From assembly GCA_964540995.1 (NCBI GenBank), contig CAZIOU010000003.1, positions 576 to 64,575 of the forward strand: a stretch of 64,000 nt of DNA. Reading direction: 5' to 3'. The position numbers and the translations under genes are program-made. Source of the DNA: an uncultured Gammaproteobacteria bacterium. GTDB taxonomy: Bacteria; Patescibacteriota; Patescibacteriia; UBA1558; 2-01-FULL-52-15. This document shows, one piece after another, positions 1-64,000 of the stretch (position 1 is the stretch's first letter; the number at the start of each line of letters is the position of its first letter). Below the pieces are notes generated by a model, which was not told the origin of the DNA, did not search any database, and worked only from the letters and a program-made list of their open reading frames with translations.

Positions 1-1
1 T

Positions 2-1048
2 ATGAATATGTTGGAGTTCTTCAATCCCGAACAGAAGACCTTGGTTATCAACGAAGTGATCAATATTTTTGATAAACTGTATGATTTGCGGAAAACTGGT
101 GGTCCGATGTTTGAACAATATCTCCGCAACACCATTTTATTGATGATGGAAGATGTCGAATCAGGCTCGAGTTTGATGGAAGTTTCCAAAGTGTTGTCGG
201 ATGAAGAATTCCGTCGCTACAAATTATCCAAATCAACCAACCAAGTGATTCGTGATTTTTGGCTCAAAGAAGCACACAAAGCCGGCGGTGAAGCGGCGCT
301 GGCCAATATGGTTCCCTACGTCACGAGTAAGTTGACGCAATTTGTAGCCAACGATATAATGAGACCAATAGTTGCACAGCAACAAAGCTCTTTTAATTTC
401 CGGCAGGTGATGGACGAGAATAAAATATTATTGGTCAACTTATCCAAAGGTAAAATTGGTGAGATGAACAGTAATTTATTGGGATTGATCGTTGTCAGTA
501 AATTATTAATTGCTGCTTTGTCACGAGTTGACGAAGCGGAGGATAAACGCTCTGATTTCTATCTCTATATTGATGAATTTCAGAATTTCTTGACCGATAG
601 TATTGCTGTCATTTTGTCTGAAGCTCGGAAGTATAAGCTCAATCTCGTAGTAGCCCATCAATATATCAACCAATTAGTTAAGGATGGAGACACCAAGATA
701 CGTGATGCGGTATTTGGCAACGTTGGTACCAAAGTTGCTTTCCGTGTCGGCCCCGAGGACGCGGAATTTCTCGATAAGCAGTTTGCGCCTGTCTTCACCC
801 AGTATGATTTGATCAATATTCCCAAGCAGCAAGCCTATATTAAATTGTTAGTTGATAATCAGAATCCGCCGGCCTTCAATTTCCGTCCGGCACCACCGCA
901 GTCAGGAGATCGAAATCGTGCTACAATGATACGAGAGCTATCACGTATGAAATACGGACGGCCGAAAGAGCAAATAGAAATGGAATTACGCGCACGTGCG
1001 CAACGGCAGTCACCACCAGCGGCAGCGACAACCGCCGCAGTAAAATAA
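2..1048 (+). CDS. 5'-truncated CDS; C-terminal part of a TraG/VirD4/TraD-like type IV secretion coupling ATPase (weak call)
   Basis: ORF runs in from the window edge. Motifs 'ILLVNLSKGKIGE', 'YIDEFQNF' (Walker-B-like) and 'ARKYKLNLVVAHQYINQL' resemble the C-terminal region of coupling proteins. Assigned from memory of the family only. Confidence 0.4.
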   Translation: MNMLEFFNPEQKTLVINEVINIFDKLYDLRKTGGPMFEQYLRNTILLMMEDVESGSSLMEVSKVLSDEEFRRYKLSKSTNQVIRDFWLKEAHKAGGEAALANMVPYVTSKLTQFVANDIMRPIVAQQQSSFNFRQVMDENKILLVNLSKGKIGEMNSNLLGLIVVSKLLIAALSRVDEAEDKRSDFYLYIDEFQNFLTDSIAVILSEARKYKLNLVVAHQYINQLVKDGDTKIRDAVFGNVGTKVAFRVGPEDAEFLDKQFAPVFTQYDLINIPKQQAYIKLLVDNQNPPAFNFRPAPPQSGDRNRATMIRELSRMKYGRPKEQIEMELRARAQRQSPPAAATTAAVK

Positions 1049-1105
1049 AGACCACAATAAAATTGCTGACGCTTCCTTCCCCGAAGGAGACGTGAGTCAA
1101 AACAA

Positions 1106-1675
1106 ATGTCCAAAGTTAAGAAAATTCAAGAACTAGAAGACTTCATTCATCGACAGGAGTTAGAGCTTAAGAAGATGAAAGTTGTGTTAGCTGAAATGAT
1201 GGGTCAAGGATCGACTCAGGCTGTTGATTATGCTATCAAAGCCCAAGAAGTTGGTCGTGAAGCGACGAGTGATGAAGGTAAAGTCATTGAAGGTGTTTTC
1301 GATGGTCAGAATATGATTGGTCCTGATGGTAAGGTCTATTCGGTGCCGGCTAACTATGCTTCCAAGTCCAAATTGGCTGAAGGTGATATTTTGAAATTAG
1401 TCATTGACGGTCAAGGTAACTTTATCTACAAGCAGATCGGCCCCGTAGAGCGTAAACGCTTGATGGGTGTCTTGGCCCGTGATCAGGACAAAGGTGACTA
1501 TATTGTGGTTGTTGATGATCATCTGTTCCGTGTACTGACGGCTAGTATTACCTATTACAAAGGCGAAGAAGGCGACCAAGTAGTTATCCTCGTGCCCAAA
1601 GACGCGGATAGCAAGTGGGCAGCAGTGGAAAATATCATCAAACGCAGTCTTTTCCCCAACCAAAGTTACAATTAA
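1106..1675 (+). CDS. hypothetical protein with coiled-coil N-terminus
   Basis: 189-aa ORF, AAGGAG upstream, no recognisable family. Confidence 0.5.
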   Translation: MSKVKKIQELEDFIHRQELELKKMKVVLAEMMGQGSTQAVDYAIKAQEVGREATSDEGKVIEGVFDGQNMIGPDGKVYSVPANYASKSKLAEGDILKLVIDGQGNFIYKQIGPVERKRLMGVLARDQDKGDYIVVVDDHLFRVLTASITYYKGEEGDQVVILVPKDADSKWAAVENIIKRSLFPNQSYN

Positions 1676-1744
1676 ATTGCCACCTTTTGATAGGTGTTCG
1701 GCTTGACTTGCCTAAGGCAAGTTTATTTATTACTATAGGAGTCT

Positions 1745-3238
1745 ATGGCAGTTCTCTATCGTAAATATCGACCCCAAAGTTTCAACACGGTAGTGGGTCA
1801 AAATCATATCAAAACGACGCTGGCTGGTGAGATCATGAGCGGTCATTTGGCGCACGCTTATCTTTTCGTCGGGCCGCGTGGTACCGGTAAGACGACTCTG
1901 GCGCGTCTGTTTGCTCGGGCGATCAACTGTTCCAAACGTTCGGCTGATTCGGCCGAACCATGTAATAGTTGCGAGATGTGTCAACAGATTTTGGCGGGCC
2001 GCTCAATGGATATTATGGAGATCGATGCCGCTACTCATACACAAGTTGATAATGTCCGTGAAAATATAATTGCTAATGCCCAGGTGCCACCGTACAACAG
2101 TAAGGGGTATAAGGTATTTATCATCGATGAAGTACATATGTTATCCAAGGCGGCTTTCAATGCCTTGTTGAAAACCATGGAAGAACCGCCAGAGCGAGTA
2201 GTATTCATATTAGCTACGACCGAAATTCGTAAAGTACCAGAAACCATTATTTCGCGTTGTCAGCGTTTTGATTTCAAGAAGATCCCGACTATTTCCATTA
2301 TCGAACGCTTACAGTCGATCGCCAACCAAGAGCAGATTACGGTGCCGGCGGAAGTTCTGGCTGCTGTTGCTCGCCGCTCAGAAGGTGGTATGCGTGATGC
2401 AGAATCGATACTAGGTCAAATAGTAAGTTTAGCAGAAGATAAGAAGGTGACTGAAGAAATTGCTTACCTTGTTTTACCACGCAGTAATTGGTCGGATGTG
2501 GAGATCATCCTCGACAATCTGCAGGTGCGTAATGTGCAGCAAGCACTTAAGCATTTACACCAGTTAGTTCGCGAAGGGATAGACGTTGATGATCTGGCTT
2601 CTGATCTGGTGGAGTACACGCGTCAGATATTATTGGCGCAAGTGATGGGTCTGGCCTACAGTCCCGATATTGAAGAGCAACGGATTGCTAAGATTCGTGA
2701 GCTGGCTGGCCGTTTCAGTAGCAAAGAATTGGTGCAACTATTAGAAATATTTCTGGACAAAGCAGCTGAGACCAAATCAGCGATGATACCGCAGTTACCT
2801 TTGGAATTGGGTATTGTGGAGTTTTGCCAAGACGCTATTGTTAGCTCCGAGCCTATTGTGGAGCGACCAGTTATTGAAACGACTCAGACAGCTACTATCA
2901 CCCCGACTATGAATACCAGTACCTGGATGTCTATATTAGATGCTCTGAAACCGCACAATCATTCGCTGTCAGCCTTTATGAAGGTTGGTCATCCGATTAG
3001 TTTGGATAAAAATGTATTGACCATTGGATTTGAATACGATTTTCACGCCGAGCGAGTCCGCGAAAGCAAGAATAAGCAGACAGCCCAACAAATTATCAGC
3101 GATGTGCTGGGTCAGAAGATTGCTATTGATGCAGTAGTAGATAAGAATTATCAGGCCAATCATCAGAAGTTTAATGGTGGCCAAGACAAAGAAGTAGAAG
3201 ATGTTTTGGGTGTACTGGGTGGAGGAGAGATGGTTTAA
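1745..3238 (+). CDS. dnaX: DNA polymerase III subunit gamma/tau
   Basis: N-terminus 'YRKYRPQSF..VVGQ', Walker A 'GPRGTGKTT', clamp-loader box 'IIDEVHML'. SD-like 'TAGGAG' immediately upstream. Confidence 0.95.
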   Translation: MAVLYRKYRPQSFNTVVGQNHIKTTLAGEIMSGHLAHAYLFVGPRGTGKTTLARLFARAINCSKRSADSAEPCNSCEMCQQILAGRSMDIMEIDAATHTQVDNVRENIIANAQVPPYNSKGYKVFIIDEVHMLSKAAFNALLKTMEEPPERVVFILATTEIRKVPETIISRCQRFDFKKIPTISIIERLQSIANQEQITVPAEVLAAVARRSEGGMRDAESILGQIVSLAEDKKVTEEIAYLVLPRSNWSDVEIILDNLQVRNVQQALKHLHQLVREGIDVDDLASDLVEYTRQILLAQVMGLAYSPDIEEQRIAKIRELAGRFSSKELVQLLEIFLDKAAETKSAMIPQLPLELGIVEFCQDAIVSSEPIVERPVIETTQTATITPTMNTSTWMSILDALKPHNHSLSAFMKVGHPISLDKNVLTIGFEYDFHAERVRESKNKQTAQQIISDVLGQKIAIDAVVDKNYQANHQKFNGGQDKEVEDVLGVLGGGEMV

Positions 3239-3369
3239 TAAACTAGGCTTTAGGCGTTAGGTTTTTAGTTGTAGGACGTAGGGAAATCGTTACAGCAATA
3301 AATTTTTGTAAATGAATAGAGGAGCTCCGAATGGATGCTCCTCTATATGTTGGCCGTATTCGGCCAGCG

Positions 3370-3582
3370 CTATTGCGTGAACTGGTAGCCGTTGGGCGGG
3401 GTGACGCGGGCCGTGTCGCATTGAGCAGCGACGGTCTGGGTGGCCAAGTTTCTGGCCGCCAGACGCTCCTTCCCGATCTTGCCGGCTTCATGCATGACGA
3501 AGGCGCCGACAGCCATGATAACCAGGAAGAAAATCAAACCGGCTTCATTTTCGTCGATCATGTCGAGATCCTTTCTGATCAA
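3370..3582 (-). CDS. possible small membrane protein (alternative TTG start)
   Basis: 70-aa ORF with one hydrophobic helix 'GLIFFLVIMAVGAFV', in a locally GC-rich segment. It overlaps a 98-aa plus-strand ORF, so strand and reality are uncertain. Confidence 0.25.
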   Translation of the reverse strand: MIRKDLDMIDENEAGLIFFLVIMAVGAFVMHEAGKIGKERLAARNLATQTVAAQCDTARVTPPNGYQFTQ

Positions 3583-3652
3583 TGCCTAGCGAAACGGCTA
3601 GTTCGTGTACTAATTACTACATATTAGCACGATTATGTTTATTTGTCAAGTG

Positions 3653-4075
3653 TTACTTCAACGTCATCAATATTGCCCCGCCAGTTATCAACAGGGCGCC
3701 GATGGCAGAGTACCAGGATAATTTCTCACCCAAGAAGACTACGGCTAAGATCAGGACGAAGACGACACTCAGTCGGTCAAGTGCGGCTACCCCAGATGCA
3801 GGGCCAGCTTTGAGTGCGTTGAAATAGAACAGCCACGATAGCGCGCCGGCGACTCCGGCCAGGATGATATAGAGCCACGCTTTGCCTTGAATAGTATGGA
3901 GTTGTTGAAATTTATTCAATGACAGAGCAACTATCGTCAGGAATATGGCCATGATGATCGAGCGAACTGTCGTTGCTAAGGTAGTATCGATATTTTTGAT
4001 ACCCAGTTTACCGAAGATGGCTACTCCCGCGGCTGATATGGCCGATAGAAGTGCATAGATGATCCAGAGAGACAT
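3653..4075 (-). CDS. small DMT/EamA-family transporter (4 TM)
   Basis: 140 aa with four hydrophobic helices and an EamA-like pattern. Confidence 0.55.
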   Translation of the reverse strand: MSLWIIYALLSAISAAGVAIFGKLGIKNIDTTLATTVRSIIMAIFLTIVALSLNKFQQLHTIQGKAWLYIILAGVAGALSWLFYFNALKAGPASGVAALDRLSVVFVLILAVVFLGEKLSWYSAIGALLITGGAILMTLK

Positions 4076-4165
4076 ACTATTAGTATAAGGTATTTGGTAT
4101 AAAGTATAAAGTTCACCCCGTTAGATTTGAAGATATCTAGCGGGGTGACTTAGTCATAGACCGTA

Positions 4166-4193
4166 TTGACGTCAGTGTTGAATGATTTATAAT
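4166..4193 (+). promoter_or_regulatory. sigma70-like promoter (TTGACG, 16 bp spacer, TATAAT)
   Basis: TTGACG at 4166-4171 and TATAAT at 4188-4193, about 35 nt upstream of the 4228 ATG. Confidence 0.5.
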
Positions 4194-4227
4194 ACTGAAA
4201 ACAGGGGCTAATTACTAAAGCATAATT

Positions 4228-4572
4228 ATGCCAAAGAAACGTCAAAACACTATTACCCTTAATCAATTGGCCACCCTCATCAAAGGGGTTGAACAATCAG
4301 TAAGGGGTGATATATCGGGTATTAAAGGTGAGCTCAAAAATTTAAATAGTAGGGTCGATGAGGGGCTTACTAAGACCACTAAAACCTACCATACCCTAAA
4401 TGATTTAGCTTTGATGATCAAAAAGGGTTTTGACGCCACACCCACGAGGGAAGAAATGAATCACAGATTTAATCAAGTTGATAAACGATTTGATGCGGTA
4501 GAGAAGCGATTAACCAGCTTGGAGCAAAATAATTCCATCGTTCAGCGTGTCAAAGATGCATTAGCATTATAA
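4228..4572 (+). CDS. hypothetical coiled-coil protein
   Basis: 114-aa ORF bracketed by a good promoter and a strong terminator. Confidence 0.5.
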   Translation: MPKKRQNTITLNQLATLIKGVEQSVRGDISGIKGELKNLNSRVDEGLTKTTKTYHTLNDLALMIKKGFDATPTREEMNHRFNQVDKRFDAVEKRLTSLEQNNSIVQRVKDALAL

Positions 4573-4582
4573 TAATTTATGA

Positions 4583-4620
4583 AAACCCGAAGAGTTTGCG
4601 TTAGCCTTCGGGTTTTTTAT
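4583..4620 (+). terminator. rho-independent terminator
   Basis: Stem AAACCCGAAG..CTTCGGGTTT followed by TTTTTAT. Confidence 0.75.
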
Positions 4621-4674
4621 TTCCTTGTACAGGAAAGATTAATTCATGGTATAATAAGCCTGTTAAAATCTGTT

Positions 4675-6453
4675 GTGACGAAAACAAAAATACAACTGAT
4701 CTCTTCTTGGAAACAGTTTGCTGCCTTAGCTTTCGTAGCTGCGGTGGTTGTTCTATTTCCGCATAGTAGTCACGCCGCTTCACTCTACATAAGCCCTTCA
4801 TCCGGCAAGATTAGTGCCGATGGTAACATTACCGTCGGTGTTTATGTTAATAGCGAAGGTCGTGCAGTCAATAATGCCGAGGGTACCATTAGCTTCCCCG
4901 AAGATACCTTAGAAGTTATCTCGCTCAATCGAGCTGGATCAATCCTGTCTATTTGGGTTGAAGAACCAAATTTTTCCAATGATTCTGGTCGTATTTCTTT
5001 TAACGGTGGTTTACCAACGCCAGGATTCAATGGTACTGGCGGTAAGATTTTTTCAGTCACCTTTCACGCCAAGAAGTCGGGGAGCGCTTTGCTTTCATTC
5101 CCAGCTGCTTCTGTCTTGGCCAATGACGGTCTTGGCACTAATGTACTAAGTGGCACGGGTAGCGCTAATTTCACCATTGATGGCGGCACACCTCCTCCAG
5201 CCGAGACTCCGCCACCAGCACCAGTCACACCTCCAGTGACACCGCCAGCAGAAACTCCTCCAGTTAATAGCAATGTGCCACGAGCGCCATTGGTAAGCTC
5301 TGGTTCACATCCAGATCAGAATAGTTGGTACAACCAAAGTACGGCTTCTTTCCGTTGGGTGTTGCCTTCCGGCATAACTTCAGCACGTACTAAGATCAAT
5401 CAAGAAGCCAACTTCACTCCGACCGTAACCTATAGTCCAGCTATCAGTTCCAAATCAGTTAGTGATATTACTGACGGTGTGTGGTATTTCCATGTACAAT
5501 TACGCAATCAAGCTGGTTGGGGCGGTATAGCTCACTATCGTATTCAGGTTGACACGACTGCGCCCAAACCATTCGACATTCTGTTGCAAGATGGTGGATC
5601 GACGAGTAAGCCGGTAATTACTTTCGCGGCACAAGATGATGTCTCTGGTGTCGATCATTATGATGTTATTATCGACAAAGGTAATCCGATACGCGTCACC
5701 GAAAGTACTTACACTCTAGATTCTTTGGCCAGCGGTAGCCATAACGTAGAGGTACGTGCTTATGATCGTGCGGGTAATGTCACTACTAGTACCAAAGATA
5801 TCTCGATACTTTCAGTTTCTAGTCCGATCATCACCGATTACAGTCGTGAAGTAGAGTCAGGAGCTAAGATTGATGTCAGAGGAACGGCACTTGCTAATGT
5901 AACGATCAAAGTCTATATCCAACGCGATGGTCTGACGATTAGCAGTCGTGAGGTTAAGAGTGACGCTCAAGGTAATTGGTCATCAAGCGACAAAGCGCCG
6001 AGTGAACGTGGTGCCTATGAATTGTGGGCGGAAGCTATCGATGCTGCGGGAGTCAAGAGTGCACCATCGGATAAGTTAGCATTAACAGTCACCCTACCAA
6101 TCTTCGTCCGCATCGGTCAATTAGCAGTTGATTATCTGACTACTGTTGTTACCTTGATATTCTTAGTCATACTATTGTGCTTGATAATCATCTTCTTGAG
6201 CCGTAAGTTCTGGTTATGGCACAAACGTAGCTCGACTGATGTGCGTTATATCGAGCAAAGTGTCGAGACCGCTTTCCGAGCGTTGAGTACCAAGATTAAT
6301 GAACAGATAGAATATCTTGATGGCAAGTCCGGTCTGACCAAAGATGAACGGCGGGTTCGTGACCGCTTACAACAGGCCTTGGGTGTCTGTGAAAGTTTCA
6401 TTACGAAGCGCGTCAAGAAGCTGAGCAGCAAGAGTCGTAAAGGTCGTTCCTAG
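4675..6453 (+). CDS. membrane-anchored cell-surface protein: cohesin-like N-terminal domain, Pro/Thr-rich linker, Ig-like repeats, C-terminal TM and basic tail
   Basis: The ORF track begins at 4579 inside the upstream terminator. An extended -10 (TGgTATAAT, 4647-4655) and an in-frame GTG at 4675 give a plausible signal peptide (MTKTKIQLISSWKQFAALAFVAAVVVLFPHSSHA). Linker PPPAETPPPAPVTPPVTPPAETPP; C-terminal helix VVTLIFLVILLCLIIIFL. Confidence 0.6.
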   Translation: MTKTKIQLISSWKQFAALAFVAAVVVLFPHSSHAASLYISPSSGKISADGNITVGVYVNSEGRAVNNAEGTISFPEDTLEVISLNRAGSILSIWVEEPNFSNDSGRISFNGGLPTPGFNGTGGKIFSVTFHAKKSGSALLSFPAASVLANDGLGTNVLSGTGSANFTIDGGTPPPAETPPPAPVTPPVTPPAETPPVNSNVPRAPLVSSGSHPDQNSWYNQSTASFRWVLPSGITSARTKINQEANFTPTVTYSPAISSKSVSDITDGVWYFHVQLRNQAGWGGIAHYRIQVDTTAPKPFDILLQDGGSTSKPVITFAAQDDVSGVDHYDVIIDKGNPIRVTESTYTLDSLASGSHNVEVRAYDRAGNVTTSTKDISILSVSSPIITDYSREVESGAKIDVRGTALANVTIKVYIQRDGLTISSREVKSDAQGNWSSSDKAPSERGAYELWAEAIDAAGVKSAPSDKLALTVTLPIFVRIGQLAVDYLTTVVTLIFLVILLCLIIIFLSRKFWLWHKRSSTDVRYIEQSVETAFRALSTKINEQIEYLDGKSGLTKDERRVRDRLQQALGVCESFITKRVKKLSSKSRKGRS

Positions 6454-6465
6454 TTAGAGCTCATC

Positions 6466-6491
6466 GAGACCCCCGTAAGGGGGTCTTTTGG
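6466..6491 (+). terminator. rho-independent terminator
   Basis: GAGACCCCCGTAAGGGGGTCTTTTGG. Confidence 0.7.
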
Positions 6492-6560
6492 GTAGTGTAA
6501 TAATAGGTCGTATCGTACGTCTTCAATAGTAGCGAACTTATAATTTATCAATATTAACCT

Positions 6561-7052
6561 ATGAAACGAGCTATTATTTCCATCCTTGTCACTATTGTGG
6601 CTTTGGGCGGAATCATCTATTTTGGTTATCAGAGCAGCTGGTGGCAGAATCCGTCACCAACCGCCGTAGTGCCAGAAGCCGAAGTAAAAACCCCTGTTGT
6701 CGAGGCTGCCAGTACTAAAGTGGTTTCACAGAAAAATAAAGAAGAAAAAGATTTTAATAAGAAAACCTACCAACAGTTAGTAGCAGAGTACAAAGGTCGT
6801 AGATTTCAAATTCAGGATTGTACCTCAACTCCTAACCAAGTTACTTTCAAGAGCGGTACCACCATCATGTTAGATGGTTTCTCCGCCGATCCACAGAAGA
6901 TAACTATCGGGACTCAATCGGTGGTTTTGAACGGTTATGACGTAGCCTTCATGACATTGAAGAGTACCAAATTACCGACAACGTTGACGATTGATTGTCT
7001 CTGGCTTGATCAACCTCAATACAATATAGCGACTATTTTACTCCAAGCCTAA
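6561..7052 (+). CDS. hypothetical N-terminally anchored protein
   Basis: 163 aa with an N-terminal TM helix. Confidence 0.5.
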   Translation: MKRAIISILVTIVALGGIIYFGYQSSWWQNPSPTAVVPEAEVKTPVVEAASTKVVSQKNKEEKDFNKKTYQQLVAEYKGRRFQIQDCTSTPNQVTFKSGTTIMLDGFSADPQKITIGTQSVVLNGYDVAFMTLKSTKLPTTLTIDCLWLDQPQYNIATILLQA

Positions 7053-7056
7053 TACC

Positions 7057-7090
7057 AAAACCACCTAGTTGAATGACTAGGTGGTTTTTT
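7057..7090. terminator. bidirectional hairpin terminator
   Basis: AAAACCACCTAGT..ACTAGGTGGTTTTTT, flanked by A-run and T-run, between convergent genes. Confidence 0.7.
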
Positions 7091-7099
7091 AGTTGGCAA

Positions 7100-7318
7100 T
7101 TATTTCTTACTACTGTGACTGGCAATCCAGTACCATAAGGTAGCTGCAGCCATGAAGTAGAGGAAGAACGGGTAGAGCAGATCAGTGACAGAGTGGGCGT
7201 TACGATTGAGCGCCAGAAATACGTTGATGATAAACAGTAAAGGCAAGATGGTTACTACCCAGCCCATTATTGAAATAGGGCAGTAGAGCCAACCGCACGA
7301 TTTGAACCAAGGTTTCAT
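7100..7318 (-). CDS. small 2-TM membrane protein
   Basis: 72 aa, two hydrophobic helices. Confidence 0.4.
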   Translation of the reverse strand: MKPWFKSCGWLYCPISIMGWVVTILPLLFIINVFLALNRNAHSVTDLLYPFFLYFMAAATLWYWIASHSSKK

Positions 7319-7336
7319 AGTACTGGAAGTATAGGC

Positions 7337-8461
7337 TTATATGGCATCGACGCCAATGGCCTGATGAATATTGTTGTAGCCATCTCGTCGTAGGAGTTCA
7401 ACTAAGCCATCATTAATTTGACCTGGCAGTTGTGGGCCTTGAAATATAAGGCCAGTGATTAATTGGATCAAGCTGGCTCCTAATTTGATTTTGGTATAAG
7501 CATCTTTAGCTGAGAAGACACCGCCACAGCCGATGATGATTAGTTGTTGGCCGTATTTCTGATAGGTTAACTTGATCAACTCATTGGAACGGTTCCAGGT
7601 TGGTTTACCACTAAAATTGCCTATTGGATATTTAGCTAGTTCTGCGGGTACGAATTCTGGTACGGTTCGATCTTTTTGTAAATTACCGATGATAACACCA
7701 GCGATTGGGAACTGACTGATGACTTCAACCATGGCTAACGTTTCCTCGTCATTTTTTTCAATCGGCATTTTGATGAACAGTGCCTTGGTCAGGTTCAAGG
7801 CCGTAACAGCGGCCAGTAATTCGCGCAGTCGCTCCGGTTCGTAGAAGCTGATATTACCGATCAGATTGGGACAGCTGATATTTAGTTCGTAATAACTAAA
7901 GGGGATAGAGGAAGCTTCAGTTTGGCGAAAGGAGGCGATGATATCTTCGATGGCTTGTTCTTGGGTCATGGCCTCGTTGGTATTAGTTTTTCCGATACTG
8001 ATACCGACCGGGTGATTGAATTGAAGTGGCTGCAATTTGGTTAAGGTCTTGCCGATACCACCATTCTTATAGCCCTTGTTGACCATTAGCGATCGTGAGC
8101 GTACCAGACGTCCCAGACGAGGCTTAGGATTGCCCTCATAGGCCTTCTGGGTGATGGTGCCGATACTTCCGAAGCCAAAGCCCATGCTGGGTAGTATTTG
8201 TGTCAGCTGAGCCAGATAATCAAATCCTGCTGATAATCCAATGGGATTAGCGAAGTGAATACCGGCAATAGTTTGTTCTAGTGATTTGTCCTTAACTTGC
8301 CACAGACCTGCCAATATCCGACGCATTATTTTTGACCGGCCCATAAGTTCACCTTGACTGACAAGGAATTCATGGATTGTTTCGGAATCAAATGAGAAAA
8401 AAACCGGGCGAATAATGTAACGGTATTTCCAAGCAAAGATACGCAGGAAAAGATGTTTCAT
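7337..8461 (-). CDS. pyrD: dihydroorotate dehydrogenase (quinone), class 2
   Basis: 'FANPIGLSAGFD', 'GFGFGSIGTIT..GNPKPR', 'NISCPN', 'IIGCGGVFSAKDA..LGASLIQLITGLIF.GP'. Confidence 0.85.
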   Translation of the reverse strand: MKHLFLRIFAWKYRYIIRPVFFSFDSETIHEFLVSQGELMGRSKIMRRILAGLWQVKDKSLEQTIAGIHFANPIGLSAGFDYLAQLTQILPSMGFGFGSIGTITQKAYEGNPKPRLGRLVRSRSLMVNKGYKNGGIGKTLTKLQPLQFNHPVGISIGKTNTNEAMTQEQAIEDIIASFRQTEASSIPFSYYELNISCPNLIGNISFYEPERLRELLAAVTALNLTKALFIKMPIEKNDEETLAMVEVISQFPIAGVIIGNLQKDRTVPEFVPAELAKYPIGNFSGKPTWNRSNELIKLTYQKYGQQLIIIGCGGVFSAKDAYTKIKLGASLIQLITGLIFQGPQLPGQINDGLVELLRRDGYNNIHQAIGVDAI

Positions 8462-8553
8462 ATTGAACTAATATGGCAGAAATAAGGGATAAAATCAACT
8501 GACAATCTCATTGACAATAAGACTAAATAATTGTATCTTTTCCTAGCAAATAT

Positions 8554-8640
8554 TCGGGGATCGCCACCCTTCGCTAAAGCTTCGGGCGGCAGGTCTAATG
8601 GTAGCCCACCAGAGGCGGGCAGGGACGACACGCGCGAGAA
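8554..8640 (+). pseudogene. decayed tRNA-Gln-like fragment with internal hairpin insertion
   Basis: Begins TCGGGGATCG (identical to the tRNA-Gln 5' end at 9025) and contains a D-loop-like AGGTCTAATGGTAG, interrupted by CCACCCTTCGCTAAAGCTTCGGGCGGC. Confidence 0.4.
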
Positions 8641-8728
8641 TTGTATTTAAAGTCAGGTATTGGCAGAGAAGAGAAACAAAAAATTATTACTTACTCGGGG
8701 ATCGTCTAATGGTAGGACGACAGGTTCT
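8638..8728 (+). repeat. 91-bp direct repeat copy 1 (leader plus tRNA-Gln 5' half to the anticodon loop)
   Basis: Near-identical (2 mismatches) to 8968-9058. Ends ...ACAGGTTCT inside the anticodon loop, then diverges into a perfect palindrome CCTGCCTGCCGGCAGGCAGG. Confidence 0.7.
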
Positions 8729-8766
8729 CCTGCCTGCCGGCAGGCAGGGGTCCTTCAAAGGGTTCG

Positions 8767-9039
8767 ATGGAGTTTAAAATGAAACACTGGGTATATATTC
8801 TGATAAGTGAGACTACAAAGAATTGGTCATATGTAGGTAGTACTTCAAACTTGCAAGAACGCCTATATAGACATAGTATTGGTAGGGTTAGTTCTACGAA
8901 AAGCAAGAGACCGTTGAAATGTATTTACAGTGAGATTCATTCTGACAGAACGCAGGCTTATAAACGGGAATTGTATTTAAAGTCGGGTATTGGTAGAGAA
9001 GAGAAACAAAAAATTATTACTTACTCGGGGATCGTCTAA
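8767..9039 (+). CDS. GIY-YIG nuclease family protein (small YhbQ/UPF0213-like)
   Basis: 'WVYILISE..SYVGSTSNLQERLYRH' GIY-YIG core. The ATG lies in a degenerate T-arm-like GGGTTCGATGG; the C-terminus is encoded by repeat copy 2. Confidence 0.75.
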   Translation: MEFKMKHWVYILISETTKNWSYVGSTSNLQERLYRHSIGRVSSTKSKRPLKCIYSEIHSDRTQAYKRELYLKSGIGREEKQKIITYSGIV

Positions 9040-9058
9040 TGGTAGGACGACAGGTTCT
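8968..9058 (+). repeat. 91-bp direct repeat copy 2 (overlaps GIY-YIG 3' end and the intact tRNA-Gln 5' half)
   Basis: See copy 1. Confidence 0.7.
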
Positions 9059-9098
9059 GGTCCTGTTAATTGGGGTTCGAGTCCCTATCCCCGAACCA
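9025..9098 (+). tRNA. tRNA-Gln (anticodon CUG)
   Basis: Hand-folded: acceptor UCGGGGA/UCCCCGA, U8, D-stem GUC/GAC with loop UAAUGGUAG, anticodon stem ACAGG/CCUGU with loop UUCUGGU, T-arm UGGGG-UUCGAGU-CCCUA, discriminator A, encoded CCA. Confidence 0.85.
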
Positions 9099-9162
9099 CC
9101 AGCCAGAGGCTGGTAAGGCGCGGCTACAAGGTAACTACTTTTCATTTAAATTATTATCAAAA

Positions 9163-9303
9163 CTTTTAGGGACTCGAACCCGGGAAGGGGTCGGGAAACG
9201 GGAGTTTCCCGTGGCGGAAGTACTGAAACCGAAGGGTTTCAGAATCACGCTTTAGCGTGATTGGGTTCTAGGAGTGAAACGACGGAGTCCCTATCCCCGA
9301 ACC
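9163..9303. pseudogene. tRNA-Gln-derived fragments (inverted T-arm copy; degenerate copy with insertions ending GAGTCCCTATCCCCGAACCA)
   Basis: 9163-9185 is the reverse complement of the tRNA-Gln T-arm. 9195-9303 has UCGGGAA ... UUGGGUUC[16-nt insert]GAGUCCCUAUCCCCGAACCA, identical over the last 20 nt to the real tRNA 3' end. Confidence 0.4.
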
Positions 9304-9422
9304 ACCCTGCGTCGTCCAAAGACGACTTCGGGTGGCCTCTGGCCATCCGACAACCGAAGGTTGTGCAGGGTAGTAACCCGAAGCTTTAAAGCGAAGGGTT
9401 ACAGGTTAGCAATTTATACATA

Positions 9423-10190
9423 ATGAAACTAATCTCACTCAACACATGGGGAGGACGGGCGGGGAAAGAAAAATTGTTAGATTTTTTTGCTAGATATCGC
9501 GACGTCGATATTTTTTGTTTGCAAGAAATTTGTGCTGGACCATTTCCCGAGCTTGAAGGTACTCAAGCAGGCGGTAAGACGCTTAAGCACGAAGAGGTGA
9601 TGGTATACGGAAGACAAGAGATTGCTGAGTTATTGAAGAATGACTATGTTTCTTTTTTTGATCCTCACTTCTTAGATATTTACGGTTTAATGCTGCTGAT
9701 GAAGAAAGATATTCCTGCAATTTCACAAGGAGATACATTTGTCTATCGCGAAAAAGGACACGTTCCCAGCGGTGATGCCGGTAATCATGCACGCAATATT
9801 CAGTACGCCACTATTCAGACCACGAAAGGCCCCGTGACTCTTGTTAACTTTCATGGATTGTGGAATGGCGGTGGCAAGGGCGATAGCGAAGATAGATTAT
9901 TACAGTCGGATCGTATTATTGAGTTTCTCAAATCTCTGACGAATCCATATATATTTTGTGGTGATTTTAATCTCAAGCCTGATACCGAAAGCTTGAAAAA
10001 GTTCGAAACATTGGGACTACGCAATTTGATCAAAGAATTCGGCATTACCTCCACCAGAACGAGCCTCTATACTAAGGAGGAGAAGTTTGCCGACTACACC
10101 TTCGTCAGTAATGGTATAATGGTTAAGGACTTCAAAGTATTGCCAGACGAGGTTTCTGATCATGCGGCAATGTATCTTGAATTTGACTAA
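9423..10190 (+). CDS. endonuclease/exonuclease/phosphatase (EEP) family protein
   Basis: 'LNTWGG', 'DIFCLQE', C-terminal 'SDHAAM'. Confidence 0.75.
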   Translation: MKLISLNTWGGRAGKEKLLDFFARYRDVDIFCLQEICAGPFPELEGTQAGGKTLKHEEVMVYGRQEIAELLKNDYVSFFDPHFLDIYGLMLLMKKDIPAISQGDTFVYREKGHVPSGDAGNHARNIQYATIQTTKGPVTLVNFHGLWNGGGKGDSEDRLLQSDRIIEFLKSLTNPYIFCGDFNLKPDTESLKKFETLGLRNLIKEFGITSTRTSLYTKEEKFADYTFVSNGIMVKDFKVLPDEVSDHAAMYLEFD

Positions 10191-10208
10191 TATATCACGC
10201 GTACAATC

Positions 10209-11516
10209 TTGAGATCGGGTAAGGTTAGCCTTATTTATTTGCTACTGCTGGTGCTTATCGGCGGAGGGGTTTTCTGGTTTCTACGTCAATCAGACTGGAA
10301 ACAGACCAAAAGCTTGGTCAAGCAGGCTACCAGTGAAGCCAAAGCCAAATCAGAAGTACCATCCAGAGTGATCGAGATCCCGAGCGGAGAGACTTTCGGG
10401 GCGCTACTACAAGACAATGGATTTACCGGTGCTGAAGCGCAGGCCATAGTTGAAGCAAGTAAAGATGTCTATGATCTGACTACGATCCGCGCTGGTAAGA
10501 AGATAGAGCTTTATACTGATGAGGCAGGGGAGGTGCAGAAGTTGAAATATAATATTAATACGGAAGAGTACTTAGAGGTTAGTCGGGACTCGTCACTCGG
10601 TACTGGGAAGTCCAATTCTCAAGTCACGAGCATCGACTCTTCAGTGACGAGCACCGAGTACCGAGTCCCAAGTCCCCATCCCTGGACTGCTGTGAAAGTC
10701 AAAGTTCCGTACGAAGTCAAGATTCAGACAGCACAAGGTACGGTCAAAGATATTTTCTATTCTTCGGCCTTGGAGCAGGGGATAGATGAATTATTGGTTT
10801 TGGACATTGCCGATCTATTTCAATGGCAAGTTGATTTCGCCTTGGACATTCGTAACGGTGATAGTTATAAGGTCATCTACGAAGCCCGTTATCTGGACGG
10901 TAAATACGTCATGCCTGGTAAGATTTTGGCAGCCGAATTTATTAACCAAGGCCAAAGCTATAAGGCGTTCAATTTCACTGACGCCGAAGGTAATGACAGT
11001 TATTATGATCAAGATGGTAATTCGACCGAGAAGATGTTCCTCAAAGCACCGGTATCCTTCAAATATATTTCTTCCGGCTTCACGACCGGTAAACGTTATG
11101 TTAGCGCGTTCAATGTTTCTACTGGTCACCGAGCGATTGATTATGCCGCTGCCGCTGGTACACCCATACGCGCTACAGCTGACGGCACGGTCACGTATGC
11201 TGGTTGGACCAACGCCGGCTACGGCAATCTGACGAGTATTCGCCACAACAGTACCTATTCTACTAATTACGGCCATCAGTCTAAGATTCTTGTTAAGGTG
11301 GGGCAGAAGGTCAAGCAAGGCCAGACTATCGGCTACGTCGGCTCTACTGGATTCTCGACCGGTCCACATCTGCATTATGAAATGGTCAAGAACGGTGTGA
11401 AGATCAATCCGCAACACGAAGTCTTACCACCAGGGAAATCTCTTGGAGCTGAAAGTAAAGAAGCCTTTGCTCAAGTTGTAGCTGAATATAGTCAGAAGTT
11501 AGAGGCGATTAAATAA
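10209..11516 (+). CDS. M23 family metallopeptidase (membrane-anchored), TTG start
   Basis: N-terminal TM; 'HRAIDYAA..GTPIRATADGTVTYAG', 'GYVGSTGFSTGPHLHYEM'. Confidence 0.85.
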   Translation: MRSGKVSLIYLLLLVLIGGGVFWFLRQSDWKQTKSLVKQATSEAKAKSEVPSRVIEIPSGETFGALLQDNGFTGAEAQAIVEASKDVYDLTTIRAGKKIELYTDEAGEVQKLKYNINTEEYLEVSRDSSLGTGKSNSQVTSIDSSVTSTEYRVPSPHPWTAVKVKVPYEVKIQTAQGTVKDIFYSSALEQGIDELLVLDIADLFQWQVDFALDIRNGDSYKVIYEARYLDGKYVMPGKILAAEFINQGQSYKAFNFTDAEGNDSYYDQDGNSTEKMFLKAPVSFKYISSGFTTGKRYVSAFNVSTGHRAIDYAAAAGTPIRATADGTVTYAGWTNAGYGNLTSIRHNSTYSTNYGHQSKILVKVGQKVKQGQTIGYVGSTGFSTGPHLHYEMVKNGVKINPQHEVLPPGKSLGAESKEAFAQVVAEYSQKLEAIK

Positions 11517-11524
11517 ACAATTTT

Positions 11525-11556
11525 AAGAGGAGACCGGTTAGGGTCTCCTCTTTTTT
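11525..11556 (+). terminator. rho-independent terminator (copy 1 of a repeated hairpin)
   Basis: AAGAGGAGACC-GGTTAG-GGTCTCCTCTTTTTT. Confidence 0.8.
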
Positions 11557-11749
11557 GTCGAGTTTAGTCCTCTTGATCAATCTTGATATGACCATTTCGA
11601 GTGACGGGGTCATAATTGACTATCAGCTCACAAGCAGTTTGTGGGCCATGCTTTGTTCTGTAAGCCTGAAAGGCGATTGACGAAACCTCCTTGTATTGAG
11701 CCGGAGTGATAACCAAACTTAGAATCCACCTCAGAGGATTCCGACATTC

Positions 11750-11962
11750 CTATTCGACTAACCCTTCTTTTCTCATCATCCAGAGACCTACTTGGAGAGA
11801 TCTATGATCGCCCTCATGATTGATAACTTTGAAGTAGACAGTCCGAAGGGATCCGCTCTCGATGATTGGTACTGGATCAGTCAATGCCAATTCCAAGTCG
11901 CGGAGTGAGGGACCGTCAACGATAGAGAATGGATCTGGCCTTTTGACGGCTTTCTGTGTCAT
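11750..11962 (-). CDS. short diverged paralog of the 12399-12839 protein
   Basis: 'FSIVDGPSLRDLELALTDPVP' versus 'FDIVAGPSLREIELAMTDPWP'; 'SLQVGLWMMRKEGL' versus 'AIVEIWMIRHVGL'. Confidence 0.4.
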   Translation of the reverse strand: MTQKAVKRPDPFSIVDGPSLRDLELALTDPVPIIESGSLRTVYFKVINHEGDHRSLQVGLWMMRKEGLVE

Positions 11963-12096
11963 CCGACACCTCCTAATGAACGTATTCCTTTACAGGCAGG
12001 AACAGCCCTTTACTCCGCGAGTAGCAGAGCGTATCTACCATACGGCAGATATGGCTTAATTATCATGAGTTTGCTAGGTTGTCAATCGAGACGATT

Positions 12097-12129
12097 TTAA
12101 GAGGAGACCGGTTAGGGTCTCCTCTTGGT
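12097..12129 (+). repeat. second identical copy of the 11525 hairpin (no strong U-tract)
   Basis: TTTTAAGAGGAGACCGGTTAGGGTCTCCTCTT identical at 11521-11552 and 12097-12128. Confidence 0.6.
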
Positions 12130-12146
12130 TATAGGTAATAGTTAAT

Positions 12147-12356
12147 TCAGGTGACAAGACGTTGACAGAAATGCCCGAGAAGGCTTCGCGACGGTATCTG
12201 ATCTCGCTCGCCGCGAACCTGATCCATCTGAGCATTCAGACCATCGTCCATGAACAGTTCGTGAATCGATTGAGGGGGAATAATTTTCCCTTCTACTTCG
12301 TTCATGAATAGCTCATGAACTCTGGGATCCACAGTGGTGCTGTCCAGTTGTCTCAT
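12147..12356 (-). CDS. hypothetical small protein
   Basis: 69-aa ORF, last gene of a three-gene minus-strand islet. Confidence 0.35.
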   Translation of the reverse strand: MRQLDSTTVDPRVHELFMNEVEGKIIPPQSIHELFMDDGLNAQMDQVRGERDQIPSRSLLGHFCQRLVT

Positions 12357-12398
12357 TTTTACTCCTTAGGTCTCGTAGGAATAGGAGTTGACGGACTG

Positions 12399-12839
12399 TT
12401 AAGGTCGTAGCTGTCTCCATGGTGGGTTAGTCAGAACGATGCGACCTCGTTTGCGCTCATAATCGTAGAGCGCGGCAATTTCACCGATATCGTACTCATC
12501 GTCGAAACGCTGTTCTAACTCCTCGTTGGGTTCGCTAGTGGGGTTGAAGATATGCCTAGCATCGAACCCTCGCATCACAAGGCCGAGATCAAGGCTTGTC
12601 TTGGTGGTCTCGCTTAGGTCATCCGTCGGTAGGCCGACATGGCGGATCATCCATATTTCTACTATGGCGTCCACCGTCCTGCCATCAATAGCGATGATGG
12701 AAAATTTAACCTTTCGCATAAATTTAGCTTCATCTGTCGATGCGGGCCGCCCGAGTGGCCAGGGGTCGGTCATGGCTAACTCGATTTCCCGCAATGATGG
12801 GCCAGCAACAATGTCGAAAGCTTGTGGTGTATCTGACAT
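12399..12839 (-). CDS. hypothetical protein (GC-rich islet)
   Basis: 146 aa, has a paralog at 11750-11962, no known family recognised. Confidence 0.5.
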   Translation of the reverse strand: MSDTPQAFDIVAGPSLREIELAMTDPWPLGRPASTDEAKFMRKVKFSIIAIDGRTVDAIVEIWMIRHVGLPTDDLSETTKTSLDLGLVMRGFDARHIFNPTSEPNEELEQRFDDEYDIGEIAALYDYERKRGRIVLTNPPWRQLRP

Positions 12840-12859
12840 AGCTTCCTCCGAAGACAGGA

Positions 12860-13348
12860 CTAGCGTCCGTGAGCCTGAAAGCCATGACTCGATCCGAGTA
12901 CGTTAGGAGCGTCTTCACCATCATAAACTGCCGTTTGGCTTTTTTCGCCTTTGGCGAAGAGCTGCAGAGACCACACTATGGATCCATTTCGGCCATTGAG
13001 TGAGGCAGTAATGCGGAAGCCGGTCCATTGCGTTTTACCTCGCGCTAGCAGAAAATCGACGAGAAAGGCAAGAATCTTTTCTGGCGTGGAATCCTTGGCC
13101 CAGTAGCCGATATCGCCTTCAAAGCTTCCGGTGTGCTGCTCGATGCAGGCTTGGCCACGAGTTGGATCGCGATACAGAATTCGATCGTGGTCTTCCATCA
13201 CGAGAGTGTCGACGGTGTCATCATAGTCCAGCGGGAACTGATATTGCCGCATCAACATATTACTGGCGGTGCCCGATAATGAGTCGAGACCACCAAAACG
13301 ATAGCGTTCGGCCAGTGCTACTCGTTCGATTGCCATAGTAATCTCCAA
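12860..13348 (-). CDS. hypothetical protein (GC-rich islet); likely start at second Met (MAIERV)
   Basis: SD GGAGA lies within the first codons and serves the second ATG. A TTGACA promoter-like sequence sits upstream on the minus strand. Confidence 0.5.
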   Translation of the reverse strand: MEITMAIERVALAERYRFGGLDSLSGTASNMLMRQYQFPLDYDDTVDTLVMEDHDRILYRDPTRGQACIEQHTGSFEGDIGYWAKDSTPEKILAFLVDFLLARGKTQWTGFRITASLNGRNGSIVWSLQLFAKGEKSQTAVYDGEDAPNVLGSSHGFQAHGR

Positions 13349-13440
13349 AGTGAGAGAAATGTAATGAACGGTGATAGGATAAAATACTATTTATGTGTAA
13401 TATTGTCAAGGTAGTGAAACCTTGATTTTATTGCCATTTT

Positions 13441-14985
13441 ATGGCATTGTTCAATATCGATATGACAAAAAACTCCAAAGATTACTTTCTCTACCGCTTC
13501 TGGGAGATTATCCCAGGCAGCTTAGTTTGGCTGACCTTTATCTTGGCTATTGGCTTGTCGCTCTGGCAGCCATTGTGGGGTATCTATTTCATCTTGATCT
13601 TTGATGTCTATTGGGTATTGCGGGTCACCTATTTGTTGGTTTTCCTTTTGCTGTCGTGGCGTAAATTTAGACAGAATATCAAACTCAATTGGTTCGCCAA
13701 ATTGAAGACAGAATTCGGTACTGGCGACAAAGTCTGGTCTGACTACCGCCATATAATTTTCTTGCCGATGTACAAAGAGCCTCTGTCGGTAGTGGAGGAT
13801 AGTTTCCAGAGTCTAATCGCTACTAACTATGATCACCGGAAGTTTCTCATCGTTTTGGCCGGCGAAGGTGGTGCGCAAGAACACTTTGAGCAAGTCTCGG
13901 CAGCTATCGTCACTAAATATAAGCAACACTTTTTCGATATTGTAGTTACCATTCATCCGCAAGACATTGAAGGTGAATTACGCGGCAAAGGCTCCAATCT
14001 TTATTGGGCGGGGAATAAGACCAAAGAGTATGTCGATCAACAAGGCTGGGATTACAAGCAGATTATTGTGTCCGCTTTTGACATCGATACTAGACCTCAC
14101 GAACAGTATTTCAGTTACTTGACCTATGCTTTCTTAACCAGTCCCAATCCCTATCGCACCAGCTTCCAACCGTTGACCTTATACCACAATAATATCTGGG
14201 AATCTGATCTGGTGACTCGGGTCGTAGCCAATTCGACCACCTTCTGGCTTATGACTGATCTGGCGCGAGCTGATCGGCTATTTACCTTCTCATCACATAG
14301 TATGAGCTGGCAGGCGCTGGTCGATGTCGGCTTCTGGCAAAATAATATCGTGACGGAAGACTCTCGCATCTTTTTGCAATGCTTGATCCACTATGATGGA
14401 GATTATCGGGTAACGCCGATGTATATGACGGTTTCGATGGACACTGTCTATGTCGGTTCGGTCTGGAAAAGTTTACTCAATCAATATAAGCAAATGCGCC
14501 GTTGGGCTTGGGGTGTCGAGCATTATCCTTATATGATGTGGCATTTCCGAGCTAATAAGAAGATTCCGCGTAAGAAGGCGCTAATCTATATTTTCAATCA
14601 GACGGAAGGTGTCTACTCTTGGGCTACCGCTCCAATACTAATCTTTATCATGGGTCATCTACCGCTGTGGATGGCCGATCGTATCAATGAGAATTCAGCT
14701 TTGGCACAGGCAGCACCGCTAATTTTGAGTAATTTGATGACGGCTGCCTTGGCAGGATTAGTCGTAACCGCTTTTATGAGTGTTTATATCTTACCCAAAT
14801 GTCCTTACACCGGAATTCGTAAGTTCTGGGCTTATAGTATGATGCTAGTGCAGTGGGTGTTTTTCCCGATTACTATGATCCTGTGGGGCTCGATACCAGC
14901 TATAGACGCACAAACACGCCTAATGGTAGGCGCGTATATGGGTTTCTGGGTGACAGAGAAGACGAGAGTGGGGAAGAGTAATTAG
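13441..14985 (+). CDS. membrane-embedded processive family-2 glycosyltransferase (cellulose/chitin-synthase-like)
   Basis: Multiple TM helices, 'SAFDID' (DxD), 'QYKQMRRWAWG' (QxxRW motif). Confidence 0.7.
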   Translation: MALFNIDMTKNSKDYFLYRFWEIIPGSLVWLTFILAIGLSLWQPLWGIYFILIFDVYWVLRVTYLLVFLLLSWRKFRQNIKLNWFAKLKTEFGTGDKVWSDYRHIIFLPMYKEPLSVVEDSFQSLIATNYDHRKFLIVLAGEGGAQEHFEQVSAAIVTKYKQHFFDIVVTIHPQDIEGELRGKGSNLYWAGNKTKEYVDQQGWDYKQIIVSAFDIDTRPHEQYFSYLTYAFLTSPNPYRTSFQPLTLYHNNIWESDLVTRVVANSTTFWLMTDLARADRLFTFSSHSMSWQALVDVGFWQNNIVTEDSRIFLQCLIHYDGDYRVTPMYMTVSMDTVYVGSVWKSLLNQYKQMRRWAWGVEHYPYMMWHFRANKKIPRKKALIYIFNQTEGVYSWATAPILIFIMGHLPLWMADRINENSALAQAAPLILSNLMTAALAGLVVTAFMSVYILPKCPYTGIRKFWAYSMMLVQWVFFPITMILWGSIPAIDAQTRLMVGAYMGFWVTEKTRVGKSN

Positions 14986-14992
14986 AAATAAG

Positions 14993-15087
14993 ATTCAATA
15001 ATCAAGCTACAATAATCAATATCAAATTGCAGAAAACGCCGGTGCACGAGTTTGAATATTGATTATTTCTGTATTGAATATTGTTTG
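14993..15087 (+). repeat. about 95-bp AT-rich repeat element ending in paired TTGAATATTG motifs
   Basis: TTCAATAATCAA..TGCAGAAAACG..GAGTTTGAATATTGATTATTTCTGTATTGAATATTGTTTG; a second full copy at 22051-22165. Confidence 0.6.
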
Positions 15088-15181
15088 AAATTTGGGTATT
15101 GATTATTGAACATTTCTCTGTATGCTGGATTGCTTCGCCCGCGGACGTTCTCGCAAAAGTGACAATAACTTGCTCTAGGCG

Positions 15182-16093
15182 CTAACTAGTAACTATCTTA
15201 TATCCGTTGGCAAATTCTGCCGCGGACATTTTATTTTTGCCTTCTGGTTGAATTTCCAATACTTGCAGGGCAGCGATGCCACAGGCGACCAATAGGTTGT
15301 CTCCCTCTTTCCACCAGGTACCAGCCGGTTTGTGATCGGGATTCTCGGCCAAGTCAGCTTTGGAAATGATAAATCGTTTGTCATTCCAGAAGAAATAAGC
15401 GCTGGGCCAAGGAGTATAGGCGCGAATTTTGTTGCGAACTTCTGTGGCAGCATCGTCCCACATGATCAGGCCGTCTTCTTTGGACAATTTCTTGCACAGG
15501 GTTGCGGCCACATGATTCTGTTCTTCAGCTGTAGTCACACCTTCTAAATACTGTGGTAATTTCTCCGCTAACAATTGAGCAGAAGTTTCCGCCAGACGTT
15601 TCTCGAGATCAAGATAATAGTCACTGGGGTAGATCGGTAATTCCCGCTGCGCTACGATAGGACCGTGATCCATCTGAGCGTCCAGTTGCATCAGCGTGAC
15701 GGCGGTTTCTGGCTCATTGGCTAGGAGCACTGATTGGATAGGAGAGGCTCCACGCCAGCGCGGTAGGCGAGAAGGATGGATATTGAGCGCCGGTAATTCC
15801 GAAAGTTGTAGTACGGCATCGGGTATAATCTTGCCATAAGCAATAACTAGAAAGGTGGCTGGTAAGTAGGGTTGGAGCGAAGCAATGAATGTTTCGTCTA
15901 GTGCTTCGGGTGTTAGGATAGACAGGCCTAATTCCGTGGCGACTTTCTTCACGGGCGACATATTGACTGATTGACCGCGGCCTTGTTCGGAATCTGGCTT
16001 GGTGATGACCGCGCGGATTAGCCCACGTTCAGCTAATTTCTTCAGACTAGGCACGGCGAATTCTGGGCTGCCCCAGAAGATGACTGGATTCAT
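15182..16093 (-). CDS. fmt: methionyl-tRNA formyltransferase
   Basis: 'IFWGSPEFAVPSL', formyltransferase core 'NIHPSRLPRWRGASPIQ'. Confidence 0.9.
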   Translation of the reverse strand: MNPVIFWGSPEFAVPSLKKLAERGLIRAVITKPDSEQGRGQSVNMSPVKKVATELGLSILTPEALDETFIASLQPYLPATFLVIAYGKIIPDAVLQLSELPALNIHPSRLPRWRGASPIQSVLLANEPETAVTLMQLDAQMDHGPIVAQRELPIYPSDYYLDLEKRLAETSAQLLAEKLPQYLEGVTTAEEQNHVAATLCKKLSKEDGLIMWDDAATEVRNKIRAYTPWPSAYFFWNDKRFIISKADLAENPDHKPAGTWWKEGDNLLVACGIAALQVLEIQPEGKNKMSAAEFANGYKIVTS

Positions 16094-16096
16094 GGG

Positions 16097-16594
16097 TTAG
16101 ATAGATAATAATGTATCAAGTTTCTTACGACCTTCGATGATGCTCTCGGCCTTATCGATGAAGAGTATGCCATTGAGATGGTCGACTTCATGCTGAATAA
16201 CGATAGCTTCGAAATTTTTGGCTTTGCCGATAACTTTTTTCCCGTTGAGATCAGTGTATTTGTAGCGGATTTTGGCTGAACGTTTGACTGTGCCGAAGAC
16301 TTCTGGGACAGAGAGACAGCCTTCTTCACTAACCATTTTTTCTTTGGAACTGAAAGTAATTTCAGGATTGATCATCGGGATCGCTCCATCTTTGCCATCC
16401 GTCACGACAATCAAGCGGATACTGTGATTGATCTGGGGCGCTGCTAGTCCGACACCTTTGAATTCATGCATAGCCACCATCATTTGTTCGGCTAGTATCC
16501 TGATGTCTGCAGACACAGTAGTAATAGCCTTCGCTTTGTGACGCAGGATTGGCTGGGGGACGGTGATTAAGGTGAGACCTGATCTTAGCTCCAT
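16097..16594 (-). CDS. def: peptide deformylase
   Basis: 'GVGLAAPQ', 'EGCLSVPE', 'HEVDHLNG'. Confidence 0.95.
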   Translation of the reverse strand: MELRSGLTLITVPQPILRHKAKAITTVSADIRILAEQMMVAMHEFKGVGLAAPQINHSIRLIVVTDGKDGAIPMINPEITFSSKEKMVSEEGCLSVPEVFGTVKRSAKIRYKYTDLNGKKVIGKAKNFEAIVIQHEVDHLNGILFIDKAESIIEGRKKLDTLLSI

Positions 16595-18315
16595 TGGTAG
16601 GGATTAATTTCAATCAATATCCTATTATTGTAGGTTTTGATGAGATTGTCAATGAAGTCGTGGGATAAGCTACCACGAATAATCAGATAGGTGTCGTCAC
16701 GGACAGCTATTGTTGTGCCGGTCTGTGATTCGATGCGTGTAGTCAGTTCTGATTGAATCGTCGGTGCATGGGCTTTATCCTTGATAAAAATCTTATAACT
16801 AGTGGCAAAAGGTGGGTAGTTAAATTCTTGTCGGAAGGCTAATTCTTCGGAAATGAAAGCTTTGAAGTTAGTCAGTGATTGATAGACATAATGAGTCGGT
16901 GTGGCAGTTTGGATAAGGAGTGACTGACTTCGTACGAGTAGCTGCCGCAAGTGTTGGCGGAGCTCTTCGGTAGCATTAAAGTCTGGACGCCACAGCTCAC
17001 CATCGGGATGGATCGCTACCGTGAGATCAAATCTTAGTTCAGTGGATAATATCTTGGAAGTTGCTATGACAATGTCAGCCTGATGAATGGTTGATGTTAA
17101 CCGCTGACTCAAGATAGAAACTTTTTTATCTGGCCAGAGCTCTTGCACTTCGCGTACCAAACGACTTAAACCACTGGAGCGTAATTTGAGCTTGGTACTA
17201 TAGCAGCGGGGACAAGTCATCACGGCTTCGTGTTGCAACTGGCAGTTCCAACAACGCAGATCACGACTTTGGGGTTGGTAACTTAAAGCCCGGTGACAGC
17301 GAGGGCATTCGGCAATCCATTTACAGCGTCCACAAGCCACCATATTGGCTGTGCCGTAGTGATTGAGATAGAGAAGGGTTTTGGGGCTATGAACAGCGGC
17401 CTCTTGTGCTGCTTGTGATAGTAGTCCGCGCCCACCAGAATTGCGCTCACTGGTCATGTCGACAGTGGTTACGGCTTTGCTTTTGTGTTCTATAGATTTG
17501 ACCGGTAGAGCAGTCTGACGGGTAGCTTGGAATAGATTGCAATTGGGAGACGGTGAGGCTAGAAGTAATTTACAGCCGTATAGTCTCTGATAATGACCGA
17601 TGAAATCACTCAGATGCAAGCGAGGATTCTGTTCAGAACGATGCAACTGGGTATTCTCAGCATCGATAACGACAAGCTGTTGTAGATTGTGAAAGGGTAA
17701 AAACAGGCTATGAAATGTCCCGATGATAACAGGAGCAGCATGGGATTGCTCCCAAGCTTGCCAATAGGCTAATTTCTCCACCTTCGATGGTAGTACGAGT
17801 GCTTCGGGGGCAATAGTTCGCGCCAAAGGCAGTAGATAATATTCTGGTACGATGATCAGCGTCTGACCGTGAGCGGCTTTGATGGCTGCTTGGACGTAGG
17901 TTGAAAGACTGCTCCAATCATCATAGATCGCCCAACTATGATACGTATCGGGAGTTACCTCGTTGCTGATGGTGGGTTCGGTTATTGCCGGTGAGTTTTT
18001 GCGTTTTGGTTCATTAGCTACAAATAATGGCAGTAAAGTCGAAGCTGATAGATGATACAGTTCAGCTAAATGTCGAAGGAGTTCAATCTGTTGTCGAGTT
18101 AATTCGGTTGCCGCGATTGAGACGATTGATTGAATCTTGTCCCATGTACTAGAGCTGACAATTTCTAAAACGACGCCAGTGAGATGCTGACGACGGAACG
18201 GTACTTTGACTAGTGAACCAGGATGAATATCTGATTCTAGATGTTGCGGAATCTTATAGTCAAAATAATCCAAGTTCGCCGGCAAACGGCGGAGTGGAGC
18301 GACACGAGCGATCAT
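16585..18315 (-). CDS. priA: primosomal protein N' (PriA)-like with degenerate helicase ATPase motifs
   Basis: PriA N-terminal 3'-DNA-binding region ('DYFDYKIPQ..GSLVKVPFRRQHLTGVV') and the Cys4-Cys4 zinc region ('CGRCKWIAECPRC..CWNC..CPRC'). Walker A is replaced by 'AAHGQTLIIVPE' and DExH by 'VIDAEN'. Confidence 0.65.
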   Translation of the reverse strand: MIARVAPLRRLPANLDYFDYKIPQHLESDIHPGSLVKVPFRRQHLTGVVLEIVSSSTWDKIQSIVSIAATELTRQQIELLRHLAELYHLSASTLLPLFVANEPKRKNSPAITEPTISNEVTPDTYHSWAIYDDWSSLSTYVQAAIKAAHGQTLIIVPEYYLLPLARTIAPEALVLPSKVEKLAYWQAWEQSHAAPVIIGTFHSLFLPFHNLQQLVVIDAENTQLHRSEQNPRLHLSDFIGHYQRLYGCKLLLASPSPNCNLFQATRQTALPVKSIEHKSKAVTTVDMTSERNSGGRGLLSQAAQEAAVHSPKTLLYLNHYGTANMVACGRCKWIAECPRCHRALSYQPQSRDLRCWNCQLQHEAVMTCPRCYSTKLKLRSSGLSRLVREVQELWPDKKVSILSQRLTSTIHQADIVIATSKILSTELRFDLTVAIHPDGELWRPDFNATEELRQHLRQLLVRSQSLLIQTATPTHYVYQSLTNFKAFISEELAFRQEFNYPPFATSYKIFIKDKAHAPTIQSELTTRIESQTGTTIAVRDDTYLIIRGSLSHDFIDNLIKTYNNRILIEINPYQWS

Positions 18316-18316
18316 A

Positions 18317-19096
18317 TTAGCCGAGGTGAATTAGCGCATTATAATAGCCAATACCGACAGCGTGCTCGAAGCTAAGTGGCTGGACACTATAATTCTTGGT
18401 CTGTAGTAGACCGAGGGCCATGACGACCGGTCGTAGACCGCATATTGATTGGACCAAAGGATTATCGGTTGGGAGAGCTAGAAGTGCTTTGGTGTCATGA
18501 CGCTCAATCCAGGTGATTATCTTACGGTCGAGAGCGATAGCTTCAGCGTTAGACTGATTCTTGGTGTCATGACTAAGGTCGGCCGAGACAAGAACAGCTA
18601 CTCTTTGATTGGTCAGGTCGAGTGATTCGCGCCAGCGCTCACCGCAGGTATAGTGTGTTAGTAGATCCAATTCATGTGCCGTACCGACAGAAATTACGGG
18701 TATATTCCCAAGTATATCTAGTAAATGAAAGAGGGGTACTGAAGTGGCGTGATCGAGTTCACCGGTTTCTATGGCCACCATCGGAACGGCTGTTTCTATC
18801 GCTTGACGCAAGCTGTAGGCCAAACCGATATTGTTCTGCATCTGGCCATAGGGAGTGAGATCGCCAAAATCACGAAAGGTGACCGTCAAAGTAGTATTTT
18901 GATTGATACTCATGGTGCCAGCTGGAGCTTTGACATGCGGTGAAATAACCAAAATAGTCTCTGGCTTGGAAGCATAGAGTTCCTGTCGGATTTGTTTGAG
19001 ACCGGCCATGGTTGCCGCAATTTGATGGTCGGTGCCTTTTCCGATGGCCGGTATGGAGACGACCGGATGTGCCACGATAGCCGCGAAGCAAATCAT
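18317..19096 (-). CDS. LigB-family (class III extradiol dioxygenase / MEMO-like) protein
   Basis: 'IVAHPVVSIP' and 'ILVISPHVKAP' resemble LigB/DODA signatures; weak. Confidence 0.45.
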   Translation of the reverse strand: MICFAAIVAHPVVSIPAIGKGTDHQIAATMAGLKQIRQELYASKPETILVISPHVKAPAGTMSINQNTTLTVTFRDFGDLTPYGQMQNNIGLAYSLRQAIETAVPMVAIETGELDHATSVPLFHLLDILGNIPVISVGTAHELDLLTHYTCGERWRESLDLTNQRVAVLVSADLSHDTKNQSNAEAIALDRKIITWIERHDTKALLALPTDNPLVQSICGLRPVVMALGLLQTKNYSVQPLSFEHAVGIGYYNALIHLG

Positions 19097-19097
19097 G

Positions 19098-20492
19098 TTA
19101 GAAGATTATATCAGGACCTTGAGGGTGAAGATTCAGTACTTTGTCTGAGACAGTTATCACATTGGTAAACTTGTAGCCCAGCGCAGTGAAGGTCTTTTCA
19201 TCGGGGATACGAAGACGCATTCCATTGGAGACAACGAAGACATCGGGTATATCCTTGGCTTTAAGAAGCATTCCGTCTTTAAAGAAGATCGGATCACCAT
19301 CGGTGAAGCTTTCTAAGGTCTTCTGGCTAGCTGGATAGATCTTGACCTTGGGGTAATTGGCCTTGAGGAGTTCTCGGGCCCATATAGGATGTTTGATATT
19401 GGCTTCAACATAGTAAACACCTCCGGTCGTGCGATCTTGAAGTAAAGCACCGGTAGGATAATTATCGAGTTCAGTGATATCAGCACCGTCCGGAATAAGT
19501 GCTAGCTGTTCGGCTGTGATATCGTCAGCTTCGGCCGGATTGAAGCCAATCAACTTGAATACTTTGGGTGAGGCGATCTTGCGTTTGTACTGATCGGCGA
19601 TCATATAGTAGGTCTTGTCCGGGCCGACCACTAGCGAATTGGCAGCATAGCGGACAGGTTCACCGGTCTCATAAGCATCAATGTCAGTTTTTTCGACGGT
19701 TAAGATTTGAGTGGTGCTATAGCGCGAAGCAAAAGCAGCCTTAGTAGCAAAGAGACGCTTCTTACCGTCTTGGATTAGCCAGATATCTTTATCTTTCTTG
19801 ACTTGCAAGATGGAGCCATCGGGGAAGTGTGATTTGGCGAAATATTTATCCCACAGCGTCTTGAATAGCTCATTGCCGTGAAGATGAGGTGTGTAGGTGT
19901 AGAGAGCGGCGGTACTGACATTTTTGGGAGTGACGGTAGCGCATTTGCCATCGGCGCTGTTATTGCAGATGCGGTAGGTTTTGCCTGGCTGATAGTAATA
20001 TTCATCAATGTTATCTAAGTAGTAGCGGAATTGGGCAGCGGCACTGATAACTTGTTTATGGAAGCCGCGCCAACGTTCGGAGCAGGGCGCGGTGTCGGGA
20101 CAGCCATAACCGGCAGCATAATCGAGAGCTCGTTGACTGGGATTAGCAGAAGTCAGTAGACTTTGCTCTTTCTGGATCAGGATCAGGAGAAATTTGGGGT
20201 TGATCTGATATTGATGAGCGGCTCGATAGATCATCTCAGTCGCAGAGACTAAGCGACCCTCGCCAGTATCCATGAAGTAATTCTTCAAGAAGCTGCCGCT
20301 CTGATTCAAGAAGTCTAAAATGCCGGTTTGTGATAGAGCGTCGGCATTGGTAAGTTCGCTATCGGATATAAGATAGTTGTAGTCGACAGTCGAAGTCGTG
20401 GTTGAGGCTGTTTGCGCTTGAGCCGTATCTAACGGTAAGATACACACAGCGATGAGAATAAAAAGCGCGATAGCGCGGTTAAATTGATTCAT
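19098..20492 (-). CDS. secreted hypothetical protein (signal peptide)
   Basis: N-terminal 'MNQFNRAIALFILIAVCILPLDTAQA'. Confidence 0.55.
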   Translation of the reverse strand: MNQFNRAIALFILIAVCILPLDTAQAQTASTTTSTVDYNYLISDSELTNADALSQTGILDFLNQSGSFLKNYFMDTGEGRLVSATEMIYRAAHQYQINPKFLLILIQKEQSLLTSANPSQRALDYAAGYGCPDTAPCSERWRGFHKQVISAAAQFRYYLDNIDEYYYQPGKTYRICNNSADGKCATVTPKNVSTAALYTYTPHLHGNELFKTLWDKYFAKSHFPDGSILQVKKDKDIWLIQDGKKRLFATKAAFASRYSTTQILTVEKTDIDAYETGEPVRYAANSLVVGPDKTYYMIADQYKRKIASPKVFKLIGFNPAEADDITAEQLALIPDGADITELDNYPTGALLQDRTTGGVYYVEANIKHPIWARELLKANYPKVKIYPASQKTLESFTDGDPIFFKDGMLLKAKDIPDVFVVSNGMRLRIPDEKTFTALGYKFTNVITVSDKVLNLHPQGPDIIF

Positions 20493-20583
20493 GTTACAAA
20501 ATATTTATTATTCTACCACAGATAACGGTTGCTCTCAACCTTTTTCTTTACAATTATTTGATTTACTGGCATAATATCGAACT

Positions 20584-21144
20584 ATGTCTGATGCCTTACG
20601 ATTATTTATAGCTTTGGAGCCTGATAGTGGCGTTCAGAAGCAAGCAGCTAAGGAGTTTGCTCGCTTTGGTTTCGGTACTGAAGTCAAACCAACCGACAAG
20701 GAGCAGTTACACTCCACACTCAAATTTTGGAGTCATTTCCCACTTCAAGACCTGGCTCAACTCTTACAAGCATTAGAAGATGTGGCACAGCGTCATCCAG
20801 TGCTTACTTTGGATTTCAATCAGCCAGTAATCTTCGGCGGGCAACAAGCTCGTGTCCTAGCACTCGAAGCCGAGAAGAATGAGGAATTAGTTGATCTGTA
20901 TAATGATCTGGAGGAGACCTTGGTGGAATACGGCTTGGCTGACAGGGAAGGTAGATTGTTCCGCCCGCATCTGACATTGGCGCGAGTCAAAGATTATTTT
21001 ACTGAAGAAGACAGGCAGAAGTTTGAAGCTTGGAAGCCGGACATCTCGGCAGTCCATGAAGATTTGAAATTATATTCCAGTATTCTCACTCCCAAAGGAC
21101 CGGAGTATGATCAGTTGGGGAGTTTTCCGCTGCAGAATGAGTAA
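20584..21144 (+). CDS. thpR: RNA 2',3'-cyclic phosphodiesterase (2H phosphoesterase, LigT/ThpR)
   Basis: Two HxT/S motifs, 'HSTLKFW' and 'HLTLARV'. Short leader after a CATAAT-like -10. Confidence 0.8.
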   Translation: MSDALRLFIALEPDSGVQKQAAKEFARFGFGTEVKPTDKEQLHSTLKFWSHFPLQDLAQLLQALEDVAQRHPVLTLDFNQPVIFGGQQARVLALEAEKNEELVDLYNDLEETLVEYGLADREGRLFRPHLTLARVKDYFTEEDRQKFEAWKPDISAVHEDLKLYSSILTPKGPEYDQLGSFPLQNE

Positions 21145-21256
21145 TTTAATATCGTCTTTGCGAGAACGTCTGCGGGCAAAGCAATCTAGTATGCAGGAAA
21201 TTTCAAGCTAGACTGCCACGGCCTTGCTAGGCCTCGCAGAGACAGAATGAAAATAA

Positions 21257-21295
21257 ATCACCCCACCGACCAAAGTCGACGGGGTGTTTGTTATA
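21257..21295. terminator. bidirectional hairpin terminator
   Basis: CACCCCACCGAC-CAAA-GTCGACGGGGTG with U-rich flanks on both strands. Confidence 0.55.
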
Positions 21296-21306
21296 GAACG
21301 AATTAT

Positions 21307-21978
21307 CTACTTCTTCCCAGCTGGTGTCGGGAAGTAGCGAGCATAGGTCGCATCTTCAGGAATGAGCTTCGCCAGCTTGAAATCATCGAAGGCCTGCTTG
21401 AACTTGGCCTGAAGGGCTGGCAGCTCGATGCTAAGAGGATCAAGGTCGCTATCACGCCGCAGCTTGTCGAGCTCGATGGCTAGATTCTTGAGCTTACTCT
21501 CAGCCCGCATGTGCAGGACGGTCCAGTAGCTACTAACCACTTCAATGACTGAAATGTTCAGATGTTCAGCTACTGTCTTGACGATTGACTCGAGATTGTT
21601 AGTGCCGGCGTCATGGTTATCCATTGTTACAATTGAGGCAACATACATGACAACCAACAGCAATAAAATCGCAACAAACAACCAGCCATCGAAATTTTCC
21701 GGAACCATAATGAGCGGCGAGGCGAACCAAACGATGGCTGCAATTGTCGAGAGCATAGCCGAGTTCTGGCAAAAGTCATATATTGCCAGTGCTTCGAGCG
21801 GATCTTTTCCTTTGACGAGAAAATTTTTCCGCCAGTGTGAGTCTGGGGGCAGTACGATACCTGCCTTTTTGAGATCACGTTCCAATGACATGTGAAAGAA
21901 CCTCTGCTGCTGTGAAGAATCAATGGGTGCTTCCGGCACCGTCTGATAGAGGCTTCCGGCCACGATCAGAACCTTCAT
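21307..21978 (-). CDS. hypothetical 2-TM membrane protein
   Basis: 223-aa ORF with a central pair of hydrophobic helices. Confidence 0.5.
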   Translation of the reverse strand: MKVLIVAGSLYQTVPEAPIDSSQQQRFFHMSLERDLKKAGIVLPPDSHWRKNFLVKGKDPLEALAIYDFCQNSAMLSTIAAIVWFASPLIMVPENFDGWLFVAILLLLVVMYVASIVTMDNHDAGTNNLESIVKTVAEHLNISVIEVVSSYWTVLHMRAESKLKNLAIELDKLRRDSDLDPLSIELPALQAKFKQAFDDFKLAKLIPEDATYARYFPTPAGKK

Positions 21979-22039
21979 TGATGATACCGTAGCAGCGACG
22001 GTAATAGAGGATAATTACCACGATTATCACTAAATGTCA

Positions 22040-22510
22040 AATATAGGGTAATACTCAAGTTTCAATAATCAATAGCCAAACAATAATAAATAATTAAGTT
22101 AAAATGCAGAAAACGTTAAAGAATGAGTTTAAATATTGATTATTTCTGCGTTGAATATTGTTTGCCTGCCCGTCTTGGCAAGCCAAAGGCGCGTCGGGCG
22201 GGGAATTTGAGTATTGTTTATTGAATATTTATAAGCTAGACTGCTTCGTCGACCAAGCTCGCCTCGCAGAGACAGAGACTGCTTTGTTTATTGAATATTG
22301 GACCTTTCTCTGGTATCTTTAGCCCAGAATAGACAATAATTATCAATATTCAAGCCACAATAGTCAAACAATAATCTCAGCCAAAGGCTGATCGTCCTCT
22401 GGACGAAAACAATAACTAATAATCAATTTTCAATAGAAGAAAAATACATAAAGAGTTTGAATATTGATTATTTCTGTATTGAATATTGTTTGTAACTTGA
22501 GTATTGTTTA
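22040..22510 (+). repeat. 470-bp AT-rich non-coding region packed with TTGAATATTG / CAATATTCAA motifs and two about 40-bp direct repeats
   Basis: GAGTTT(G/A)AATATTGATTATTTCTG..TTGAATATTGTTTG at 22125-22165 and 22453-22493. GAGTATTGTTTATTGAATATT at 22209 and 22500, the latter abutting the tagA ATG. Confidence 0.6.
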
Positions 22511-23239
22511 TTGAATATTATGAAAAAGATTGAGCTCCTCGGAGTCAAAATAGCTACGCTAGAGCCAACCGAAATCGATAGCACTTTGGCTGATTTTTTG
22601 CATACACCTGGTCTCAAACAGATTGTCACGGTTAATCCAGAATTTCTCGTTACAGCTCAAGAAGACAGTGAATTCAAAGCTATTCTGAACTCGGCTGATC
22701 TGGCCTTGCCGGACGGTGTCGGCATCATCTACGTCAGTAAAATATTAGGAAAGAAAATTTCACGAACCAATAGAATGACAGGTGTGGAGCTGACGCACTC
22801 ACTACTGAAGCTGGCTGAAGCTGAACAAAAAACCGTGGAGATCGTTTTGCCCGCCAATGCACTTTCAACCCAAGAAGAAATTTTAATCAACGTGAAAAAA
22901 CTGAATCCCCAGAGCATCGTTAAAGTTATTGCAGCTGCAGATGTCCAAGAACAATCACCACGAGCAGATATAATCTTCGTAGCGCTGGGAGCTCCGGAGC
23001 AAGAGAAGTGGATTTGGAGTCAGCGAGAGAAATTATTGGGCACGAAGATTGCCGTCGGAGTAGGGGGGACGTTTGACTTCATATCTGGTAAAATACCAAG
23101 AGCACCACAGTGGCTGCGTTCTCTGGGCTTGGAATGGCTCTATCGCCTCTACCAAGAGCCAAGGAGAAGGTTTAAGCGCATTATACGGGCGGTTATCGTG
23201 TTTCCGTGGCTCGTACTCACTAAGAGTAATAATCAATAA
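22511..23239 (+). CDS. WecB/TagA/CpsF-family glycosyltransferase
   Basis: 'LLGVKI', 'VTVNPEF', 'LPDGVGI'. Confidence 0.85.
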   Translation: MNIMKKIELLGVKIATLEPTEIDSTLADFLHTPGLKQIVTVNPEFLVTAQEDSEFKAILNSADLALPDGVGIIYVSKILGKKISRTNRMTGVELTHSLLKLAEAEQKTVEIVLPANALSTQEEILINVKKLNPQSIVKVIAAADVQEQSPRADIIFVALGAPEQEKWIWSQREKLLGTKIAVGVGGTFDFISGKIPRAPQWLRSLGLEWLYRLYQEPRRRFKRIIRAVIVFPWLVLTKSNNQ

Positions 23240-23366
23240 TCAAATTCCAATTTACAAACAATATTTAATCTTCAAATCCCAAACAGCAATGCTTTTAGGT
23301 TTGTCTGTATTGAATATTTGATATTGTTTGGCACTTGATTATTGAGTCTTGAAATTTCATTTTTGT

Positions 23367-24806
23367 ATGTCAAAAATTGTAACCCGCTTCGCACCATCAC
23401 CCACCGGCTATCTTCATCTCGGCGGTCTTCGTACTGCCTTGTATTCCTATCTGTGGGCCAAGAAGCACGATGGCCAATTTATCCTCCGTATCGAAGATAC
23501 TGATCAGAAACGTAAAGTGGAGGGCGCAGAAGAGCAATTAATCGGCGTTTTGAGTCAGTTGGGTATGAAACATGATCAATTATTCCGTCAGTCCGATCGA
23601 CTGGATCTCTATCGTGAAGCGGCCGAGAAGCTAATTGCTTCTGGCCATGCCTATCGCTGTTACTGCAGTGAAGAGCGCCTCGAAGAATTACGAGCGCGTC
23701 AGACAGCTGAACATCAGGTGCCACGCTATGACGGCCGTTGCCGTTCGCTATCGGCCGAAGAAATTCAATCGCAGGCTGGCAAGCCGAGTGTGGTCCGTTT
23801 CCGTATGCCTGACAATCGTGTCATCACGATGAGAGACTTTATTCGTGGCACTATTACCGTGAAAAGTGAAGATTTAGACGATTTCATCTTGCTCAAGTCT
23901 GATACCTGGCCTACCTACCATCTAGCGGTCGTTGTGGATGATTCTTCTATGGGAGTGACACACATCATCCGAGGAGATGAGTGGTTGTCGTCGCTACCCA
24001 AGCATCAATTACTGTATGAAGCTTTTGGTTTAGAAGTACCAACGTTCGTGCATCTGCCGTTATTACTCAATCCTGACAAATCGAAACTGTCCAAACGTCA
24101 GGGCGATGTGGCGGTGGAAGATTATCTGGCTAAGGGTTATCTCAAAGTAGCTCTGATCAACTACGTGTCGTTACTTGGCTGGCATGCTTCTAGCGATGAA
24201 GAGTTTTTTACCTTGGAACAATTGATCAAGGAATTCGATCTAGATCGTCTGCAGAAATCGGGTGCCGTCTTTGATGTCGAGAAACTTAATTGGTATAACA
24301 GTCATTATATTCGTCAGGCGGTTGAGCAAAATATTCCGGCGTATTACCAAGAGGTACTGGCTTTCGTCCGAGCCAACGTCTTGCCTGGAGTCGACGAGTC
24401 ACTGATGGAGAAGATTGTTAAAGTGTATTCGCCTCGTTTAGAGTATTTGATGTTATTAAAAGATCGTTGTAGCTATATTTTTGAATTGCCTGACTATCCG
24501 GCGGAGATGTTAGTTTTCAAGAAAAGCACCAAAGAAGTTACCACTAAGGGTTTACACGCTGTTATCAAAGCTTTGACCGACGTCAATGTGACATGGTGGG
24601 TGGCGGTAGAACAGTTAGATTCTTTATTGAAAGAAGTTGTTACCATGGAGGGATTAACCTTCGGCGATGTCTTATGGCCAGTGCGAGTTGCTTTGAGTGG
24701 TGTAGAGCAGAGCCCATCACCGGCAGAATTGGCCTGGATCTTGGGTCGTGATGAATCATTGCGTCGTTTACAGTTGGCTAGCGACAAGCTGGGAACTATG
24801 GTATAA
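23367..24806 (+). CDS. gltX: glutamate--tRNA ligase
   Basis: 'RFAPSPTGYLHLGG' HIGH region, 'KLSKRQG' KMSKS region. Start moved to the MSKIV Met. Confidence 0.95.
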   Translation: MSKIVTRFAPSPTGYLHLGGLRTALYSYLWAKKHDGQFILRIEDTDQKRKVEGAEEQLIGVLSQLGMKHDQLFRQSDRLDLYREAAEKLIASGHAYRCYCSEERLEELRARQTAEHQVPRYDGRCRSLSAEEIQSQAGKPSVVRFRMPDNRVITMRDFIRGTITVKSEDLDDFILLKSDTWPTYHLAVVVDDSSMGVTHIIRGDEWLSSLPKHQLLYEAFGLEVPTFVHLPLLLNPDKSKLSKRQGDVAVEDYLAKGYLKVALINYVSLLGWHASSDEEFFTLEQLIKEFDLDRLQKSGAVFDVEKLNWYNSHYIRQAVEQNIPAYYQEVLAFVRANVLPGVDESLMEKIVKVYSPRLEYLMLLKDRCSYIFELPDYPAEMLVFKKSTKEVTTKGLHAVIKALTDVNVTWWVAVEQLDSLLKEVVTMEGLTFGDVLWPVRVALSGVEQSPSPAELAWILGRDESLRRLQLASDKLGTMV

Positions 24807-24828
24807 TAGTTTCATCTTGCTTGTCAGA

Positions 24829-26097
24829 ATGAAAACAAAAAAATTGTACCCAACCATTATTAAATTTTTGAAGCCCAGCATCGGGTTGATGTTGGTTTTT
24901 TTGTTTAGCGTTAGCCCAATTGTCCAAGCAGCCACGACGTCGTTGTCGCTGGATAATGCCGCTGATCAAGAAATTTGGCAGCTCAATCAGCAGATAAATG
25001 ACAAAAAGAAGGCCATTGATGATTTGAAACGACAAGCGGAGATTTACCGCAAGGCCGTAGCGCAGAAACAAGCCAAAGTCTCGACACTTACCAATCAATT
25101 GACGCAGATCAATTCCACTATTGCGCGTGTCAGCTTGGAGATTGATTCGCTGGAGCTGCAGATGGACGAAGTTAACCTCCGTTTGGAGTCGACTAAGTTG
25201 AAAATATCGGCCAAAGAAAAGGAAATTCAAGATCAGAAGGGTCGCCTAGCTGATCTGATACGAGCTTTGGATGATCGCTATCAAGAGAATGCTATGGTTA
25301 TGATGTTGGCGACAAGTGACAGCCTCGGTGACTATATGGACAATCTGCAAACCTTGCAGAATTTGCAACACGATCTTTATAATAACCTTGATCAGATGAA
25401 CAATCTCAAGATTGCTTTGGTCTCGGACCAGAATCAACTGACCGATAGCAAGAAAGATCTGGACAGTCTGCGGGAGAATTTGGATGGTAAGGTTGATCAA
25501 CTACAATCCCAGAAGGATGTCAAAAGTAATCTCATCGTCAATACCAAGGGTGAAGAAGCCAAATATCAGAAACTGTTAGCCCAAGCCAAAGCAGAAGCTG
25601 ATAAAATTGATAGCGATATTACCAATCTAGAGAAGGTCGCTCGTGAAAAGTTACAACGACAAGTAACCAAGGGAGATGTCTTGGGAGGAGATGAGGCTTT
25701 TGCCTGGCCGGTACCATCACATATTGTTAATGCCTATTTCCACGATCCTGATTACCCTTTTCGCAATGTTTTCGAGCATTCCGGTGTCGACCTGAAGGCC
25801 AAGCAGGGCACCGAAGTGCGCGCGGCCAAGTCAGGCTATGTCGCCAAGGCCAAGAATGCCGGCATGGGCTACAGCTATGTGATTTTGGTGCATGACAATC
25901 AATTATCTACTGTCTACGGTCATTTGAGTAAGATTTTGGTCAAAGATGATAATTTCGTTAATCAAGGTCAGATTATCGGTTATTCTGGTGGCACCCCTCA
26001 TACTCCTGGAGCAGGCCCGTTCGTCACTGGTCCGCATTTACATTTTGAAGTTCGATTGAACGGTATCCCTGTCAACCCACTCAATTATTTACCTTAG
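24829..26097 (+). CDS. coiled-coil M23 peptidase (EnvC-like murein hydrolase activator)
   Basis: Signal peptide after Met at 24829, an extended -10 TGgTATAAT at 24799-24807 inside the gltX 3' end, a long coiled-coil, and C-terminal 'TGPHLHFEV'. Confidence 0.85.
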   Translation: MKTKKLYPTIIKFLKPSIGLMLVFLFSVSPIVQAATTSLSLDNAADQEIWQLNQQINDKKKAIDDLKRQAEIYRKAVAQKQAKVSTLTNQLTQINSTIARVSLEIDSLELQMDEVNLRLESTKLKISAKEKEIQDQKGRLADLIRALDDRYQENAMVMMLATSDSLGDYMDNLQTLQNLQHDLYNNLDQMNNLKIALVSDQNQLTDSKKDLDSLRENLDGKVDQLQSQKDVKSNLIVNTKGEEAKYQKLLAQAKAEADKIDSDITNLEKVAREKLQRQVTKGDVLGGDEAFAWPVPSHIVNAYFHDPDYPFRNVFEHSGVDLKAKQGTEVRAAKSGYVAKAKNAGMGYSYVILVHDNQLSTVYGHLSKILVKDDNFVNQGQIIGYSGGTPHTPGAGPFVTGPHLHFEVRLNGIPVNPLNYLP

Positions 26098-26132
26098 TCG
26101 TCGATGACCCGAGTCATGACGCTTGTCATAGG

Positions 26133-26672
26133 ATGAAGACGTTAGCTCGCTCGGTTTTATTGTTATTGGCCCTTCTGGGGCTGTTTAGTTTCTTTACTGC
26201 TGGTCGAGCACAGAATGTATTGTCTAGTGCTTCTGTACCTTCGGAGACAGAGTTTCAAAAGCTGCAATACTGCCTGAAGGATAGTGATTGTCAGATTGTA
26301 CGCTGGGACGATTGTACGCAATGTTCTTATTCACGGGCAGTCAATAGTCGTTGGGCCAACTATTTTCACGACAACGCTGATTACTACCAATATCCTATCA
26401 GCTTCAATACCTATTATTGCCAAGCGTTGATCAAATTACCTACCACTACGGTAACTACGACGAAACCCGCCCCACGGCCGGTCACCTGTCAGGACGAATT
26501 CCAGTCAGAGCAAGTAATCGGTAGCGGCTGCGATAGTTTCATTCATCAATGTTATGCCAAGTGCAAAGATTTGTTGGGTAGAACCCATAAGTGCACCTTT
26601 GACTCCTATTTGCAACGACTAACTGATACCTACGTGCCTCAATTAATAGTCCCTACGCATGAAGCCAAGTAG
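26133..26672 (+). CDS. secreted Cys-rich hypothetical protein
   Basis: Signal peptide and about 14 cysteines. Confidence 0.5.
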   Translation: MKTLARSVLLLLALLGLFSFFTAGRAQNVLSSASVPSETEFQKLQYCLKDSDCQIVRWDDCTQCSYSRAVNSRWANYFHDNADYYQYPISFNTYYCQALIKLPTTTVTTTKPAPRPVTCQDEFQSEQVIGSGCDSFIHQCYAKCKDLLGRTHKCTFDSYLQRLTDTYVPQLIVPTHEAK

Positions 26673-28320
26673 AGGCTTTAGCTTACATTTTATCTTGCTC
26701 TTGTTGTTCTATTTTTTTGCTTTGTTGCCCTTATTTTTTTTCTTGAGCAACACGTTTCAGCCTGACGTCATCCTGCAGCTAAGCCGTGAAGGTGTGGTTT
26801 CAACCACGGGGAGCGAACAGCTAGTCGCCCTGTATCAGCAGTTGCAATCACGACAAGATTCTCTGCTTCTGTGGTTCGGCATCTATGTGCTGGTAGTGAG
26901 CGGCTTGATCATCGTAATTGCTCGGCAGATTACACGACCACTCCGTGACCTCGAACGTCAAGCTACTACCATGGCACAAGGAAATCTGGGCTCAGCTATA
27001 CGCGCTGGGGGCAGTCTGATACCACTGCGGGAGGCGCATCATGTGGCCGCCGCACTCGAAAGCGCTCGTGTCAAAATCTTGCAGTCTTATCAAGAGTTGG
27101 AGTCGCAAGTAGCCGAGCGCACGTGGGATTTGCAGGTCAAAGTCCATCAATTGAGTCAGGCCGAGCAGCGTATCCAAGCGTCTAATAAAGCTCTAGCAGA
27201 ATCATTAGCCGTTAACCAGCGTCAGAGAGTGGTGCTGCAAGATGTGTTGGACAACATGCCGGTCGGAGTCATGATTAGTCGTGCTGCCAATGGTCCCGTG
27301 GAATTTATCAATCGGCGAGCTGGAGAGCTGCTCGATGGTAATAAGCGTGGCGGTGATTATGCTGAACGCTATCAGATCTATCAGGTGGATCAGAAAACTC
27401 TTTACGACGCTAGTCAATTGCCGATTAATGCTAGCTTCGGTAGCAAGAAAGGCAGCTACAAAGAAGATCTATTTGCCCGCCGACCAGACGGCAACTTTAT
27501 CCAGCTCTACGCTCAATCGTCAGTATTATACGATAAGATAGGGCAGGTGGAGCTGACGATTATGATTTTTGACGACATTACTGCTCGCAAAGAAATTGAG
27601 CGCCAGAAGTCGGAGTTTGTCTCGGTAGCTTCACATCAATTACGTACACCACTTACTGGAGTGAAGTGGTTTGCGGAGTTATTATTGGATAAACGGAGCG
27701 GCAAGTTATCTGAAAAACAGCGTTCCTTCGCCGATAATATCTTACAATCAACTGAACGGCTGATTAGTTTGGTCAATGATCTGCTCAATGTTTCTCGCAT
27801 CGAGTCGCATCGAGTCGCGATCACTCCGGAGCCGGTGGATATCAAGAAGTTGCTCGAGAACCTGCAGTTGCAGCTGACGCCCCTATGGACGGCTCGACAG
27901 CAAACCGTCAAGCTGGAGTCGCCAGAACGCGTACCACTGATCTCTCTCGACCCTAAGTTTATCGCGGAAGCCTTCACCAATCTTTTGTCCAACGCTATCA
28001 AATATTCTCCCGATGGAAGCATTATTCATATAGCGATTGAATTGCGACCCTCTGATGTGCTGATAACGGTTAGTGATCAGGGTCTGGGTATACCGATGGC
28101 CGACCAGTCTAAGCTATTTACCAAATTTTTCCGGGCTGATAATGTAGTGAAGAAGGAGACCGAAGGCACGGGTTTGGGATTGTATGTGACGAAGCGAATT
28201 ATCGAAGCTTCTGGTGGTACTATTTCTTTCCAATCAGCAGAAAATAAAGGCACACAATTTTTCATCACCTTACCATTGACCGGAAGTCCAATGATTAAAG
28301 GTGAAAAACAACTAATTTAA
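26659..28320 (+). CDS. sensor histidine kinase (2 TM, PAS-like, HisKA, HATPase_c)
   Basis: H-box 'SHQLRTPLT'; N, G1 and G2 boxes 'LLSNAIKYS', 'DQGLGI', 'GTGLGL'. Confidence 0.9.
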   Translation: MKPSRGFSLHFILLLLFYFFALLPLFFFLSNTFQPDVILQLSREGVVSTTGSEQLVALYQQLQSRQDSLLLWFGIYVLVVSGLIIVIARQITRPLRDLERQATTMAQGNLGSAIRAGGSLIPLREAHHVAAALESARVKILQSYQELESQVAERTWDLQVKVHQLSQAEQRIQASNKALAESLAVNQRQRVVLQDVLDNMPVGVMISRAANGPVEFINRRAGELLDGNKRGGDYAERYQIYQVDQKTLYDASQLPINASFGSKKGSYKEDLFARRPDGNFIQLYAQSSVLYDKIGQVELTIMIFDDITARKEIERQKSEFVSVASHQLRTPLTGVKWFAELLLDKRSGKLSEKQRSFADNILQSTERLISLVNDLLNVSRIESHRVAITPEPVDIKKLLENLQLQLTPLWTARQQTVKLESPERVPLISLDPKFIAEAFTNLLSNAIKYSPDGSIIHIAIELRPSDVLITVSDQGLGIPMADQSKLFTKFFRADNVVKKETEGTGLGLYVTKRIIEASGGTISFQSAENKGTQFFITLPLTGSPMIKGEKQLI

Positions 28321-28321
28321 T

Positions 28322-28699
28322 ATGTCTACATCAACCATCAAAGTATTGGTAGTCGAGGACGATCCCTTCTTGTCCAAAGTTTACGAGAGTTCCTTCGCGG
28401 AAGCTGGCTACACTATGGCCTTTGCCCACGACGGTGAAGAAGCGCTCGATCAGATCGGTAGCTTTCATCCTGACGTAGTGTTATTGGATCTCGTCATGCC
28501 CAAGAAAGATGGCTTCGAAGTTTTGGAGGCGGTCAAAGCTAACCCGGCCTTGGCGGGCATTAAGATTGTCGTCTTGAGTAATCTGGGACAGCCTGAGGAT
28601 AAAGCGAAATGTTTGGCTTTGGGTGCTGTCGACTATTTGATTAAGACGGATATTGCCATCTTGGATTTGGTGGCTAAAGTCAAAACCTATGTTAGCTGA
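28322..28699 (+). CDS. single-domain response regulator (CheY-like receiver)
   Basis: 'VLVVEDD', 'LLDLVMP', 'K..VLS'. Confidence 0.9.
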   Translation: MSTSTIKVLVVEDDPFLSKVYESSFAEAGYTMAFAHDGEEALDQIGSFHPDVVLLDLVMPKKDGFEVLEAVKANPALAGIKIVVLSNLGQPEDKAKCLALGAVDYLIKTDIAILDLVAKVKTYVS

Positions 28700-30362
28700 T
28701 CGCTTAGCCTCACATGAATTACGTGATCTGATCGTCAAGCCGGGATTTATCACCGCCGATGAATTTCAAGCCGCTATCAATGAAGCGCAGCACAGCGGTA
28801 AATCATTGGCTACCGTTATATTGGAGAAAAGTTTCCTCACGACTGAAGAGCTAACTCGTCTAGCGTCAGATCATTTTCAGATCCCTTTCGTGCAACTTAG
28901 TCGGGTGTCGATCCCAGCTGATGTCATACAAGCTATCCCCGAATTAGTGGCACAAGAACATCGGGCCGTTGCTTTTGGTTCAGATACTGCGGGAATCAAA
29001 GTTGCTTTCGTCGATCCGCTCGACACCACTGCTATTGAGACCTTGAAGAAAGCAGTAGAACATCCGATCATTGTCTGTGCTGCGACTGAAGATGACGTGG
29101 CGGCTGCTTTGGGTGCGTACCCACATCACTACCTTGATGGGATCAAAGAATTAGCTTTAGCCGCAGCCAAACAGCAAGGAGATAGTAGTGGCATTAGTGA
29201 CGGTCTGATTAAACTGTTTGAATCGTTGCTCAACTATGCAGTAGTCAATCACGCCTCGGATATTCACCTCGAGCCGTATGAAGATCGTTTCTTAGTTCGG
29301 TATCGTATCGATGGAGTCATGCATCATGTTATAGACCTACCTAAGGCCATAGGACTGCCTATAATCAATCGAATCAAGGTATTGGGTAAGATGAAGCTTG
29401 ATGTTAAGAATACGCCGCAGGATGGCAAATTTCGCTTCGGACAAGGAACGGCTGCTATCGATATCCGCGCCTCAATCGCGCCATTAGTTACCGGTGAGAA
29501 AGTTGTCTTACGTTTACTCAGTAGTCGTCATCGGTCATTAAATTTGGGTGATCTTGGTTTGTCGGCTGATCAACTTAAAGCCCTAGGTGCATTAGCTATG
29601 AAGAAGCAGGGTATGATTGTTTCTTGCGGTCCGAGTGGTTCTGGTAAAACAACAACCCTGTATGCTCTACTGAAGAAAATGAATTCGGAGCAAGTTACGA
29701 TTGCTAGTATTGAAGATCCAGTAGAGTATGATCTAGAAGGAGTCAACCAATTGCAAGTGAATGAAGCTTTCAGTCTTTCGTTTAGCGAAGGATTGAAAGT
29801 AATTTTGCGACAGGATCCAGACATCATCATGATTAGTGCCATTCGCGATATTGCTACGGCGCATCTGGCCAATAATGCCGCTCTGACGGGGCACTTGGTT
29901 TTGACCAGTCTAGACGGTACTGATGCTGTCAGTGCTATTGGTCGACTGCGTGAGCTCGAGCTTGATCCTTTCCCCTTGGCTACAAGTTTGCAAGGAATCA
30001 TCGGGCAGCGACTGGTGCGCAAAATTTGTTTCAACTGTCGTATTAGTTATGATCTTAATGACAAAGAGCGGGAAGTACTGGCGCAGCAGTTTCGATTGAC
30101 ACCAGAACAAACCCCCAAACATCTCTATCGAGGTAAGGGTTGTGATGTCTGCGGACAAACTGGTTATCGTGGTCGGGTAGGACTATTTGAAGTATTAGAA
30201 ATTACCGAAGCACTTCGTCAAATGATAATCGATAATCAACCATCCGAAGCGTTGGCTAAAGCGGTACAAACGGCTGGCTGGCGCAGTTTGCGGCTGGACG
30301 CTATAGACAAAGTCTCGTCCGGTCTGACGACGGCGGACGAGGCGTTTCAAGTTTTGTTATAA
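28689..30362 (+). CDS. pilB: type IV pilus assembly / type II secretion ATPase (PilB/GspE family)
   Basis: GSPII_E N-terminal domain, Walker A 'GPSGSGKTTT', tetracysteine 'CFNC..CDVCGQTGYRGR'. ATG at 28689 overlaps the regulator stop codon. Confidence 0.9.
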   Translation: MLADRLASHELRDLIVKPGFITADEFQAAINEAQHSGKSLATVILEKSFLTTEELTRLASDHFQIPFVQLSRVSIPADVIQAIPELVAQEHRAVAFGSDTAGIKVAFVDPLDTTAIETLKKAVEHPIIVCAATEDDVAAALGAYPHHYLDGIKELALAAAKQQGDSSGISDGLIKLFESLLNYAVVNHASDIHLEPYEDRFLVRYRIDGVMHHVIDLPKAIGLPIINRIKVLGKMKLDVKNTPQDGKFRFGQGTAAIDIRASIAPLVTGEKVVLRLLSSRHRSLNLGDLGLSADQLKALGALAMKKQGMIVSCGPSGSGKTTTLYALLKKMNSEQVTIASIEDPVEYDLEGVNQLQVNEAFSLSFSEGLKVILRQDPDIIMISAIRDIATAHLANNAALTGHLVLTSLDGTDAVSAIGRLRELELDPFPLATSLQGIIGQRLVRKICFNCRISYDLNDKEREVLAQQFRLTPEQTPKHLYRGKGCDVCGQTGYRGRVGLFEVLEITEALRQMIIDNQPSEALAKAVQTAGWRSLRLDAIDKVSSGLTTADEAFQVLL

Positions 30363-30363
30363 G

Positions 30364-30753
30364 TTAGCGGGCAGTAAAGGTGGCGGAGATGATCTGACCA
30401 CTTTTGTTTTGGGCGGGTAGATCTTGGGAAGCGATGAATTTGAGATCGCTATTGTCAGCATGCATAACTACCAGATATTGTTTGCCGCCTTGGAGTTTGT
30501 CAGCGGTAGCGATAGTAATATTGGAGCTCGATCCGATGGGGTAGAGGATGCTCAAACCGAGGATTTTGCCTGGTTGGCCGTTATCGTTCTCATGCACCAC
30601 CAGATAACCAGGAGTATCGAACGTGACTTTCTTGATAACTACACGGTCGCCACTAGCGCTAATGCCAGAGAGCGGTCCTGATTGGCCCAGGGAGCAGCCA
30701 GAAATGATCAATAATACGCCAGCCATCAAGGTGGCGAAAAGTAGCTTTTTCAT
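30364..30753 (-). CDS. lipoprotein, hypothetical
   Basis: Lipobox 'LLIISGCS'. Confidence 0.5.
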   Translation of the reverse strand: MKKLLFATLMAGVLLIISGCSLGQSGPLSGISASGDRVVIKKVTFDTPGYLVVHENDNGQPGKILGLSILYPIGSSSNITIATADKLQGGKQYLVVMHADNSDLKFIASQDLPAQNKSGQIISATFTAR

Positions 30754-30818
30754 GTATATAGTATAGCATGCACGGCGGGTAGTGATAAGCTTTCTGTGCT
30801 ATTATTACTGCGTTTACT

Positions 30819-31532
30819 ATGAAAGTTTGGATTCATCTCAATACGTATAACGAGGCTGATAATCTGGAACCGATAGTGCGGTCTATTTTGGCGCAGCAAC
30901 TCGGTGATTTCACCTTGGCTATCGTTGATGATAATTCTCCTGATGGCACCGGTCACATCGCCGACACGTTAGCCCTTGAAGATAGACGAATTACAGTTAT
31001 CCACCGCCCTGCCAAAGAAGGTATTGGCCCAGCTTATCGGGCTGGTTTCAAGCAGGCTCTGGCCGGTGACTATGATGCTTGTATTCAGATTGATGCTGAC
31101 TTCTCTCATGACGCTGCTGATTTGCCACGGCTGATCGCTGCGCTTACAAATTCTGCCGATATTGTTATTGGTTCTCGCTATGTGCCTGGTGGTCGGGTAG
31201 AGGGTGTGCCTTTGTACCGTCAATGGATCAGCCGTTTAGGTAATTGGTATATCGAGAAGAAACTTCATCTGCCAGTCAATGATGTTACGGCTGGTTTCGT
31301 GGGATTTCGACGAAGTGCTTTGGAGCAGCTCGATATCACTACTATCGGATCATTTGGTTATGCTTGGCAGATCGAAACGAAGGTGCGTGCCGTTCGATTG
31401 AAATTATCTATCGTCGAATTGCCGATAATCTTTCGCGAGCGCCGAGCTAACCAATCTAAATTTACTTGGTCGATTGCCCAGGAGTGCATCGCGGTAGTCA
31501 ATCGTATAGCAATTTCTAACCATGATCACTAA
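30819..31532 (+). CDS. GT2 polyprenyl-phosphate glycosyltransferase (Dpm1-like)
   Basis: 'NTYNEADNL', 'IVDDNSPDGT', 'DADFSHD'. Confidence 0.85.
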   Translation: MKVWIHLNTYNEADNLEPIVRSILAQQLGDFTLAIVDDNSPDGTGHIADTLALEDRRITVIHRPAKEGIGPAYRAGFKQALAGDYDACIQIDADFSHDAADLPRLIAALTNSADIVIGSRYVPGGRVEGVPLYRQWISRLGNWYIEKKLHLPVNDVTAGFVGFRRSALEQLDITTIGSFGYAWQIETKVRAVRLKLSIVELPIIFRERRANQSKFTWSIAQECIAVVNRIAISNHDH

Positions 31533-33231
31533 GTTACGCCGCTGGTGGCCTGAATTATTATCGGCAGCGATTATCATTAGTCTGCTTTTCTGGCGTCTAG
31601 ATTGGACTGGTATGCTGGGTGATGAGGCGGCCTATGCGGTACGATCGTGGCGTTGGGTTGATTTCCTCTTCTCGCCCTATCAGACTACACCCTGGCAGTG
31701 GTATAACCCCTTGCCCTGGTGGGTTTTCTTGTCTTTTCATGACGCGCCACCGCTGGCGTTCTGGTGGCAGCATGGTGCGCAAACTCTGTTTGGCGCTACT
31801 ACCTGGACAACACGTTTGCCGGGGGTACTAGCTGGTATCGGTGTGGCTGCTTTGGTCTACGACTGTTTGCAACAAACATTTTCGCGACGTACTGCTGTGG
31901 TGGGGTTGCTTATACTTGCAACTCTGACGCCCTTTTATTGGTTGCAACGGACTGCTTTGCTGGAACCAACGATGATGCTGTGGATAATGTTGGCTATTGC
32001 TGCCTTTCTACGAGCCGCTAAGCAACCGCGCTGGTATCTGGCTATTGGAGCCGCTCTTGGACTCGCGCTCCTGACGAAGTACACCGCTTTATTTGTGTTG
32101 CCCGCATTGCTGATTATTATTATCTGGCGCCGTAGAAGTGCTTTGAAACAGCGCCAAATATGGTCCGGTGTCGGTCTGATGATTATCCTGCAATATCCAG
32201 TACTTCTTTATAATCTGCTGATGTACAAGAGTCGAGGACACGCTGATGTACAGATCGCAGCTTTATTACGTCAGACCAATCGCGATTGGCCGATCTTATC
32301 CACACAGGTCAGTACGAGCTGGTGGCAATCATTGGTAAGCCTAGTTCAAAATGTGACTGATCTCTATGCTTGGCCAATGATCATACTTATTATCTTGGTT
32401 CTGGTGCTACTCGGGTTGAAGAAGGTCTGGCGACAAGCTACCAACTATTGGTTGTTACTTGGTCTTTTGGCTCTTGGGTGGATTGTCTTCATGCTGCTGA
32501 CACGACAGGACGCCCGCTTCATCGCTACCGGTTATATTTTCGTTCCCTTGCTTGTAGCGCCACTGGTGACTGCTTGGAGCTACCAATTTCGTTGGTATAG
32601 TCTGATAGTAGTATTACTGCTAGTAATATCATTATTTTATAATCTGCAAACAAATTATTTACCGCAACAGTGGGGGAGCGTTCGCTGGACTTATTCAGCG
32701 TTCCATGGTCGAGGATATGGCTTATTAGCGACGGAGCACTACCTAGCTGCTTTGACTGCTGGTCATCAACCAGATGTATTATTACAGGACGATTATTATC
32801 GACAGTTTGATCCTCGAGTTGCTAAAGAGAAAATATTTGATTTTACAGCCGATGCTTCGGTTTCCAAGGAGCCGGTGTTATCGGATATTATTATCTACGA
32901 TCAGAGAATCAATTGGTTTGCGGAGATTTGGTATTTCAAACGAATCTTTTATTTCCAACGTTTCATGGTCATTAGCACGCGAGATTTAGTAAAGTTTCAC
33001 GAGCAATTTCCTCAAGAATATTTAGATATTACCAGCGGCAAAAATTTTCATTATTTTCAAATAACTGATAGTGATTTGATTGATAAAGTTGCTGGGCTTG
33101 ATAGTGTCAACACGCAAGCAGAAAAGTTACTAACTGCTTCAGGTGAAACGATGTTACCGAGCCCGACTGGTCAATCCGCCTTCAAATTGTACACCGGAGT
33201 TTTCCCAGTCGGAGCTGTGCCTAAGCCCTAG
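31522..33231 (+). CDS. GT-C fold integral membrane glycosyltransferase (PMT/ArnT-like)
   Basis: More than 10 TM helices and a luminal C-terminal domain; overlaps the Dpm1-like gene, suggesting a functional pair. Confidence 0.6.
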   Translation: MITKLRRWWPELLSAAIIISLLFWRLDWTGMLGDEAAYAVRSWRWVDFLFSPYQTTPWQWYNPLPWWVFLSFHDAPPLAFWWQHGAQTLFGATTWTTRLPGVLAGIGVAALVYDCLQQTFSRRTAVVGLLILATLTPFYWLQRTALLEPTMMLWIMLAIAAFLRAAKQPRWYLAIGAALGLALLTKYTALFVLPALLIIIIWRRRSALKQRQIWSGVGLMIILQYPVLLYNLLMYKSRGHADVQIAALLRQTNRDWPILSTQVSTSWWQSLVSLVQNVTDLYAWPMIILIILVLVLLGLKKVWRQATNYWLLLGLLALGWIVFMLLTRQDARFIATGYIFVPLLVAPLVTAWSYQFRWYSLIVVLLLVISLFYNLQTNYLPQQWGSVRWTYSAFHGRGYGLLATEHYLAALTAGHQPDVLLQDDYYRQFDPRVAKEKIFDFTADASVSKEPVLSDIIIYDQRINWFAEIWYFKRIFYFQRFMVISTRDLVKFHEQFPQEYLDITSGKNFHYFQITDSDLIDKVAGLDSVNTQAEKLLTASGETMLPSPTGQSAFKLYTGVFPVGAVPKP

Positions 33232-33294
33232 TGCAAAAAACCCAAGAAAATGCTATTATTTCAAAGATAATTAATCAATTAAGATTATCCACAT

Positions 33295-33579
33295 ATGGCA
33301 AAAGGTATTACTAAGTCTCAAATGCTTGAGGCATTAGCCACCAAGACCGGTCACTCCAAGAAGGATGTGGCTGCAATGTTGGAAGCTGTAGCTAACCTAG
33401 CTTACAGCGAAGTTAAGAAAAACGGAGAAATTACCATCCCAGGAATTGGTAAATTGGTCAAGAAGCACCGTGCAGCTCGCATGGGTCGCAACCCGGCCAC
33501 TGGCGCAGAGATCAAAATCCCAGCCAAAACCGTAGTAAAGTTCAAGGTTGCAAAGGCTGCCAAGGACGCTATTCTATAG
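33295..33579 (+). CDS. hup: DNA-binding protein HU
   Basis: 'GFGKF', arm 'RMGRNPATGAEIKIPA'. Confidence 0.9.
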   Translation: MAKGITKSQMLEALATKTGHSKKDVAAMLEAVANLAYSEVKKNGEITIPGIGKLVKKHRAARMGRNPATGAEIKIPAKTVVKFKVAKAAKDAIL

Positions 33580-33649
33580 GAATTAGCTTGTAGGTTGTAG
33601 CCTGTAGGGACAGGTCTTGACCTGTCCTGTAGGTTAGTAGCAAATCAAA

Positions 33650-33712
33650 AAATACTCCTTTTCTTAAGGACGCTCAGCGCCTGCAAGAAGAGGAGTATTT
33701 GTTATTGACAAA
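33650..33712 (+). terminator. long imperfect hairpin terminator after hup
   Basis: AATACTCCTTTTCTT..AAGAAGAGGAGTATT followed by TGTTATTG. Confidence 0.55.
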
Positions 33713-33931
33713 ATAGTTAAAACTTATTGTTAAAAAATACCCCCAACCGTTAGGTCGGGGGTTGAAAGCTGATTTGGTTCAGTTCGCTATTGAGGCGAAC
33801 CTGTCCATGAGATAGGGTAGCCAGCAGATCACCGTGCCGTAAGAATGTCCACAACATGTAGCCGTAGACAGCCAGACAGGCTAGTAGTAGATTCCTCGGA
33901 AGCGGATATGTCCTATGCTTTGACATCTCCT

Positions 33932-34393
33932 TCAGCCCTTGTGGTCGGCGGGAGTGATGTGACACAGAACTCGGTCTCCCTCCATGAGTGCCACTGAACC
34001 ACCGCGATCGTCCATCAAAGCTGTGAGATATGCGATAAAATCACTGTAACTCCTCGAGCTTCTAAAGAATACCTTCCATTCACTCAACTGCAGAGAACGC
34101 TTGGGGGTCTGGTTTGACCTCGGCATAACTAGGCCTAGGAATTTGCCATTGGCCATGATTGGGGTGGGGAAGTCACCATTCGCATCGATGGTACTTGTGA
34201 GAATCTCAAAAAATGTCGCTGCCGCCTTGTCATCTTTGAAGAAGCCAACAGGAGTTGGTTGATCGCTGGGCGGAGTTTGGAATTGTTTGATCAGAGCAAA
34301 AACCTTATCATAGGCGGCAGAGGCGTCTTGATCGATGAAAAGGTGGCGGTAATGGGCCAACTCAATAAGTACTTTGTTGGGTGTCTCAGACAT
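33932..34393 (-). CDS. hypothetical protein
   Basis: AAGGAG 8 nt upstream of the ATG on the minus strand. Confidence 0.5.
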   Translation of the reverse strand: MSETPNKVLIELAHYRHLFIDQDASAAYDKVFALIKQFQTPPSDQPTPVGFFKDDKAAATFFEILTSTIDANGDFPTPIMANGKFLGLVMPRSNQTPKRSLQLSEWKVFFRSSRSYSDFIAYLTALMDDRGGSVALMEGDRVLCHITPADHKG

Positions 34394-34480
34394 GGAACAA
34401 CTCCTTGGTTGAGAGCGGTGGTGTAAAGGAACGGAGCGTAATGAAACTACTAGATTTAGCTAATTTAGTCAATAAAAAGT

Positions 34481-34840
34481 GCCGCCTAAGTTTCCTTAGG
34501 CGGCGATCTGCTACATGGCCCCTTGCGAACAAGGGATAGCGACTTGTTTAAGGTCATCTATTATTGCCGCAGCAGAAGGAAGGTGGAGGCAGCGTTCAAA
34601 CTTACTAGAGCTCTACGGAACCTAAGTTTCCTTAGGCAGGTCCATGGAGAGTTTGGTAACTCTACCGTAGTAACTATAGCAGCGAGTCTGCCTCCAATGA
34701 TAAGGTACGATCCCCTCGAATGCTATCGTAGGATAGCTCGCGACCGTCCCGCTGGAAGCATTTCAACGGGATCGCACCAAAATGGCTGGGTGGCTCACAG
34801 AGTGGTCAAAAAATCGCGTGTTCGACCCAGAGCGTCCTCC
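34481..34840. ncRNA. candidate structured RNA or decayed RNA gene, identity unresolved
   Basis: About 360-bp GC-enriched non-coding stretch with many stable hairpins (GCCGCCTAAG-TTTCC-TTAGGCGGC; CCCCTTG-CGAA-CAAGGG; GGAGGCAG..CTGCCTCC long-range pair). The only ORF is Arg-rich junk. It lies next to a tyrosine integrase, a classic tmRNA/tRNA context. I could not find tmRNA (GGGG..TCCACCA, T-loop) or RNase P (AAGUCCGG, GGUAAGAGCGCACC) signatures. Confidence 0.3.
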
Positions 34841-35037
34841 TTTTACAAGTAAGAACAACTCATCTCTGTGAGACGCACCCAAAGGTACAATATAAGGGGG
34901 TACAACCGGAACAGCTTCGGCCTTACACTAACACTCGTTTGAGGTTAGATGACTGTAACCGGTCGTACCCGCAACCAGCGCACTTTAGCACACTGGTCTA
35001 ATGTGTCAAATTATTTCAGGGGGTATTTGGCACTATG

Positions 35038-35589
35038 TCACAAGCGCTGTCGACACTCATATATCTTAAACTCGATCACTTCATTTTCGTTGGGTATGTA
35101 TAGAATGGTCGCGTCCTTCATACTTGAGAGATTGTAGGCAAGTTTGTATAGACTCGTTGTTCCGATTTCAACATAAATCTTTTGATTATCTTTTTCGGCC
35201 AGTAAGTCTGCGGTTCCAAAATTGGTATGAGGTTCCTGTAATATAGTGTAGTCTTCGAATTCAAAATAGTTAACTACTTTATTCATCATATCAAAATGCC
35301 AATCGGCACCATGTTTTTTCGTTAGATTCTTACGGTTTACTGAATGGCCAGTGTGTTCCCATAGAGTAGAGGATTTTAGCTCCTTCACCGCGACGTCACC
35401 AGTAACTATGAGGATAGCAATGTGCCTCAAAAGGCATTTAGAGCATGAAATGGGTTCATTGATATGAGGACTCTGAGCTTGCTGAATTTTCGAACTTAGC
35501 CATTGTATTTCTTTATGAAGGTGTTTCTCTACAACATCCCAGGGTAAACTTGATGGTTGTTTATTCATTCTTGATATCCTTTCCACCAT
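35038..35589 (-). CDS. hypothetical protein, possibly PD-(D/E)xK-type nuclease
   Basis: 'GTADLLAEKDNQKIYVEIG' resembles a D..E.K core. It overlaps the integrase 3' end by 29 nt. Confidence 0.4.
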   Translation of the reverse strand: MVERISRMNKQPSSLPWDVVEKHLHKEIQWLSSKIQQAQSPHINEPISCSKCLLRHIAILIVTGDVAVKELKSSTLWEHTGHSVNRKNLTKKHGADWHFDMMNKVVNYFEFEDYTILQEPHTNFGTADLLAEKDNQKIYVEIGTTSLYKLAYNLSSMKDATILYIPNENEVIEFKIYECRQRL

Positions 35590-36517
35590 GATATTTGCTG
35601 TGAATATCTTTTAGTTGTTTATTAGTAACATGTGTATAGATCTGAGTAGTGGCAATATTTTTGTGTCCTAGAAATTCTTGTACTAATCTTAGGTCAACGC
35701 CATGAATAAGTAGGTCGGTGGCATAGGAGTGTCTCAGTGTATGTGGTGAAGCGTCTAGTGCAATACCAGCTAGGCGCGTATATTTCTGCACGATACGCTC
35801 CATAGAACGAGGTGTCAGACGATTAGCTTTGGAGGCGATATTAAAGCTATGTGAAATAAATAGTGCTTTGTCATCATCATTACGTTCATGAAGATACTTC
35901 TGTAACCAGTCGAGACAACGAACCGAAAAATAAACGGTTCTTACACGATTACCTTTACCGATAACCGGCACTTCCAGACTAATCTTTTGTTGCTTAGCGG
36001 GTATTCGCTCCTTATTGAGTGCCGTTAGTTCTGAAACTCGCAAACCAGTGGAGAATAGGGTTTCTAAGATAGCTCTATCTCGAAGTCCAATGATAGTTTC
36101 TAAATCAGGTGTAAGCAGTAAACGTTCAATTTGATCGAGAGATAAAAATTTTATTTTTTGACCTGATTTATCGTCCTTAGCCAATTTTACCTTATCAGGT
36201 GCTATGCAGGGTATATTCTTGTCACTGAAATAACTTAATAATGATCTTAGAGCAATTAGATAATAATTTTGAGTAGTGCGTTTGAGTGGTTTGTCATTCG
36301 AAGTATTCCTTTTCGACAAGAAAATTCTATATTGCCAAAGCAGGTCAGTCGTCAAAAGAGGGGGAGTGAGATCGGGTTGCTTAATTGTTTGAAGCCAGTC
36401 AGTAAATTTTTTTAGATAGCGATCATAATTAATTTGAGTAGTCTGAGATAGACCGCGTTCAATTTCTAGATATTCTAATAAATCTGGGATGTAAGCTCGG
36501 ATCGATTTGTAAACCAT
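35561..36517 (-). CDS. tyrosine-type site-specific recombinase/integrase
   Basis: 'TLRHSYATDLLIHGVDLRLVQEFLGHKNIATTQIYTHV' (R..H..R..Y catalytic set) and an N-terminal SAM-like core-binding domain. Confidence 0.9.
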   Translation of the reverse strand: MVYKSIRAYIPDLLEYLEIERGLSQTTQINYDRYLKKFTDWLQTIKQPDLTPPLLTTDLLWQYRIFLSKRNTSNDKPLKRTTQNYYLIALRSLLSYFSDKNIPCIAPDKVKLAKDDKSGQKIKFLSLDQIERLLLTPDLETIIGLRDRAILETLFSTGLRVSELTALNKERIPAKQQKISLEVPVIGKGNRVRTVYFSVRCLDWLQKYLHERNDDDKALFISHSFNIASKANRLTPRSMERIVQKYTRLAGIALDASPHTLRHSYATDLLIHGVDLRLVQEFLGHKNIATTQIYTHVTNKQLKDIHSKYHGGKDIKNE

Positions 36518-37079
36518 AGAGGAGTGTTAATTATTAGTTGTTGTGGACAACTATAGTATGTCGCACAATATATGTAAAGCGACATGTAAATAATAACGTA
36601 TCCCAATAAAGCCGTCAAACGCTACAGTAATGATCGTTTTGACCCTGTGCCCTACTACGTAAATCAAATTTTGAATTCAAGGTACAATATGACCTGAAAT
36701 TTCAATTTGTACGCTCTTCTATCGGTTTCGTCCGTTACTCCTATCTCTTTAGCTACGACGCATTTAAAGCCTCGTTTGAGGATGGCTACGGTACTCGGTA
36801 CTAGGTGCTCGTTTAGATCTATTAGGGCATCTATGACCTAAGTCGCTCTTAGTGACACTAGCTAGCACTTATTCAGTTAATGCGCTTTGGGTCATCTATG
36901 ACCTGAATTGGTAAATTTAAATTCAACTGACGTTCGTGTTGGATAGATCAGACCACTACGGCTCGTTTCGAATTATGTTTAGGAGGTATGTCGCCTCCAA
37001 AAATGCACTGGTGGGCTATGTGTCGTAAAATATATTGCTGCATGGGACTCGGTACTAGGTGCTCGGGACTCGAAAAGAA

Positions 37080-37110
37080 ACACCGCCTCGATGTTTGAGA
37101 CGGTGTTGTG
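37080..37110 (-). terminator. rho-independent terminator of the serS-alr-ftsQ transcription unit
   Basis: On the minus strand: AACACCGTCTC-AAACATC-GAGGCGGTGTT followed by TCTTTTC. Confidence 0.6.
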
Positions 37111-37132
37111 GACGTTGGGCGTCCGAAGATTA

Positions 37133-37393
37133 TTAGTTGCGAATGGGCTTACGACCGCGCTTGGCTGCTGGCGGTCGACGGGTGAAGGGATTGATCAGGT
37201 CATGACGGGCAATCCAGGCTGATAGACATGATCTGGCGCCGCCCTCCTCTATTTCGAAATCGGTGGCTTGGAATGAACTACCTCCAATGGCAAATATTCC
37301 ATGAATCTCGTCGGCAATTTGTTGGCGTTCGGGCTTGCGAACAATGAATGGAGTCTCTTCAACTTTCTTTCGCCATACCCTGCACCTGATCAT
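37133..37393 (-). CDS. hypothetical small protein
   Basis: 86-aa ORF at the operon end. Confidence 0.35.
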   Translation of the reverse strand: MIRCRVWRKKVEETPFIVRKPERQQIADEIHGIFAIGGSSFQATDFEIEEGGARSCLSAWIARHDLINPFTRRPPAAKRGRKPIRN

Positions 37394-37428
37394 GGTCTTT
37401 TCCGCCCTGGTTAGAAGTGGGAAAGCAA

Positions 37429-38274
37429 CTACTTGAAATAAACATGATCTCCAAAACGAAGATCAACATACTGGATAGTAGCAGGAATTACATTTTGGTC
37501 AAGCAGGTCACGCAGACGCTGGATCTGTGGACCAAAGGCATCGCTAGAACTGAAAAGGACGCGGTAGCCTCGTGAAGTTGAGACGATTAGCTGTCGGTCA
37601 TCATCGTTGAGGTGGAATTTGCTGATAGTAATCATGTCAGTTGGGAAATTCCAGGCCTGACGAATGGCTGACGCTTTTTCTAAATAGTCAGTACTAATCC
37701 ATTGACTGCGGTCAGAACGCTCATCAGCAATGACTACATTGGTAGGGATCGTCGTGCTAGCTAGATCTCCTAGTTGCTGCCCGCGATAATCCAATTGGGT
37801 GAAAGCTTCTGGAGTCTGTCGCACGAAGGGTAAGATACGTTCCTCGCCTTTGATGTGTAATGTATTGGGGAACTGCTTCCGTATGATTACATTCTTGAGC
37901 CAGAAATCGTCAGTTAATTGTTGCTGTAATTTTCCTGATTTAAATAAAAGAAAATTACTATTTTTAAAGATTAGCCAGCGATGCTGCTGCAAAACCGGAT
38001 TAATACGTTGATCAAGCTGCTCTCGTGGTATATCGGGTAAGCCTTCGATAGTGACGTGACTCAATGCCAGCCATGGCACCTGGAAGATACTCTGCCCGAT
38101 CAAAAATATTGCAATGATCCCCATTACTAGATAAGCGCGAGACATCGTCCTTTGGGCCGGTGGTTCGCGGTAATAGTCATAGACTTGCCGCCGACGAGGT
38201 TCGTTGGCTACACGAGTCGTATCGAGTCGGTAGAAACGATTACTAGGAGTTTGTTGACGCTTCTTCAGGAACAT
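37429..38274 (-). CDS. ftsQ: cell division protein FtsQ/DivIB-like (POTRA)
   Basis: Cytoplasmic basic N-terminus, one TM, POTRA 'VTIEGL', C-terminal 'VDLRFGDHVYFK'. Confidence 0.7.
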   Translation of the reverse strand: MFLKKRQQTPSNRFYRLDTTRVANEPRRRQVYDYYREPPAQRTMSRAYLVMGIIAIFLIGQSIFQVPWLALSHVTIEGLPDIPREQLDQRINPVLQQHRWLIFKNSNFLLFKSGKLQQQLTDDFWLKNVIIRKQFPNTLHIKGEERILPFVRQTPEAFTQLDYRGQQLGDLASTTIPTNVVIADERSDRSQWISTDYLEKASAIRQAWNFPTDMITISKFHLNDDDRQLIVSTSRGYRVLFSSSDAFGPQIQRLRDLLDQNVIPATIQYVDLRFGDHVYFK

Positions 38275-39368
38275 ATGATGCGGGGTAATAACGGATTGAG
38301 GCGAGTAGTCACTTCATAGTTAATCGTTGCAGACCATTTGGCTAGATCATCAACTGTGATCAGTTCTTTACCATCACGACCAATCAGGGTGACGATGTCA
38401 TCAACCTTAATCTGATGCTTGGCGGGTAATGCTATCATCATGACATTCATACAAATCCTGCCCACGACTGGATAGCGCTGGCCTTTGATCAGCACTGTGG
38501 CATTATTGCTGAAGCGTCGATCGAAACCATCATAGTAACCAACCGGAATGGTGGCGATGAAGCTGTCCTTAGTCACTCGATAACTTTGGCCATAGCCAAC
38601 GGTGTCCCCGCGTTTGACGGCTTTGACTTGCAACACTTTGGTCTTCCATGACAGTACAGGCTTGAGTACTCCTCCCCGCTTCTGATCATGATAGGGTTCT
38701 AAGCCATACAGACCCAAGCCTAAACGTAAGCCTTGAACTTGATACGATGGTTGGCGCAAGACAGCGGCAGTACAAGCAATGTGATTGAGTGGGAAAATGA
38801 TATTGTCTTTGTGTAATTCATGAATGACACGTAGGAAGCGTTGAAACTGCAGATGAGTGAAATCTTGCTGGCGATTCTCGCTGTCAGCAAAATGACTAAA
38901 GATGCCTTGGATTTGTAAATTTTTTAACTTAACGATTTGTTCGATACCACCGACAGCTTGACGGTAATCGATACCGAGTCGACGCGTACCAACATCAACT
39001 TTGATCTGGGTTGACACTTTGACCCCCAGCGAATTCAAGTATTGAGCGTCGGCTAGGTCTTTGATCGGCAAGGTAATCTTGGCTCGAGCAGCGGCACGTA
39101 ATTCTGATTTCGATCGAGGCCAGAAGCCCAAAATTAAGATTGGCTTAGTTGTTTGTTTCCTGATAGCTAGTGCTTCTGATAATTCAAAGACAACAAATCC
39201 GTCTACCAACTTGTTTCGCTTGAGGCTAGAGACAATTTCCGCTTGCCCATGACCGTAGGCGTTACCTTTGACTACGGCGAAAAGTTTGGTCTGGGGATTG
39301 AGCAAACGACGAAAATAACGAACGTTGTGTTCGAGATTGCTGCGGGAGATTTCGAGCCAGCTGGTCAT
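38265..39368 (-). CDS. alr: alanine racemase
   Basis: PLP site 'AVVKGNAYGHG' and C-terminal barrel motifs. Confidence 0.9.
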   Translation of the reverse strand: MTSWLEISRSNLEHNVRYFRRLLNPQTKLFAVVKGNAYGHGQAEIVSSLKRNKLVDGFVVFELSEALAIRKQTTKPILILGFWPRSKSELRAAARAKITLPIKDLADAQYLNSLGVKVSTQIKVDVGTRRLGIDYRQAVGGIEQIVKLKNLQIQGIFSHFADSENRQQDFTHLQFQRFLRVIHELHKDNIIFPLNHIACTAAVLRQPSYQVQGLRLGLGLYGLEPYHDQKRGGVLKPVLSWKTKVLQVKAVKRGDTVGYGQSYRVTKDSFIATIPVGYYDGFDRRFSNNATVLIKGQRYPVVGRICMNVMMIALPAKHQIKVDDIVTLIGRDGKELITVDDLAKWSATINYEVTTRLNPLLPRIICS

Positions 39369-39456
39369 CGTTAGTTATTAGTTACATGTTACTAGTTATT
39401 AGGGAAGAGCTAATGAATCAATCTGACCCTAATAACTAATACCTAATAACTGCTCG
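39369..39456. repeat. TTATTAGTTATTAGGG / CCCTAATAACTAATA inverted-repeat spacer
   Basis: Arms at 39373-39400 and 39428-39452. Related copies at 45715-45755 and 55130-55200. Confidence 0.6.
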
Positions 39457-40731
39457 CTATTTAATGACTTTCTTCCCCACAAATGGCTGTAGGACATCCG
39501 GTACAACGATCGATCCGTCCGCTTGCTGATAGTTCTCGAGGATGGCGATCAAGATACGCGGTGAGGCCACCACGGTGTTATTCAAGGTATAAGGATAGAT
39601 GTTTTCGCCCTTGTCATTCTTGTAGCGTAGATTGAGTCGGCGACTCTGCCAATCGGTCAGGAAGGATAGTGAATGAGTCTCACCGTAGGCATTGCGACTG
39701 GGCATCCAGGTTTCAATATCGTACATTTTGTATTTACCAGCACCCATATCACCGGTACAGATGTGGAGCAGACGATGTGGTAAACCAAGCTCTTGGAGTA
39801 ATTCTACTGCGTAGCCGAGCATCTCTTGGAAGTACTTCTCCCCGACTTTGAGATCAGCTTCGCAAACTACGACTTGTTCAATTTTGAAAAACTCATGTAC
39901 GCGGTACAGGCCTTTGGTATCTTTGCCATAGCTGCCAACTTCGCGGCGATAGCATTGAGAAATACCACAATACTTCAAAGGTAATTCTTTGGCTGTTAAC
40001 AGTTCATCGGCACGATAGGCTAAGAGTGAGGGTTCGCTCGTGCCGGCTAAATATTTATTTTCTTTCTCATTCTGCTCACTGGTTTCATAGATTTCTTCTC
40101 GGCCAGCAGGGAAATGTCCGCTACCGGTGAGCGCCATTTCTTTGACCATGGTTGGAGTAAACATCGGGGTGAAGCCAGCTTTGACCATTTTTTGGATAGC
40201 CAGACTGATCAAGCCCCAATGCATCAAAGCCAATTCATTTTTCAAGAAATACCCGCGGAAACCAGCAACCTTCACTCCTCGATCGAAGTCTAGTAGGTCA
40301 TGAGCCAAACCTAATTCGATGTGATCTTTGATAGGGAAATCAAAATTTTTCGGTTCACCATTTTTCTGAATCTCGACATTGCTATGTTCATCAGCACCAA
40401 CAGGCGTATCTTCAGCGTAGACATTGGGTACCAGCAGCATCAGGTTAGTGTATTCGATTTCAATTTCATCGAAATGTTTCTGCAATACTTCTAACTTCGA
40501 TTTGATCTTCTTGCCCAATTCGATTAGTTCCTGATCAGGTTTGCCCTTCTGTCCGCTAATGGTAAAAGCATTGGCCTTCTTCTCTTGATTAAGCTGTTCT
40601 ATTTGACGCATCAGGTCACTACGCTGTTCGTGCAAAGCCAAGAGACGATCTAGATCGACCTGACTATTTTTGTTCTTGATAGCCAAGAGAACTTGTTCTT
40701 TGTTGGCTTGGATGAATTTGATGTCAAGCAT
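39457..40731 (-). CDS. serS: serine--tRNA ligase
   Basis: N-terminal coiled-coil; class II motifs 'FRREVGSYGKDTKGLYRVHEF', 'GETHSLSFLTD..RR'. Confidence 0.95.
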   Translation of the reverse strand: MLDIKFIQANKEQVLLAIKNKNSQVDLDRLLALHEQRSDLMRQIEQLNQEKKANAFTISGQKGKPDQELIELGKKIKSKLEVLQKHFDEIEIEYTNLMLLVPNVYAEDTPVGADEHSNVEIQKNGEPKNFDFPIKDHIELGLAHDLLDFDRGVKVAGFRGYFLKNELALMHWGLISLAIQKMVKAGFTPMFTPTMVKEMALTGSGHFPAGREEIYETSEQNEKENKYLAGTSEPSLLAYRADELLTAKELPLKYCGISQCYRREVGSYGKDTKGLYRVHEFFKIEQVVVCEADLKVGEKYFQEMLGYAVELLQELGLPHRLLHICTGDMGAGKYKMYDIETWMPSRNAYGETHSLSFLTDWQSRRLNLRYKNDKGENIYPYTLNNTVVASPRILIAILENYQQADGSIVVPDVLQPFVGKKVIK

Positions 40732-40734
40732 AGG

Positions 40735-40798
40735 AGTCAGTATTAAGTATAGTATTAAGTATAATGTATTAAGTATGATGTATTAAGTATGATGTATG
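40735..40798. repeat. tandem repeat of about 13 bp (GTATTAAGTAT unit, about 5 copies)
   Basis: AGTATTAAGTATAGTATTAAGTATAATGTATTAAGTATGATGTATTAAGTATGATGTATG directly upstream of the serS start. Confidence 0.7.
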
Positions 40799-41170
40799 TC
40801 AGGCTTTGAGCGTTCTGATAAGACCATTGATGAGTTTATGGGTCGTTATAATTCCTTGATCAAGCAGATCATATTCGGGTTTTGTTATCTGGTTAATATC
40901 ATGACAGATATAAATTTGACTTTGAAGTTCCGTTAATGATCCGAGTGCGATAGCTAAGAGTTGAATTTTGTCTTTCTTACCCCTACGAGAAAACGATTCT
41001 GCAATATTGGAAGTGACTGATACAGTTGCACGTCGCATCTGCGATGTTAGTCCGAATCGTTCAGTGTCAGGAAAAGTCGATGTTATGCGATAAATGCGAT
41101 TTACAATTTTGGCTGCTTCTTGCCAAGCGTACAAATCTTTGAATGACGTTATCTTCTGATTGGCGCACAT
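40799..41170 (-). CDS. four-helix-bundle protein (family formerly called 23S rRNA intervening-sequence protein)
   Basis: 'FKDLYAWQEAAKIVNRIYRIT..FP..ERFGLTSQMRRATVSVTSNIAE' is typical of the family. Confidence 0.8.
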   Translation of the reverse strand: MCANQKITSFKDLYAWQEAAKIVNRIYRITSTFPDTERFGLTSQMRRATVSVTSNIAESFSRRGKKDKIQLLAIALGSLTELQSQIYICHDINQITKPEYDLLDQGIITTHKLINGLIRTLKA

Positions 41171-41216
41171 TATACTTCATACTTTCTACATAATACTATT
41201 CCCTGTTAACTAGTAA

Positions 41217-41870
41217 TTACTTAATAATAATTGACTCAATTTTGTCTCCCTGCTGAATTTTATTGACGATGTCCTGTCCAGCAGTGACTTGGCCAAAGAT
41301 GGTGTGTTTGTCATTTAACCATTCAGTTGGTACGTGAGTAATGAAAAATTGTGAACCGTTAGTAGCGGGGCCAGAATTGGCCATAGCGAGGACGCCTGGT
41401 TTATCGAAACGCAAGGCAGCGTTAAACTCATCTTCAAATTGATAACCAGGGCCGCCAGTGCCAGCGATGGGTAAGCGCTTAGGATTATTGTTGGAGTCGT
41501 AGACGAAATCTTTACCCGCTTCGCCCTTGGCTTGCGGGTCACCAGTCTGAATCATGAAATCAGCGATCACGCGATGAAAATAGATGCCGTTGTAGAATTT
41601 CTCGTTAGCTAATTTGATGAAGTTGGCTACGGCCTTGGGAGCTTCGTTACCGTACAATTCGACAGTGATGTCACCTTTGTTAGTCTTGATAGTCGCAGTA
41701 TTGGTCATGGTTGGCTTAGGCAAATTATTAGTTGGTTGATTGGTGTTGGCATTGATGGTGGCTAGTCCACCGGAAGGATTGTAGTCATCATTGGAAGTAA
41801 CTGGCTTAGATGGTGTACATCCAGTAAGCGCGATGAGCGCGATGAACGATAGTGTTAAGTATTTGTACAT
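41217..41870 (-). CDS. cyclophilin-type peptidyl-prolyl isomerase lipoprotein
   Basis: Lipobox 'ALTGCT'; '[15 protein letters not shown]', '[13 protein letters not shown]'. Confidence 0.9.
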
Positions 41871-41871
41871 G

Positions 41872-43461
41872 TTATGTAGTGACTTCTTGGAGTCGAGTTA
41901 ATAATAAGGTTCGAGGCAAAACACTCAAGAACCAACCGGCTTTAGGGCCGCTGGTAGCATTGAGGAATGATTTGTAAATTGCTTCAAATAACTCTTTGGG
42001 TTCTATGCCTTGTGTTTCTTTGATCTCGTGTAACTTGGTATGGAAATCTTGGCCATTGAGATTATCATTGGCTTGGATATAGTGCAGGATTTCGATCAGA
42101 GCTTTCTTCTGTGATGTTGTTAAGCTCCGAGCTAGTTCTGGTACCGAATCAGTAAAGATAGTGAGGCGGAATTTGTCTGGTGAATAGGTATCCAGCCAAC
42201 GCCGAGCATAATCAGCACGATAGGTGACTTCATTTTTGTCCGCTGCAGTCAAAGCCTCACCCTTCATCTTGGCGGTTTCAACTTGCAGATCAATATGTGG
42301 CATCTGTGACAAGTAAGCGATCAAGCTGAAACGCGGTAAGAATCGTGGTTGTAATTTATCAGTCTGCGAAGGTGTGTGCGTTAACAGAAATAATCGCTGA
42401 TGATCTTCATGTGATTTAGCCCAATAATCAACCGCCAAAGTATCGTAGAAGTCATAGAGAACAGGAATGGTGTCACCATCCGGTTGGAAATCAATCTCAT
42501 GCTGTGGCTTGGCGCGCAGCATCAGCAAACGAGTCATTTCAGGTGGCAGCAAATCAGAGATGTCTTTGGCGGTCGAGCCGAGGCCTTTGGACGAGGACAT
42601 TTTCTTGCCACCCACTACCAAGAAGTTATAAGGAATATCGAAAGGATTATGATAGCCGAATATTTCCTTGGCAATCAGACTCGAGACTTCGCGAGAGCCA
42701 CCTTTGGTCGCATGATCTTTGCCTGCTCCTTCGATGTCAACGCCAATAATTTTCCATTTAGCTGCCCACTCAACTTTCCATGGTAATTTACCTTTGCCGT
42801 CGAAGGGCGAAACCTTACCTTCATGGCCACAACCTTGTGCCCATTTGACTAAGTCTGGTTCACACCGATAGGTAACGACAGCGCCGTCCCAATCTATGGC
42901 TTTGGTGGTACCAATCTTCTGACACTGTTCACAAACCAATTGTACTGGCAGCCACTCCTCACCCTTGTCAGAACCAGAGACTCGTTTGTAGATGTCGCGA
43001 ATCTTCTCGGCATTATCCAGAGCCAGACGAATCGTTTCGTTAAATTTACCTTCTAAGTATAAGGTGCTAGCGCGATACAACTCTGGCTCGAAGCCGGTAG
43101 TCTTCACTACTTTGACAAATTCATCAGCCACGTATTCGGCGAAATTAGGAAAAGCTGGATCAGGCGATGGTACGTCTTTGAGGGTGCGTCCCATGTAAGG
43201 ACGATAGACTTTCTCATCTAAATAATGAGGCAGACCGTCGAATGGATCGAAATCATTAATTTCAAATAAATACCGGCTAGCAATATTTCGCTCCTTCAGT
43301 ATCTGATCAATAATACCGTGAATCACCACTCCTCTTAGAGAGCCCACATGTACTCTACCGGACATTGTCTTCTCATCGCGGATAATTAAAGGCTGACCGC
43401 TTTTAATTTTGTCGGCCAGCTTAGCTTGGATTTCGTCGACTATTTTATCGCCCCAAAACAT
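41872..43461 (-). CDS. lysK: lysine--tRNA ligase, class I
   Basis: '[12 protein letters not shown]' (archaeal-type LysRS HIGH region) and exact 'KMSSSKG'. Confidence 0.8.
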
Positions 43462-43634
43462 AAAGTAGGTTATTAGGTTGTAGTCAGGTAGTAATTAGGG
43501 AATTTTAGCTAAATTGGGCTATTTTAGCAAGGATACTTGACAAAATCATGTAAAAATGCCAATATACTCAATTACACGTGCGATCTACGCCGTGTTAGTT
43601 CCTGAACAATTTGTACTCATTGGTTGCCTAGGGG

Positions 43635-44231
43635 GTGTCAGTGGAACTTGCCAAAGCGCTGGCCTTCGTGGCCACTGGATTTCAGTTGTGGGCCTTCTGG
43701 CTCTACAACCGTAAGATGATCGTTGATCAGCAAAATCCTAACACATCGACCTGGCTTCTGTGGGCAGTACTGACGATTCTCAATTTCACCAGCTACAGCA
43801 TTGCTAGTGGTGATATCTGGAAAAGTCTCCTGCCAATGGCCACTTCTTTCGCCTGTATCGGAACTTGTATCTTCGCCCTCCGGCGAGGCAAGTTCAAGAA
43901 GTTGTCTGGTCTCACGGACATGTTAGTCATCATTGTTGGATTGACGGCGGCGATCGTCTGGAAAGTCTACCAATCTGCCGCCTTGGGGAATGTCACATTG
44001 CAATTAGCAATTGTGATTTCCTTCATACCAACCTTCCGTGATGTACTCATCAAGGATGAAAATCCACTACCCTGGTTACTCTGGGGTGTGGCCTATGCGT
44101 TCCTACTGATCGTCGTCATCCTGCGTTGGCAACATCAGCCATGGGATCTGGTATATCCCTTGGTTGGAGTCACTTTTCACCTGGCCGTTGCATTGCTAAG
44201 CAGAGCGCGCCGTAGCCAAAAGGAGCGGTAA
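43635..44231 (+). CDS. polytopic membrane protein (tandem paralog 1)
   Basis: 6-7 TM helices, GTG start after AGGGGGTG. Confidence 0.5.
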   Translation: MSVELAKALAFVATGFQLWAFWLYNRKMIVDQQNPNTSTWLLWAVLTILNFTSYSIASGDIWKSLLPMATSFACIGTCIFALRRGKFKKLSGLTDMLVIIVGLTAAIVWKVYQSAALGNVTLQLAIVISFIPTFRDVLIKDENPLPWLLWGVAYAFLLIVVILRWQHQPWDLVYPLVGVTFHLAVALLSRARRSQKER

Positions 44232-44232
44232 C

Positions 44233-44820
44233 ATGAACAGCTTTCGGCAGATCTTGTCATTGGCCTCGGCGATTGTCTTTCTGATTGCCTTCGTGCCCTA
44301 TATCGTGGCCATCGTACGCCGCCAGAGTACGCCACCGTTCTTTACTTGGGCACTGTGGGCAGCGCTCGACATCGTCACTTTGGTAGCGATGATTAGTCAG
44401 GGCGCTTCACACATTTGGCTGTTCGTAGCTGCGATCTTCGGTGCTTCCACGGTTGCGTTGCTGGCGCTGAAGTACGGCGAGCGCAGTTTTAGTCGGGTTA
44501 ACATTTCCTGCAGTGTACTCGTCACGATTGCCATCATCTGCAAGATCAGTGGCGCTGGCATGATGTCGCTGGCGGCAGGATTGGTTGGTCTGATAATCGC
44601 CGGTATCCCTATGGTCGTTAATGCGTGGAAGGACCCGACTAGCGAGGATCGGAATAGTTGGATCTTGTTCGCCATTTCCAGCTGGATGGCCATGGCAGCA
44701 GCTAACCTGGATATATTGGGTGATATGCTGCCTCCTTTGACCTTTCTTCTCATCGATTCTCTGATATTGGCTATCGTTCTTTTTCGCCCGAAACGGGCCA
44801 ACGTCATCGTGAACGTTTAA
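44233..44820 (+). CDS. polytopic membrane protein (tandem paralog 2)
   Basis: Similar topology and N-terminal pattern to the upstream gene. Confidence 0.5.
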   Translation: MNSFRQILSLASAIVFLIAFVPYIVAIVRRQSTPPFFTWALWAALDIVTLVAMISQGASHIWLFVAAIFGASTVALLALKYGERSFSRVNISCSVLVTIAIICKISGAGMMSLAAGLVGLIIAGIPMVVNAWKDPTSEDRNSWILFAISSWMAMAAANLDILGDMLPPLTFLLIDSLILAIVLFRPKRANVIVNV

Positions 44821-44834
44821 TCAAGAAATTATAC

Positions 44835-44870
44835 AGGCCTCCCTTCAAAAGGAGGCCTGTTTCTTTTTAT
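44835..44870 (+). terminator. rho-independent terminator
   Basis: CAGGCCTCC-CTTCAAAA-GGAGGCCTG followed by TTTCTTTTT. Confidence 0.75.
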
Positions 44871-44936
44871 CCACAAGTACGCTAGGGTAGCTAAGACACG
44901 GGTTCTTGTTCTTTCTACCTACTGAAATGCGGAGGT

Positions 44937-45623
44937 TTGTCCATGAAACGGCTTATTACTGCCATTGTGGTGCTGTTGAGTATTCTTGTGCCCAGTTTAG
45001 CCTATTCGCTGGAATGGGCGGGTTCAGAGCCGACTATTGGTTTCAACTATCGTATTCCTGTCTACACTTCATGGGGACTTCAGGCTTCGGGTGAGCTTCG
45101 GGCAATTCCGTCTTCTGATAAAGTTTATCAGTCCTTGAGTCTGGGTGGCGGTTGGTATTGTGGCAACCGCTGGTACTATATCACCATCGGTGGCATCAGG
45201 AACTGGTTTGCTGAAGGCAACGAAGCGATGACATGGGGTTTAGTCGCCGGAACTTCTACCAGTAACGGTAACATTTGGGCCGAAGCGGACGCTCACTTCA
45301 TTGAGAGCAAGGGCTTCCCGCATCAGTATTACGGCCGTTACAGGTTTGTCAGGCTTTTTCATCCGCTGATGCTGACGGCAAATGTCGAACAGCGTAATCT
45401 CAACGAGATTCGCATCGGCCCTGGTATTGGGATATATTCCCGCGATGGTTTCTCGCTCATAGGCAAGTGGCTGGTCTGGCGCGATCTTGATACGGTCAAA
45501 ACGCCGCCCATGCATAGCGTACGGATTGAAGTTATGTGGTACTTCCCCTTGCCGGGAGAGGACGCCAAGAGACAGGCGGGTTACTCGACATATCTCGGTC
45601 AACCTCCACTTCCTCCGAAGTAG
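44937..45623 (+). CDS. secreted hypothetical protein (signal peptide, beta-rich)
   Basis: SD GCGGAGG; signal peptide MKRLITAIVVLLSILVPSLAYS. Confidence 0.5.
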   Translation: MSMKRLITAIVVLLSILVPSLAYSLEWAGSEPTIGFNYRIPVYTSWGLQASGELRAIPSSDKVYQSLSLGGGWYCGNRWYYITIGGIRNWFAEGNEAMTWGLVAGTSTSNGNIWAEADAHFIESKGFPHQYYGRYRFVRLFHPLMLTANVEQRNLNEIRIGPGIGIYSRDGFSLIGKWLVWRDLDTVKTPPMHSVRIEVMWYFPLPGEDAKRQAGYSTYLGQPPLPPK

Positions 45624-45624
45624 T

Positions 45625-45668
45625 GACCAAAACAGCGGGCGTTTCCACATCGTGGAAACGCCCGCTTT
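45625..45668. terminator. hairpin terminator
   Basis: AGCGGGCGTTTCCAC-ATC-GTGGAAACGCCCGCT followed by TTAAAAT. Confidence 0.7.
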
Positions 45669-45834
45669 AAAATAGAAGAAAGTAGAATGTAGAAAGAAGT
45701 AAGGGAAAGAAGCTAGAGTTTGCCCTTCCCTAATAACTAATAACGAATGACGAATATCAATTCAACCAGCTAGATTGCTTCCCTCATTGTCATGGTTCTA
45801 CAAGCTCACCATGACAATTCGGTCGCAATGACAG

Positions 45835-46641
45835 TTAGGAATGCGGATTCTGCTTACCGCGATATTTCATCCAGTATTTATAGAAACTTTTGATATGTTC
45901 ACGACTGGAGCGGTGAAAGACGCTTTGCAACACTCCATTATCGGCTGATTCACGTTTGTGATAATGAGTAAATTCAGCATCAGCCACGTACCAGACTTGA
46001 TAACCAGCTTCCCAGAAACGTCGACACCAATCAGTATCTTCGAGGTATAAGAAAAAATTCTCGTCCAAAAGACCAACTCTGATCAAAGCTTCTTTGCGTA
46101 CGATCAGTGTGGCTCCCACCAACCAATCAATGGCGCGGTTAGACCGGTGATCCCACTCGCGATAGAAATAATGATCTAACCACTTGCGGCCATAAGTAGT
46201 ATCTTTGAGTGCCGTGCGTCGGAAGAACGGTAGCAATAAGCTAGGCCAGCGCGAACAGGATTCTTGCAGTTCACCATTGGGATGTACCAGACGCGGTCCA
46301 GCGATGCCGACGTTGGTATTGCGATCCATGAAATCAACCAAACGCTCGATCTCTTCTGCTCGGCGGATGGTGATATCGGGGTTGATGATGAGAATATATT
46401 TTCCTTGGGCTCGATTGATGCCGAGATTATTACCGGCAGCGTAGCCTCGATTGGCATCGGACGTGAGGAAGGTGACGCTCGGATAGTCTGGGCCCAATTC
46501 AGCAGCTAGGTTGTCTCCAGATGCATTGTCCACGACAATAATTTCCATTTCCAATGATGGTTTGAGAGACAACAAATTCTTCAGTTGGTATTTGACCAGC
46601 TGGGCAGTCTGATAGTTGACGATGATGATGGAGAGGGTCAT
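45835..46641 (-). CDS. family-2 glycosyltransferase
   Basis: 'LSIIIVNYQ', 'VVDNASGD', 'DAEF'. Confidence 0.85.
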   Translation of the reverse strand: MTLSIIIVNYQTAQLVKYQLKNLLSLKPSLEMEIIVVDNASGDNLAAELGPDYPSVTFLTSDANRGYAAGNNLGINRAQGKYILIINPDITIRRAEEIERLVDFMDRNTNVGIAGPRLVHPNGELQESCSRWPSLLLPFFRRTALKDTTYGRKWLDHYFYREWDHRSNRAIDWLVGATLIVRKEALIRVGLLDENFFLYLEDTDWCRRFWEAGYQVWYVADAEFTHYHKRESADNGVLQSVFHRSSREHIKSFYKYWMKYRGKQNPHS

Positions 46642-46740
46642 GAAGATTGGGGCTGGGGACTCGTTACTCGCGACTCGGACGGGCGCGTCTTCCCCTAGTA
46701 GCGAGTAACGAGTACCTAGTACCCTTGTTATCTAAACCAC
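46641..46740. repeat. palindromic MITE-like element, copy A (intergenic)
   Basis: GGGGCTGGGGACTCGTTACTCGCGACTCGGACGGGCGCGTCTTCCCCTAGTAGCGAGTAACGAGTACCTAGTACC. Its reverse complement matches 52090-52215. Confidence 0.7.
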
Positions 46741-47732
46741 GAAGCGAAATCGCTCGGCTTAATACTAATTAATTTACGGATATATTTGCGCTTATACACC
46801 AGTTTAGGTCGTAAGCGCCAATACTCGACTAATCCGGTAATACTAGATCCATCGACAAAAAGCAAGTACAGCCACTTGGCTAATTCATAGACCAGCATCC
46901 GTGGGAAAAATCTAATGGTCAGCGAAGAGAAACTGTTTTTCTTAATCATGGCCAGATGATTACGGTAAGACAATAGATTGATCAGCTTACGGCCGCGGCG
47001 TTCGTGTTGGCGATTCTTCTCCTGATTGCTGATCGTACGATCATGATAGGCAGCGATATCAGCCAAGACATAGTGCTCCCAGCCATTGAGGCGGAGTCGC
47101 CAAGCCAGGTCAACATCTTCTTTGTAGGCGAAGAAATCCTCGTCAAAATATTCGTATAAGTCAGGACTATTCTTCTTGGGGATTTTGGTGGCTTCCAGCG
47201 CCTGCCGGCGATACAGTACTGCCACTGCGCTCAAGCCAAAGACCTGTCCCGACTGATAGGTCTCGCTGTCGGGTAAGGTCTGATAGCGGTCGGCGACATG
47301 ATAGCGCTGGTAAATCTCCAAACCAAAAGAATCAATACTATCTGTCAGCTCGGAATTGGCGAAGTCCCAGCGTAATAATTTACCGCTGACAGAGGCAACT
47401 TCAGGATGTTGATCTAAGAATGCAACCAGACGTGAGACGTAGTTCTCTGGTAGCAAGACATCAGGATTGAGCACCAAGATATAGTCACTGTCAGACCAAT
47501 TGATAATAGCGTTATGCGCGCGGGAGAAACCGATGTTATGTCGCTGCTCCAATAACTTGCAGTTAATAGCCACCTCACGGATAGCAGCCAAGGTTCCGTC
47601 AGTTGATTCATTATCTAAAATAAACAACTGCCAATCTTTAAAGTCCTGCTTAGCAATAGCCGGCAAGACATAAGGCATATATTTCTCACTGTTGTAGGTA
47701 ACCAAACTAATGGCTACTTTGGGTTTTGTCAT
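46728..47732 (-). CDS. family-2 glycosyltransferase
   Basis: 'VAISLVTYN', 'ILDNESTDGT'. Confidence 0.85.
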   Translation of the reverse strand: MTKPKVAISLVTYNSEKYMPYVLPAIAKQDFKDWQLFILDNESTDGTLAAIREVAINCKLLEQRHNIGFSRAHNAIINWSDSDYILVLNPDVLLPENYVSRLVAFLDQHPEVASVSGKLLRWDFANSELTDSIDSFGLEIYQRYHVADRYQTLPDSETYQSGQVFGLSAVAVLYRRQALEATKIPKKNSPDLYEYFDEDFFAYKEDVDLAWRLRLNGWEHYVLADIAAYHDRTISNQEKNRQHERRGRKLINLLSYRNHLAMIKKNSFSSLTIRFFPRMLVYELAKWLYLLFVDGSSITGLVEYWRLRPKLVYKRKYIRKLISIKPSDFASWFR

Positions 47733-49155
47733 GATAGAGATATAACCAGACTAAGATCAGATAGCCGAGACCCAAGGGGTGGTTGAGATACGGCGTCAGA
47801 GCATGGGTCAGACTGATGAAGAGTAAACTGCTGCCGGCCAGGAGTAGCCCTGTCTGATGACGCTCCACTCCTCGACGCCAACAGAGCCATAAGAGATAAA
47901 CGATCAGGCTAAACCAAGTCAGCCAACCAAGGATACCAAATTTGAAAGCAAAATCCAGCCACCCAAGTTCAAAGGCATAAGTAGTATAAGTTCCATCGGG
48001 ATTAGCCAGATTTCTAATGCGCGGATCCTGATTGATATAGGTTAACGTACTACCGAAGCCAGCACCGGTTATCCAATTGGTTTCTATACCACGAATCAAG
48101 ACTGGTAATAAATTGGCACGGGAAGAAGCTGCTGCTTCGCCTCCGGACAGTCGCCGAGCAAAAGCTGCAGCTACGTTAGCGTCTACCGGTGGGACGAAGA
48201 GTAATCCCAGTGTCAAAACAGCTGACGACAGAACAAGGCAGATTATCAGACCGATTCGTTTCCAAGATAGTTGTAATCTTCTGGCTATAAGTGGAATGGT
48301 GATAATCACCGTTCCGATCAGGGCTACTCCGAAGCTGCGTGACAAACTGATCAGGATGGCTGATCCGATGACGGTGAGTAGTAACCAATTCTTCTTGGTG
48401 AAACGTACACTGGCATCGAGTGACAGTAGTAGCAGACCCATTAACCAGATAATGACCAGATAGAGTTGCGACTGGAAAAATACTCGCCAGACATTACCGG
48501 TGACGAAGGTTAATTCCCCCACCTTGGTATCGCGTACCCAGAGATAGAGATAAGCAATATTGGCCCAAGGGTAGGCATGAGCGAAAATATGAAAGATGGC
48601 CAACGCCTTGAGACTGACGATCAGTACCGCCGCAACTGCGATAGCAGCAACTTTCTTCCAATCAATCGTCGGGATGAGATTAAGCCAGACCAACCAGTAG
48701 CCGAGATAGAGATAGTTATTGGCGTCGAAGAACATAGTAGCTAAACTGTTGTGACGCAGCAGTCCCACGGTAATCGCAAGGGCTAAGAAAAATACCACAG
48801 CGCCATACCAGCGTGCTAATGGCTGTGACCAGCTTATTTTACGCAGGCTGCTAATAATCGAAGGCAAACTAACCAAGAAGATAATGACAAACAGTAATAA
48901 GCGTAGCGATACTTCCGCTCCACCGAAAGTCCAGTAAAATGATTTACCGAGTGAACCCCAGACCAATTCTGCTAGTGGCAGATACAAGGCCCAGCGACGA
49001 TCACGGTGAAGTAGCCAGATGGTAGCTCCGGTGATCGCTAGTAATAGTAACCAGTTGAGCCACGACAAGGTATAGGCAGCCAGTGATAGTACTTCGGCGA
49101 TAACCAGTAGCAAGGCAGTGATTTGGAACCAATGATAATTGAGATAGCGAGACAT
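47707..49155 (-). CDS. O-antigen ligase/polymerase-like (Wzy/WaaL family) membrane protein
   Basis: About 12 TM helices and a large periplasmic loop, sited inside a glycan locus. Confidence 0.6.
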   Translation of the reverse strand: MSRYLNYHWFQITALLLVIAEVLSLAAYTLSWLNWLLLLAITGATIWLLHRDRRWALYLPLAELVWGSLGKSFYWTFGGAEVSLRLLLFVIIFLVSLPSIISSLRKISWSQPLARWYGAVVFFLALAITVGLLRHNSLATMFFDANNYLYLGYWLVWLNLIPTIDWKKVAAIAVAAVLIVSLKALAIFHIFAHAYPWANIAYLYLWVRDTKVGELTFVTGNVWRVFFQSQLYLVIIWLMGLLLLSLDASVRFTKKNWLLLTVIGSAILISLSRSFGVALIGTVIITIPLIARRLQLSWKRIGLIICLVLSSAVLTLGLLFVPPVDANVAAAFARRLSGGEAAASSRANLLPVLIRGIETNWITGAGFGSTLTYINQDPRIRNLANPDGTYTTYAFELGWLDFAFKFGILGWLTWFSLIVYLLWLCWRRGVERHQTGLLLAGSSLLFISLTHALTPYLNHPLGLGYLILVWLYLYHDKTQSSH

Positions 49156-49156
49156 A

Positions 49157-50005
49157 TTAGCCTTTGATGAAACTATAGAGCCAAGTCAGGAGCAGATTGA
49201 AGGGCATCATCAGATACAACCAAGCAACAGCAATGGGATTGCTGTGCTTCTTCATGTAGGTCAGTAGACTGCGATTGAACATCATTTGTAAACGAAGGGT
49301 GAAATGTTGACGGAAAGAAGCTTTGCCATGATGCACAATTTCCGCTGCTGGATAATACAGTAATTTCAGACCAGCTTGTTGTACGCGACGACAGAAGTCA
49401 ACTTCCTCGAACCAAAGATAAAACGATTCATCTAGCGTACCGATCTGGTCTAACAGTGAACGACGGAATAGCAAGGCCGCCCCCATAAGCTGCTCGACTT
49501 CTGCTGCTTGCGAATAATCAAAATCCCAACAGAGATACTGGCGTAAGGGCCAGACTGATGGGAGGACATTAATCATTTTGAGCACGACGGCCGTTTGATC
49601 GGCGACGTTAGGATTGCGCCGGACAGAACGTTGCCTGCTACCGTCAGGATTGAGCAAGGCCGGAGCGATAATACCAACCTGCGGCTTTTGTGCCAATTGA
49701 TCCACTAACTGTGCTAATGCAGTCGGCTTAACTTCCGTATCGGGATTGAGCATCAGGATGTAATCACCGGTGGCTTGAGCCAATCCTTGGTTATTGGCAG
49801 CGGCGAACCCTAAGTTAGTATCGTTAGCAATTAGTCTGACCTGAGGAAATTCCGACATCACCATGACTCGTGAGCCATCGCTGGAATGATTATCAATGAC
49901 GATAACTTCCAGTTCTAACGCTTTAGAGGATCGCTGCAACGACTGCAGACATTGTCGCAATAACCCGCGCACATTCCAGCTAACGATGACAACAGACAGC
50001 TTCAT
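49157..50005 (-). CDS. family-2 glycosyltransferase
   Basis: 'LSVVIVSWN', 'IVIDNHSSDGS'. Confidence 0.85.
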   Translation of the reverse strand: MKLSVVIVSWNVRGLLRQCLQSLQRSSKALELEVIVIDNHSSDGSRVMVMSEFPQVRLIANDTNLGFAAANNQGLAQATGDYILMLNPDTEVKPTALAQLVDQLAQKPQVGIIAPALLNPDGSRQRSVRRNPNVADQTAVVLKMINVLPSVWPLRQYLCWDFDYSQAAEVEQLMGAALLFRRSLLDQIGTLDESFYLWFEEVDFCRRVQQAGLKLLYYPAAEIVHHGKASFRQHFTLRLQMMFNRSLLTYMKKHSNPIAVAWLYLMMPFNLLLTWLYSFIKG

Positions 50006-50006
50006 C

Positions 50007-51194
50007 TTAAGCGTTTATTTTTTTCTCCACGATGTCTACCATGGCGTCAACCGTTTTGATCCAAGAATAGCGCTCCATCAAGGTTTTCTTGGCTTGCGCT
50101 TTGGTCTCGTCGCCAATGTCAGCAATAGCCAGTTGCAGCTGGTCATGGAAAGCCTCATAACTATCAGCAATATAGATCTGGTCATGGAACATTTCGGCTC
50201 CACTCCCCGCCGTTGCTACCACCGGTTTACCGCAAGCTAGATATTCGTACATTTTCATCGGATTGGTAGAGGCGATGAATTCATCTTGTTTGTGCGGTAT
50301 CAGACCAATGTCAAATTGTTGGATGTACATAGGAGATTCAGAATATTCTTTGTAACCGAGGAAATGAATATTGGGTAAGGCTTGTAACTCTTTGGAATCT
50401 TCGGCGTACCAGACAGGACCACAGAGTACGAAGGATTTGTCAGGATTTTTCTCGGCCAGATATTTGATCAACGGCAGATCGACTCGTTTCTGGATGACGC
50501 CAATGTAACCAATAATCGGTCGTGGCAAATCAGCAATATCACGATTGACCAGACGCCACGGCTGTTGATAATGTTTTAGATCCACGCCATTGGGGATCCA
50601 ATAGACATTAGGTTGATTGTCGAAAACTTTCTGCAAATCTTCGGACACCGTGAAGATGACGTGACTGTGTTTCTTGATGTATTGATAGTTGTCTTGCAAT
50701 CGTTTCTTGATGAAACCATAGGAGCTGTGCTCGGCCCAGTTATCAACCGCGTCGAAAATAGTGAATTCAGCTTTGAGCGGTTCGAGATATGGCATGATCG
50801 GCGGGAAGAAGGACCAGACCACCGTAGTTTCAAATCCCAACTTGGTCAATGTCTGACGCAAGCGTTTGATGTAGCCTTGGGGATCGAGATGGAAAGAAAT
50901 GTCAGAGTAAACAAATTGCCGATCCGATAGTTGGATCGTTCGTTGCCACAGTGAACGTTGGATCACCTTGCCGCTCTTGAGCGGAGTGATGATAGTTTCT
51001 TTGAAATTACGAGCAGCTCGTTTCCAAGTTAGTGGCGGATAGTCGATGCAGATAATTTTGCGAAATTCGTGTCGCTTGGCCAATTCTTGCCAGATGTGGA
51101 AATTGCGGTTATGCACACCGTGCTCCCACTCGGTGAAATTGGACATATTGATCAAGACCAGATCGATCGGTTTCATATTAGGACAGTATAGCAT
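50007..51194 (-). CDS. family-1 (GT4-like) glycosyltransferase
   Basis: C-terminal 'FDIGLIPHK..E..STNPMKMYEYLACGKPVVAT'. Confidence 0.85.
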   Translation of the reverse strand: MLYCPNMKPIDLVLINMSNFTEWEHGVHNRNFHIWQELAKRHEFRKIICIDYPPLTWKRAARNFKETIITPLKSGKVIQRSLWQRTIQLSDRQFVYSDISFHLDPQGYIKRLRQTLTKLGFETTVVWSFFPPIMPYLEPLKAEFTIFDAVDNWAEHSSYGFIKKRLQDNYQYIKKHSHVIFTVSEDLQKVFDNQPNVYWIPNGVDLKHYQQPWRLVNRDIADLPRPIIGYIGVIQKRVDLPLIKYLAEKNPDKSFVLCGPVWYAEDSKELQALPNIHFLGYKEYSESPMYIQQFDIGLIPHKQDEFIASTNPMKMYEYLACGKPVVATAGSGAEMFHDQIYIADSYEAFHDQLQLAIADIGDETKAQAKKTLMERYSWIKTVDAMVDIVEKKINA

Positions 51195-52347
51195 TAAGCT
51201 GGTTAGCCTTGGTGGTCCAATCAGGTAAGGTTTGGAGCTGATTGTAAGCGGCTTCGCCTAATTGTTGGCGCACTTCTGGATGGTCTAGTAGGTATTTCAG
51301 ATTAGCACTAATCGCTTCCAGTGAGGTGCTATCAACCAACAAACCGCTAACTTCGTGCTGCAGTATTTCTTCGGCTGAAGTATGTTGACCAGCGATGATC
51401 GGCAAGTGGAAATGAGCAGCGTCGAGATAGACGATGCCATAGCCTTCGATATCAGCACCAAGATTCAGTGTGGGTAACATGAAGATATCGGCTGCCTGAT
51501 AGTAGTTAGCAATATCCTCGTCACTGACATCAGTTAGGAAGGAAACCTGATCATTAATTTTCAGTTCGGTTGCGAGATGCTGTAAGGAAGCTAATTCTGG
51601 ACCGTTGCCAACGATGAGATAGTGACTATCATCACGACCCAAGGCATTCATCGCTTTCAACATCAGTTCATGATTCTTGCGTTTCACTAGACGACTAACA
51701 GTAAGGATGATCTGTTGGCCGACAAACTGTTGCTTGATAGCGGCGACACGCACTGGATCGGCTACCAGTCGTCCTGTCATGTACGGTGTGATCACGGTTA
51801 ATTTATTGGCCGGCAAAAGTGGCGCTACGATGGATCGGGTTGTTTCGCTGTTGACGATGACGTGATGGGCATTGGTCAGTAGACGAATGGCAGTCGTGCG
51901 ATCTTTGGCCAAAGCCAGATTGATATCCAGACCGTGTAATGACAAAACGTAGGGAAGGTTTAATTTCTTGCCGACTTTTTCCGCGATCAAGCCCAGCGGC
52001 AAAATGTGTGGTGTGAAAATAAGTTCAATCTTTTGTTGCTGACACAATTTCTTGACATTACGATAACCAGTTAGCCAGCGCGGGCGGAAGAGCTTTCCGA
52101 GAAGAGGTACTCGGTGCTCGTTACTAGGTACTCGGGAAGACGCGGGCGACCGAGTCGCGAGTAGCGAGTCGCTAGTACCGATTTGTCCGTCTCGAGCACC
52201 AAGTGACGAGTCCCCAGCCCCGCTCTTCATATCATGCGCCACAATATAATTTTGCTGTGGCAAATGTGAAAATAAACCGTAGCAATAATTGGCAATGCCG
52301 CCGCGGAAGGGGAAATATTCGTGTGTGAGGAGAAGGGTTTTTTTCAT
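51178..52347 (-). CDS. family-1 (GT4-like) glycosyltransferase carrying an in-frame insertion of repeat element B
   Basis: N-terminus 'MKKTLLLTHEYFPFRGGIANY' and C-terminus 'EGYGIVYLDAAHFHLPIIAG' are typical GT4. Residues about 42-85 (SGAGDSSLGARDGQIGTSDSLLATRSPASSRVPSNEHRVP) are low-complexity and are encoded by the element at 52090-52215. Confidence 0.8.
   Translation of the reverse strand: MKKTLLLTHEYFPFRGGIANYCYGLFSHLPQQNYIVAHDMKSGAGDSSLGARDGQIGTSDSLLATRSPASSRVPSNEHRVPLLGKLFRPRWLTGYRNVKKLCQQQKIELIFTPHILPLGLIAEKVGKKLNLPYVLSLHGLDINLALAKDRTTAIRLLTNAHHVIVNSETTRSIVAPLLPANKLTVITPYMTGRLVADPVRVAAIKQQFVGQQIILTVSRLVKRKNHELMLKAMNALGRDDSHYLIVGNGPELASLQHLATELKINDQVSFLTDVSDEDIANYYQAADIFMLPTLNLGADIEGYGIVYLDAAHFHLPIIAGQHTSAEEILQHEVSGLLVDSTSLEAISANLKYLLDHPEVRQQLGEAAYNQLQTLPDWTTKANQLNAILS
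52085..52215. repeat. palindromic MITE-like element, copy B (inside a CDS, inverted relative to A)
   Basis: GGTACTCGGTGCTCGTTACTAGGTACTCGGGAAGACGCGGGCGACCGAGTCGCGAGTAGCGAGTC...GAGTCCCCAGCCCC. Shares GAAGACGCG..CCGAGTCGCGAGTA.CGAGTC and CCCAGCCCC blocks with revcomp(A). Confidence 0.7.
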
Positions 52348-52470
52348 GGGGGTTGGGAATTGGGAATCAGGAATTAGGCGTTAGGAATTGGCAATTTGGT
52401 TTTTAGTAAATTATGGCCTCTCTGATTCCTACTGCCTAATGCCTACGGCCTAAGGAACTGGATTAATGAT

Positions 52471-53910
52471 TTAACGTTTGAGACTCGCTAACAAAGTACG
52501 TAAGTCAGCTGGTTTAAGTAGCCCAAGGATCCAGGTTCCTGCCAGGTAGGCTAGAGCAGCCAAAGCTATAGTTAGGTAGATATTGAGGTAATGGACTAGG
52601 AAAAGGATCAGCAGGGCCATCAGGAAGGCCATTATAAGCGTTTTAACGGCCATTATAAGCGTTTTGGCCCTGTTATAGGCTATATGGCGGTTGAGCACCC
52701 ATAAGCTCAAAATAAAGACCAAAATGGTACTAGTGGTCGAAGCCGCAGCCGCTCCCCGTGCCCCGTACATCGGGATCAGGATAAGGTTGCTGGTCACATT
52801 CCAGATAAGACCAGCAGTCACGATGGCGGTCTGCGCCCGCTGTTGGTTAATGGCATTGAGCAAAGAGCCCAAAGGAAAATTGATAAACAGAAATGGTAAA
52901 TTGGTGATCAGGATTTGTAAGGGCAAGACAGCATTGCCGAAAGCGCCGGTATAAATATGCGGTATCACATACGGTGCAGACACGATCAAACCTAAACTAA
53001 TGGGAGCAGCGACTAATAACAGATAGTGAATCGAACGAGTGAAGGTGACGGCTAGTTGCTCACGATCGTGCTGCCAGTAGTAGGCAAAGGCCGGATATAG
53101 TGCAGCGACGAAAGCTAATGGTATGAATTGGAAAGCAAAAGTAATTTTGTAGGCCACAGAATAATAACCGACTTCGGTGCTGCCCTGCATCAAGCGCAAC
53201 AAGACAGAATCAGTATAGGCATATAAGCGTGTAAAGACTGCAGCCAGAGCAAACGGTACGATCAAAGTCCATAATTCACGCAGTAGACCTTGATTCCAAG
53301 TCCAGTGCAGATGAAATCCGACTTTGCGCCGAGCGACCCACCACGAGTAAGCGAAGTTGAAGCTGCTGGCCACTACCAGGGCAACGATCAAAATGTCGAC
53401 GGGGAAGTGCAGACGTATCAAGGTGAAGCCAATGACGAGAATGATGAATTGGTGTAGCAGCGTGGCGAAACTTTCGTAGCCTAAGTTTTGTTTACCACGG
53501 ATACCGGAATAAAAAATTAAGGTAAAGCCATCCATAACCATGGCGATAGCGGCGACGATGATCAAGATGGCAGTCGCTAGATCGTGTACCAAGAAAGGGG
53601 TGATCAATCCCAACGCTACAATGACAAACAGTGACGTGACGATCTTGAGCGAGATGATCTGGTTAAATAATTTATCAGCGCCCTCCCCGCCTTTGGCCAC
53701 TTCGCGGGTAGCGATAGCGGACATACCGAGGTCAGCGAAGACGGCAAAGATTAGGACATAGGAAGTAGCGAAGAAGTATTTACCGGTATCCTCTGGGCCG
53801 AGGTAGCGGGCCAATAAGGTGAAATAAACAAAAGAAATGACCTTCTGCAAGGTCAGGGCAATCATATACCAGGCGGCATTGGAGGTGACTTTCTGGGTCG
53901 AAACTGACAT
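52471..53910 (-). CDS. Wzx-like oligosaccharide flippase (polysaccharide biosynthesis protein, MOP superfamily)
   Basis: 14 predicted TM helices and a typical N-terminal region. It contains a 21-bp in-frame tandem duplication at about 52600-52645 (KTLIMAV KTLIMAF). Confidence 0.75.
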   Translation of the reverse strand: MSVSTQKVTSNAAWYMIALTLQKVISFVYFTLLARYLGPEDTGKYFFATSYVLIFAVFADLGMSAIATREVAKGGEGADKLFNQIISLKIVTSLFVIVALGLITPFLVHDLATAILIIVAAIAMVMDGFTLIFYSGIRGKQNLGYESFATLLHQFIILVIGFTLIRLHFPVDILIVALVVASSFNFAYSWWVARRKVGFHLHWTWNQGLLRELWTLIVPFALAAVFTRLYAYTDSVLLRLMQGSTEVGYYSVAYKITFAFQFIPLAFVAALYPAFAYYWQHDREQLAVTFTRSIHYLLLVAAPISLGLIVSAPYVIPHIYTGAFGNAVLPLQILITNLPFLFINFPLGSLLNAINQQRAQTAIVTAGLIWNVTSNLILIPMYGARGAAAASTTSTILVFILSLWVLNRHIAYNRAKTLIMAVKTLIMAFLMALLILFLVHYLNIYLTIALAALAYLAGTWILGLLKPADLRTLLASLKR

Positions 53911-54054
53911 ATGGGCAGTATAGCAAATTAGACTAATTTATCTAGTGTTTTGGCAAGGGGAAGATAGGGAGCTCGCAAAGGGTAATTCGTAATACGTAAT
54001 GCGTAATTACGTGCTACACCTTACGTTGTACGCCGTACGTCTTACGCTTTACGT

Positions 54055-54100
54055 CTCTAAAAAAATCCCCCCATACACGAATGTACGAGGGGATGGTTGG
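54055..54100 (-). terminator. terminator (shared motif with 55195-55243)
   Basis: Minus strand: CCATCCCCTCGTACA..TGTATGGGGGGATTTTTTTAGAGA. Confidence 0.6.
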
Positions 54101-54970
54101 TCAGACTGGTTGCTCTTCGACTGGCTTTTGCTGTTCGGCAGCTTTGGCTTCAGCATCCAGAATTGCGGTGGCTTGATCGGCCCATCGAGCACGACGCAGG
54201 CTGCTCATGATGCGGAAGTCGTCCCAGATATGCAGTTTGAGTATTAGTTGCTCCAGCTCAACACGCATTCTGCGACCGACTTCGGATTTGATCTTGCCCT
54301 TCTCGGTTCGTTCTCGATTACTTCTTTCGATCACGACGCTGACCCCGATACCCAAGGTGTCGATTACCTGATTCATGTAGTCCTCGTCACCTTGGGCAGA
54401 ATAATGACCATTCATCCATACTAGTAGCTCTGTCGTAGACAGTCGGCCAACTGACCGTCCCAAATCATCAAGAAGTTGACACGTACTATTTGGAGTCCAG
54501 GCTTGTATTTTCTTCCATCTGTATTCACGGTCGTCAGTGCAAACAAACGAACACGACCGAAATATTCCGCGATTGCGAAGTTGGAGGATGAAGTGTCGGA
54601 TCTTGACCGCGTGTCGCTCGTCCAGCTCGTTGGCATAGTAGAAATACCATCCATCACCGATCTCTAAGGGTGCTATTAGATGTGTATGTTGTTTACCATT
54701 CACATCTTCGAACTGGTACACTTCCTGACCAATGACGGAGTAGCGAATTAGGTCACTGAGATTGATCAGGAACCAGAAAACACAGACAGCAGATAGCACG
54801 AAGCAAACTTCCTGTAGGATACCATTGTTGACATTACACATTATGCCCAGATAAATGGCACCGAAAAGCCATAGCGCTAGACTAGAAATACCTTTGGCAC
54901 ATGAATAACGCCACAACTCTTTTTCGCAGCCGCAGTTCCGTTGTTTGCTTTTTGCTTCTTCGTCTGACAT
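54101..54970 (-). CDS. membrane protein with N-terminal Cys cluster, 2 TM and a conserved C-terminal domain (tandem paralog 1)
   Basis: 'NCGCEKE..C', two TM helices, 'VYQFEDVNGKQHTHLIAPLEIGDGWYF' homologous to the downstream paralog. Confidence 0.55.
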   Translation of the reverse strand: MSDEEAKSKQRNCGCEKELWRYSCAKGISSLALWLFGAIYLGIMCNVNNGILQEVCFVLSAVCVFWFLINLSDLIRYSVIGQEVYQFEDVNGKQHTHLIAPLEIGDGWYFYYANELDERHAVKIRHFILQLRNRGIFRSCSFVCTDDREYRWKKIQAWTPNSTCQLLDDLGRSVGRLSTTELLVWMNGHYSAQGDEDYMNQVIDTLGIGVSVVIERSNRERTEKGKIKSEVGRRMRVELEQLILKLHIWDDFRIMSSLRRARWADQATAILDAEAKAAEQQKPVEEQPV

Positions 54971-55194
54971 TGATGCTCCTTAGGGTGAATCTGTATCTGG
55001 TTGTTAGATACTATTTCACCGGAAGAAGGTGCTAAGATAGGCCATTTCTGCGAGATGGCAGAACATTCCTATCAGAGCGGTGTAAATGAACTGTTGCAGT
55101 TTTACTATGGATGGAGTCATTTGTCAATCGTTATTAGTTATTAGGGTAGGTTGCCCTCTCTTCCCGAATAACGAGTAACTAATAAAAAATATCT

Positions 55195-55243
55195 CTCTTC
55201 AAAAAAATCCCCCCGCACTATGCGTACGAGGGGATGGTTATCA
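55195..55243 (-). terminator. terminator (paralogous to 54055-54100)
   Basis: Minus strand: CCATCCCCTCGTACGCATAGTGCGGGGGGATTTTTTTGAAG. Confidence 0.6.
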
Positions 55244-56089
55244 TCAGGCGACGGTTTCCGAAGGTTGCGTCGGTTCTGATGACAGCTGTTCTGCCGTGAG
55301 AGATGAACCAGGGTAGAGTCGCTTGAACTCCAATCCAGCAACTTCTTCCCATTCAGCGACTTGCTTCTGGTCACGGAATTGTGCCAAACTCTCCTCGAGT
55401 GTGCGTCTCATTGCTGCGGCATTGGGTGAGGGCTGCGTCTGCCGACCAAACTGCGCCTGACGTCTGGCCAGACACATGGCGACACCGAGACGGAAGGTGT
55501 GCTCCTGGTACTCAGACCAGTCGTCACAGGAGTTGATGATAGTTAAAGCCTCACCAACTGAGACTCTCGGTCCTCTATTACAGCGGTCTCGAAGTTCAAC
55601 CGAATCAGAGTGATACGCCGAGTAAGCTCGAATCTCTTTCCAGGAGTAATCGACGGGATTGAGCACATACGACCTTGTGTTTGACCAACCATTTGGGCGG
55701 ATAACTACGATATACTTTTTGATCTGGATCGCCGTTCCGTTGGGATTGTTGCAGTGCCAGATCTGACCGACACGGATCGGAAGCGTGACATGCAGATGTT
55801 CTACGCCTTTGGCATCTTGGAAAAGGTAGAGTTCCTGCTTGCTACTGCAAATCATAAGGATCACTGCGATGACCATACATATGAATGAAGTGGGTAGTAC
55901 GAATTGAGAGGAGTTAGGTGTTAGCTGTTGATTCTGCAATGAGTCAAATAGAGCGGCAATGAACAGTAGGATACTGATTAACCCAAAGATAATTGAGAAT
56001 TTGGCTGAATGCTTAAGCCGTTCCTCGGATTGAGAATCAGGAACTGTTACGCAATATTCACAGCCTGGTTTGTACATATTGAACCTCAC
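55244..56089 (-). CDS. membrane protein with N-terminal Cys cluster, 2 TM and a conserved C-terminal domain (tandem paralog 2)
   Basis: 'PGCEYC', two TM helices, 'LYLFQDAKGVEHLHVTLPIRVGQIWH'. Confidence 0.55.
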   Translation of the reverse strand: MRFNMYKPGCEYCVTVPDSQSEERLKHSAKFSIIFGLISILLFIAALFDSLQNQQLTPNSSQFVLPTSFICMVIAVILMICSSKQELYLFQDAKGVEHLHVTLPIRVGQIWHCNNPNGTAIQIKKYIVVIRPNGWSNTRSYVLNPVDYSWKEIRAYSAYHSDSVELRDRCNRGPRVSVGEALTIINSCDDWSEYQEHTFRLGVAMCLARRQAQFGRQTQPSPNAAAMRRTLEESLAQFRDQKQVAEWEEVAGLEFKRLYPGSSLTAEQLSSEPTQPSETVA

Positions 56090-56245
56090 GACGTCAGGCC
56101 AGATTCACCTAACGACAGAGTGCCAAGATACAGCCATCCCTATCAGTTGATTGGGCATTCCGTATCAGGGCGATGTGTAAATGAACTAGACCTACCCTAC
56201 TGATTTTCGTCTCTACCGTCAAGCCAACCTGCCTGCTGCAGCTTG

Positions 56246-56300
56246 TCGTTTCGACCGAAGTCCCGCTCGGGTGGGACGAGCAGAGAAACCTTTATTATAC
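56246..56300 (-). repeat. inverted copy of the GIY-YIG-flanking repeat
   Basis: GTCGTTTCGACC[hairpin]GAGCAGAGAAACCTTTATTATA equals revcomp of the conserved ends of 56856-56917. Confidence 0.6.
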
Positions 56301-56396
56301 TTTGGGTGGCAATACAGTATTTAGTAAAGGTTTCTCTGCTCGTTATCTTATGGATAGCTGGGAAAAGTCACAATCATAATTGGTTGCTGTGTAGTG

Positions 56397-56458
56397 TGTA
56401 ATAAAGGTTTCTCCGCTCTCTACGCCTGCGGCTTCGTTCGGTCGAAACGACAGAGCAA
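56397..56458 (+). repeat. direct repeat R1 flanking the GIY-YIG gene (3' side)
   Basis: GTGTAATAAAGGTTTCTCCGCTC[22-nt hairpin]GTCGAAACGACAGAGCA. Confidence 0.7.
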
Positions 56459-56460
56459 TA

Positions 56461-56787
56461 TTAATCTTCGCGAGGGACTATCTCCTCCCCCGTCAGAGCA
56501 AAGTCATACAAGTCGATGAATTTGGGATTATAGATTTGGATGAGTTGTAATTTTTTATTTCTGTTCCAGCGTTTGATTTGCTTCTCGCGCGCGATGGCCT
56601 CTAATGGACTACCATAATGTTGGAAGAAAAGCAGTTTGTGTGTATTGTAGTGGGCGCTAAAACTTCGAGGATTATATTTTGTCCGATGTTCATTAATTCG
56701 CCGCTCAATGTTATTCGTAATGCCCACGTAAATACAGGTATTGTATTTGTTACTAATTATATAGGTGGTGTAGATGCGATCTGGCAT
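56461..56787 (-). CDS. GIY-YIG nuclease family protein (second copy, diverged)
   Basis: 'IYTTYIISNKYNTCIYVGITNNIERRINEH'. Confidence 0.8.
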   Translation of the reverse strand: MPDRIYTTYIISNKYNTCIYVGITNNIERRINEHRTKYNPRSFSAHYNTHKLLFFQHYGSPLEAIAREKQIKRWNRNKKLQLIQIYNPKFIDLYDFALTGEEIVPRED

Positions 56788-56855
56788 TGGAGGTTAAATA
56801 AACTGTAATAATTTTTTTTGGCCTGTCTGGCTACGCAAACTTGGAGAAGTCTCGA

Positions 56856-56917
56856 TTATGTGTAATAAAGGTTTCTCCGCTCACCTCTCGCCGCGAGAGG
56901 TTTGGTCGAAACGACAG
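56856..56917 (+). repeat. direct repeat R2 flanking the GIY-YIG gene (5' side)
   Basis: TGTGTAATAAAGGTTTCTCCGCTC[ACCTCTCGCCGCGAGAGGTTTG]GTCGAAACGACAGAGCA. Ends are identical to R1; the middle hairpin differs. Confidence 0.7.
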
Positions 56918-56924
56918 AGCAGAA

Positions 56925-56960
56925 AATAAAACAAGGTATCGAATGATACCCTGTTTTTTG
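56925..56960. terminator. bidirectional terminator after rpsI
   Basis: CAAGGTATC-GAAT-GATACCCTG with A-tract 5' and T-tract 3'. Confidence 0.65.
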
Positions 56961-57018
56961 TAATATATTGTGTCTAGCGTTTCGACCATCCCCTCGGCTT
57001 TGCTCGGGGTTCCGCAAG

Positions 57019-57423
57019 CTAACGCTTGCTCCATTGAGGGGCGCGACGAGCACGTTTCAAACCTGGCTTCTTACGTTCTTTCTTGCGAGAATCGCGAGTG
57101 AGTAAACTATTTTTCTTCAAAGTAGATTTGACTGTCTCGTCCATTTTGAGTAGAGCGCGGGCAACAGCGTGACGGACAGCTTCTGATTGGGAAGATTTAC
57201 CACCACCGGAAACTTTGACGGAGATGTTCAACCGATCCTGACCCACTAGCTTCATTGGTTCGAGGATATTCTCTTGCCACTGGGCATAGGGGAAATACTG
57301 CTTCCAATCAACGTCATTGACGGTCATGGTGAAAGCCTGATCATCAGATTTGTTGATGCGTAGACGGGCAACAGCAGTTTTGCGGCGACCGACAGTGATA
57401 ATAGTGGTAGTTCGAGCAGTCAT
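57019..57423 (-). CDS. rpsI: 30S ribosomal protein S9
   Basis: C-terminal 'GLKRARRAPQWSKR'. Confidence 0.95.
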   Translation of the reverse strand: MTARTTTIITVGRRKTAVARLRINKSDDQAFTMTVNDVDWKQYFPYAQWQENILEPMKLVGQDRLNISVKVSGGGKSSQSEAVRHAVARALLKMDETVKSTLKKNSLLTRDSRKKERKKPGLKRARRAPQWSKR

Positions 57424-57433
57424 GGTTTAGAAA

Positions 57434-57835
57434 TTAGGATTTAACTTCAGTCTTAGGCTTAGGAGGGTTACCGAACGTCATGCGCTTAATACGAGCAGAC
57501 CGTAGTCGGTTCTTGGGTAACATGTCATTGACCATTTTCCACAACAACTTCTTAGGGTTCTTGAGGTTCATCTCTTTCAACGGAGTGGTGATGATACCAC
57601 CTGGGTAACCAGTATAACGATGGTAGACTTCCTTTTCTAATTTCTTACCGCTGAATTTGAGTTTGTCGATATTATAAACTTTGACCATGTCTCCCCCATC
57701 GATATGAGCTTGGTAGTCAACTTTGTGTTTACCAATTAACCAGGTAGCGATCTGGGTAGCGATACGGCCGGCGTTATTGGATGAAGCGTCGATTGTCTTG
57801 ATTTCTCGTTTGATCATATTATTGCAGATATTCAA
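57434..57835 (-). CDS. rplM: 50S ribosomal protein L13
   Basis: 'GRIATQIATWLIGKHK', 'YHRYTGYPGG'. Confidence 0.95.
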   Translation of the reverse strand: MNICNNMIKREIKTIDASSNNAGRIATQIATWLIGKHKVDYQAHIDGGDMVKVYNIDKLKFSGKKLEKEVYHRYTGYPGGIITTPLKEMNLKNPKKLLWKMVNDMLPKNRLRSARIKRMTFGNPPKPKTEVKS

Positions 57836-58172
57836 TTTGAGCTACAGTCGCGCCGTCACCTTTGCGTACTCCCAATTTGACGACACGGGTGTAGCCGCTG
57901 GTGCGGTCAGCGAAACGAGGCACATAGACTTCGATTAGTTTCTTGACAGCCTTCTTATCGAGCATGAGAGCGTTCAATTCACGTTTGGAAACTAAGGTCT
58001 TCTTCTTAGCGATAGTGATAAGTTTATCGGCCAATGGCTTGATAGCCTTAGCTTTGGCTTCGGTGGTTTTGACCTTTTCAAATAAGACTAAGCTGGTAGC
58101 CAAGCTTAAGAGAAGCGCTTTGCGAGGGGCGGCTTTGCGGTCGAGAATAACTTGTTTCTTGCGATGCTTCAT
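57819..58172 (-). CDS. rplQ: 50S ribosomal protein L17
   Basis: 'MKHRKK..L.R', 'RTSGYTRVVKLG.R.GD'. Confidence 0.95.
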   Translation of the reverse strand: MKHRKKQVILDRKAAPRKALLLSLATSLVLFEKVKTTEAKAKAIKPLADKLITIAKKKTLVSKRELNALMLDKKAVKKLIEVYVPRFADRTSGYTRVVKLGVRKGDGATVAQIEYLQ

Positions 58173-58248
58173 AATAGTTGGTAGCTTGGTAGGTTATTAG
58201 CTTAGTAGGAATGTAGGCTGGTAGATAAGTAGATTGGTAGTTGTGTAG

Positions 58249-59016
58249 CTAGGCAGTAGCTTCGGCTGATTCAGCCTCTTCTTCAGCGGCTTCAGCTTTC
58301 TTGGACTTTTTCTTAGGCTTAACTTCAACGGCTGATTGTTCTTTGATGAAGTTGAAGTGCTCGATCAAGATATCAGATGACATAGTGATAGCTTCTTCAC
58401 CGGTCATTGATCCATCGGTGGTGATAGCCATGACCAAACGTTCATAGTCAGTCTGTTGACCGACACGGACGTGTTCGATCTCGAAGCCGACATTGATAAC
58501 TGGTGAGAAAATAGCATCGATATCGATGGCTCCGATCTCGCCTTTGTGCTTGCTCTGGGTATCGACCGCTAGATAACCACGACCGCGGCTGATAGTCAAT
58601 TCCATCTCGAAGACGGCTTTCTTATCAGTCAGGGTGGCGATCACCATATCGGGGTTGGTGACTTCAGCTTGAGCGTTGGGTTTGATGTCAGCACCGGTGA
58701 CTACTTTGTCGCCTTTGGCGGACAGGGTCAAGACAACCGGCTCATCGCCATGAAGCTTAACGTTTAATTTCTTCAAATTCAAAATGATATCTACCACGTC
58801 TTCTTTGACATGGTCGATAGTCTGAAATTCATGCTGGACACCAGAGATCTTGATACTGGTGACAGCAGCGCCGGGTAGCGACGATAAGAGGACGCGTCGC
58901 AGTGAATTGCCGAGGGTGACACCGTAGCCAGGGAAACAAGGCTCAATGACTACTTCGTAGACATTGGCTTTCTTTTCCTTATAGGATACGGATTTTGGTA
59001 ATTCGATTAATCCCAT
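58249..59016 (-). CDS. rpoA: DNA-directed RNA polymerase subunit alpha, N-terminal domain only (no recognisable alpha-CTD)
   Basis: Typical alpha-NTD (255 aa) ending in an acidic tail 'KKKSKKAEAAEEEAESAEATA'. No helix-hairpin-helix CTD follows before rpsD. Confidence 0.85.
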   Translation of the reverse strand: MGLIELPKSVSYKEKKANVYEVVIEPCFPGYGVTLGNSLRRVLLSSLPGAAVTSIKISGVQHEFQTIDHVKEDVVDIILNLKKLNVKLHGDEPVVLTLSAKGDKVVTGADIKPNAQAEVTNPDMVIATLTDKKAVFEMELTISRGRGYLAVDTQSKHKGEIGAIDIDAIFSPVINVGFEIEHVRVGQQTDYERLVMAITTDGSMTGEEAITMSSDILIEHFNFIKEQSAVEVKPKKKSKKAEAAEEEAESAEATA

Positions 59017-59039
59017 GAGCGTTTATAAAAAGTTGATTA

Positions 59040-59654
59040 TTATCGTGAGTAGAACTCAACGATTGGTTTAGTATCAATGTTGGCTGGCAACTCTTCTTTC
59101 AACGGTTCGGAGGTGACGGTAATCGTCATCTTGTCCCAGTCGACGGTGAGCCAGCTAACGGTGGGCTTAGCTTTCTTCTGTTCTTCGATCAGATTCTTCC
59201 AGTAGGCAGTCTTCAATTTGGAAGTGCGGACCGTAATAGTCTGACTGATCTTGACGGAATAGGAAGGAATATCGGTTTTGATCTTATTGACGGCGACATG
59301 ACCATGAGTCACCAACTGACGAGCCAGACGACGAGTCTTGGCAAAGCCAGCGCGGTACACCACATTGTCTAAGCGCTTTTCGAGCAACTTCATCAAGTTC
59401 TCACCAGCATCACCAGTCATACCCTTGGATTTCTCGAATAGATTGGAGAATTGACGTTCAAATAAGCCGTAAATCAATTTGGCCTTCTGTTTCTCGCGCA
59501 GCTGCTTACCGTAGTCAGTGGCTTTGCGGAATCCCATCTTGGTCGGACCGTGTTGTCCTGGTGGGTAATTTCTCTTATTCCATTTCGGAGTATCGAAAAT
59601 ATCCGTTCCTTCACGGCGAGAGATTTTGACTTTGGGACCTGTGTATCTACCCAT
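59040..59654 (-). CDS. rpsD: 30S ribosomal protein S4
   Basis: 'MGRYTGPK.K.SRREG'. Confidence 0.95.
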   Translation of the reverse strand: MGRYTGPKVKISRREGTDIFDTPKWNKRNYPPGQHGPTKMGFRKATDYGKQLREKQKAKLIYGLFERQFSNLFEKSKGMTGDAGENLMKLLEKRLDNVVYRAGFAKTRRLARQLVTHGHVAVNKIKTDIPSYSVKISQTITVRTSKLKTAYWKNLIEEQKKAKPTVSWLTVDWDKMTITVTSEPLKEELPANIDTKPIVEFYSR

Positions 59655-59754
59655 AGGATTGTTAATTGATTAATTGATTCATCGACTAATTGGCTACTCC
59701 TCTATCTTCTCGCTGAATCAATTGCTCTATTATTCTATTAATCTATTAATTAAA

Positions 59755-60150
59755 TTATACTCTTCGGACTTTCTTGGGTCGGCAACCGTTGTGTGGGATA
59801 GGAGTTTGATCTTTGATAGACAAGACATCGAGGCCATGAGCGTGTAAGGCACGGACAGCCGCTTCGCGACCAGAGCCAACACCTTTGACGAAGACATCGA
59901 CTTCTTTCAAGCCATAATCTTTGACTTGATCAATAACTTTCTTGACGATCAATCCGGCAGCATACGGAGTAGGCTTCTTGGGACCTTTGAAACCAGTATT
60001 ACCGGCACTGGACCAAGCGATAACATTTCCCGCCTGATCGGTCAGGGTGACTAAGGTGTTATTGTACGTAGCTTGAACATAAGCTCGGCCACGAGTGACT
60101 GTGCGCTTCTTCTTGTTCTTCTTAGTTGTTGTCGTTGGTTTGTCTACCAT
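59755..60150 (-). CDS. rpsK: 30S ribosomal protein S11
   Basis: 'GNVIAWSSAG..GFKG.KK.TPYAA'. Confidence 0.95.
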   Translation of the reverse strand: MVDKPTTTTKKNKKKRTVTRGRAYVQATYNNTLVTLTDQAGNVIAWSSAGNTGFKGPKKPTPYAAGLIVKKVIDQVKDYGLKEVDVFVKGVGSGREAAVRALHAHGLDVLSIKDQTPIPHNGCRPKKVRRV

Positions 60151-60246
60151 GTGTTTAGTTTGTAGGTTGTAAGATAGGAATGTAGGCTGGTAGGTTGCAG
60201 AGCTAATTCTGGCTACATCCTACTACCTAATAACCTACGATCTTAA

Positions 60247-60636
60247 TTATGTTTTCTGCGCCGCTGGCTTCTTACCGCTGGTAGCGGTGTGTCGGACGTT
60301 ACCGCGGATTGTACGGGAATTGGTCTTGGTGCGTTGACCGCGGACAGGTAGGCCTTTGGCATGACGAGAGCCACGGTGGGAGCCAATTTCTTTCAAACGT
60401 TTGATATTGGTCAAGATTTCACGACGAAGATCACCTTCAACTTTGTAGGTGTCCTCAATAATACGGCGTAATTTGTTGACTTGGTCTTCGGTCAGATCTT
60501 TGACGCGAATGTTACCGTCAATATTGGTCTGAGCCAAAATCTTGACAGCGAGGGTCGGGCCAATGCCATACAGATATGGTAAAGCTGCTTCGACTCTTTT
60601 ATTATTGGGTAAATTGACGGATGCGATTCTAGCCAT
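60247..60636 (-). CDS. rpsM: 30S ribosomal protein S13
   Basis: 'MARIA.V.LP..KRVE.AL..IYGIG'. Confidence 0.95.
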
Positions 60637-60723
60637 TTGTATAATAGATTAATGGAGTAATAGATTAATTGTCCCTACTTCAGTGCTGTGCAATTAATCA
60701 ATTATTCGATGATTCAATGATAT

Positions 60724-60837
60724 TTATCCCTGTCGTTGTTTATGCTTAGGATTTTCACAGAGACAGACTACGCGTCCTTTGCGGCGGACGAGCTTACATT
60801 TCTTACACATGACTTTGACTGATGGACGTACTTTCAT
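60724..60837 (-). CDS. rpmJ: 50S ribosomal protein L36 (not in the ORF track, too short)
   Basis: Hand translation of the minus strand gives [37 protein letters not shown]. Confidence 0.85.
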
Positions 60838-60913
60838 AGGATGTAGGTTGGTAGATTGGTAGGCGGTAGGTTGGTAGATGAAATAGTCTGGCTACTTCCT
60901 ACCTCCTGACGGA

Positions 60914-61147
60914 CTACTTTCTATAAGTAATTCTGCCTTTGGTTAAATCATAGGGGCTGATCTCCATGACTACCCGATCGCCAGGGATAATACTGATACG
61001 GTGCAAGCGCATCTTACCGGACAAATGAGCCAGAATCATCTGACCGTTGTCGAGTAGGACCTTGAAGGTGGCGTTCGGTAGTTGTTCATCTACCACGCCT
61101 TCCATCTGGATAAAGCCCTTGCTGTCTACAATTCCTGATTCTGACAT
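60914..61147 (-). CDS. infA: translation initiation factor IF-1 (start may be the internal Met at about 61105)
   Basis: 'GKMR..RI.I.PGD.V..E.SPYDL.KGRI.YR'. Confidence 0.9.
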
Positions 61148-61385
61148 GTATTGCTGATAACAAAAAAATACTTCTTCATCTGTGGTGCCACGTATTTAAC
61201 TGGTTCTCACACCCATGAAGAACAGCGTATTTTGCGCTAGTTGTTGATAATTTTTCAAAGCAGGATAATTATACAGTTTTGGTGGGAGTTGTCAAGAAGA
61301 AGTACGGAGTAAGACGTAAAGCGTACGGGGCGTTGTGTCACTGGAAATGAAAGGGCCTGTTTAGAGCCTAATTTACTACTTGCCC

Positions 61386-61413
61386 TTGACAATATTCCTT
61401 GATTATGTATAAT
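61386..61413 (+). promoter_or_regulatory. near-consensus sigma70 promoter with extended -10
   Basis: TTGACA (61386-61391), 16-nt spacer ending TG, then TATAAT (61408-61413). Confidence 0.6.
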
Positions 61414-61419
61414 ACCAAT

Positions 61420-61582
61420 ACCTTGAGGCAACGGCCCGCTCTAGGTACGACTAGCCCCTGATGGCTAGCCGGCAAGGCCATTATACTAATAGCGTACATT
61501 TTTGCACCTCCTCTCCCCGTGACGCTACCCTCGAGGTAGCCGGCGGCGACTATTCACTTCTGATAGTCGCCGTTTTATTTTA
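61420..61582 (+). ncRNA. candidate small RNA (about 160 nt) between a consensus promoter and an intrinsic terminator
   Basis: No SD-preceded ORF; only a 38-codon ATG frame without an RBS. Hairpins CUAGCC-CCUGAU-GGCUAG and GCUACC-CUCGA-GGUAGC, then a terminator. Confidence 0.4.
61543..61582 (+). terminator. rho-independent terminator (sequence repeated at 63137)
   Basis: GGCGACTATTCACTTCTGATAGTCGCCGTTTTATTTT. Confidence 0.8.
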
Positions 61583-61674
61583 ACTTGACGCTCCCCTTCC
61601 ATTATTGTACGATAGCGAATCCTTTGAATATCCCGAGGCGTACACACTCTTCCCCTTCGAAAGGAAGGTTTCTC

Positions 61675-61977
61675 ATGGATTTCATCACCAAGGCACTGTT
61701 GGATAACAAAGGTGTTTTACCCCTAGTTGCTTCCGAGACTCTTCCTCAAACGGAGATCGTCACCGCGGTGGCCTTTCTCCGGGCTGGAGGGTCGGCAGCT
61801 CAGCTGTCCATCCGTTTCCACGATCTGGGTAAAGATGATGAGGCTCGGATGAGTCAACTCAGGATTCGAGTCACGAAGATTCTGGCGTCACTTAGTGATA
61901 CGGGCGAAGTTCTTGGTGCAAGACAAAAACGCGAGGCGGAATACGTCACGTATACACTGACCCGCGAGGTACACTGA
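61675..61977 (+). CDS. hypothetical protein (start moved to the Met with SD GAAAGGAAGG)
   Basis: Good RBS, own promoter-like TTGACG..TACGAT upstream, and a terminator at about 61995-62045. Confidence 0.5.
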   Translation: MDFITKALLDNKGVLPLVASETLPQTEIVTAVAFLRAGGSAAQLSIRFHDLGKDDEARMSQLRIRVTKILASLSDTGEVLGARQKREAEYVTYTLTREVH

Positions 61978-62156
61978 TACAAAAGTACCTTTAACCTTCA
62001 CCAATGCGGCCAACGGCGGCTAGCCACCATACTAGCCGCTTTTTTAATTTAGCTATTGACATTTGCCTCACCTTGTGGCAAATTAATCAATCGACAAATC
62101 GTCGTTTGTACACTTACAATTGATCCAATCCCAAACCTACCAACGGAGGTAAACCC

Positions 62157-62642
62157 GTGACTACCAGGCGTATTGTTGGCTTCGTTTCGCTCGGAATTTT
62201 TGTTATCAGTCTGTGGATCTTTCTGGCCAATACCCTTCATTATGTAGAGAAACATGAGCTGGGATACACCTTCGATCGTTTCAATGGCGAAGTTCAGATC
62301 GTCCCCCACACAGGGTGGGTGGTCAGGAATCCGTTTCATTACTCCGTTTATACCATCGATCTCCGTCCGTATCAGGTATCTATTACCGCTGCTACTGCTA
62401 CGACAGGAATCAGCGATCGCATTCTTAACGCCAAGTTGGTGAGGTTCAATCCTGCGGGATTGCAAACCTTCATTTCCTGGCATGGATGCGGAGCTGGTGG
62501 GAGCGTCGGTAACTTGAAAGAGATTCTCAAGTGTTACGCTTTTGACAAGCAGAATGGGGCGGATTGTCCTTTCGTGACGGTAGTGAGCGAACTCTCTCCC
62601 GATCAAGCGCCTATCGTGCCTCAACCGCAGGAGAATAAGTAG
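62157..62642 (+). CDS. N-terminally anchored membrane protein (paralog 1, weak SPFH-like resemblance)
   Basis: GTG start with GGAGGT SD; 'GWVVRNPFHYSVYTIDLRPYQVSI'. Confidence 0.55.
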   Translation: MTTRRIVGFVSLGIFVISLWIFLANTLHYVEKHELGYTFDRFNGEVQIVPHTGWVVRNPFHYSVYTIDLRPYQVSITAATATTGISDRILNAKLVRFNPAGLQTFISWHGCGAGGSVGNLKEILKCYAFDKQNGADCPFVTVVSELSPDQAPIVPQPQENK

Positions 62643-62650
62643 GAGCCAAC

Positions 62651-63133
62651 ATGCAACGTGAGGAATTTCTCGACCGTCTGCATCAGCTTCGGCGGGCACG
62701 ATGGTTGAAATATACCATGATTGTGTTGCTGGTACTGCTACTGCTTCGAGTCAACCTGTTGACCTACAGCGGTCCGACCGAGATCGGTATTGCTCGCAAT
62801 GTTCTGACAGGACAGACCTGGCCGATGCCTAAAGGGTTGCGTTTCAAACCGCCGTGGGTATTGGTGCCACACATCGATACACGTCCTATGCGAGTCTCAG
62901 TTGATTCGGCTGGTCATGGATGGAGCGCCAAGCTGGTGCAGTTCGTACCATCAGAATGGGAGTCATTCGTGAAAACGGAAGGCTTCTACTTCTGGTGGTG
63001 GGCCAATCGGATTTCCTTCAACAGCGGCTACCGCGATGAACACCGCGGGATCAAGGATATTTTCCGAGGCTATGCCTACGGGGTCAAGCAATATCCGTTC
63101 CTAGTGGTGCTGAAGGATGTGGATCAAGAATAG
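62651..63133 (+). CDS. N-terminally anchored membrane protein (paralog 2)
   Basis: AGGAG SD; 'GLRFKPPWVLVPHIDTRPMRVSV' parallels the upstream protein. Confidence 0.55.
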   Translation: MQREEFLDRLHQLRRARWLKYTMIVLLVLLLLRVNLLTYSGPTEIGIARNVLTGQTWPMPKGLRFKPPWVLVPHIDTRPMRVSVDSAGHGWSAKLVQFVPSEWESFVKTEGFYFWWWANRISFNSGYRDEHRGIKDIFRGYAYGVKQYPFLVVLKDVDQE

Positions 63134-63136
63134 CAA

Positions 63137-63175
63137 TGGCGGCGACTAGTCACTTCTGATAGTCGCCGTTTTATT
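63137..63175 (+). terminator. rho-independent terminator (second copy of the 61543 terminator)
   Basis: GGCGACTAGTCACTTCTGATAGTCGCCGTTTTATTTT. Confidence 0.8.
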
Positions 63176-63322
63176 TTGTGGAGGTTGACAAAACTTCTAC
63201 CGCAGGAGCTATAGTAGGAGTATAGGGCAATGTTCTTTAATAGACTAAAAGTCAGGTGAGCGTCACGATCACCGAGTAAGACTCGTACAATCGGGCTAAA
63301 TGGGCATAAAAGGAGCTTTATA

Positions 63323-63505
63323 ATGTCGGAAGAAAAGGAAGCAGAAAAGAAGGAGGAGGCTGGTCTGCCGGTTGAGGGCGAACAGCAACTCTACCTGTGT
63401 TATGACTGTAAAAAGATGAAAGCCAAGGGAACACACTTTGACAACAACACACGATTCGAGTGTGATGACTGTAGATGGTGGCGAATAGTTGTTATCGAAG
63501 ATTAA
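63323..63505 (+). CDS. small zinc-ribbon protein
   Basis: CYDC..17..CDDC four-cysteine pattern, acidic N-terminus, AAGGAG SD. Confidence 0.45.
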   Translation: MSEEKEAEKKEEAGLPVEGEQQLYLCYDCKKMKAKGTHFDNNTRFECDDCRWWRIVVIED

Positions 63506-63544
63506 ACAGGTGTAGACGGTAAACCAGAAAGGTGGAATTCTGTC

Positions 63545-63898
63545 ATGAGTAGCCACGATGACAAGGAGTTTGGTTGGTCTGATGTCGCTGCGATCGTCGT
63601 AGGGGCAGTTATTTTCTCTCCAATCATTATACCGGCTCTTGCAGCTGAACGGAGTCGACAGACTGCAAAGGAAGCTCAGAACAGACGGTTGGAGCGTGAA
63701 AGATCGAGAGCAGCTCTTGATGCCGCACGTAGCGCCTCCAGTTTCGACTCTGATTCAGATGAAGAAGATGCAGCTGAGGATGATGAAAGTGAATCCGTCA
63801 GGTGTCGCTGTGGATCAACCACTGACCTCCTGGAGCGCGATGGATACTATGAATGTCTCTCGTGTGACAATGACAACAACGCGGGTTGCGATGATTGA
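63545..63898 (+). CDS. small TM protein with acidic linker and C-terminal zinc ribbon
   Basis: TM 'VAAIVVGAVIFSPIIIPALAA', 'CRCG..CLSC', followed by a terminator at about 63905-63950. Confidence 0.45.
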   Translation: MSSHDDKEFGWSDVAAIVVGAVIFSPIIIPALAAERSRQTAKEAQNRRLERERSRAALDAARSASSFDSDSDEEDAAEDDESESVRCRCGSTTDLLERDGYYECLSCDNDNNAGCDD

Positions 63899-64000
63899 GA
63901 ACATCGCCTTACGGCCGCTGGCTTATGAGCTAGCGGCCGTTTTATTAATCCAAATGAAAAGCCGCCTCCCGTGATAAGACGAGAAGCTAAGCTTTTCATC

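Follow-up and report, generated by a model that had tools for sequence, protein, structure and literature searches.

The window, i.e., the 64,000-nt stretch of DNA analysed here, contains two tandem genes on the minus strand, gene A (54101..54970; 289 aa) and gene B (55244..56077; 277 aa), and both open reading frames were confirmed. The protein encoded by A carries an N-terminal C-G-C(x8)C motif, two membrane helices, a beta-rich domain with an HxH motif and a helical, charged tail; that encoded by B has an N-terminal CxxC, two membrane helices, an HxH domain and a helical tail. The earlier note on this DNA considered the two to be paralogues, which is borne out by BLASTP (25% identity over 167 aa, E=6e-12) and by the shared motif Y.F.D..G..H.H...P, which reads VYQFEDVNGKQHTHLIAPLEIGDGW in A and LYLFQDAKGVEHLHVTLPIRVGQIW in B. 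It also assigned two membrane helices to each protein, in agreement with Kyte-Doolittle hydropathy, which peaks in A at residues 27 and 51 and in B at residues 29 and 59; an AF2 model of A (pLDDT 74.8) has helices at 16-46 and 53-80, in accord with the hydropathy. Two of its details require correction. The start of B was placed at 56089, but the GTG at this position sits inside the Shine-Dalgarno sequence GTGAGG, 8 nt upstream of the true ATG start at 56077, which yields a 277-aa protein matching the annotated product P0004 and all orthologues. Furthermore, the CxC(x)nC pattern attributed to both proteins is present in A, where the third Cys follows nine residues on, but not in B, which has C-E-Y-C; the family consensus is CxxC. 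The orthologues of A (P0002 and P0003) are 76% identical to it, and the dN/dS of A and B is 0.2-0.4, which indicates that both genes are functional.

Four to six Lys/Arg residues precede the first helix and none occurs in the inter-helix loop, as judged from sequence and hydropathy. The N-terminal tail, which is positively charged and bears the Cys pair, is followed by two membrane helices forming a hairpin whose short loop faces outside, by the invariant HxH right behind helix 2, which opens a beta-rich domain of ~100 aa, and by a charged helical C-terminal part of ~100 aa, both termini probably being cytoplasmic. In this topology the Cys pair and HxH could form a single C2H2 metal site at the inner membrane face. 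A metal-binding site in these proteins is predicted as probable from the sequence motifs; the CxC and CC variants within the family are, however, unusual for zinc and count against a C2H2 site.

The family to which A and B belong is small. An exhaustive profile search among 1.84 billion proteins returned only 11 cluster representatives; members are ~260-340 aa long, and the Cys pair and HxH are kept in all 18 confident ones. Intact reading frames were present in 19 homologues, from genomes of 43-64% GC. A homologue search from a wide alignment gave 4 proteins, and a search for related loci from a narrow alignment one genome locus. The one taxonomically labelled member, P0009, derives from a MAG labelled Candidatus Komeilibacteria (CPR), which is closely related to the window organism. 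That no known family could be recognised, as the earlier note stated, holds for all databases consulted. Searches of A, B and all 19 members against Pfam, NCBIfam, PADLOC and PHROGs assigned no family and gave only scattered sub-threshold matches, among which were Amastin, MARVEL, DUF6593 and DUF983. In PADLOC-DB 2.0 there were no matches for A and B and only scattered single ones (E>0.01) for the 19 members, and no PHROG match was found at E<0.1. Nothing was found by tblastn in 50,697 phage records, the narrow alignment revealed no relatives in IMG/VR, and the family is absent from plasmid collections. A sequence-profile search of the PDB yielded nothing under E=0.15, and Foldseek with the pLDDT 74.8 model against PDB and BFVD reached E=0.055 at best, with nothing at E<=0.001 and unrelated proteins as the leading matches. 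A and B are two old paralogues of a protein family that has so far not been described.

Each gene is followed by its own intrinsic terminator with a T-run, that of A (54055..54096, minus strand) having a 13-pair stem and that of B (55197..55237, minus strand) a 12-pair stem. The arms, CCATCCCCTCGTAC and GGGGGGATTTTTTT, are identical in the two hairpins, confirming the near-identical terminator per gene that was noticed earlier. CCATCCCCTCGTAC occurs twice in the 64 kb, just in these terminators, where 0.21 occurrences would be expected by chance; because the arm is restricted to the terminators of A and B, a generic genome-wide terminator consensus was rejected. The shared non-coding part comprises the promoter and the 5' leader as well as the terminator. 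Putative promoters were read from the sequence for A (55099..55127, minus strand; TTGACA, 17 nt, TAAAAC) and B (56194..56222, minus strand; TTGACG, 17 nt, TAGGGT). The promoter of A was not called in a consensus promoter scan; TTGACx-17-TAxxxx also precedes the leaders in eight related loci (L001, L007, L008, L009, L134, L135, L136, and L140). Each copy is autonomous, with a putative sigma-70-like promoter, 5' UTR, pyrimidine tract, coding sequence and its own terminator, in that order. The previous suggestion that the whole gene-plus-terminator unit was duplicated stands insofar as the units are self-contained, each with its own terminator, but a recent event does not fit the data. The coding sequences are only 25% identical and orthologues of both the A-type and the B-type are present in relatives, which indicates that the likeness of the flanks has been maintained and is no remnant of a fresh duplication. 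The leaders have therefore been kept alike by function and the terminators by concerted evolution or selection.

The 5' UTRs of A and B are ~110-125 nt long (~100-145 nt in relatives) and open with a structured element of ~70 nt. The leader element of A (55024..55093, minus strand; 75.5 bits) consists of a conserved 5' end, AGUUCAUUUACAC, a helix P1, a 4x4 internal loop AAUG/AUGG and an 18-nt hairpin P2; that of B (56115..56188, minus strand; 84.6 bits with the covariance model) has the same architecture with a different P2 sequence. The MFE folds of seven leaders each independently gave the same structure. In an alignment of 14 leaders, 85.8% of the cells are paired while slid controls reach 28-46%, compensatory changes on both sides occur at 16 of the 19 pairs, and none of 500 shuffles matched the observed value on any of five measures; covariation was also examined in a hand alignment. 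The covariance model scores 85 bits on the sense strand and 11 bits on the reverse, and it recovers leaders before family genes outside the set from which it was built, namely in L139 (47.9 and 22.9 bits; 64% GC) and L138. Within the window and the family loci, matches to the model lie only upstream of family genes. A metagenome scan with a primary-sequence pattern of the leader retrieved at least 120 unrelated stretches; among the matches listed none contains the P2 hairpin, and when these stretches were reused as a decoy set, the covariance model had no match in 846 kb of DNA with the same primary-sequence pattern. In Rfam 15 (E up to 10, positions 53800-57100) nothing matched over the leaders, weak matches being confined to the terminators and the GIY-YIG hairpin, and a scan of the whole window at gathering thresholds identified one tRNA. 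By its compensatory changes, strand specificity and fixed upstream position, the leader is a structured cis-regulatory RNA. Its structure is real and specific to the A/B family, and it is previously unreported.

Downstream of this element, the MFE fold of the remaining 5' UTR of A (54971..55023, minus strand) shows a CUUCUU tract directly after P1, a variable hairpin and the Shine-Dalgarno sequence AAGGAG, and that of B (56078..56114, minus strand) a CUCUG tract, a variable hairpin and GUGAGG. In A the tract is predicted to pair with AAGGAG at -12.9 kcal/mol (z=-3.7). In B-type leaders the predicted anti-Shine-Dalgarno duplex is weak (z about -0.8), which counts against translational gating. 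The leader probably controls translation of its own copy: a trans factor (a protein, metabolite or ion) on the loop may set the sequestration of the Shine-Dalgarno sequence, by which each copy would be gated at translation. The conserved AUGG could open a uORF of 9-11 codons in four leader types. This was judged unlikely since the leaders of L136 and L135 lack this AUG, the peptides are unconserved and a Shine-Dalgarno sequence is absent.

The neighbours are as previously described: the pair is flanked by a GIY-YIG gene and, at its opposite end, by genes for a polysaccharide flippase and a glycosyltransferase. The rplM-rpsI operon side of the locus is nearly invariant, and the position next to rpsI is fixed across a clade in which S9 identity drops to 64%. 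No conserved partner gene was seen across the family loci, and no toxin, phage or mobile gene lies alongside. Two further hairpins occur on the minus strand, i.e., a heptamer-array hairpin (ACGTAAN / TTACGNA; 53978..54056) just after terminator A and another (GTTATTN / NAATAAC; 55113..55196) after terminator B. The former consists of inverted heptamer arrays that form a genome-wide intergenic element without specificity for the family, and the distal arm of the latter reaches into the -35 box of promoter A.

This locus is hypervariable. Between the window and the related locus L001, S9 and L13 are 100% identical, RpoA 99.6% and the flippase 97.3%, as against 76% for A and 69% for B. Compared with L009, the neighbours are 82-91% identical and the family protein 24%, the exception among the neighbours being the second glycan-cluster gene, GT1 (66%). 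The idea that the second gene of L009 is a degenerate paralogue without Cys and His was dropped and excluded as evidence because the hhalign probability was only 18%. Sliding-window identities revealed that the 5' third of A (54611..54970, minus strand) has an allele in common with L007 (90-100% at the nucleotide level, and 35-73% with L001), whereas its 3' part (54101..54610, minus strand) shares its allele with L001 (95-100%, and 48-85% with L007). Gene A is thus a mosaic of two old alleles. In line with this, the dS of the 5' third, encoding the N-terminus and the membrane hairpin, is 4.7 versus L001; for the N-terminal 85 codons dS amounts to 2-4.7, compared with 0.1-0.3 for the flanking genes, and for the helical tail of A (codons 181-end) it is 0.03 versus L001, i.e., below this genome background. 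As the allele of A in the window is known from one MAG contig only, the mosaic might have arisen during assembly, as a chimera of strains that co-exist, and the variability of the membrane hairpin could partly reflect loose constraint. Copy number also differs, ranging from one to three family genes, with three tandem copies in L139. The locus between the rplM-rpsI operon and the glycan cluster thus behaves like a hypervariable spot driven by recombination, which reassorts old alleles and does so most strongly in the part that encodes the membrane hairpin.

Our preferred reading, which we put forward tentatively and at somewhat less than even weight, is that A and B are stand-alone, translationally gated, C2H2-metal membrane proteins whose role lies in an interaction that differs between strains, e.g., conflict or immunity. 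The proteins would act alone at the membrane, in the exclusion of phages or competitors, in immunity or in host contact, the membrane hairpin being the part that confers specificity and the cytoplasmic domain the conserved output. Of the roles suggested in the earlier note, a sensor or a phage-exclusion protein may apply and fits the hypervariability, although neither PADLOC nor PHROGs gave a match and phage collections lack the family. A more specific version, which is conceivable though rather doubtful, is that the leader represents a novel class of riboregulator, either a riboswitch or an element responsive to a protein, that gates translation of a new family of C2H2-metal membrane proteins, whose hairpins would be kept diverse by recombination because they decide strain-specific conflict or host contact.

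Alternatively, A and B could be accessory proteins of the envelope-glycan pathway that, for example, regulate or scaffold the flippase, polymerase or ligase, and their variability would then just track that of a variable surface glycan. In the Komeilibacteria-like clade the genes are indeed always followed immediately by the flippase/GT/Wzy cluster, the distant member P0013 is in divergent orientation beside a LytR-CpsA-Psr gene, and the first glycosyltransferase (88%) is more variable than the flippase. However, A and B are each equipped with a promoter, a leader and a terminator while the flippase has a conserved promoter of its own, the flippase is 97% conserved where A and B are 69-76%, and the large domain would, by prediction, lie in the cytoplasm. 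Other members are, moreover, found beside ParAB, beside a ComM-like gene or in an array of three copies that lacks glycan genes, and we therefore consider a glycan-accessory role unlikely.

A housekeeping function, in which a membrane protein senses or buffers metal or redox state under control of a metal or metabolite riboswitch and sequence variation is neutral drift, would account for the invariant Cys pair and HxH. In known small riboswitches, a short hairpin whose internal loop is conserved lies upstream of a sequestered Shine-Dalgarno sequence, a layout that the A/B leaders resemble. Such a function seems nevertheless quite unlikely for a family that is missing from nearly all bacteria, patchy even within the CPR and present in an unusual one to three copies; besides, the dS of the variable segment, far over the genome background, and the mosaic alleles point to allele exchange and not to drift.

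It is still less probable that the units are mobile or exchangeable cassettes, integron- or MITE-like, in which leader and terminator serve as DNA homology arms or recombination sites. Recombination breakpoints are evident, heptamer-array hairpins and a GIY-YIG insertion lie alongside, and the terminators of tandem units are near-identical within a genome but different between genomes (the window and L001 sharing one type, L139 having another). The leader is, however, conserved in the manner of an RNA, in that its helices show compensatory changes and G-U pairs and the signal is asymmetric between the strands. The locus tables list neither an integrase nor a transposase, collections of plasmids and phages as well as IMG/VR contain no family member, and the locus stays next to rpsI down to an S9 identity of 64%. 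That the genes are chance ORFs or pseudogenes in decaying DNA, with terminators alike by chance, is favoured by nothing other than the missing annotation and is highly improbable in view of the 19 homologues with intact frames in genomes of 43-64% GC, the dN/dS of 0.2-0.4 and the two occurrences of the terminator arm where 0.21 are expected.

The CPR accounts for a large part of bacterial diversity, yet roughly every second gene in these bacteria lacks a functional assignment; to our knowledge, very few regulatory RNAs are known from them. The leader is compact, covaries strongly and is clearly associated with one kind of gene; it is a ready candidate for ligand- and protein-binding screens, and the protein family has four invariant residues that are predicted metal-type ligands at the membrane face. 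The allele-exchange hot spot between genes that are 97-100% conserved marks a target on which selection at the strain level is strong. CPR organisms are thought to live attached to hosts, and if the interpretation as conflict or host-contact proteins is true, the family would offer a handle on how uncultured cells distinguish partners, competitors and phages. Should no such reading prove right, the family remains a clear case of an orphan with a dedicated riboregulator, and both merit entries in Rfam-type and Pfam-type libraries.

Comparison with known systems reveals several partial likenesses. Integron cassettes carry attC at their 3' end, are associated with an integrase nearby and usually lack promoters; this identity was rejected for the A/B units, which each have a promoter-like site and a leader, a 3' hairpin that is a terminator with a G+C stem and a T-run, and no integrase in the locus tables. 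Targets of diversity-generating retroelements involve a template repeat and a reverse transcriptase and acquire adenine-specific changes in a C-terminal variable region. This possibility was likewise rejected, as the variation in A/B is a whole-segment replacement of N-terminal alleles with saturated dS, and the locus tables contain no reverse transcriptase. The anti-sigma-like role suggested in the earlier note is not supported either. Like ZAS (HxxxCxxC) anti-sigma factors, A and B would be membrane-anchored with a cytoplasmic Cys/His motif near the N-terminus, but this motif is split, the Cys pair preceding helix 1 and HxH following helix 2, and there are two helices with a large domain inside the cell; zf-HC2 (PF13490) was not matched by A, B or the 19 members at E up to 1, and the gene tables of ~10 family loci list no sigma-factor gene, let alone an adjacent one. 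Proteins of the bPH_2 or YdbS-YdbT type, which often occur as tandem pairs, have a PH-like beta domain in the cytoplasm that follows a membrane hairpin. The likeness lies in the two-helix hairpin, the helix-capped small beta domain, the tandem paralogues and a link with stress or resistance; none of the 19 members matches PF03703, however, a Foldseek match to a PH domain was insignificant (E=1.2), and the Cys/His ligands and 100-aa helical tail are extras of A/B. Small DUF983-like proteins share an N-terminal CxxC followed by a two-helix hairpin; one family member matches DUF983 below threshold (E=0.02), but DUF983 has neither the HxH beta domain nor the helical tail.

Small riboregulators such as THF-II/folE, NMT1/xanthine, nadA and ribosomal-protein leaders measure ~50-70 nt, with two helices around a conserved internal loop, and are located in the 5' UTR directly upstream of a segment able to occlude the Shine-Dalgarno sequence, as are the leaders of A and B. 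The latter differ in their loop AAUG/AUGG and conserved 5' end and are confined to one protein family. Finally, superinfection-exclusion proteins, Abi membrane proteins and orphan immunity arrays differ from A/B in that the latter are not prophage-borne, have no cognate toxin, match neither PADLOC nor PHROG, and hold a fixed chromosomal position beside the ribosomal operon. With these systems A and B nevertheless have in common that they are small stand-alone membrane proteins in tandem diverged copies, with mosaic alleles and a variability far exceeding that of the neighbouring genes.

Genes A and B, on the minus strand at 54101-54970 (an ORF of 289 aa) and 55244-56077 (277 aa), lie between a polysaccharide flippase gene (52471-53910) and a GIY-YIG gene (56461-56787, minus strand, 108 aa), as the earlier note had described. 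The GTG at 56089 that it proposed as the start of gene B falls inside the Shine-Dalgarno sequence; the ATG at 56077, which is used by the deposited protein (P0004) and all orthologues, replaces it. The paralogy of A and B holds (25% identity across 167 aligned residues, E=6e-12), the conserved motif quoted for the pair is found in both, and hydropathy indeed gives each two membrane helices. The better AF2 model (16 sequences as input, pLDDT 74.8) places helices at 16-46 and 53-80, nine strands in 82-178 and four helices in 179-280. From the 4-6 Lys/Arg in the tail preceding helix 1, against none in the short inter-helix loop, we infer a cytoplasmic location for the N-terminus as well as for the large C-terminal part.

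Word-indexed searches returned close relatives only; an exhaustive profile search with HMMER against 1.84 billion representatives yielded 11 proteins (E<=0.001). The alignment of 18 confident members (starts corrected, extra tandem copies from related loci included) contains in every member a Cys pair preceding helix 1, an HxH ~15 residues past helix 2 and, further downstream, a near-invariant G, D and W plus an S..A..R..L stretch. The N-terminal cluster previously given as CxC(x)nC thus stands as a Cys pair, but the CxC form is confined to orthologues of A (A-type), most members having CxxC and one CC. The four invariant metal-type ligands, predicted on the same membrane side beside both helix ends, suggest a single C2H2 metal site. 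The statement that no family could be recognised is borne out by Pfam, NCBIfam, PADLOC and PHROGs, none of which gives a credible match; neither did a profile search of the PDB, nor Foldseek against the PDB and BFVD. The family was not found in 50,697 phage records, 72,556 plasmids or IMG/VR, and searches of the literature on Komeilibacteria and on hypervariable membrane proteins of CPR bacteria yielded nothing on the A/B locus. One member, P0009, is annotated as originating from a Candidatus Komeilibacteria MAG (Patescibacteria, Parcubacteria group), and since the genes neighbouring it are 82-91% identical to their counterparts in the window, the organism of the window is a close relative of that MAG. 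A 7.8-kb contig (CAZPQR010000033.1; L006) with rpsI, the GIY-YIG gene and gene B in this layout, and with ribosomal proteins 95-99% identical, was deposited as 'uncultured Gammaproteobacteria bacterium', whereas the related locus L009 is labelled Candidatus Komeilibacteria; one of these labels is likely wrong, probably through the binning of L006.

In the Komeilibacteria-like clade the gene order is rpsI, an optional GIY-YIG gene, one or two family genes and the flippase. Distant members neighbour a ComM-like gene (L134), a LytR-CpsA-Psr gene (L135) or ParAB (L141), and L139 holds a three-copy array. The examination of neighbourhood conservation across the clade, L134, L135, L139 and L141 revealed no common partner gene, and the family protein therefore probably acts alone. 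That A and B are accessory proteins of a glycan pathway, a reading which the adjoining flippase brings to mind, is unlikely given these varied neighbours, although it is the best of the alternatives. At L008 (4275-4760), a locus of a distant relative, the family gene overlaps (ATGA) a downstream gene for a 161-aa multi-helix membrane protein lacking a Pfam match, and both share a single terminator, the only apparent two-gene operon with a family gene among the loci.

A and B are two autonomous expression units, and what they share extends beyond the terminator to a promoter-like site and a structured leader. The layout recurring upstream of A, B and the family genes of relatives starts with TTGACx, 17 nt and TAxxxx; after another ~6 nt come a conserved 5' end resembling CAGUUCAUUUACAC, helix P1, an internal loop that is symmetric (4x4; 5'-AAUG / 5'-AUGG) and hairpin P2 (18 nt within the close clade, 15-21 nt in others), followed by the closing GGCAC and a pyrimidine tract (CUUCU, CUCU or CUUUC). 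Seven leaders, each folded singly, gave this common structure in every MFE fold. Across 10 leaders in an alignment checked by hand, 85% of cells are paired, against 27-43% with the partners slid, and both-sided changes occur at 11 pairs. Within the window and related loci, the covariance model built from it matches upstream of family genes only, and it recovered leaders outside its training set: two in L139, a 64%-GC contig (47.9 and 22.9 bits, preceding two of the three tandem paralogues), and one in L138, preceding P0015. The resulting 14-leader alignment is model-fitted and biased towards the model, with compensatory changes at 16 of 19 pairs and 0 of 500 shuffles matching the observed value on any of five measures; the MFE folds, which are independent of it, concur, as does the alignment made by hand. 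The sense strand scores 85 bits versus 11 for the reverse strand and G-U pairs are common, which places the structure in RNA and rules out a DNA palindrome as its source. No match at E<=1 occurred in 846 kb of unrelated metagenome DNA with the same primary-sequence pattern, and Rfam 15 holds nothing resembling the leader. The leader of some distant members (L134, L140 and gene 2 of L139) is similar but has diverged, and goes unscored by the model. The leader is a real structured 5' UTR specific to the family and, both being without match to known families, protein and leader are classed as undescribed. The pyrimidine tract pairs with the Shine-Dalgarno across a variable hairpin in every MFE fold; this duplex stands out clearly from shuffled sequences in A-type leaders (z about -4), yet does not in B-type leaders, those of B orthologues (z about -0.8). 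It is thus plausible that the Shine-Dalgarno is sequestered. That the protein is a housekeeping sensor of metal or redox state with a metal riboswitch, a reading which would draw together the ligands and the leader, seems to us marginally less probable still than a glycan-pathway role.

The near-identical terminators of A and B were confirmed as hairpins of 12-13 pairs followed by T-runs, with the same arms, CCATCCCCTCGTAC and GGGGGGATTTTTTT, and different loops; the left arm occurs at these two sites only in 64 kb, against 0.21 expected. Tandem units of one genome have near-identical terminators (the window, L001, genes 1 and 3 of L139), while the sequence varies from genome to genome, a pattern consistent with concerted evolution of the flanks or with selection that favours a common 3' end. 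Of the proposed duplication of the whole gene-plus-terminator unit, the shared terminators remain, but a recent duplication does not fit this pattern.

Allelic diversity of the locus is strong and concentrated in the membrane hairpin. Between the window and L001/L002 (aquatic metagenomes) identity is 100% for S9 and L13, 99.6% for RpoA and 97.3% for the flippase, versus 76% for A and 69% for B; with L009 these values are 87, 82, 91 and 86%, and 24% for the family protein (no value for A). Gene A is a mosaic, its first ~360 nt being 90-100% identical to the L007 allele and 35-73% to that of L001 and the other ~510 nt 95-100% identical to L001 and 48-85% to L007, in an allele known from one MAG contig, where chimeric assembly of co-existing strains could mimic such a pattern; the L001 allele was assembled identically from several samples. 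Compared with L001, A reaches a dS of 4.7 and B one of 2.2 across the first 85 codons (tail and membrane hairpin), against 0.1-0.3 in flanking genes, 0.29 in the beta domain of A (inside background) and 0.03 in its helical tail (codons 181-end). The dN/dS of A and B is 0.2-0.4, versus 0.00-0.14 for neighbours. Rapid local mutation or decay is rejected on dS, dN/dS and the mosaic pattern; the picture these comparisons suggest is of genes that are functional and whose alleles, old and deeply diverged, are exchanged via recombination. That the units are simply exchangeable DNA cassettes is improbable, and an artefact is scarcely credible. Upstream of the flippase, CCTTGCCAAAACACTAGA(T/A)AAATTAGTCTAATTTGCTATACT, a probable promoter region for the glycan operon, is near-identical in the window (53930-53975), L001 (11005-11050) and L009 (8715-8760), and the DNA just before it is unrelated among the three; with this stretch the variable spot ends on its downstream side.

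The window and L006-L009 all contain the GIY-YIG gene. Its flanks (56243-56350, 56831-57000), the same in L008 and L009, carry GTCGTTTCGACC...GAGAAACCTTTATTA elements in long near-perfect hairpins, with weak mir-451 Rfam matches at 56271-56349. The entire cassette is missing at the corresponding site of L001/L002, an absence suggestive of a small element of mobile or homing type. Many intergenic regions, often directly past a terminator, contain a long hairpin in which each arm is an array of tandem repeats of 7 nt (sometimes 8 nt), the two arrays being inverted relative to each other, e.g., (GTTATTN)n ... (NAATAAC)n or (ACGTAAN)n ... (TTACGNA)n. They occur in the window at 39371-39451, 45677-45756, 52356-52453, 53978-54056, 55113-55196, 58181-58250, 59658-59750 and 60642-60721, and in relatives at L001 9745-9860, L008 4830-4880, L009 7020-7115 and L139 1-40 and 3690-3721; the 64%-GC relative also has them (GGGGNAN). 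The unit sequence varies by site, the periodicity and inverted layout being constant. We know of no report of this inverted-array form. Abundant intergenic heptamer repeats are described for Beggiatoaceae and cyanobacteria (PMC4679880). Inside a glycosyltransferase ORF (51178-52347, minus strand), a pair of heptamer or 14-mer repeats (52108-52181) coincides with a low-complexity insert (…LGARDGQIGTSDSLLATRSPASSR…) differing in length and sequence in L001 and L009, and looks as if a heptamer-array element lies in frame within this gene.

The descriptive parts (units, leader, Cys/His positions and allelic diversity) we consider very probably correct, at the least. As to function, a factor may bind the purine-rich internal loop and shift the balance between free and sequestered Shine-Dalgarno; the protein would be a membrane-anchored, metal-stabilised cytoplasmic module, whose membrane hairpin and short outside loop would contact a variable partner, for instance a phage, the toxin of a competitor or the surface of a host. 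Such contact would account for the variable copy number and for selection of a balancing or diversifying kind. This package as a whole is tentative, somewhat short of an even chance. What is nevertheless real, and goes beyond the earlier description, is a hypervariable orphan family of membrane proteins in CPR bacteria that carries a conserved, probably riboregulatory leader of its own. In CPR genomes a lone orphan membrane protein would be nothing unusual; what is out of the ordinary, and directly testable, is to find a strongly covarying new RNA together with metal-type ligands that are invariant and a hot spot of allele exchange by the ribosomal operon.

The family protein is alike in outline to ZAS anti-sigma factors, although the anti-sigma-like reading offered in the earlier note failed for want of both a zf-HC2 domain and a sigma-factor gene. 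In outline it also recalls bPH_2 / YdbS-YdbT proteins, its possible relatives, and, with a sub-threshold match, DUF983-type proteins. The leader, while matching no Rfam family, has the outline of small hairpin-with-internal-loop riboswitches and ribosomal-protein leaders. The A/B locus matches no defence or phage family, yet in its population behaviour it resembles exclusion or immunity gene arrays.

Follow-up and report, generated by a model that had tools for sequence, protein, structure and literature searches.

A putative Ssn nuclease gene with SRM-like two-part hairpin repeats downstream of rpsI in a Patescibacteria genome

The locus downstream of rpsI

The window analysed here, a 64-kb stretch of DNA from a Patescibacteria genome, holds a small gene for a single-domain GIY-YIG protein that lies downstream of rpsI and within a cluster of hairpin repeats (Table 1). 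Two of the repeats, R1 and R2, have the form GTGTAATAAAGGTTTCTCCGCTC-[22 nt]-GTCGAAACGACAGAGCA over 62 bp, with identical ends and unrelated 22-nt centres. That such a pair flanks the GIY-YIG ORF is seen directly in the sequence, as a first-pass annotation of the locus had pointed out; its repeats hold, while the positions it gave were off by 1 nt for R1 and by 4 nt for R2. The inverted copy and the two partial copies that it had listed were all recovered by the repeat finder. The strand has to be turned round, since the informative one is the opposite of that read in the annotation, namely the coding strand of the gene, on which R2 reads GTC-GTTTC-GACCAAA-[8-bp hairpin]-TGAGCGGA-GAAAC-C.

Table 1. 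Features of the ssn locus and the solo motif, in window positions.
Feature	Position	Strand	Basis or remark
ssn, 108-aa single-domain GIY-YIG protein	56461..56787	-	Pfam PF01541, E 2.5e-16; tblastn/BLASTP to SsnA ortholog
R2, variant SRM upstream of ssn, on gene strand	56870..56915	-	62-bp R2 of the first-pass annotation is 56860-56921
R1, variant SRM, on gene strand, weak distal hairpin	56406..56451	-	62-bp R1 of the first-pass annotation is 56396-56457
C0, inverted variant SRM, outermost copy downstream of ssn	56245..56290	+	Repeat-finder copy 56244-56300
C1, decayed copy	56322..56385	-	3' half GAGCAGAGAAACCTTTAC intact at 56322-56343 (repeat-finder copy), 5' half degenerate
C4, partial inverted copy, 3' half missing	56972..57015	+	GTC, 4 extra bases, GTTTCGACC, hairpin; repeat finder covers 56972-56988
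Terminator-like hairpin and T run, end of rpsI operon, between C4 and R2	56928..56957	-	
rpsI (S9), conserved upstream neighbour defining the slot	57019..57423	-	Pfam PF00380, E 1.6e-41; synteny
Solo motif, same architecture, other basal stem	45773..45832	-	Found by the generalised rule
Variable segment, from C0 to conserved promoter region of flippase-like gene	53976..56244	-	Context, outside the unit

R1, R2 and C0 are 46 nt long each, with copies on both sides of the ssn ORF and no more than 130 bp from it. The stop codon of ssn is followed by 9 nt and then by the GTC of R1, so that the 62-bp form of R1 starts 3 nt past the stop. C4 abuts the stop codon of rpsI. In our reading, C1 is a full copy that has decayed and reaches to approximately 56385, and the partial copy at 56322-56343 is its intact half; the decayed copy is present in the related locus L011 too. 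The variable segment beyond C0 holds two paralogous membrane-protein ORFs. One further copy of the motif was found in the 64 kb, compared to hundreds in Neisseria. This solo copy lies 10.6 kb from the ssn locus, begins 2 nt past the stop codon of a 268-aa ORF and reads GTC-ATTGC-GACCGAA-[10-bp hairpin]-TGAGGGAA-GCAAT-C, with a GACCGAA left junction like that of the other copies. Over the window, the 5' repeat end has 5 matches (at most 3 mismatches) against 0.62 expected, a number reached in none of 100 shuffles, and the 3' end has 2 matches against 0.08 expected.

Searches for a known identity of the repeats gave little. In an Rfam scan of the whole window at gathering thresholds, tRNA-Gln alone passes; a permissive Rfam scan of 56100-57100 returned chance-level miRNA-like matches on a long inverted repeat (56276-56343), and a literature search for the repeat sequence found primer coincidences only. 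A hammerhead or other small ribozyme, which the string CGAAAC had brought to mind, was rejected, with neither a CUGAUGA core nor an Rfam match.

The 108-aa protein matches the GIY-YIG domain (PF01541) over residues 6-80, and its other matches are all GIY-YIG-type (PF10544, PF20815). An NCBIfam search of the protein gave sub-threshold matches only, and a word-indexed protein search with the ORF found just 6 relatives. The sole relevant match in a PDB sequence search is UPF0213 BH0048 (E 0.003); the top PDB matches, to WD40 repeats, were set aside as an artefact of many weak repeated matches. By tblastn against a 7.3-Gb plasmid collection, which includes two N. gonorrhoeae chromosomes filed as plasmids, the ORF matches the gonococcal ssnA ortholog (E 2e-11) and, with lower E values, GIY-YIG genes in Shinella (1e-17), Azospirillum (9e-17) and Planktothrix (5e-15). 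Each of the first two, which are closer homologues, is accompanied by four canonical SRMs, arranged as inverted pairs on both sides of the gene.

Ssn proteins are approximately 94-aa single-domain GIY-YIG nucleases (CDD cd10448) whose target is an oriented hairpin repeat: they bind it in the form of ssDNA only and cleave a few nucleotides upstream of it (Chenal et al., Nat Commun 2025, PMC11893778). For the comparison with SsnA we used the gonococcal ortholog, recognised by its 94-aa length, by Y6, Y17 and E64 and by flanking NTS copies, of which 7-8 lie within 750 bp. The window protein is 37% identical to it over 90 aa in pairwise BLASTP (E 1e-20). Y9, Y20 and E68 of the window protein align with Y6, Y17 and E64 of SsnA, in columns that are invariant in a 12-sequence alignment; the alignment is full-length, and a C-terminal W-NR-KK-LI-NP-DL signature is common to the window protein and the Ssn homologues. 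By homology, we assign the ORF to the Ssn family as a predicted single-domain GIY-YIG protein.

The window has another GIY-YIG gene, next to tRNA-Gln, and the first-pass annotation had taken the two loci for nuclease-in-repeat cassettes of one kind. They turn out to be different. The tRNA-Gln protein is 22% identical to the window Ssn, lacks the Ssn C-terminal region and matches SsnA over the N-terminal 65 residues only, and the repeats at that locus are a 94-nt duplication of the ORF 3' end and the tRNA 5' half, plus a 22-nt copy of the tRNA 3' end.

Motif frame, structure and distribution

On the coding strand, the motif reads 5'-YGTC-RTTTC-GA-CYR-RA-[variable distal hairpin]-GNAG-YRG-A-GAAAY-C-3'. 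The Neisseria repeat is the NTS, CGTCATTCCCGCGMAVGCGGGAATCYRG (PMC11893778), and both have a frame of GTC and stem, then stem and C: GTC-ATTCC...GGAAT-C in the NTS, GTC-GTTTC...GAAAC-C in the window and GTC-ATTTC...GAAAT-C in the related locus L012. Across 22 copies from six genomes, no variation is seen in the GTC, in the C after the stem, in the GA that follows the basal stem or in the A that precedes the 3' strand of that stem. These positions coincide with those critical for cleavage and binding by SsnA (PMC11893778); in SsnA, cleavage depends most on the three bases that precede the palindrome, and binding on the C just past it (PMC11893778).

The motif would fold as a two-part hairpin. 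In this fold, a GA/A junction would separate the 5-bp basal stem from a 3-bp middle stem, beyond which an internal loop would lead to the distal stem-loop, whose sequence is free. The basal stem occurs as GTTTC/GAAAC, ATTTC/GAAAT, ACTTC/GAAGT, GCTTC/GAAGC and ATTGC/GCAAT, and the middle stem has many G-T/G-U pairs. A fold with covariance analysis, as the first-pass annotation had advised, bears the structure out: in the 22 copies, 92.4% of the cells pair, compared to 31-59% when the partners are slid. Double-change cells number 48 versus 6-13 in the slid controls, with the observed value reached in 0 of 500 shuffles, and 9 of the 13 pairs have a compensatory change. Over 57 distinct copies, the mean length of the best Watson-Crick distal stem is 5.0 bp, against 3.1 bp in shuffles, and these copies have at least 10 different distal stem sequences. 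The claim that each centre is a hairpin is borne out by R2, with 8 bp, and by C0, the inverted copy, with 5-7 bp; R1, in which the stem is interrupted (3+3 bp; DNA fold z +0.11), gives it weak backing.

Minimum free energy folding of the ssDNA often prefers a competing GTCG/CGAC mini-hairpin, and the window copies have z values of -1.6 to +0.1. Since free energy does not single out the two-part hairpin, the structural case rests on covariation, which strongly supports the hairpin across the family; in R1 itself the hairpin is weak. The GTCG-AAA-CGAC hairpin at the 3' end of the repeat is probably incidental. Its bases belong to the GTC trinucleotide and to the GTTTC/GAAAC basal stem, through which both ends of the repeat pair.

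The published degenerate SRM pattern, HGTCWYN(0-2)YYVSBRHN(0-5)WNVSBRGN(0-2)RNCYNB, finds a repeat near 71% of homologous genes and on both sides in 42% (PMC11893778). It has no match in the 64-kb window, so that membership of the window motif rests on a more general reading, and it matches at 2 of the 26 loci of metagenomic homologues (39-59% identical). Our generalised rule asks for GTC, five bases (R then Y), a gap of 3-55 nt, the reverse complement of the five bases and C. A motif of this kind lies within 500 bp of 24 of the 26 metagenomic homologues and on both sides of 18 (chance 0.11 per locus), and within 300 bp of 27 out of 37 homologues on viral contigs. Approximately 6 chance matches to the rule are expected per window; a match at 9235-9283, beside the tRNA-Gln GIY-YIG gene, was dismissed as one of chance, as it does not have the invariant GA/A junction. 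Many of the motifs that the rule finds beside homologues are short-looped, as in GTC-ATTCC-GAACGAAGTGA-GGAAT-C, and others have hairpins of variable length inserted at that very place, which makes the variable centre a general property of this branch.

The repeat ends also occur in other genomes, a point that the first-pass annotation had proposed to check. In the GTDB species genomes, the pattern GGTTTCTCYGCTC-N(12-36)-GGTCGAAAC is found at 27 loci, versus approximately 1 expected by our own rough estimate. Two of these, L011 and L012, have the window arrangement of rpsI, terminator, repeat, GIY-YIG gene and repeat; L012 is from a Komeilibacteria MAG, and L011 is labelled Gammaproteobacteria yet is collinear with the window. 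By tblastn of the ORF against the 27 loci, only these two are hit; at the remaining loci the motif stands in solo clusters or arrays, and no ssn gene lies closer than 8 kb. One Pseudomonadota MAG has many tandem arrays of up to 9 copies with no gene nearby, and Alphaproteobacteria and other phyla have copies that stand singly or in clusters.

Occupied and empty slots

Matches of S9 place the window lineage within Patescibacteria, near Komeilibacteria. Related loci keep the order of rpsI and then a flippase-like gene and differ in what fills the slot between the two. This slot contains SRM-ssn-SRM only (L037 and L066/L067), SRM-ssn-SRM together with membrane-protein genes (the window, L011 and L012), nothing but an 88-bp spacer with a terminator (L068, an empty slot) or unrelated small ORFs (L069/L070). 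The ssn unit is therefore in the identical slot in five related genomes, on six contigs. Since the backbones of the ssn-less loci are the most distant ones, a single old insertion that was then passed on vertically is sufficient to account for this distribution. L012, however, has the closest backbone after L011 (S9 88-90% identical) and yet the most divergent Ssn of the five (66% identity, versus 71-75% for L066 and L037).

Outside this lineage, the unit is present or absent as a whole. In Azospirillum lipoferum 4B, a block of two SRMs, ssn and two further SRMs lies between sufB and sufC, whereas in A. ramasamyi and strain B510, with flanks 95-96% identical, the whole block of approximately 530 bp is absent; empty sites, the existence of which the first-pass annotation had suggested checking, are thus found both here and after rpsI. 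Two different contigs of one metagenome (L041/L043) have a 388-bp block that is 97% identical and share nothing else, the neighbours being methylglyoxal synthase-like and lipid kinase-like genes in one case and 2-oxoacid:ferredoxin oxidoreductase genes in the other. The block runs from the GTC of the upstream motif to the GAC of the inverted downstream motif, and GTC-to-GAC limits are alike in L039, L040, L042 and L046. No target-site duplication is visible at the metagenomic blocks compared. Taken together, there is good evidence that the SRM-ssn-SRM unit is discrete and has been moved or exchanged in relatives. By analogy with these blocks, the window unit would extend over 56245-56915, with R2 and the inverted C0 as its limits and R1 and C1 inside it. 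The direct repeats R1 and R2 had been taken as the ends of the unit, which does not agree with the inverted ends in relatives.

One reading of these data is that SRM-ssn-SRM is an active autonomous mobile element, in which the inverted motifs are terminal repeats and the unit is excised or inserted by Ssn cuts, one beside each GTC and on opposite strands. Such a reading overlaps with the explanation that we favour below and does not replace it. The exact block limits in unrelated contexts, their recurrence at four further loci, the presence or absence of the whole block between sufB and sufC, the empty slot in L068 and the Ssn of L012, out of step with its S9, all speak for it, as does the usual geometry of the motifs (upstream +, downstream -). 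However, one old insertion is enough for the shared slot in the five related genomes, target-site duplications are not visible and neither strand transfer nor ligation is a known activity of a 100-aa nuclease. Moreover, recombination between dispersed SRMs could give equally sharp block limits, and metagenome contigs cannot place both contexts in one genome. On balance, we regard an active element as a possibility on the unlikely side. The family of small mobile GIY-YIG cassettes proposed in the first-pass annotation is partly supported: the widespread bracketed GIY-YIG genes, the empty sites and the 388-bp block are in its favour, and recent movement in the window lineage is not borne out.

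A broader and somewhat more doubtful proposal, which we offer tentatively, is a distinct class of minimal mobile element, comprising an approximately 300-bp gene for a 100-aa ssDNA nuclease and inverted motifs whose outer GTCs are the exact ends. Such units would be moved or exchanged, when single-stranded, by Ssn cuts on opposite strands just outside each end, and the two-part hairpin would be the common form of the motif outside Proteobacteria.

Interpretation and comparison with known systems

The explanation that we consider very probable is that the ORF encodes an Ssn nuclease that cuts ssDNA site-specifically, that the repeats are its cognate SRMs and that the unit is a discrete cassette inserted once. 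Homology, motif frame, covariation, gene-motif association and presence or absence of the unit were computed; ssDNA binding, the cut position and the cellular role are what we infer. By analogy with SsnA of N. meningitidis, the protein would bind the hairpin only as single-stranded DNA, recognising it by the basal stem together with the GTC that precedes this stem and the C that follows it. Cleavage would take place a few nucleotides 5' of the GTC. The position of the NTS loop would be taken by the distal hairpin. That loop is dispensable for SsnA and can carry extensions (PMC11893778), which would explain why the centre varies so freely. Changing the SsnA stem sequence while keeping its structure abolished activity (PMC11893778), so that tolerance of a variable distal stem is put forward here with caution. 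A single insertion after rpsI, in a Komeilibacteria-like lineage, would have brought in the cassette, which would then have been inherited in place. With the bounding motifs inverted, cuts modelled on those of SsnA would lie immediately beyond the two ends of the unit, one on either strand, and the cut predicted beside C0 coincides with the junction to the 2.3-kb variable segment. A possible role of the protein would be to restrict or shape recombination of incoming or replicating ssDNA.

The likeness to Ssn and the NTS extends to the approximately 100-aa single-domain GIY-YIG architecture with conserved catalytic Tyr, Tyr and Glu, to oriented hairpin repeats on both sides of the gene, clustered and in both orientations, and to the GTC and C frame around the stem, with solo copies elsewhere. 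The differences are mostly in the motif, which falls outside the published degenerate pattern. The window form is 46 nt long, compared to approximately 25-28 nt for the NTS; its 5-bp stem is followed by the conserved GA/A junction, and it has a middle stem, an internal loop and a free distal hairpin instead of the NTS loop. In addition, the Patescibacteria copies carry a 3' CTTTATTAC extension, the window protein has a 14-aa C-terminal extension, and the host belongs to the Patescibacteria, with few copies seen.

Other repeat systems resemble the locus in part. REP/BIME-RAYT (TnpA-REP) and IS200/IS605 likewise have short imperfect palindromes whose ssDNA hairpins are recognised by an adjacent small nuclease, and their repeats form clusters of alternating orientation and flank the nuclease gene. 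The enzyme in the window, however, is GIY-YIG and not an HUH Y1 transposase; no TnpA/RAYT was found, the sole ORF inside the repeats being the GIY-YIG gene. In IS200/IS605, moreover, both hairpins are on one strand, whereas the bounding motifs in the window are inverted, and no transposition chemistry is known for Ssn. The Neisseria dRS3 repeats cluster around variable genes, often those of membrane proteins (PMC11893778), much as the variable two-gene segment abuts the outer motif here; the sequence of dRS3 differs, and the copy number in the window is far lower.

Against our favoured explanation, the repeats might act as RNA, either as hairpins in the ssn untranslated regions that stabilise, terminate or regulate the transcript or as small RNAs. 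R2 and R1 do lie on the coding strand at 5' and 3' UTR positions, the RNA fold of R2 on that strand is stable (-26 kcal/mol, z -4.5), the conserved post-stem extension of the Patescibacteria copies resembles a short U tract, and the G-U pairs of the middle stem would suit an RNA. Yet there is no match to an Rfam family, a proper T run is absent after the hairpins, both orientations occur within one cluster, and the Pseudomonadota genome has its gene-free tandem arrays. The frame itself is the proven ssDNA site of SsnA, which does not bind RNA (PMC11893778), and overall we find an RNA function improbable.

Far less credible still is a functionless local tandem duplication around the ORF. Nearly all window copies do lie within 800 bp of the ORF, but the motif occurs in several phyla and at far more loci than the rough estimate expects, its hairpin is maintained by covariation, there is a solo copy outside the cluster, and identical ends with fully different centres are not produced by duplication and drift. 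A purely local origin, the outcome that the first-pass annotation had named as fatal to its proposal, is contradicted by the 27 loci, the association with homologues and the covariation. [quoted passage not shown]

The pairing of gene and repeat is the published Ssn/SRM association (PMC11893778), and the concept is not new; what is new is an example with an unusual two-part hairpin in a Patescibacteria genome. On its own, the locus adds a further Ssn/SRM pair to those known and settles no open question. It does extend the Ssn family and its repeats to Patescibacteria, and it draws attention to a large branch that the published pattern misses (2 of 26 loci, versus 24 of 26 by a simple rule). 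A variable distal hairpin at the place of the NTS loop widens the range of enzyme and site pairs for ssDNA tools. Finally, the precise GTC-to-GAC limits, together with the empty sites, make the "IS-like" idea of the authors of PMC11893778 directly testable.

Variation at the ssn locus

The distal hairpin of R1, one of the two-part hairpin motifs around ssn, differs from its orthologous copy in the related contig L011 as a block of approximately 17 nt, and the ends of the motif are unchanged between these loci, which are approximately 87% identical overall. The motif centre seems to change by replacement rather than by point mutation. L011 (CAZPQR010000033.1) and the window are collinear, and their S9 proteins share 99% identity; the L011 record is labelled 'uncultured Gammaproteobacteria' and is probably mis-binned Patescibacteria DNA.

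The related contigs L012, L037 and L066 likewise carry ssn after rpsI, with Ssn proteins that are 66%, 74.5% and 71% identical to that of the window, respectively. S9 shows the opposite trend, with 88-90% identity for L012 versus 64-67% for L037 and L066, and L012 has either a fast-evolving Ssn or an exchanged cassette. The variable segment, which contains two paralogous membrane-protein ORFs without a Pfam family, is absent from L037 and L066; L012 has a different segment of 2.9 kb in its place, encoding distant relatives of the same membrane proteins. The distal end of the window's segment carries a run of imperfect short repeats containing TACG/TTACG (GTAATACGTAATGCGTAATTACGTGC...CTTACGCTTTACGTC).

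Features of the window and of contig L011
Feature	Position	Strand	Details
tRNA-Gln / first GIY-YIG locus	8460-9430
Direct repeat, tRNA-Gln locus	8635-8728 and 8965-9058		94 nt, 97% identical
tRNA 3' end, exact repeat	9079-9100 and 9285-9306		22 nt
Solo hairpin motif	45773-45832	-	two-part architecture like the ssn motifs; basal stem ATTGC/GCAAT
Variable segment	53976-56244		between outer inverted motif and conserved promoter region of flippase-like gene
Imperfect short repeats	53985-54060
Membrane-protein ORFs	54101-54970 and 55244-56089
R1 distal hairpin	56419-56435
Orthologous R1 distal hairpin	6550-6570 of L011

The GIY-YIG locus at tRNA-Gln

The other GIY-YIG gene of the window encodes a 90-aa protein that is not Ssn-like. 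Each copy of the direct repeat at this locus combines the 3' end of this ORF with the 5' half of tRNA-Gln, and the 3' end of the tRNA is itself repeated. The arrangement looks like an insertion into a tRNA gene, or a duplication of one.

Motif arrays and ssn in other genomes

The same variant motif is repeated in numerous tandem arrays in one Pseudomonadota MAG, CP170502.1 (loci L001, L004, L006-L010, L014-L019, L021-L024 and L026-L027), with up to 9 copies and periods of approximately 100-190 bp; no ssn gene was found within the 8-kb stretches around these loci. Within this single genome, the stems show compensatory variants (GCGGC/GCCGC, GCCGC/GCGGC, GCGTC/GACGC and GTGGC/GCCAC). PLSDB files two N. 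gonorrhoeae chromosomes of 2.17 Mb as 'plasmids'; in NZ_CP119142.1 (L028), the ssnA ortholog is unannotated, and its reading frame starts with ATT, not ATG.

Position at gene ends

The solo motif begins 2 nt past the stop codon that closes a 268-aa ORF; a terminator-like hairpin lies downstream of the motif. Since its basal stem is of the type that flanks other Ssn genes (loci L032, L045 and L052), the window's genome may encode a second Ssn elsewhere. The GTC of R1 lies 9 nt past the ssn stop codon. In Azospirillum lipoferum 4B (L031), compared with two Azospirillum relatives lacking the ssn block (L064 and L065), the ssn cassette is located within the sufBCD operon, immediately past the sufB stop codon. 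The cassettes and their motifs may prefer gene ends, as at the stop codons of sufB, the 268-aa ORF and ssn.

Follow-up and report, generated by a model that had tools for sequence, protein, structure and literature searches.

The segment 61386-61582 of the window, as we call the whole 64,000-nt stretch of DNA that was analysed, is a predicted stand-alone transcription unit. This assignment is well supported by a promoter, a terminator in the same orientation and the lack of a credible open reading frame (ORF) with a ribosome-binding site on the plus strand. It takes the first cassette position in a hypervariable islet flanked by infA and alaS and is a module without a gene. With regard to its product, the reading that we prefer, at a little short of even confidence, is that of an independent, strain-specific accessory unit making a non-coding RNA of about 150-165 nt, i.e. 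a candidate small RNA (sRNA). The original prediction of an sRNA candidate thus stands as far as the stand-alone unit is concerned; it is weakened by the lack of a matching Rfam family, by a fold of the RNA body that is not significant and by the absence of the unit from most conspecific strains.

Promoter, terminator and extent of the unit

The elements that define the unit and its surroundings are listed below; related loci and contigs used for comparison carry numbers with the prefix L.

61386-61413, plus strand: unit promoter, TTGACA (61386-61391), 16-nt spacer, TATAAT (61408-61413); 12/12 in a consensus scan
61420-61582, plus strand: predicted primary transcript of about 150-165 nt, its start placed from the -10 position and its end in the U-tract
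61542-61582, plus strand: intrinsic terminator T1, 13-bp stem and 7-nt loop (61542-61574), then TTTTATTTT to 61582; tail UUUUAUUUU
63138-63177, plus strand: T1 repeated with 39/40 positions identical, here as terminator of the 161-aa/160-aa gene pair
61331-61385, plus strand: left flank of the cassette; homology to conspecific strains ends at 61330/61331 (blastn), and only L012 continues through
61268-61295, minus strand: infA-operon promoter, TTGACA-16-TATAAT, a perfect sigma-70-type promoter divergent from the candidate unit
60914-61147, minus strand: infA, divergent from the unit and heading the infA-rpmJ-rpsM-rpsK-rpsD-rpoA operon
61585-61613, plus strand: promoter of the downstream 100-aa gene, TTGACG-17-TACGAT, 9/12; one part of the recombination joint 61543-61630, the other being T1
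61675-61977, plus strand: 100-aa gene, with about 90 nt from T1 to the start codon and its own promoter at 61585-61613
62053 onward: 161-aa gene, part of the 161-aa/160-aa pair that ends at the second T1

The promoter hexamers and their spacing were found as originally described, as was the divergent orientation of the unit relative to infA. A scan of both strands returned just two promoters scoring 12/12 in the 64 kb, so that the unit promoter does have the top score, but shares the rank of best promoter in the window with the infA promoter (61295..61268). The latter is conserved across all related loci, including L015, L018 and L019, and the flanks of the -35 boxes of the two promoters are alike (TACTTnnnCTTGACAA). 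The description as a consensus extended -10 promoter had to be dropped: the TG immediately adjoins TATAAT (TGTATAAT; in the promoter scan, 'TG before second hexamer: no'), and a canonical extended -10 element (TGnTATAAT) is therefore missing.

About 125 nt of non-coding sequence separate the promoter from T1, which is a strong terminator of the same orientation, about 130 nt 3' of the promoter, and corresponds to the canonical terminator that had been noticed at the end of the region. Its reuse near position 63137 was also borne out, the 40-nt module recurring there with one mismatch compared to zero such copies expected in shuffled sequences. The suspicion of a repeated module goes further than the terminator itself: the joint made up of T1 and the promoter that follows it (61543-61630) has a copy with 91% identity at positions 557-470 of L003, located after the 160-aa gene and before a different gene. 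With its own promoter, a Rho-independent terminator and a transcribed strand without coding potential, the unit displays the generic marks of an sRNA gene. Transcription would start at about 61420 and end in the U-tract of T1, judging from the geometry of promoter and terminator.

Predicted fold of the RNA and its C-rich loop

The full unit folds with a minimum free energy of -55.8 kcal/mol, corresponding to z = -3.4 relative to shuffled sequences. For the body without the terminator (61420-61541, 122 nt), z was -1.3, with 23/200 shuffles equally stable, and the opposite strand gave -1.4. The significance thus comes mostly from the terminator, and the term 'hairpin-rich', which had been applied to the RNA, lacks statistical support. 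The GC content of the body is 57% compared to about 43-45% for non-ORF DNA in the window (top 4%). The following elements were predicted:

61420-61428, plus strand: 5' strand of a closing helix, ACCUUGAGG; 9 bp with 61529-61537 (CCUCGAGGU), pair probability 0.88
61529-61537, plus strand: 3' strand of the closing helix, overlapping an alternative local hairpin GCUACC-CUCGA-GGUAGC (61524-61540)
61433-61479, plus strand: hairpin domain 1, core CUAGCC (61451-61456) / GGCUAG (61463-61468), pair probability 0.83-0.98
61490-61527, plus strand: hairpin 2, with a 19-nt apical loop (61500-61518)
61505-61518, plus strand: C-rich motif CACCUCCUCUCCCC, predicted to be single-stranded within the loop of hairpin 2

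Two clean hairpins had been read from the sequence. The one at 61451-61468 was recovered as the core of hairpin domain 1, but the GCUACC/GGUAGC hairpin has a probability of about 0.001 and is negligible because its 3' arm is taken by the 9-bp closing helix. In the modelled structure, the 5' end of the RNA would be paired to the segment just before the terminator, enclosing two internal hairpins, the second of which would display CACCUCCUCUCCCC in its open loop. The predicted joint probability of being unpaired is 0.87 for the first 8 nt of this motif and 0.71 for all 14 nt. These first 8 nt are identical to what we take to be the usual anti-Shine-Dalgarno (anti-SD) sequence at the 3' end of bacterial 16S rRNA (CACCUCCU), a general consensus which may not be that of the host. 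On the basis of the model, the exposed anti-SD-like loop appears to be the best-supported functional feature of the candidate RNA.

The RNA could not be assigned to a described family. At the gathering threshold, the Rfam models found only a tRNA at position 9025 in the whole window and nothing in the unit, and at E <= 10 over 61100-64000 only noise was returned, which answers the suggested Rfam scan in the negative. ARAGORN detected neither tRNA nor tmRNA in the region, and for the housekeeping RNAs (6S RNA, SRP RNA, tmRNA and RNase P RNA) there was no covariance-model or ARAGORN match to the unit.

Presence of the unit among strains and organisation of the islet

Comparison of InfA with GTDB representatives yielded Patescibacteria as nearest relatives, the best match being a Candidatus Komeilibacteria MAG with 94% identity, and, as judged from this protein, the host belongs to the Patescibacteria and is Komeilibacteria-like. 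In most of the retrieved Patescibacteria loci, infA is immediately preceded, on its own strand, by an ORF of about 600 aa, which turned out to be alaS wherever checked (Pfam; sequence). In the clade of the window, the islet is inserted between these two genes. The original characterisation of this islet as GC-rich and accessory is marginal in terms of base composition (47.5-50% GC for the islet vs 45.8% for the window), the RNA body being the part that stands out. None of the islet neighbours of the unit has a Pfam domain above threshold; the protein search with the 100-aa neighbour gave one 90%-identity cluster, and the 161-aa family has one homologue, of 48% identity, on an IMG/VR viral contig. 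Look-ups with the exact RpmJ and with the 100-aa protein and P0004 gave no records.

Contigs encoding an identical InfA protein are 96-98% identical to the window from infA to 61330 and then diverge. L003, L006 and L007 pass straight from this homology to the 161-aa gene, and L001, L002, L004 and L008 have an unrelated 91-aa gene at the place of the unit. L005 has another cassette followed by the same 100-aa gene, an arrangement which it has in common with the more distant L015 and L016; this cassette is made up of a promoter, a gene whose 55-aa product has two hydrophobic segments, and a terminator of its own, and it has no homology to the unit beyond the promoter consensus (comparison with L005/L015). 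In L017, the 100-aa gene lies directly behind yet another promoter. As most strains with an identical InfA lack the unit, it is dispensable.

The only other copy was found in L012 (Logan DRR783857) and is identical over 252/252 nt, leaving no compensatory changes to examine in its hairpins, whose conservation had been proposed as a check; in L019, described below, the likeness is confined to the 5' hexamer and the 3'-terminal 66 nt. Between the window and L012, the ribosomal-protein genes diverge by about 3% and the 100-aa gene by about 6%, but divergence is zero over 61315-61626, and the block of near-zero divergence extends from 61026, inside infA, to 61626. This identity could equally well be due to recent recombination or to selection. 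In addition, a deletion in L012 created a fusion between the 100-aa gene and the 3' end of the 160-aa gene.

Wider searches did not extend this distribution. Within about 1 Mb of related loci, searches with the unit by blastn, nhmmer and tblastx retrieved only L012 and copies of T1, and no comparable unit was seen upstream of the closest homologues of the 161-aa gene (L099-L102). Exact 20-27-mers of the unit and of T1 were found neither in IMG/VR nor in the GTDB species representatives; one such match in JGI metagenomes lies in an unrelated contig (L014) and was put down to chance. Distant blastn against GenBank phages and PLSDB plasmids gave only chance matches of 20-30 nt to the unit. Overall, the islet consists of promoter-gene-terminator modules, which undergo exchange, loss and fusion at terminator/promoter joints that are repeated.

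Similarly placed units without an ORF were found in two more distant relatives. In L019, whose InfA is 79% identical and whose 161/160-aa pair is 72% identical in DNA, a stand-alone ORF-less unit of about 200 nt lies between the infA promoter and the promoter of a 162-aa gene. It has a TTGACA -35 box and a strong terminator; the scan found no -10 box at consensus spacing, and, reading by eye, TGn-TAGATA at 17 nt may serve as such. Its fold is significant (z = -5.1), it has no Rfam match, and its terminator resembles the one behind the 159-aa gene of L019 itself, in parallel to the situation in the window. Local alignment of the two units was significant over the last 66 nt (z = 5.65, 0/300 shuffles), which comprise the pre-terminator hairpin and the terminator. 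Both units also open with ACCUUG, which can pair with the pre-terminator segment in either case; their interiors are unrelated by alignment. At the level of sequence, the likeness is largely that of a shared terminator family and of GC-rich low-complexity sequence.

In the second relative, L020 (InfA 76% identical), a TTGACA-17-TATAGT promoter with TGn lies divergent from infA, and an ORF-less stretch of about 290 nt and then a terminator come after it. The fold of this unit is likewise significant (z = -5.15), no Rfam family matched it, and alignment detected no similarity to the units of the window and L019. The closest GTDB representative, L018, has something else at this position, and a strict promoter-plus-terminator scan of 70 infA loci, the criteria of which were too strict, returned nothing. 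The units of L019 and L020 raise the odds that the slot divergent from infA hosts RNA genes; this is a lead and not proof because it involves only two or three unrelated or barely related sequences.

The mobility of the islet also suggests a different origin of the unit: shuffling or deletion may have joined a cassette promoter to T1, with the coding part lost or scrambled, leaving a gene-less remnant that is perhaps transcribed, but functionless. Exactly such deletions occur at the locus, as exemplified by the gene fusion in L012, and T1 is a repeated joint, present twice in the window and, together with the next promoter, behind another gene in L003. Other strains have the coding cassette for the 55-aa protein with its two transmembrane (TM) segments at this place, driven by a similar CCTTGACAA...TTATG promoter, and both the insignificant body fold and the dispensability of the unit fit a remnant. 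On the other hand, no parent coding sequence was recovered by blastn, nhmmer or tblastx in the roughly 1 Mb of related loci and no coding trace among 1.8 billion protein representatives. Moreover, the promoter is a perfect consensus, the terminator is intact, and the presence of structured ORF-less units in the corresponding slot of L019 and L020 speaks for an RNA gene that is maintained, as opposed to debris. We regard such a remnant, the main rival of the preferred reading, as possible, but rather unlikely.

Coding potential of the unit and further explanations

Stop codons interrupt five of the six frames between the unit promoter and the terminator. The statement that no ORF preceded by a ribosome-binding site is present proved correct for the plus strand, but not for the minus strand. 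Two ORFs were considered:

61461-61583, plus strand: ATG ORF of 40 codons without an SD sequence; it begins within hairpin 1 and extends through the terminator
61368-61499, minus strand: antisense ORF of 43 codons, AGGAGGTG-caaaa-ATG, with 5 nt between SD and ATG

The plus-strand ORF, previously given as 38 codons, is the sole open frame on this strand of the unit. It has no Pfam or PHROG match and no homologue in the protein search, and we judged it not to be a gene. The minus-strand ORF is preceded by one of only three AGGAGGTG sites on both strands of the window, this SD being the complement of the C-rich motif CACCUCCUCUCCCC of the plus strand. A HMMER search with its 43-aa peptide over 1.8 billion representatives returned only two proteins, which were rejected as spurious since both, with their IPPRAGRCIEI repeats, are evidently translated CRISPR-repeat arrays. 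The peptide has no hydrophobic stretch of transmembrane length, and in L012, the one other contig with the unit, no gene was called at this ORF. Tblastx of the unit showed no translated similarity to any of the related loci (about 1 Mb). We conclude that the antisense ORF is probably a chance by-product of the anti-SD motif, which lies on the plus strand.

If the antisense ORF were genuine, the plus-strand RNA, being complementary to the SD and start of the 43-aa peptide (61499..61371), could block its translation in a layout like that of type I toxin-antitoxin systems. The likeness consists in a strong sRNA promoter and an RNA predicted to be fully antisense to a short SD-led ORF, and the rarity of the SD site, the frame that stays open for 43 codons and the small membrane protein encoded by the alternative cassette of other strains are in line with it. 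The plus-strand promoter is also far stronger than the sole minus-strand candidate (TTCAAA-16-AATAAT, 9/12, 61628..61601). Several points speak against it: the product is not a typical hydrophobic toxin, as it lacks a long hydrophobic segment; it has no real homologues apart from translated CRISPR repeats; the only candidate promoter is weak; and the ORF, which is not called as a gene in L012, would traverse the plus-strand promoter. In addition, an anti-SD motif on one strand automatically yields an SD on the other, and the chance of a start codon and a 43-codon open frame behind such an SD is, by a rough estimate, 3-4% and thus not negligible. An antisense pair of this kind is improbable.

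We consider it about as improbable that the unit is a cis-acting leader, in which conditional read-through of T1 (attenuation) would add to the expression of the 100-aa gene. Such a leader would have the right orientation, the start codon being only about 90 nt away from T1, and its 12/12 promoter is much stronger than the 9/12 promoter of the gene itself. Nevertheless, where another cassette (L005, L015, L016) or none (L017) precedes the 100-aa gene, this gene still has a promoter and 5' UTR of its own, the promoter at 61585-61613 being retained in L005 and L015, and a gene that keeps its own promoter where the unit is absent implies that the unit is not simply its 5' UTR, the objection that had been anticipated. 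T1 has a long GC-rich stem and a good U-tract, and the same sequence terminates an unrelated operon; furthermore, no convincing anti-terminator was seen reading the sequence by eye, and no riboswitch or leader family matched in Rfam. Finally, translation of the 40-codon ORF into a small protein is very improbable: although it is the only open frame of the transcribed strand, it lacks an SD, whereas the neighbouring islet genes all have strong ones, its ATG lies in the loop of hairpin 1, its last 13 codons are the terminator read in frame, and it has neither homologue nor domain match.

Comparison with known systems

Among described RNAs, the candidate sRNA is reminiscent of the cuckoo RNAs of Alphaproteobacteria, whose two hairpins both present CCUCCUCCC in the loop and which adjoin DUF1127 genes and are often processed from UTRs (PMC8034643). 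The resemblance to cuckoo/CcsR RNAs (RF02791, CcsR1) consists in the short RNA, the intrinsic terminator and a CCUCCUC-type anti-SD motif in a hairpin loop, and, by analogy, the same mode of action, pairing with ribosome-binding sites, may be proposed. Unlike cuckoo RNAs, the candidate unit has a single C-rich loop (CCUCCUCUCCCC, 61507-61518) and a promoter of its own, belongs to a Patescibacteria host and does not adjoin a DUF1127 gene. Membership of this family was rejected by every criterion tested, i.e. covariance-model score, number of motif hairpins, neighbourhood and taxon: the score was 16.7 bits compared to a gathering threshold of 65.3 (E = 0.96), and the match (61524-61578) covers the terminator and not the motif.

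The preferred reading also has a counterpart in sRNAs of Firmicutes of the RsaE/RoxS type, which are stand-alone promoter-to-terminator genes with unpaired C-rich stretches that bind G-rich SD regions. The candidate unit is likewise a promoter-to-terminator gene with a C-rich loop, but has no sequence or covariance-model similarity to them (Rfam scan), and RsaE is conserved across a phylum whereas the unit is strain-specific. As for the islet, its modules recall phage 'morons', which are autonomous promoter-gene-terminator units that have inserted between conserved genes: those of the islet, including the unit, have their own sigma-70-type promoter and intrinsic terminator and are present or absent between the conserved alaS and infA, and the viral-contig homologue of the 161-aa family is a further point in common. 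In contrast to morons, the islet lies in the chromosome, genes for phage structural proteins or an integrase were not seen, and the module formed by the unit carries no gene.

Possible function and significance

If the unit encodes an sRNA, its anti-SD-like loop might pair with GGAGG-type ribosome-binding sites of mRNAs and thereby lower their translation. This step is the most speculative of the proposal, and we regard it as doubtful. A survey of start regions in the window revealed that most core genes (including rpoA, rpsK, rpsM and infA) lack an SD and that strong SDs are concentrated in the islet and other accessory genes, so that such an RNA would act mainly on accessory mRNAs. Searches for individual targets in the window were negative: the 15-mer complement of the loop was not enriched, RNAduplex against all start regions gave no convincing specific target, the top matches being spurious ORFs, and short inverted repeats between the unit and the UTRs and terminators of the islet were at chance level.

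In a bolder version, which we consider a long shot, the unit, that of L019 and perhaps that of L020 would belong to a fast-evolving, lineage-restricted family of non-coding RNAs in the infA-divergent slot of Komeilibacteria-like Patescibacteria, the exposed anti-SD loop of the unit selectively silencing SD-led accessory or foreign mRNAs in this strain. If true, this would amount to self/non-self discrimination at the level of translation initiation, the core genes of the host being largely SD-less.

Going by the sequence evidence, the unit is best described as an ordinary sRNA candidate with a very narrow distribution in a poorly studied phylum, for which a function as sRNA is plausible. To our knowledge, the regulatory RNAs of Patescibacteria (candidate phyla radiation) are almost unexplored, and a literature search on Patescibacteria in conjunction with Shine-Dalgarno found nothing on such an RNA. 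A well-defined promoter-to-terminator RNA gene would thus be a convenient first handle on them. The islet, for its part, is a clean natural example of cassette swapping at repeated joints beside a highly expressed ribosomal-protein operon, and this swapping, together with the dichotomy in SD usage between core and accessory genes, is arguably more instructive than the RNA itself.

The infA-alaS islet

A hypervariable islet, built from promoter-gene-terminator cassettes, separates infA from alaS (window 61148-64000). It was compared with the contigs L001, L003, L005 and L012, which encode an InfA identical to that of the window, and with the related loci L015-L017 and L019. The gene content of the islet varies among strains whose InfA is identical, terminator-plus-promoter joints such as 61543-61630 are found again in other contexts, and in L012 the 100-aa and 160-aa genes have been fused by deletion. 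The breakpoint of the cassettes is situated at the end of a set of CGTAA-type repeats, whose number and sequence differ among strains (L001, L015, L017, L019). In other strains, the slot of the candidate small-RNA unit is filled by a gene whose 55-aa product (MKRKVAIAFGLASIGCVVGAPLAKHYILLLFVGLFFARVWGW...) has two hydrophobic segments; this cassette has a strong promoter and a terminator of its own. Coding cassettes of the islet and related loci:

55-aa protein cassette: L005 2164-2331 (-); L015 7665-7841; L016 605-769
161-aa/160-aa gene pair and related loci: window 62157-63133; L019 4426-5403; L098 5001-5432

No Pfam domain above threshold was found in the 161-aa/160-aa pair. The family of the 161-aa protein comprises more than 150 matches, of which the named ones come from Patescibacteria lineages, and one homologue, with 48% identity, lies on an IMG/VR viral contig.

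Across the whole window, most core genes, ribosomal-protein genes included, lack a Shine-Dalgarno (SD) sequence in the 20 nt next to their start codons (for example those that start at 59016, 60150, 60636 and 61147), whereas strong SDs of the GGAGG type occur mainly in genes that are accessory or hypothetical (for example those that start at 61675, 62157, 62651, 63323, 63545, 44233 and 44943). In the 100-aa gene, the SD (AAGGAAGG) pairs with an upstream CCUUC, forming a small hairpin (CCTTCGAAAGGAAGG; window 61654-61674) immediately 5' of the ATG. This hairpin, kept in L005, L015 and L017, may be a translational control element.

Repeats around infA and elsewhere in the window

Several repeats and a tRNA gene were observed in addition:

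61289-61304 and 61377-61392: extended -35 flank (TACTTnnnCTTGACAA) common to both perfect divergent promoters, an inverted repeat 72 nt apart
60838-60880: short periodic repeat (GGTAGGTTGGTAGATTGG) between rpmJ and infA
61300-61330: short periodic repeats of the CGTAA type directly upstream of the -35 box of the infA promoter
39371-39450, 55124-55186, 36790-36811, 37044-37065, 52105-52139 and 45728-45751: recurring imperfect intergenic palindromes made of short periodic units (GTTATTA/TAATAAC and GGTACTCGG types)
9025-9098: tRNA-Gln(CTG)
8635-8728, 8965-9098 and 9285-9306: segments of the tRNA-Gln(CTG) repeats

The shared -35 flank suggests a duplication or a common upstream element. The intergenic palindromes may act as bidirectional terminators, or they may form a repeat family specific to this genome. 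A copy of the upstream flank and 5' half of tRNA-Gln(CTG), with 97% identity, is present 330 nt upstream, and an exact copy of the final 22 nt of the tRNA gene is present 206 nt downstream; these repeats resemble scars left by integration or duplication at the tRNA gene.

ORF-less units in distant relatives

Two Patescibacteria that are more distantly related each have, at the position of the candidate and divergent from infA, an ORF-less unit with a promoter-like site at one end and a terminator at the other:

L019 5525-5735 (-): unit of about 200 nt
L020 1470-1762 (-): unit of about 290 nt

Neither unit had a match in Rfam. Both are much more stably folded than shuffled sequences (z about -5.1), and it is possible that they represent structured RNAs of unknown kind.
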